DNA from: Octopus sinensis
Lineage: Eukaryota
Length of the DNA: 64,000 bases
Assembly: GCF_006345805.1 (NCBI RefSeq)
Contig: NC_043012.1
Span: 1 to 64,000 of the forward strand
Direction: 5' to 3'
This document shows, in pieces, positions 1-64,000 of this stretch. A program made the translations under genes and the position numbers. Numbering within the stretch: position 1 is the stretch's first letter; every line of letters starts with the position of its first letter. The notes beneath the pieces are model-generated. The model saw only the letters and a program-made list of their open reading frames with translations. It was not told where the DNA came from and did no database searches.

Positions 1-12934: not shown

Positions 12935-13265
12935 CATAGGAGTGGCTATGTGGTAAGAAGGTTGCCTCCCAATGACATGCTTCTAGGTTCATTTCCCGTG
13001 CGCAGCACTTTGGTTGGGCAAGTGTCTTGTGTGGTGTGTATGTATGTGTGTGTGTGTGTGTTTGTCCCTCATCACCGCTTAAAGACTGGTATTGATGTTT
13101 TTAAGTTCCTGTAAACCAGCAGCTCGGCAAATAATACGGATGTAATAAGTACCAGCCTATATATCAAAGAAAAGTACCGAGGGAGATTTCTTCGACTCAA
13201 ATCATTCAAGGCGGTGCCCTAGTATGGCCACAGACTCCTGACTGAAGTAAGTTGAAGCTAAACAA
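12935..13265 (+). mobile_element. SINE family C (CORE-like), degenerate
   Basis: GGAGTGGCTATGTGGTAAG head, TTGGGCAAGTGTCTT core and AAGGCGGTGCCC..ATGGCCACAG tail. Confidence 0.7.
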
Positions 13266-14361
13266 AATGAAGAATTTTCAACTGAAAAAATCATAACTTA
13301 GAAATATTAATTCTGATTAGTAAAAACCAAAATTTCAAATTGTAAATATAAGGCTGAAGTGCCTTATCGTATCGGAAAACCTTTGCAAAACCCATATTCC
13401 ACAACTTACGTGATCTATTCCCATTCCGTGTTAGATTCAGCAAAGCTACTAACCATGCCATGAATACGAACCAATGCAAAAAGAAGAAAAATGCGTTTTC
13501 TCCGGTTTTATTCTCCATAAAGTGCGACTAAGAAGTGAATAATCGTTTGTGTGGATGCTCAAAATAATCTAGAACTAGTAAGGTCTCTGAAATGAAAAGA
13601 GGATGTTGATTAGAGGAAGCCTTGCATATTCACACTCAAGGAGTTACAATGAGAAAAATTGTCAGGGAATCTCTAGAAAATATTACTAGTATCGAATTAA
13701 AAACTGAGGCCTATATTTGTATTTCTTCTTAACTACTTTCAGTTGAAGGACTGAAGCCTTGCTAGTGTTTATATAATTTTCTACGTACATTAACGACGAA
13801 ATCTAAACTCCCAGGAGGTTATTCTAGATATCGGTTGAAAGTGCACACATTTAGGAAAAATCAGAACATTTTGATTACCAAAACTCGTATTCTTTATTCT
13901 GGTACTTTTACACTACTTCAAGTAACTGCATTATCGATATTAAAGAATTTTAGTCGAACATACCAAAAACTGCACGTATTTTAGTCAGACGCTAATTTTA
14001 TCCATCTCATAATTTTCCAAAGGGTTTCGAAAGACTAAGAGATTTAGTCGGCCAAAGATTAAGTATAAATAGAATAATAAAAAATTTAAAAAAGGAAAAC
14101 ATCTAAACTTATACGTTAGTACACTTCATTATGCCCTAATATTTTGGTATAAAATACTAATTTTGAAAGAATAAAGCTACAATCATATGTGGTTGAAATG
14201 TAGAGAATCTGGTGCTGGAAGTTGCTGCACGAAGGTTATCATATATATATATTATATATATATATATACAAAAATATATGTTTACTATGTATATATATAT
14301 ACATAATACATATATATATACATATACAAACATATATATATATAACATATGTATGCCTACT

Positions 14362-14401
<40 letters not shown>

Positions 14402-14585
14402 TATATATAGGTATGTATGTAAATACATATATACGTATATAATGAAACCTTTTGAATTACGTTCTAGCGCTGGTAATGAGTACTTTCATCAGTAAATAAC
14501 TGGCTAATTTTTCTCTTCATCGGTTTCTCATTACTACATACATACATACATACATACTACATACATACTACATACATACATATAT

Positions 14586-14636
<51 letters not shown>

Positions 14637-15629
14637 TATATATAGTTTTTGTGATGCAAATAGGCAAAACAGAACTCAAAACATGTGTATATGAACACAC
14701 GCACACGTTCACATGCGCACACACACACACACATTGTAGTAATACGTAACAGAAGCAATTCTGTTCAAATTCCGCCAATGTAGACTTCGCCATGCATTAG
14801 CATGGAAAATATCAGTTGAGGTCTGGTATCGATGTGATAGATTTATCCGTCTTCCGAAATTGTTAGCCATGTGCCAAAATTTGAAAGTAATACTTCAATC
14901 CAGTGATTATAATGGCTTTTTATGCTATAGATTTCTACATGAATAATTTAGATATTCACCTTTATGAACATATACCCACATGCAGAAATATCCGACGAAA
15001 TATCTAATCATTTATCGAGATTATTAGACGTATGATCCTTCCCCCACCCCACCCCAAAAACCAGAATCTGAAAAGAAGATACGGGTTAATGTTTCCCACT
15101 TTTGCATTGTATACAGTGTCATTGCGGGTTAAACCTCTTCGCAGATTTGAGAGGGTACTTAGAATTAACAATATATTTCACCATCCTTTGAATACCTTTA
15201 CAAAATATTTAAGTGGGTTTGATGCGGAATATTTTGATTCGTCATCTAAAGGAAGTAATACCCGAAGAAAATATTCGACAAACACTAGATTATCTGGCAT
15301 AGCTGGAGATACCCACACACAACCTCGATATGTTTACGCCTTAGAAATACTTTTTAATGTATCTATACCATCAGCATTTAAGTGGTGCAAATTAACACCA
15401 ACAAATACACGTTAATATAAGACATAAATAATTTATAAACTCAGAGAAGGAAACGTTGTTCCAGATTTCCACAAATATAAACAGCGAAATCAGCTGGGCA
15501 ATGGCCTCGTGTTATAACAATGACACTACGCTCTTGCCGATGCAACACTTTTAGATTCTGATCGTAGCGTTCTCAATTTCTGAGTTCAGAATCTGTGACT
15601 AAAATATTCACATACGCTCACTCACGCGC

Positions 15630-15669
<40 letters not shown>

Positions 15670-15719
15670 CTATATATATATATAAATATATCTTATATAT
15701 ATATATATATAATATATAT

Positions 15720-15752
<33 letters not shown>

Positions 15753-16137
15753 TATCTATATATATATTATATATATAATTTATATATATATATATATATA
15801 TATCAATGTGTGCTTGTGTGTGTGCTTGTGTGTTTGTGTTTGTGTGTACGTATATATATATACATATATATAAGTACATGAAAGGATAGATAAATATACA
15901 TAATATATGTGTCACGCTGTTGTCTATGTCTGTGTAAATGTATGTGTGTGCAATTTAGCACGCTGTTGCACGGGACCGAATTACTTCCGCTGTGGGACAT
16001 GAAGAAAGCGGTCAGCGTTTAACCCTTATTCACCAGACCTCATTCTCTAATGTCAATCCTATACCATTGTTTTTTCGGTGCTTGACATCGAAACAACATT
16101 CTGAAGTGGATTTCCCTCCGTCGCTATATATATACAT

Positions 16138-16170
<33 letters not shown>

Positions 16171-16221
16171 CCACACACACATCACACACACACACACACA
16201 CACACACACAACACACACACA

Positions 16222-16254
<33 letters not shown>

Positions 16255-16270
16255 CACACACCACACCACA

Positions 16271-16303
<33 letters not shown>

Positions 16304-16313
16304 CACACATATA

Positions 16314-16345
<32 letters not shown>

Positions 16346-16456
16346 TGTATGTATATATATATATATATGATATATTTGTTCAGCTATGCGCTGTCAGGAG
16401 GGAAGTGTGTGCGTGCGCTAACGTATAGACATACATGTACACAAATATGTATATAT

Positions 16457-16504
<48 letters not shown>

Positions 16505-17345
16505 CGTTTTTGTAGGAAGTAGATAAACTATAACATGAACTGGAAATGTGAAATACGTCAATTATTTACAATAGAATTCGTACTCAAGAGAATGTCTGGT
16601 GTAGATAAATAAGAACTGAAGGTATTTGGAAATTACTGAAAGAAATAACTGAAAGAATATCAACTCAGTAAACGACACCCCCAGTACTGTTCCTTTACTA
16701 CATTCCAATGATAGGTCGACACTAATTGGTCAGATGATCCGTTCCCAACAGATGCACGATCTGTCTCAAATCACTGTTCTAAAAGAAATAAAACTTGCAC
16801 CGTGATATACTATAAATGAGACTATGTTAACGGCTGTGCCATCTATGACCTTAGGCCTGCCCGAACGGCCTTGACCTTCAGCTAAGCAGCAATAATACAG
16901 TCAATGGAATGATTGCAACAATGTGGGAGATATTAAATACTTGGAACGCAGCGCTCATTAAAATACTCGCTTGGAGAACGAGGAAGAATTTACACAGTCA
17001 GTTGATCTGTTAGAGATAGTAGCTAAAGTCTCTCAGTTATTTTTCCGCTGTTATGAGATAATATAAGATAATGAGAATAATGGACTATTTGAAGAGTTAA
17101 CCCGAGAAATGCTATATAACAAATTAATGGCTGGAAAATTCATATGTGTGCATATGTATGGATGTGTGTATTTGTGTGTGTATGTGTGTGTGTCTATGTC
17201 TGTGTCTATAAATTAGGAAGGTTATATTATCCGGGCGGCTATCGTGATAGCTCTCAGTTGTATGTATGTATGTATGTATGTATGTATGTATGTATGTATG
17301 TATGTGTGTATGTATGTATGTATGTATGTATGTATGTATATATAT

Positions 17346-17377
<32 letters not shown>

Positions 17378-17959
17378 GCATTTATACATACGTGTATGTA
17401 CATATTTAGATATACGTGTATGTACATCTATACGTATATATGTATATGCCTTTGTGGGTACAGGACGTCACGAAACGCGTACAACAAAAATACGAAGTAC
17501 GAGTACAAGGAATATGAACTATTTTTTTCGAACACCGGAAGACACAAATGGAATGCGTAAAAGTTTCGGCCAGGTTTTGGCCAAGCCATGTCTAACTTAA
17601 TAGCACTACCTGGTTTTAAATTATTTAAATATTTTTTCAAACGCAAAACAATGAAATTCGAAATATTCTCCCAGCTACCATTTATTTCTTCCAGTTTATC
17701 TACCACTTATTTCCTACAGTTTATCTCATATCCTGTTTAAAAGGCACGTCTGAAAGGAAGTAATGGGGATAAAAAGCAAAACATCAACACCCCATCACAT
17801 ACTTTGGAGATGAAACTTTTTGAAATGTTCCTCTGAATTTAAAGTTAACAGTTTTCCAAATAAAGAAGAGAGAAAATATCTTGACACTATATACGTGTAT
17901 ATACATGTGCGTGTATGTAAGTATGTATGTATGTATGCATATATGAATCCAAAATTGGC

Positions 17960-18150
17960 ACAAGCACAAGTCTTTACTCGCGGGGCCGGGTTAATCGATT
18001 ACATCGGCCCCAAGGGAAAGCTAGCTCTTACGTTATCGAGCCCACGAAAGAGGTGAAAGGCATAGACGACCTCGGCGGAATTTGAACCCACATCGTAAAA
18101 ACGGGTGACTGGCCGCTAAGCATTATGTCCGACGCGTTAACGATTCTGAC
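17960..18150 (-). mobile_element. SINE family M, degenerate
   Basis: Contains GACCTCGGCGGAATTTGAAC..CCGCTAAGCATT. Confidence 0.7.
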
Positions 18151-19305
18151 ATGACACCTAATCATAATGATTCTGCTTGTCATTGCATTACTTAGCCCGT
18201 CGCTAATGCTTTCACGTGATTAGAGAAAAAGAGGGAGGAAGATAATTGGGGAGGGGGGAGAAACATCGAGGACGTGAGGTGAAGCGTCAGTAATTGTAAA
18301 GATTTCACGTGATTACTTGAAGGGGAAAGAGGGAAAAATAGGATAATTTGAAGAGTGCGACAGAAATAGGGAGAAAGAAAATGAGAGGAAGAGAGAATGG
18401 TCCGCCAAGTAAGGTGGGGGAACATAAGAATTTTAGTAGAAGGGTGATGTTCTGATGCTGCGGTTAAAGAAGGCGGAAACAGAGTGAGAGAGACGGAAGG
18501 AGAGATTATGCTGGTGGTGGAAGTGGTAGAGATGGAGGTGATGGATAGTGAAAAGTGTCTTTCTTTTTAAAGTAAACTGAGTCTTTTATATGACCTATAA
18601 TGTAACGCATGCGCATAGGTGCAATTCCGTGAAGTATTCAAGCTTATTTACGTAGTAGATATAAGCAATTTGACTAAAGGTTGTATCATATATACGGGAT
18701 ATAATTTTTGGGGTTTATGGAAAAAAAATAGAAAAATAAAAATTAATATTTATTTTATGCGCGATGTGTATTAAATCTATAAAATTGTGCATAAAGTATA
18801 AAAAGTGTACATATATAGTGCATTAAGTAATCATCATATTCTAATTTCTTCCAATTTACAATGAGTAGCAGATGAGGATCTAGCATTCAGTAGACACGAC
18901 ACTGGCTACACTTTCAAAGTTTTGGGATAAAGTTTTCAGAAATGACACGGGAAGTTCAGCATTAATTCCGGGAAATATTCACGGGTCCCGCTAGGATAAA
19001 ATAATATTCAGATACATTGGATTTCGCAGATTCTAATATCATTCACCTTTAAAAAAAAATTAATACCATAGAATATAATAAACATACAAATTAATAGATT
19101 CATGAGTACATGAATAAATACATACACGAATAAAAATATAAATGAATAACTATATCAATTGACGGAATATGGATTTTACCGTGTGAACTGATGTATTCAC
19201 GCAATACCAATGACCGATATGAATGCGAGTCGTTCCTATTATTTTATTGTTATTTTTAGAGCTGTCTTCATTTTTTACGTAATATATATATGTATATATA
19301 TATAT

Positions 19306-19346
<41 letters not shown>

Positions 19347-19624
19347 CATTCATACATATATAGATATACATACATATACATACATATATATACATTCATA
19401 TATATAATATCTACACACACATAGTTTCATTACACAACATATATATATGTGTATGGAGAAATTTATACACACAACACACACACACCACACAATATATATA
19501 TATATATATGTGTGTGTGGGGGTGTTGTGTGTGCGTGTGTGTATGGAGATATTTATATATATATACATAAATGCATGGATATATATATTTACATATATAT
19601 GTATGTATGTGAATATATATTATA

Positions 19625-19663
<39 letters not shown>

Positions 19664-20064
19664 ATATGTAAATTTATGTATACATATATATACAATGCAC
19701 GAGCTCACTCAAGTCCAGCTACATATGTTGGCAGAGATCATACTCACAAATAAATATGCACGCACTCATATGTATGGTACGAGCGTTAATATATCGTATC
19801 TGTCTTTATCTCTTCCTCTCCCCACTCTCTATGTATATATTCATATACAAAAGAATAAGTTAGAATAAGTACTAGGCTTACGGAGAGTAAGGTCTAGGGT
19901 CGATTTCTTAGACTAAAGGTGCTGATCCAGCATGGCCGCAGTTAAATAACCGAAACAAATAAAAGAGAGTAAAAGAATATATTTAAATGTGCATATGTAT
20001 ATACCTATACATACATACATAGATACACGCACACATGCACGGTTTATTATAACATAATCTATTC

Positions 20065-20585
20065 TATTCTTGGCAGAAAACCCGAAATTTTGAGGAAGGG
20101 CGTGACCCCGAAAGGAAGAAACGAAAAGTCGACCTCTCCGGAATTTGAACTCAGAACGCAAAGACAGACGAAATACCCGCTAAGCATTTCGCCCGGCGTG
20201 TTAGCGTTTCTTATTTCTTTATTGCCCACAGGGGCTAAACATAAAGGGGACAAACAAGGACAGACAAAGGGATTAAGTCGATTACATCGACCGCAGTGCG
20301 TAACTAGTACTTAATTTATCGAACCCGAAAGGATGAGAGGCAAAGTCGACCTCGGCGGAATTTGAACTCAGAACGTAAAGACAGACGAAATAGCCGCTAA
20401 GCACTCTGCCAGCTCGTCGCCTTTGCATTAAAGCATATTGTAATACTCATGATGAAGCAAGGCGGTGAGGTTGCCTTTCATCCTCTCGGGGTCGTTAAAT
20501 TAACTACCAGCTGCGTACTGGGGTCGATCTAATCAAGTGGCCCTCTTCCCAGAAATTTCGGGCCTTGTGCATAGTATAGAAAAGA
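20065..20585. mobile_element. Head-to-head SINE family M copies (multimer on -, fragment on +)
   Basis: 20065-20423 on the minus strand and 20460-20585 on the plus strand. Confidence 0.8.
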
Positions 20586-20997
20586 ATACTCATGATATAG
20601 TTCAAATACAGGCACTGAATGACCGAAAGTTTTTCTCCGAAAATATCAGAACCACGCCTACTGTATTCACGGAGTTTTGAATTATTTATGTATTTATTTA
20701 TATATTTATTTATGTATGTATGTACAAACATACACATGTAAGTATACCTATATAGATAGATAGGTAGATAAATGAATATATACCTCCCTACATACATACG
20801 TGTATGTGACTATATGCTAATAAGCTTGCTTCTCAACCAAATGGTTCGGTTTTCAGTCCCACTGCGTGGCACATTGGGCAGGAATTTTCTACTATAACCT
20901 CGGATGATCAAATCCTTGTGAGTGGATCTGATAGACGGAAAGCGAAAAAATCCGCCGTATATATCTATCTATCTATCTATATATATATATATTTAAA

Positions 20998-21315
20998 GAC
21001 TCCGCCGGTTACGACGACGAGGGTCCCAGCTGATACGATCAACGGAACAGCTTGCTCGTGAAATTAACGTGCAAATGGCTGAGCATTCCACAGACACGTG
21101 TACCCTTAACGTAGTTCTCAGGGATAATCAGCGTGACACAGAGAGTGACAAGGCTGACCCTTTGAAATACAAGTACAACTCATTTTTGCCAGCTGAATGA
21201 CTGGAGCAACGTGAAATAAAGTGTCTTGCTCAAGGACACAACGCGTCGCCGGGAATCGAACTCACAACCTTACGATCATGAGCCGAATGCCTAACCACTA
21301 AGCCACGCGCCCTCA
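20998..21315 (-). mobile_element. tRNA-derived SINE, family V (head GGCGCGTGGCTTAGTGG)
   Basis: A/B boxes and TGTGTCCTTGAGCAAGACACTTT core; 3' half shared with family K. Confidence 0.85.
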
Positions 21316-21321
21316 CCACAC

Positions 21322-21452
<131 letters not shown>

Positions 21453-21648
21453 ATATATATGACTTATTTCAGTCATTTGTCTGTTGCCATGCTAGAGCAT
21501 CAATTTTAATCAAGCAAATCGACCCCAGGATTTACTCTTCGTAAGCCTAGTACTTATTGTATCGGTATCTTTTGCCGGATCGTTAGTTATGGGACTTAAA
21601 CACACCAGCATCGGTTGTCAAGTGAGAGTGGGGGGAAAAGACAAAATA

Positions 21649-21730
<82 letters not shown>

Positions 21731-21733
<3 letters not shown>

Positions 21734-21923
21734 GCTGCTTTCTTCAATGGAATCTAGTGCTCTTAGATTAGTTTTCATTGGGGCTGACCAGATTGGAGCA
21801 ATCCAAAAATAACGAGCCGAAATTGCAAAGATAATATGGAACTCGACTGAGGAAAGAAAACTCCGAATGACCCGCCCTTGTTTTCCTTGTATCGCCTTTC
21901 TTTGTGTTCTTGCCCCATTTTTG

Positions 21924-21930
<7 letters not shown>
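21731..21930 (+). mobile_element. Unclassified TA-inserting repeat family X
   Basis: Homologous (reverse complement) to 34555-34765 and 47200-47350. Confidence 0.7.
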
Positions 21931-21969
<39 letters not shown>

Positions 21970-21972
<3 letters not shown>

Positions 21973-22103
21973 TTTATTATATAGAAGGAGCTTCTACAGG
22001 ACTAGAACTGTTTCATTCAAGAGAAATCTTCAGTGCTTCCTGAAGATTTCTCTTGAATGAAACAGTTCTAGTCCTGTAGAAGCTCCTTCTATATAATAAA
22101 TTA
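21970..22103. repeat. Perfect palindrome, 64-bp arms with 6-nt loop
   Basis: 21970-22033 is the exact reverse complement of 22040-22103; the same peptide appears on both strands in the ORF track. Confidence 0.95.
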
Positions 22104-22205
22104 GTTTTACTCTGCAATGTATTGAGTACCTTATTTACTGTGGTTAACCCCGAATCAACCCGGGACCTACATATATATATATATATTATATATATATATA
22201 TTATA

Positions 22206-22253
<48 letters not shown>

Positions 22254-22466
22254 ATATATATATATAAATACATATATATATAATATATACATACATACGA
22301 CAGTCTTCTTTCAGTTTCCGTGTACCAAATCCACTCCCAAGTCCTTGGTCGGCCCGAGGCTATATCAAAAGACACTTACCCAATGTGCCACGCGGTGGGA
22401 CTGAACCCTGGAGCCATGTGGTTGGCAAGCAAGCTTCTTTTCTCACAGCCACTCCTGCGGCTATAA

Positions 22467-22521
<55 letters not shown>

Positions 22522-22530
22522 ATATTATAT

Positions 22531-22562
<32 letters not shown>

Positions 22563-23859
22563 CACAAATACACACACAAACATCTACATATGCGTGTGTG
22601 AATGTGTGTGTCTCAACATCTGTGTGTATCCTTCACCACCACTCGACAACCGCTGTTGGTGTGTATACGTCCCCGTAACCTACCGGTTACCAAAGGTGAA
22701 CAATAGAATAAGCATCAGACTGTAAAAAAATTGGACTGGGATTGATATATATAATTAAATCTGACAGATGCATTATTAATCCCAAAATGTAATATCTATC
22801 TCTTACTCAAAGCGAATATTATATTAAAAAGACAGTGTACTGTCTTTTTATTGTATTAGAAGCCAGTGTACTGTTATTCATAATTTGAAGACCTCTCATT
22901 TTGATATAAATCAATCGCTTTTATATCTTTGATGGCCAATAACCGTCTGCGACAACTGCTGCAGGCGTCGGATCGCGTGATTTCGCACTTTCGTGTGTCT
23001 ACGAGGAATATACCGTCTTGTGTTCACCAGGAATTCTTCCGTCAACGACGTATAGAATATCCGTTCTATTATTGGCACAAAGCCTGAAATTTGCGGGGTA
23101 AGTCAATTTGAACGTCCCCAATGCGTAACTTGTACTTAATTAATCGACCCCGAAAGAATGAAAGGCAAAGTTGACCTCGGCGGAAGTGATACATAGAATA
23201 TTAATGTCTATCCTGGCGCTGGTGTCGCAAATAGCCTCTGGGCTTATGATTAAATAATTGATCGTGACATAAGTTTTATTAATGCGGTAATGTAATATTT
23301 ATATCCCACATATAGTGCATATTGTGTCATAAACAGAATATGTTCATCGCTACACCTCAACTTAATACTCTGAAACCTTATGATATGAACAACTTACCTG
23401 AAGGTTTAAAATATTTAATCTAGAAATATTAGGTGGTTGACTTTTTTTCCTAGAAATTGTTGCAATAGTTTCGCATCAGTATAAAAGTGTAGTATTGAGA
23501 TAAATTTCCGAAGACTAAGTGATGTAATTTGTAAGCAAAGGTACGAAGGTGTGCGGAATAGTTCCCGACTTTAAGGTTGTCGCGAAAGATCTGCTTAGGG
23601 GCCCAACCTTCTGAGTTCCTTTACAGGCTTCGAGAAGCTGAATGGCCGTTTCAATAAGTGTGTAAATGTGAGAGGGGAATATGTTGAATAAATTCATACT
23701 TCTACGATTCATTTGATCTTTCTTTCTATCATTCTTTCCCTCATTCTTTCTTCTTCCCTTTCTCTCTTCCTCTACCTCTAGCACACAGTTGATACTGTTG
23801 CTGATGTGGTTGCTGTTGTTGTTGGTGGTGGAGGAAGTGTGTGGACGATCTTTTTATCT

Positions 23860-24240
23860 CTAGGCCTGAAATTTTGGGGGAGGGAGCCTTTGGATTAGAT
23901 CGACCCCAGTACGTAACTGGTACTTATTTAATCGACCCCGAAATGATGAAAAGGAAAGTCAACCTCGGCGGAATTTGAACTCAGAACGTGGCAGCAGACG
24001 AAATACCTATTTCTTTACTACCCACAAGGGGCTAAACACAGAGGGGACGAACAAGGACAGACAAATGGATTAAGTCGATTATATCGACCCCATTGCGCAA
24101 CTGGTACTTATTTAATCAACCCCGAGCGGATGAAAGGCAAAGTCGACCTCGGCGGAATTTGAACACAGAACGAAACGGCAGACGAAATACCGCTAAGCAT
24201 TTCGCCCAGCGTGCTAACGTTTCTGCCAGCTCGCCACTTT
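23860..24240 (-). mobile_element. SINE family M multimer
   Basis: One head plus a repeated B-box/body unit. Confidence 0.85.
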
Positions 24241-24380
24241 AGAAAGTGCTTAGATATTGCTGTTGTTGTTACTGCTATTTAACCCTAGTCGAACAACGGT
24301 CGATCAGTCCTATAATCGAATGTATCTCAAACCGTGACGACCCTCGTCATTTTTTTTTCTCTCCAGACATCTGAGTATTA

Positions 24381-24625
24381 AGGCACGTGGCTTAGTGTCT
24401 AGGGTATTCGACTCCCGACCGTAACGCCGGGAGTTCGAAAATCGACGGCGCATTGTGTCCTGGAGTAAGACACTTCATTTTACGTTCCTCCAGTTTAGTC
24501 AGCTAGCAAAAATTGACAGTGCCCGTAATTCAAAGGGCCAGCCTTGACGCATTCTGTGTCACCCTGAATTTCCCAGGGAACTACGTCAAAGATTCTCGTG
24601 TCTGTGGAGTACTCAGCCACTTACA
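24381..24625 (+). mobile_element. SINE family V 5' portion (fused to an RTE 3' end)
   Basis: AGGCACGTGGCTTAGTG head and GAGTTCGAAAATC B box; body ends at CTCAGCCACTTACAC. Confidence 0.8.
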
Positions 24626-24949
24626 CCAAAGTCTCTCTCAAAGACTTCTCCATCGGCACAGAGACTTAGGAGACACTTGCTGCCGACCGCTCATCCTGGC
24701 GCAGCGTAATCACCACAGGAGCAAAGACAGCCGAGGAGAGACGGATTCAGTCAGCAGAACAGAAACGCCAGATGCGGAAAGCCAGAGCCACCTGCACCAA
24801 TAGCACAGCCCCTTCCCACTTCTGCCCCACCTGTGGGAGGGGCTTTCTTGCCCGGATTGGCCTCACCAGCCACCTCCGGTCTCACAGCAGCAATTCCACC
24901 AAATGATGTCAATGGTCATCTTCGAACCCGAAGGACGAACATTAACATT
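24622..24949 (+). mobile_element. RTE LINE 3' end with C-terminal C2H2 zinc finger
   Basis: KVSLKDF..LAADRSSWRS..RKAR..FCPTCGRGFLARIGLTSHLRSH, then a short 3'UTR and AACATT tail repeats. Confidence 0.88.
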
Positions 24950-25704
24950 AGACACCTGAGTCTACACTTTCTTACACATCCTACTATTGCTTGCAAGGAT
25001 TTATGAGAAGGTTATTATTTTCGCTGCTATTTCTAGCACGACGAATGACCACACATAAGCTTCTTCTTACAACTACCGGTTTGATCATGATATTTATTCC
25101 CCAATTATAACTGCCAAATAATAAATCCAATGAAACAGCATTCTGCTTAGCCCGAATGTCCACACTGAATTCACTAGGGAAGAATTACTTATGTTTCTCT
25201 ACATGACTGATTTCCAATACGATCCTATTCTTTACGATATTTGTTTATGCTATTTACAACGTAGTTTACTAAACTTCACACATGGTTGCAATCAGAACTT
25301 GCTATTGTTCCATTTCCAACGCTTTTATAAGAGATCGACCTTTTTTTTTTTATTCATTTTTAGCTCTTTTTGTTAGTTTTTGGTCAATATATTTATTTAT
25401 ATTTCATTCGTAAGTGTGTGTACGTGTGTATATGCATGTGTATGTGTGTGTATGTGTGTGTGTGTGTGTGTGTTTGTGTGTGTTTACATAAAGAAAGGGA
25501 GACAAAAGAGAGGGAGGGACGGAGGGGAGGTGGAGTAATTGGTGTGTATACCGATACGTGTGAAAGAAAAGTAAAACGTCTTAACGCTCAGTTGCCTACA
25601 TACAAACACGCACACACACACACACACGCGCACACACACATACATGCATATGTACGTATGTCTTTTAATCTATTATGTATGTATATACGGACGTTTATAG
25701 ACTT

Positions 25705-26075
25705 TTCTACCCTTGGCACAAGGCCTGAAATTTTGGTGGAAGGAGGCAACTGGTACTTAATTTATCGAACCCGAAAGGATGAAAGGCAAAGTCGACCTCG
25801 GCGGAATTTGAACTCAGAACATAAAGACAGACAAAATACCTATTTCTTTACTACCCACAAGGGGCGAAACACAGAGAGGACAAACAAGGACAGACTAACG
25901 AATTAAGTCGATTATATCGACTCCAGTGCGTAACTGGTACTTATCATCCTTTCGACCCCGGAAGGATGAAAGGCAAAGTCGACCACGGCGGAATTTGAAC
26001 TCAGAACGTAGTGGCAGACGAAATACCGCTAAGCATTTCGCCCGGCGTGCTAACGTTTCTGCCAGCTCGCCGCCT
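25705..26075 (-). mobile_element. SINE family M multimer
   Basis: Head at 26075; two B-box/body units. Confidence 0.85.
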
Positions 26076-53319: not shown

Positions 53320-53910
53320 ATGGCCCTGTTTCCAAATGGTACTTATTTTATCGGCCCCTAAAAATGAAGACAAAATCTATCTCGGCGGGATTTGAACTCA
53401 TAACGTATAGAGGGGTGAAATGCTGCTCGGAAGCATTTTGTCCGGCTCGGTAATGTTTCTGCCAGTTCGCTCCCTTACATTGCCTTAAAAAGAATAATCC
53501 TTTCTATTATAGGCACAAGGCCTGAAATTTTTGGGGAAAAGGGGATAAATGATTACAATCGACCCCGGTGCTTGACTGGTACTTTTCTTTATCGACCCCG
53601 AAAGGATGAAAATGCAAAGTCGACCTCGGTGAGATTTGGACTAAGAACGTAAAGACGGACAAAATGCTGCTAATCATTTTATCCGCCCCGCTCGCAGCCC
53701 TTCGCCTTAGTAATAAAACTAACAATAGTTTCTACTGAACTCTCAAGACCTGAAATTTTCGGGGAGGTGGATAGTCTATTACATCGACCTTAGCCTTCAA
53801 CTGATATTTAATCAACTTCCTAAGGATGGTAAACAAAGTCGACCTCAACAGTTCTTGAGCTCAGAATTTAATGTTGGTAGAAGAGACGCTAAGCATCTTC
53901 TCCGACGGTG
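53320..53910 (-). mobile_element. Three tandem degenerate SINE family M copies
   Basis: Repeated GACCTCGG..ATTTG(A/G)ACT and CTGAAATTTT motifs. Confidence 0.75.
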
Positions 53911-53917
53911 CTTTCTC

Positions 53918-55206
53918 CCAGGGTGGGCAGAAAATTTCAGAGGCTGACTATAAAAGAGTGACACTAGAGCTGTGAAATCCTCCATGCATTAATTTCAACT
54001 CCTCTTATTAATAACTGCATTTTATTCTTCCCAGCTAAAGTGATGTCTGGCTGTACAAAGAAGACTACAATAGAACTTGTAGTGACTTCAGTTGAAATAT
54101 TTGGCATCTACATCGTGTTGTTATGAAGTGCCTGGAAAACGGGGTTTAACCCCACCAACACCCTTCGTACTGATATGGTTGCTACATTACAAGACAACAC
54201 TCCAGCTTTATTAGTGGGCAGCTGAATTTAGGTGGGCAATGGTGAGTCTTGAAGATGACCCAAAGTCTAGATGTTCTGCAACTGCCATCTCCGAGGAAAA
54301 CATTGATCGTGTTCACCACATGGTGATGGATGACAGGTGATTGACAAAAAATGAAATAGCCAATGCTATTAGAATATCCCTTGAGAGAGTTGCGAAATCA
54401 CTGCACAGTGAACTTAGCATGACGAAGGTGTTGAATCGGCGAGTGCCACGTCTTCTGGTACCTGATCAAAGGTGCACCAGACTAATCCCATCATGGGAAA
54501 TCTGGCATTGTCTAAGTCAGATACAAGTGGTTTCCTTGAACCTATCCTAGCCTAGGATGAGCATTGAGTTTATGACTTTGAGCTGGAGACAAAGAAACAG
54601 TCTTTGCAGTGGAATCACTCTTCCACACCTGTTCCAAAGAAGACCAAGATTGTTTCATCTGCATGTATGGTGATGGCCTCAGTTTTTTGGGATGCAAAAA
54701 ACTTTGTGTTTATTGACTATCTTCAAAAAGGCTACATCATCAATGTGAGTTTACTATGATAAATTCTTCAGAACGTTATGAAACTTAGTAAAGACCAAAT
54801 GCTCAGGAAAACTGATAAAAGGGGTCTTGTTTCATCAGGACAATGCTCCAACAAACAAGGCCTTGGTTTCAATGGCTGCTGTGCATGACTGTTGATGTAA
54901 ACGAGTTGATAACCCGCCCCATTCTCTCGATTTGGTTCCATATTTCTATCATTCCCATTATGCTAACCATTATGAATAAAGACTTGGCTGGGAACCAATA
55001 CCGCAGTGATGGTGACATCATATCTGTTGTTGAGGATTTTTTTACCAGCATGATGAAAGCCCCTTCATCAACAGGACCCGAGTAGTGCAACACCCATGGA
55101 AATAATGTGTGGGCTACCAGGAGGAATATGTTGAAAAATATACCTCATTTGGTCACATTCCATGTGAGTATCTTGGTAGGTCTATGTAATTTACAGCCGA
55201 CCTTAC
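53918..55206 (+). mobile_element. Old, decayed full-length mariner
   Basis: Remnants SLEDDPKS, EENIDRVHHMVMDDR, RVPRLL, VMASVFWDAK and LFHQDNAP; degenerate TIRs AGGGTGGGCAGAAAATTTCAGAGGC / GTCTATGTAATTTACAGCCGACCT; ~1.29 kb. Confidence 0.88.
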
Positions 55207-55619
55207 TATTCTACCAGCTTGCTGCCTTTAGAATACATACAATTATCAAAAGCATTGAACATGACGTAAATAGCAAATACAGCGTTAGTTCGTTCAGTAT
55301 CTCTGTTCCGTTCCGAATACGGCAGGGCGTGATTTATTCGAATTATGGCTGTTATGTGTTGCAATGTTTTCTTATTGGTGTTGTTGTAACTGTTGTAAAT
55401 GGTGTTGTTAAGTCTGACTTCAAGACAGGATAAACCTGAGGTGTGTGCGTGTGTGTATGTATGGGGGTCAAACTGAGCATAGACATATAATATAAGGTAT
55501 TCCAGCCTCAAGCTTATTTCCTTAGGGACCAAGCACCCAAGATCGAATTATTCCATGTAACCACTAAATTCTTCTCACGACAGCAGGGCACGTTCGTAGG
55601 AGGTTTATTCTAGATTGTA

Positions 55620-55980
55620 TTTCTTACTAGTTTCAGTAATTTGAAAATCTCCCTGCTGGAGCACCTCTCTGAAACTTCTTAGTCGAAAAACATCGACCAC
55701 AGTACTTGTTTTTAAAGTGTGGGACTCTGTCTATCGGCTTCTTTTGTTGAACCACTAAGTTACGGAGCTTCAAACTAAAAAATAAAAAAAGCAACAAGAT
55801 CTGTTTTCATGCGATGTGTGCGTATGCGCGCGATTTGAATATAGACACAAAAACATTTTACGACTGGTTCCCCACACAGTTTCTGTTTTCTGTATTCACT
55901 TACGAGGTATTAGTCGCCACAACACTTCAGAAGAAGACACCCAAGGCACTGAGCAATAGTACTGAACACGAAACGACATA
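55620..55980 (-). mobile_element. SINE family C, highly degenerate
   Basis: Contains GCTGGAGCACC..TAGTCGAA..ATCGACC..GAAGACAC. Confidence 0.6.
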
Positions 55981-56120
55981 CAATTCTATATAAGGACTTC
56001 TTTATTTCCAGTATTTACATTTAACGGATATTTGTCTTCATCTTAGATTCGACTCTTCAGCATTCATCAGGTATTCCTAAAGTATTTTCCGATTTTATTA
56101 TTATTATTATTATTATTATT

Positions 56121-56188
56121 CACTTCCGAATCGAACTCGGAATCTTGGGGCTAGTAGTCCGCGCTCTTAACCACTACGCCATATGCCC
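56121..56188 (-). promoter_or_regulatory. tRNA-like Pol III internal promoter within the pseudo-LTR (mirror copy at 57548-57618, +)
   Basis: A box TGGCGTAGTGG and B box GAGTTCGATTC (GAGTTCGACTCC in the second copy), with an anticodon-like arm between them. Confidence 0.7.
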
Positions 56189-56217
56189 GTGGGCAATTAT
56201 GGAGTGAATTTTAGGGC

Positions 56218-57450
56218 TTATAAATCTAATATTTTTCTATCCTTCCTTAATACTGGTTCCCATATGCTATTCATATCTGCACTCAGTCTGCTTAGAAGGT
56301 TGTGTTCTAGCATACATGCTGCTTCTTTTAGTTTTCGTATTTTCCAGTGGTGGTCTCTGTCTATTATTTTAAATTCATCCCACAGGAGGAGGTGATGTCC
56401 ATTTTTCCATATATGATCAGCTACACCTCGTGTTACAGTTTTGCTAAATTCATCTACCCTTATTTTGAGGGGGCGGCATGTTTCGCCTTTGTATTACCCA
56501 CCACAGCTGCAAGGGATGGGGGTACACGCAGTCTTTCGTAATATTCTATTCTATTGGTAATTTTTACCCGAAGGAGATATTTGCGAAGTGTTGTATTACT
56601 CTTGAGTACTGTCCTGATGTCATATGGGCCGCACATCTTTTGTATCTTTTCGGAGAGGCCGTTCAGATTGAGTAGACAGACAGTGGACAGTTTATTGGTT
56701 TCTTCCGCTCTTTTCGTCATACCTGGAATGGATAGTATGTTTTTGGGGTAGTTGTGCTTAACAGATTGTTATTGAGCTTGATCATTTCTTTGTGGTGTGA
56801 ATCTCGATCGCTACGTATATTCTTTGCTCGATGTTTTAGGCAATGAATAAACCCCCTCTTTACACTGTATGGATGGTTGGAATTGAAGTTGATGTATCGT
56901 CCAGTAAAGTTCGGCTTGCGGTATACGGATGTCCTGAATCCATACATGGTGCGTGTTATTAATACGTCCAGGAATGCTAGCTGATTGTCATTTTCCTTTT
57001 CCATTGTGAACTGTATGGATGGCTTTATTGAGTTCACATGATCTAACAACGCTTGTACACTGGTGGGGCCAGTATATGAAGGTGTCATCAACATATCGCA
57101 ACCATAGGGTTGGTTTTAGTGGTGTTGATCCTAAAGCCAAATTCTCAAAGTATTCCATATATATATTGGTTATTATCGGTGATAATGGCGAACCTATAGC
57201 TAAACCCTCTTCTTGTCGATATATATCTGTGTCCATACTGACGTAGGTAGTTTCTACACTGAAGGTCAATATTTCCACCATGTTTATTATTCGTATACTT
57301 GTGCGTTCTTTTAGATGGATGTCTGTCACGAGTTTTTCTTGAATCACCGATAGTGCTTCACCAGTTGGAACTTTGGTAAGCAGACTTATCGCAGCTAAAC
57401 TCACCATCTAGTTGGATTCAATGAGGTTATCCTTGATCAATTCTGTGAAA
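56218..57450 (-). pseudogene. Penelope reverse transcriptase + GIY-YIG endonuclease (frameshifted)
   Basis: SLLTKVP, GLAIGSPLSPIITNIYMEYFE, WLRYVDDTF, IQFTMEKE..LAFLDVLI, VYRKP, SNHP and CVY.IPCSCG..YKGETCRPLKIR. Confidence 0.92.
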
Positions 57451-57619
57451 TGGAAAAGGAAAAAGGCAATCATATGGGAACCGGTATTAAGGAAGGATAG
57501 GAGAATATTAGATATATAAGCCCTAAAATCCACTCCATAATTGCCCACGGCATATGACGTGGTTAAGTGCACGGGTTACTAACCCCATGATTCCGAGTTC
57601 GACTCCTGGCAGTGACCTC

Positions 57620-57675
<56 letters not shown>

Positions 57676-57729
57676 CAACAACAACAACAATATCTTAGGA
57701 ATGAGAACCCAGGTTCGAAATTTCCCCAA

Positions 57730-57778
57730 GACACCTGATGAATGATGGGGGGGGGTATATCAGCCGAAACGTTCTGTT
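57730..57778 (+). ncRNA. Type I hammerhead motif in the Penelope pseudo-LTR (partly decayed)
   Basis: GACAC-CTGATGA-..-CAGCC-GAAAC-GTT-CTGTT; sister copies supply GCTG (56057-56062) and GTGTT (~37883). Confidence 0.7.
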
Positions 57779-58498
57779 AACAACAAACAAGACGAGGACA
57801 AATATCCGTCAAATGTAAATAATGTAAATAATATATATTCTTTTATTTGGTTCAGTCATTTGATTGCGGCCATGCTGAAGCACCGCCTTTTGTCGAACAA
57901 ATCGACCCCAGGACTTACTCATTGTACGCCTAATACTTTGTAAGTTCTCGTCTCCTAGTACCATAGACACTCAGTTCCGCGTCTCGTTCTCCTAATCCCT
58001 TGCTATTACCCTCCTTCACATCATTCCCAATTAAAACCTTTGAGTAAATTTACTGACACAGTGAAGCTACTCACATTGTTAATCGTTGTAAAACTGCGGA
58101 TTTCTCTTTTAGAGAGCTGACGAAGAGTTATGTGCCCTTGTTTGTGTTCTTTCTTTTTTAGTTATTTGATTTGTTTTTTCGTTAAATGTTTCACGATCTT
58201 TCACTACAATACAAAGAATATCCCTCTCACTACAATACAAAGAATATCCCTTGTTGATTATCGCTTCACAGCTTCTTCTTTCTCAGACGTCTCGCTTCTT
58301 TGTCCATATTTTTCTTGTCTTTGACTCCAGTTTTCCATCTATTTCTTGCTCTCTCTCTCTCTCTCTCTCACTCACACTTCTCTCTCTCTCTCTCTTTCTC
58401 CTCTGTTTTATTTTTCTTACCCTTTGTTTTCATTATAGTCTTTTCTTCAATGTATTGTGTGTATATATACATATATATATATATACATACATACATAT

Positions 58499-58585
<87 letters not shown>

Positions 58586-58587
<2 letters not shown>

Positions 58588-58968
58588 AAGCACACCGTCG
58601 GTTACGACGACGAGGGTTCCGGTTGATCCGAATCAACGGAACAGCCTGCTCGTGAAATTAACGTGTAAGTGGCTGAGCACTCCAGAGACACGTGTACCCT
58701 TAACGAAGTTCTCGGGGATATTCAGCGTGACACAGAGAGTGACAAGGCCGGCCCCTTGAAATACAGGTACAACAGAAACAGGAAGTAAGAGTGAGAGAAA
58801 GTTGTGGTGAAAGAGTACAGCAGGGATTACCACCATCCACTGCCGGAGCCTCGTGGAGCTTTAGGTGTTTTCGCTCAATAAACACTCACAACGCCCGGTC
58901 TGGGTATCGAAACCGCGATCCTATGACCGCGAGTCCGCTGCCCTATCCACTGGGCCATTGCTCCTCCA
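58586..58968 (-). mobile_element. SINE family K, full length, inserted in (TA)n
   Basis: Reverse complement of 48048-48434. Confidence 0.93.
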
Positions 58969-58979
58969 CATATATATAT

Positions 58980-59016
<37 letters not shown>

Positions 59017-59018
59017 AT

Positions 59019-59095
<77 letters not shown>

Positions 59096-59624
59096 TGTGT
59101 GTGTGTGTGTGTATGTGTGTGTTTCCTTATGAATATGTATACATTTATATAAATATGTAAATATTATAATGATGTTGAAAATTTAATTTGGCATTACGGC
59201 GCTTATTCATTATTTAATAATAGTAATAAAAAAGATCGTAGTATGGAGTCGGTGTAATGTTGGAGGCCATAAATAGACAGACGGTGTTTATCTGAGGGAC
59301 ACAATGGCAACGGTTAAACAAACAGCAGTGTTCATATCAGGTGATAACTATGGGACAGATTTTAAAATTTTTTTGTAGGGTAGTTACAGAAAACTGTAAG
59401 CGATTTAGATAACTTAGTCCATCATCTCGAGTCGTGTATATACCAGTAGGCTGCAATCTGAGGTAGTGGCAAATACTCTCTCAAAATGCCGGGTGTTAAA
59501 ACGCCTGAAGGCCATAACTTACCGGCAAATACAAGCATATTATGCTTTAAGTATATGTGGTTGACAATGTACAATGTTTATTATAGTAGCACTACTTCTA
59601 CTTTATATTTAAACAAATATATAT

Positions 59625-59833
59625 AATGTGACCTCGTGTGTACCGATGACGATTTTTTTCCTCCGTCTTCCCTTCTTTGGATCTTTCCTTTTCCTATGTT
59701 TCTGACGAAGAGCTCCGCTCGAAACGTTAAGCTCTCCTTTTTTCTTTCTTTCCTGAGCGTCCAATAACACTATACTTGTTCCACGTCCTCGGGTTGTTGT
59801 GTTTTCTCTTTGTGTTTTCATGTTTGGATTAAC
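59625..59833 (+). mobile_element. Short hammerhead-bearing element, intact core
   Basis: Homolog of 29347-29556; ends TTTGGATTAAC followed by (TA)n. Confidence 0.82.
59698..59732 (+). ncRNA. Minimal type I hammerhead ribozyme motif
   Basis: GTTT-CTGACGA-A-GAGC-TCC-GCTC-GAAAC-GTT-AAGC. Confidence 0.78.
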
Positions 59834-59869
59834 TATATATATATATATATTATATATATATATATTTAC

Positions 59870-60165
59870 AATGTCCCAGTGGATCGCGGTTTCGGTCGTA
59901 GGTTCGCGGTTTCGATTCCCAAACCGGGCGTTTTGAGTGTTTATTGAGCGAAAACACCTAAAGCTCCACGCGGGTCCGGCAGGGGGGGTTGGCGATCCCC
60001 TGCTGTACACTTTCGCCGCAACTTTCTCTCACTCTTTCTTCTGTTGGCCTGCTCGCTTAGCCAGCGGGGTGGCGTCATTTGAAGGCTAAAACAATGCGAA
60101 ACGCATTGTGACAAGCGATGTGTAGCAACATCTGATAGACTGGTCAGTCAAGTGATCACGTGATC
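59870..60165 (+). mobile_element. SINE with K-type head and alternative tail
   Basis: K body to CAACTTTCTCTCACTCTT, then TTGGCCTGCTCGCTTAGCCAGCGGGG..GTGATCACGTGAT; the tail also occurs at 41357-41475 (-) and 29155-29215 (-). Confidence 0.85.
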
Positions 60166-61646
60166 ACATAGATAGATAGATAGATACATACATACATACA
60201 TGCATACATACATGAGTAAGCTCATCAATGCAAAACCAGGGGGGAAAAAGAACATTTTTTATACATATAAGAAATATATATGCATGTATGTATGTGTATG
60301 TGTATATGTGTGCGCGCGTATCGGTGTGAATGTGCGTGTCCATATATCTCTATATGTATATACATATGTATTGTTTACGGGTAAACTTACAAAAAATAGT
60401 TGATCGAAATCCAATTAGAATTTCATCGCTTGCTAAAAAACAAAGGAAACCTAAGCATAAAGTTATAATTGCTAGACTCAACAACTAATCAAAATATAGC
60501 GAATAATAAGAATACGGAAAATAGCTTACAAGAGAAAAAATAGATTGTATTTTCAGATTTTATCAAAATAATTTCTGTCGTATTATTTCTACTGCATTAA
60601 TTGCCGTGTTAAATACACGACGAAGTTTTTCAGCAGTTTGAAACTGATAAAACCTGATAGAAAGTTTACAAACTTTTATGTTAATTTGTGTTCCAAATAC
60701 CAGTTTAATAATGTCAACGTTATTTCCGTAAATTGTCCCTTATTTACCAAGAATTAATTAGAGGAAAGACGTAATTCAAGTCAAATATCGTCTGAAAAAT
60801 CTTAAACATAATATATTATGTATAGGCTTTCCTGTGTACGTGTGTGAGAGAACCATTCATGTTTACAGTCGTTGAAGATCATCTTGTCTTGTTTAAAGTA
60901 TTACCGCAATTTCTTGCATACAAATCGACTTAGTATTTAGTGTAGGCTTTTAAACGATCATAAAACATTATTGTTATTGAAAACCAACTGCAATTCGCGT
61001 AGAATTCTTGGCCCTCGAATGTCGTCCTGGCGAATAAATCGACGTACCTATTCTAGCTGTAAATTTTGGCATAAAAAATTTCGACTTCTATGCCACAAAA
61101 TTCAATGTCATTCTTTGGATCTAATTACTGCTCAAACAAAATCTGTGGTAATTGCTCAAACAAAATCAATGGATGTTTGAAAATAGTGTTAATTATGTAC
61201 TAACAGACGGAATTAGCATTTTAAAAATATTATGAATAAATGAAGCCAGGGAAATTCTGAGCTACGACATTTATGCGTCTGATGTGTGTGGTGTTGGTGC
61301 TTATAGTTGGAAAAATCGGCTTTATATTGTAAGCTTAAATATATATTGATAAATATAATATATAATGACAGGAGAACATAGATTAGAGAATAATTATGTA
61401 TTTGCTGAAATTAGGTTAATTTTCTTAGCTTTACATTCGTGCGTATATATATATATACACACACACAAAGAAACACAAATTCTTTTCGATAGATTTTGTG
61501 AGTGATAAAGCAGAAAGTAAATAAACTATATATCATTATACACCCAATTACTCAAGCAAAGATATAGTGTAAGCATGTATATTGATATATATATATTTAT
61601 ATATATATATATAGATATATATATATATATATATATGAATATATAT

Positions 61647-61678
<32 letters not shown>

Positions 61679-62186
61679 CATGTATATATACATATATATG
61701 TATATATATATGTATATATGTATATATATATATATATATGTATGTATGTAATGTATATATATGTATATATATATATATGTGCATGTATGTATATACGTAG
61801 GTGTATATGCATGTACTTATATACGCATATACATATATATATATATATATATTTTGTATGCATGCATAGATCAATGTCTATATATCTATGATTTTGTGTA
61901 TTTATTTATATATACTTACATATGAGATTATATATATATGTGTTTGTGTGTGTTTGTGTGTGTGTGTGTGTGTACACGGGCGCACACAAAGTATTCTGCC
62001 CGAGTGGGAAGGTAAGGGGCCAAATATAAAAGGTTAAAGTTTACCGATCCAGAAATTGACGGGAATTAGGTCAACTGACCTTGTTTCATGACCTTCAAAG
62101 GTTTATCTTTTAGTCTTTTTTTAAGTAATTAGCTTTCTTTCCAGACATGAAGTTTAGTGGGGTCCTGAATATATGTATATATATAT

Positions 62187-62283
<97 letters not shown>

Positions 62284-62495
62284 TTGTGTTTATAAATACA
62301 TACGTATATGTGTACATGTATGTACATATACCCCTTCCACTCATATCTATATATGCGTACAGATGTAAATATACATGCGGATTATGCATAATAAATAATA
62401 TATGCATGTAACATGTAACAGCTAATGTATATATATACACACATATATGTATCCGCACGCATATATATATATATATGTGCTTATATATATATGTG

Positions 62496-62547
<52 letters not shown>

Positions 62548-62584
62548 CATCTATATATGTATATATATAATAATATATATATAT

Positions 62585-62622
<38 letters not shown>

Positions 62623-62699
62623 TGTATTTTTCTGTCTGAAAAAAAAAATCTCACAACGTAGAGGCAAGCGCGCGCGCACACACACGCACACACTCACAC

Positions 62700-62772
<73 letters not shown>

Positions 62773-63143
62773 GACATTATATACTGATGCAAAATTGTAT
62801 TAGGACATCAGTAGCGTACGCGGTTATAAGTACATATGCTTCAAATTGCTTCAAGTAATGTTGTTTAAACAAAGACAAGAAATTAATTTCTGGTCTAATT
62901 AATTATATAAAAAAAAATGTTACCAATAATCTTCAGGCGATTATTGAAGACATTTATAGAAGACTGTCCTAATAAAGAACAATTATGTGTTTGTTTAACA
63001 TCATTCTAAATTAAAGGCATAATATTTATTCTTTAGTAGAAATTGGTCCATATTGACCCGCCGGTTCGGGGTTCATTATAGGATAATATCCTGGCTAATG
63101 AGTTTCATAAATAGACGTGCGCTCAAAGTGCACACATATATGT

Positions 63144-63186
<43 letters not shown>

Positions 63187-63217
63187 CTATACTTTATTTA
63201 CAGCAGCAGAACTATAA

Positions 63218-63248
63218 CAAAAGCTGTTACTCCGAGTAACAGCTTTTG
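63218..63248. repeat. Perfect 15-bp-arm palindrome
   Basis: CAAAAGCTGTTACTC-C-GAGTAACAGCTTTTG. Confidence 0.9.
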
Positions 63249-63467
63249 GATAAAGCATATTACTCTACCTCTGGTATTTGACTACTCTTTTTTTCCACCC
63301 TGCTCACATTTACGTGCTTACTCCGGTGTGTGTATATATATATATATATAGAAATGTGTGTATATACATACATATATACATGCACATCATTTATATATGT
63401 ATCTATCTATCATATAATATATATATTTATATATATAAATATATATATGTACACGTATATATGTGTA

Positions 63468-63533
<66 letters not shown>

Positions 63534-63636
63534 ATAAATGTACGCTGAGCTACCGTGCGTTTTTGTATGGATGTATTTAATAATATATAATATATATATA
63601 TATTTATACACTGTACATATACCATCATCACCGTCT

Positions 63637-63685
<49 letters not shown>

Positions 63686-64000
63686 CATTTTTATTATTAT
63701 TGTTATTATTATTATTATTAATATCATCAGCAGCATCATCATCATTCTTGTTGTTGTTGTTGCTATTATTATTATTGCTATTGGTTATCATTTGCTGAGT
63801 AATCGTCATCGGACAACCTAAAAAGTATGCTTCAGAGTGAAGGGGGAGGAAAGAAGTTGCACTCCTATGCAGGAGGGCGGAATTAGAAAAACTATTTCCC
63901 AGGATCTGTTGAGATTTATAGACTTATATATGTGCGTGTTTCATAAATACACACACTTGCATATTTGAATGTACGTCTAGTTATCGGTATATATATATAT

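Follow-up and report, generated by a model that had tools for sequence, protein, structure and literature searches.

Copies of a Penelope-like element (PLE) family in the genome of Octopus sinensis open with a tRNA-like head, and their 5′ ends pile up at a sharp edge directly in front of it. The explanation we favor, at a probability of roughly 0.55 on the sequence data, is that RNA polymerase III (Pol III) starts an RNA at this head and that the element's own reverse transcriptase (RT), by internal priming, yields short copies. We infer that the 5′ edge is the RNA start, that the polymerase is Pol III, that the short copies are run-off products, and that inverted pairs are often formed by fold-back at the RNA end.

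The family is represented by an insertion in the 64,000-nt stretch that was analysed (contig NC_043012.1, positions 1 to 64,000; hereafter the window). The insertion is 5′-truncated and consists of two opposed arms, the left on the minus strand and the right on the plus strand (Table 1). The ORF remnant of the left arm is 90% identical to the family majority and is interrupted by frameshifts and stops, with its tblastn pieces in three frames. In the right arm, the A box carries one substitution and a 3-nt deletion, and the hammerhead motif pairs at 3/5 positions in stem II and 4/5 in stem I, where the family majority pairs at 5/5 and 5/5. The copy at 55979-57832 is a dead, inverted insertion that is unlikely to be functional, and the question therefore concerns the family rather than the locus. 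An earlier note on this DNA had read both repeats as stop, tRNA-like unit, (AAT)n and hammerhead. That order stands for the right arm, but in the left arm the CAGCC-GAAAC-GTT half is deleted, so it is wrong that both repeats end in a hammerhead. The same note's solo microsatellite-plus-hammerhead remnant at 37815-37980 is a real remnant of the family, but the CTGATGA half is missing and there is no tRNA head. The whole motif is thus present in the right arm only, and damaged, while the left arm and the solo remnant are without a complete core. A match of Rfam Hammerhead_1 on the deleted left arm (E 8.5) was too weak to be accepted as a real ribozyme. Elsewhere in the window we observed a full-length 5S rRNA match (46575-46693, minus strand, 98.7 bits), a non-LTR retrotransposon copy with long RT-bearing frames (4775-8343, plus strand), and a transposase-like frame of 297 aa (31721-32614, plus strand), which we take to be of the mariner type, with a decayed similar stretch at about 54100-55150.

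Table 1. Parts of the Penelope-like insertion, and a solo remnant of the same family, in the window.
Feature	Positions	Strand	Description
Left arm overall	57453 to 55979	-	RT-endonuclease remnant, stop, spacer, tRNA-like head, (AAT)8, half hammerhead, tail
Left-arm ORF remnant, 5′-truncated	56218..57453	-	RT motifs through C-terminal endonuclease region (family-protein residues ~417-835)
Left-arm ORF end, head, microsatellite, CTGATGA stretch	56266-55979	-	A and B boxes intact; (AAT)8 and CTGATGA present
Left-arm 5-bp palindrome	56184..56195	-	Spans putative start site (56195) and tRNA +1 (56188); from the family 5′-end edge
Left-arm tRNA-derived head	56120..56188	-	A box 56181-56171 intact, B box 56136-56128 intact; 3′ end of head deleted
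Left-arm (AAT)8, half hammerhead, decayed long 3′ tail	55979..56119	-	CTGATGA 56070-56064; CAGCC-GAAAC-GTT half deleted
Inversion-junction filler	57454..57470	+	Short piece matching an internal ORF stretch in opposite orientation; 24-nt match, 91.7% to ORF body
Right arm overall	57471-57832	+	71 nt of ORF end and spacer, head, (AAT)17(AAC)6, hammerhead motif, shorter 3′ end
Right-arm last ORF codons, stop (57517-57519), 22-nt spacer	57471..57541	+	95.8% to family majority
Right-arm equivalent of the family 5′-end edge (putative start site)	57542..57548	+	Palindrome one base short in the locus copy
Right-arm tRNA-derived head	57549..57619	+	A box damaged (57555-57562); B box intact (57597-57605)
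(AAT)17(AAC)6 microsatellite	57620..57688	+	Belongs to the following unit's 5′ leader
First in-frame ATG of the family ORF (putative start codon)	57701..57703	+	835-codon frame open in family majority; stop-free natural frames 391-401 aa (L331, L338)
Minimal type I hammerhead motif within ORF start	57730..57778	+	CTGATGA 57735-57741; GAAAC-GTT 57766-57773; predicted cut after 57773
ORF codons past the cut	57779..57832	+	Reach the shorter one of the two 3′ ends seen in the family
Solo family remnant	37800..37980	+	Leader end, ORF start without CTGATGA core, long 3′ tail, without tRNA head; 75.6% identity, E 6e-38

At loci carrying the N-terminus of the ORF, the tail passes directly into coding sequence, forming tandem junctions. 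The family-majority unit of 2649 nt comprises a 7-nt leader, the head, (AAT)n, an ATG, the hammerhead, an 835-codon frame, a stop and a 22-nt spacer, followed by the next head; its first in-frame ATG is at position 120, CTGATGA at 154, and the cut falls after 189. Taken together, the junctions and the majority unit show that the head and (AAT)n lead the unit downstream of them as its 5′ leader and that the hammerhead, which sits within the first 25 codons, is coding sequence. Natural copies contain stop-free frames of 391-401 residues across the inferred start, and a short upstream ATG-stop is located inside the head. The earlier suggestion of a Pol III cassette driving tandem copies would fit this anatomy because the head and (AAT)n are the 5′ leader of the downstream ORF. 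The idea of a separate SINE-like hammerhead module fails; the hammerhead instead lies within the first ORF codons, as in PAc of the anole.

By its architecture the family is a canonical Penelope-like element. A single 835-codon ORF encodes an RT followed by a C-terminal endonuclease, and the pseudo-LTR (pLTR) organization is seen in partial tandem junctions, inverted 5′ arms and two clusters of 3′ ends; judged by the architecture, membership of the Penelope/Poseidon clade is probable. Pfam RVT_1 scored above cut-off on a sister copy. The C-terminal pattern CVY..GET.R / R..EH / H / KEA is presumably a GIY-YIG-type endonuclease motif, and homologues are labelled GIY-YIG by their sources, with one homologous protein labelled as coming from an octopus; the Pfam GIY-YIG model gave no match in two endonuclease-bearing copies. 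A PDB search returned just a marginal match to a group II intron-like RT. Two metagenome scans yielded no related loci, and the best 30 loci in a search with a distant PLE protein all belonged to the same family. Some family loci (e.g. L310, L330-L345) carry a 9-nt repeat ahead of the tail that varies in number and preserves the frame. In others (e.g. L096, L110, L216, L249, L251) other repeats frequently break into the (AAT)n leader, after which the copy ends, and L327 has a very GC-rich insert of ~160 nt, unlike host composition, just before the ORF start.

The head is a fixed component of the family. Exact patterns matched the genome 1929 times for a hammerhead 34-mer, 4128 times for a head 30-mer (CpG decay allowed) and 540 times for a stop/spacer 30-mer, and the reversed control of each pattern had 0 matches, so these are not chance patterns. 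Among copies sampled without reference to the head, the ORF continued into it in 29/29 chosen by the ORF end (with a query that extended to the first bases of the palindrome discussed below) and, where the stop was reached, in 21/23 chosen by the distant protein and 17/18 chosen by RT DNA. These counts establish the tRNA-like unit across the family, as the earlier note had wished to see checked, and a one-off SINE insertion at this locus is rejected. Contigs of four runs under four organism codes also bridged the junction between ORF and head. In the arms examined the head always leads into the family's own (AAT)n, with the ORF start next in 83/95; the remaining 12 break off in or shortly past the microsatellite. 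No free-standing SINE with the family head, and no other SINE body after the head, occurred among these arms. The head is therefore not part of a non-coding unit independent of an ORF-bearing element, since copies chosen by the ORF end carry the same head.

Over its whole length the head can be aligned to tRNA genes of the genome, 35 distinct sequences representing 7 isotypes. Alignment z scores against shuffles were 7.8 (Arg, best), 7.2 (Cys) and 6.8 (Ala), with no single parent isotype singled out. The A and B boxes, 45 nt apart as in tRNAs, are both intact in the family majority. Judged by this spacing and by the end-to-end alignment to genomic tRNA genes, the head is tRNA-derived. ARAGORN predicted 0 tRNA genes in the window, and the head had no Rfam tRNA match and no cloverleaf of the kind that defines a tRNA gene; SINE heads usually keep A and B boxes without a detectable cloverleaf. 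A phage search gave a chance-level tRNA match only (E 2).

In family coordinates, tRNA +1 is at 391, the A box at 398, a 5-bp palindrome at 384-395 and the 5′ edge at ~384. The 5′ ends were sampled with an anchor inside the head, in genome order, giving 95 arms from the first 100 matches listed. Fifty ends fell at 383-395, 25 at 396-424 and 20 further upstream; there were 10 at 384 and 9 at 391, positions that the palindrome renders partly ambiguous, and none at 373-382. When each of 89 loci was counted once, 47 of the 66 at risk ended in 383-395 and 19 passed the edge. The rate of ends was 0.096 per nt at 383-395 vs. 0.0015-0.0086 per nt in the upstream bins, and 0.018 per nt at 396-407. The edge is sharp and precedes tRNA +1 by 7 nt and the A box by 14 nt. 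A second, independent sample was anchored on the hammerhead and drew on 94 of the first 100 matches, among them two pairs of near-duplicates; once one rearranged, one spurious and one low-scoring alignment had been dropped, it had 22 ends at 374-395 vs. 7 further upstream. Across the genome the head pattern outnumbers the stop/spacer pattern, located only 40-70 nt upstream of it, by 4128 to 540, and loose contig ends were found at the same edge in 3/4 other runs. Three copies (L330-L332) begin at the head and extend 0.6-1.2 kb into the ORF, while three other copies bearing the N-terminus run through the head into the upstream ORF end; the 16 long 5′-end loci included no complete head-to-tail element. 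Since 19/66 loci and both arms of the window insertion pass the edge, RNAs spanning the head exist. The edge corresponds to 57542 in the right arm, with which the RNA start near 57548 proposed in the earlier note would be compatible. RNA-seq data from a related organism (three raw runs) and one contig set had balanced strands and no start or end sites, as is expected anyway from embedded copies in an unstranded library, and they count neither in favor of a start at the head nor against it. Among the sequence records that carry the family, none was listed as RNA.

A pile-up of this kind could also be produced by RT stalling or folding back at the palindrome and the tRNA-like structure. The head would then be a passenger captured once, and the RNA would come from Pol II read-through or another promoter. 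Fold-back junctions at 384-395 are indeed frequent among the copies, with the loop in either orientation and with short palindromic extensions. Few stretches of the element are predicted to fold as stably as the 40-nt RNA window across the edge (-13.4 kcal/mol); a single region is clearly stronger, and it had 4 copies at risk. The end rate is already raised at 396-407, and 19/66 loci pass the site. The palindrome has a predicted DNA energy of -2.6 kcal/mol, which is equalled or exceeded at 24/2909 positions. However, eight comparable or stronger fold-back hairpins in the ORF (-2.5 to -6.0 kcal/mol) stopped 6/112 at-risk passages, the same copies being counted at successive sites, and 2/28 long-copy ends lay at hairpins vs. 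a background of 6.5%. Fold-back alone thus does not explain the 71% at the head, although for RNA structure the hairpins are a less powerful control, given how stable the window across the head is and how few copies (4) met the stronger region. The sharpness of the edge on its upstream side, the intact A and B boxes and the absence of T4 runs likewise argue against stalling, which we consider unlikely. Still less credible is a long transcript cut at the head by RNase P or similar processing; we regard such an origin of the 5′ end as highly improbable. A second mode of ends at tRNA +1 (9/95 arms at 391) would suit it, but the outer edge lies 7 nt upstream of +1, no tRNA fold was detected in the head, and several of the ends at 391 belong to fold-back arms in which the loop departs from the reference.

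The terminator content of the unit bears on a possible start at the head by Pol III. Type 2 Pol III units start 10-20 nt before the A box and have no T4 inside. The sense strand of the 2649-nt unit contains 0 T4 runs and 31 A4 runs. Zero T4 was obtained in 461/10000 synonymous-codon shuffles (P = 0.046) and in 191/3000 dinucleotide shuffles (0.064), so that the absence of T4 is compatible with Pol III read-through, at a borderline level; G4 is likewise absent from the sense strand, as in 2923/10000 shuffles. For comparison, the non-LTR retrotransposon copy in the window, which is of similar T content and served as T-run control, has 10 T4 in 3569 nt, the mariner copy has 6 in 894 nt, and aged copies of the same PLE family have 19 in 30450 nt. 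The distant-PLE search, which might have supplied a second Penelope family as control, gave this family alone in its best 30 loci.

The pile-up reveals an RNA end, not a polymerase, and Pol II could start the RNA at the head through an internal promoter, as happens in Penelope of Drosophila virilis, with the tRNA boxes incidental or binding only TFIIIC. Pol III RNA is normally uncapped, and a cap would solve translation. The PLE promoters that have been studied lie in the pLTR and, as far as the accessible text of these reports goes, resemble TATA-less LINE promoters (PMC2377424, PMC8557442). These same sources describe internal LINE-like promoters and a 5′-UTR intron for D. virilis Penelope and Chlamys-3, whereas the octopus family has a tRNA head and an (AAT)n leader and needs no intron because its frame is open from the first ATG. 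Together with a putative start that precedes a consensus A box by 14 nt, a B box located 45 nt further along and a sense strand without T4, this makes Pol II initiation quite improbable in our estimation.

The 3′ ends were scored in the head-anchored sample (95 of the first 100 listed head-pattern matches, leaving out five in previously fetched loci) and not in the hammerhead-anchored one, because the pattern of the latter spans the cut. Among 83 arms with a body, 1 stopped short of the cut, 2 ended no more than 5 nt away from it and 1 at +38; 40 ended at +40 to +70 and 39 at +71 to +100. Thus 79/83 end 40-100 nt beyond the cut, and they form two clusters, at +50-64 and +78-97, about 30 nt apart, that correspond to two PLE tail ends. 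With 2/83 ends at the cut against 79/83 beyond it, a cleavage-ended RNA is not the retroposed form, and the short RNA ended by self-cleavage at 57773 that the earlier note had envisaged is contradicted as the mobile form.

Some observations would suit a short Pol III RNA ended by hammerhead cleavage and mobile as a SINE-like or retrozyme-like form. Short head-bearing copies exceed ORF-linked ones about 5- to 8-fold. Their median microsatellite lengths (48.5 and 41 nt) are greater than in ORF-linked copies (26 nt; Mann-Whitney p = 0.038), which allows for separate short source loci, and schistosome Sm-alpha is described as a Pol III SINE with an active hammerhead (PMC6765202). Besides the 3′ ends, the sampled loci speak against this form in that none holds a tandem array of the short unit; of the marks of non-LTR retrozymes and Sm-alpha, arrays are absent from these loci and ends at the cut are confined to 2/83 arms. 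Monomeric minimal hammerheads are reported to have failed to cleave in vitro (PMC4209133), and insertion of PAc, by the available account, did not require cleavage (PMC11167929). We hold this form to be very unlikely. Short copies acting as uncleaved SINE-like sources are, on the other hand, compatible with a Pol III start combined with internal priming.

In the family majority the hammerhead combines the core with stems I and II of 5 bp each; a single extra base precedes stem II, and stem III is without a loop. It is a minimal type I hammerhead, fully paired in 13/78 sampled arms, with the architecture described in the accessible text of PMC4209133. Cleavage is predicted to require either a dimer or the assistance of protein. 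Two linked sets of variants occur among family loci L181-L269, one of which replaces the base at the core's free N7 position and thereby turns a D codon into an E codon; in the unbiased sample 0/15 arms with the N7 variant were ORF-linked, and ORF-bearing copies with it do exist. A second, unrelated T-rich repeat of ~215 nt with a minimal hammerhead motif lies in (TA)n at 59620-59835 (plus strand) of the window. It has no tRNA head and no ORF nearby, is represented by 1561 first-look candidates, the best copies being 90-94% alike, and is possibly a non-autonomous PLE derivative. At 58105-58125 (plus strand) the word CTGACGAAGAG resembles the core of this second hammerhead family, without the 3′ half.

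In our preferred explanation, Pol III would initiate at the head and transcribe into the ORF, whose sense strand is without a T4 terminator. Internal priming by the element's RT would follow at two sites in the tail, in the way demonstrated for PAc. When primed in the first repeat, the RT would run off the RNA at its 5′ end once about 250-330 nt had been copied, and thousands of short head-to-tail copies would result; when primed in a downstream repeat, it would produce long copies with random truncations, of which the left arm is an example. In many cases, cDNA extended to the RNA 5′ end would fold back on itself at the terminal palindrome, generating inverted pairs. Hammerhead cleavage would take away the start codon rather than define the mobile RNA.

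A further step is more speculative, and we regard it as doubtful: an autonomous coding retrotransposon transcribed wholly by Pol III from a captured tRNA promoter. Its terminator-free RNA of 2.6 kb or more would serve both as template and, through the unstructured (AAT)n leader, as uncapped mRNA, with the hammerhead in the first codons switching the message off. Against Pol III, in the preferred explanation as well, stand the short upstream ATG-stop in the head and the uncapped state that is normal for its RNA. Kojima (2024), moreover, takes the view that autonomous LTR elements are bound to Pol II on account of the weak processivity of Pol III (PMC10886601, as far as its accessible text goes). 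A distant PLE protein, P0050, which is 44% identical to that of the family, hints that the tRNA-head design is not confined to the host group. The residues of its read-through tail are compatible with a coding sequence that includes an A box and, at a distance of 49 nt, a B box; the pair would lie 100 nt past the conserved C-terminal motif, where the octopus family has about 84 nt. These boxes, derived from the protein only and noticed by eye in 1 of 28 tails scanned, had chance rates of 3/2000 shuffles and 3/843 windows.

Among the closest described systems is PAc of Anolis carolinensis, a Poseidon element. In the available description its ORF begins in the hammerhead, its RT primes at two internal sites, which explains the tail, and its cleavage requires protein and is dispensable for insertion (PMC11167929). 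The octopus family shares with it the single ORF of RT and C-terminal endonuclease, the partial tandems, the inverted 5′ arms, the hammerhead overlapping the ORF start, the two 3′ ends about 30 nt apart and the ATT-rich sequence after the ORF-pLTR junction. Unlike PAc as described there, the octopus unit opens with a tRNA-derived block at which 5′ ends pile up. As regards the putative promoter, the nearest analogues, TRIMp3 and Sm-alpha, encode no protein. TRIMp3 elements (Cassandra, Helenus, Ajax) have a Pol III promoter within the terminal repeat, which is 5S- or tRNA-derived and is proposed to stem from a SINE insertion into the repeat, but these are, in the text available, short non-coding LTR elements (PMC10886601), whereas the octopus family is a PLE with an 835-codon ORF. 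Schistosome Sm-alpha and Sj-alpha likewise combine a tRNA-related Pol III unit with a type I hammerhead, and are portrayed as non-coding, ribozyme-processed tandem repeats (PMC6765202, PMC2770079); in the octopus family the hammerhead is coding and copy ends ignore the cut. Animal non-LTR retrozymes have hammerhead sequences related to those of PLE pLTRs and many solo copies, as in the octopus family, but according to the accessible part of that report they are tandem repeats with a hammerhead per unit (10.64898/2026.07.22.740005), whereas the octopus short copies are solo or inverted and end at PLE tail sites. In the open literature we found neither a PLE whose promoter derives from a tRNA nor an autonomous element driven by Pol III; subscription journals, Repbase or Dfam could hold the family.

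Pol III promoters are known from non-coding parasites such as SINEs and Cassandra-type TRIMs, and coding retroelements are described, in the text available, as Pol II transcripts (PMC10886601). A PLE opening with a promoter of tRNA origin would blur this divide between SINEs and autonomous elements, and thousands of SINE-looking hammerhead repeats would be accounted for as run-off copies of a coding element's RNA. Two questions about PLEs, where the RNA starts and whether inverted arms form by fold-back at the RNA 5′ end, become testable at base resolution. Should Pol III prove to make the full-length RNA, this would be a long Pol III mRNA that occurs in nature.
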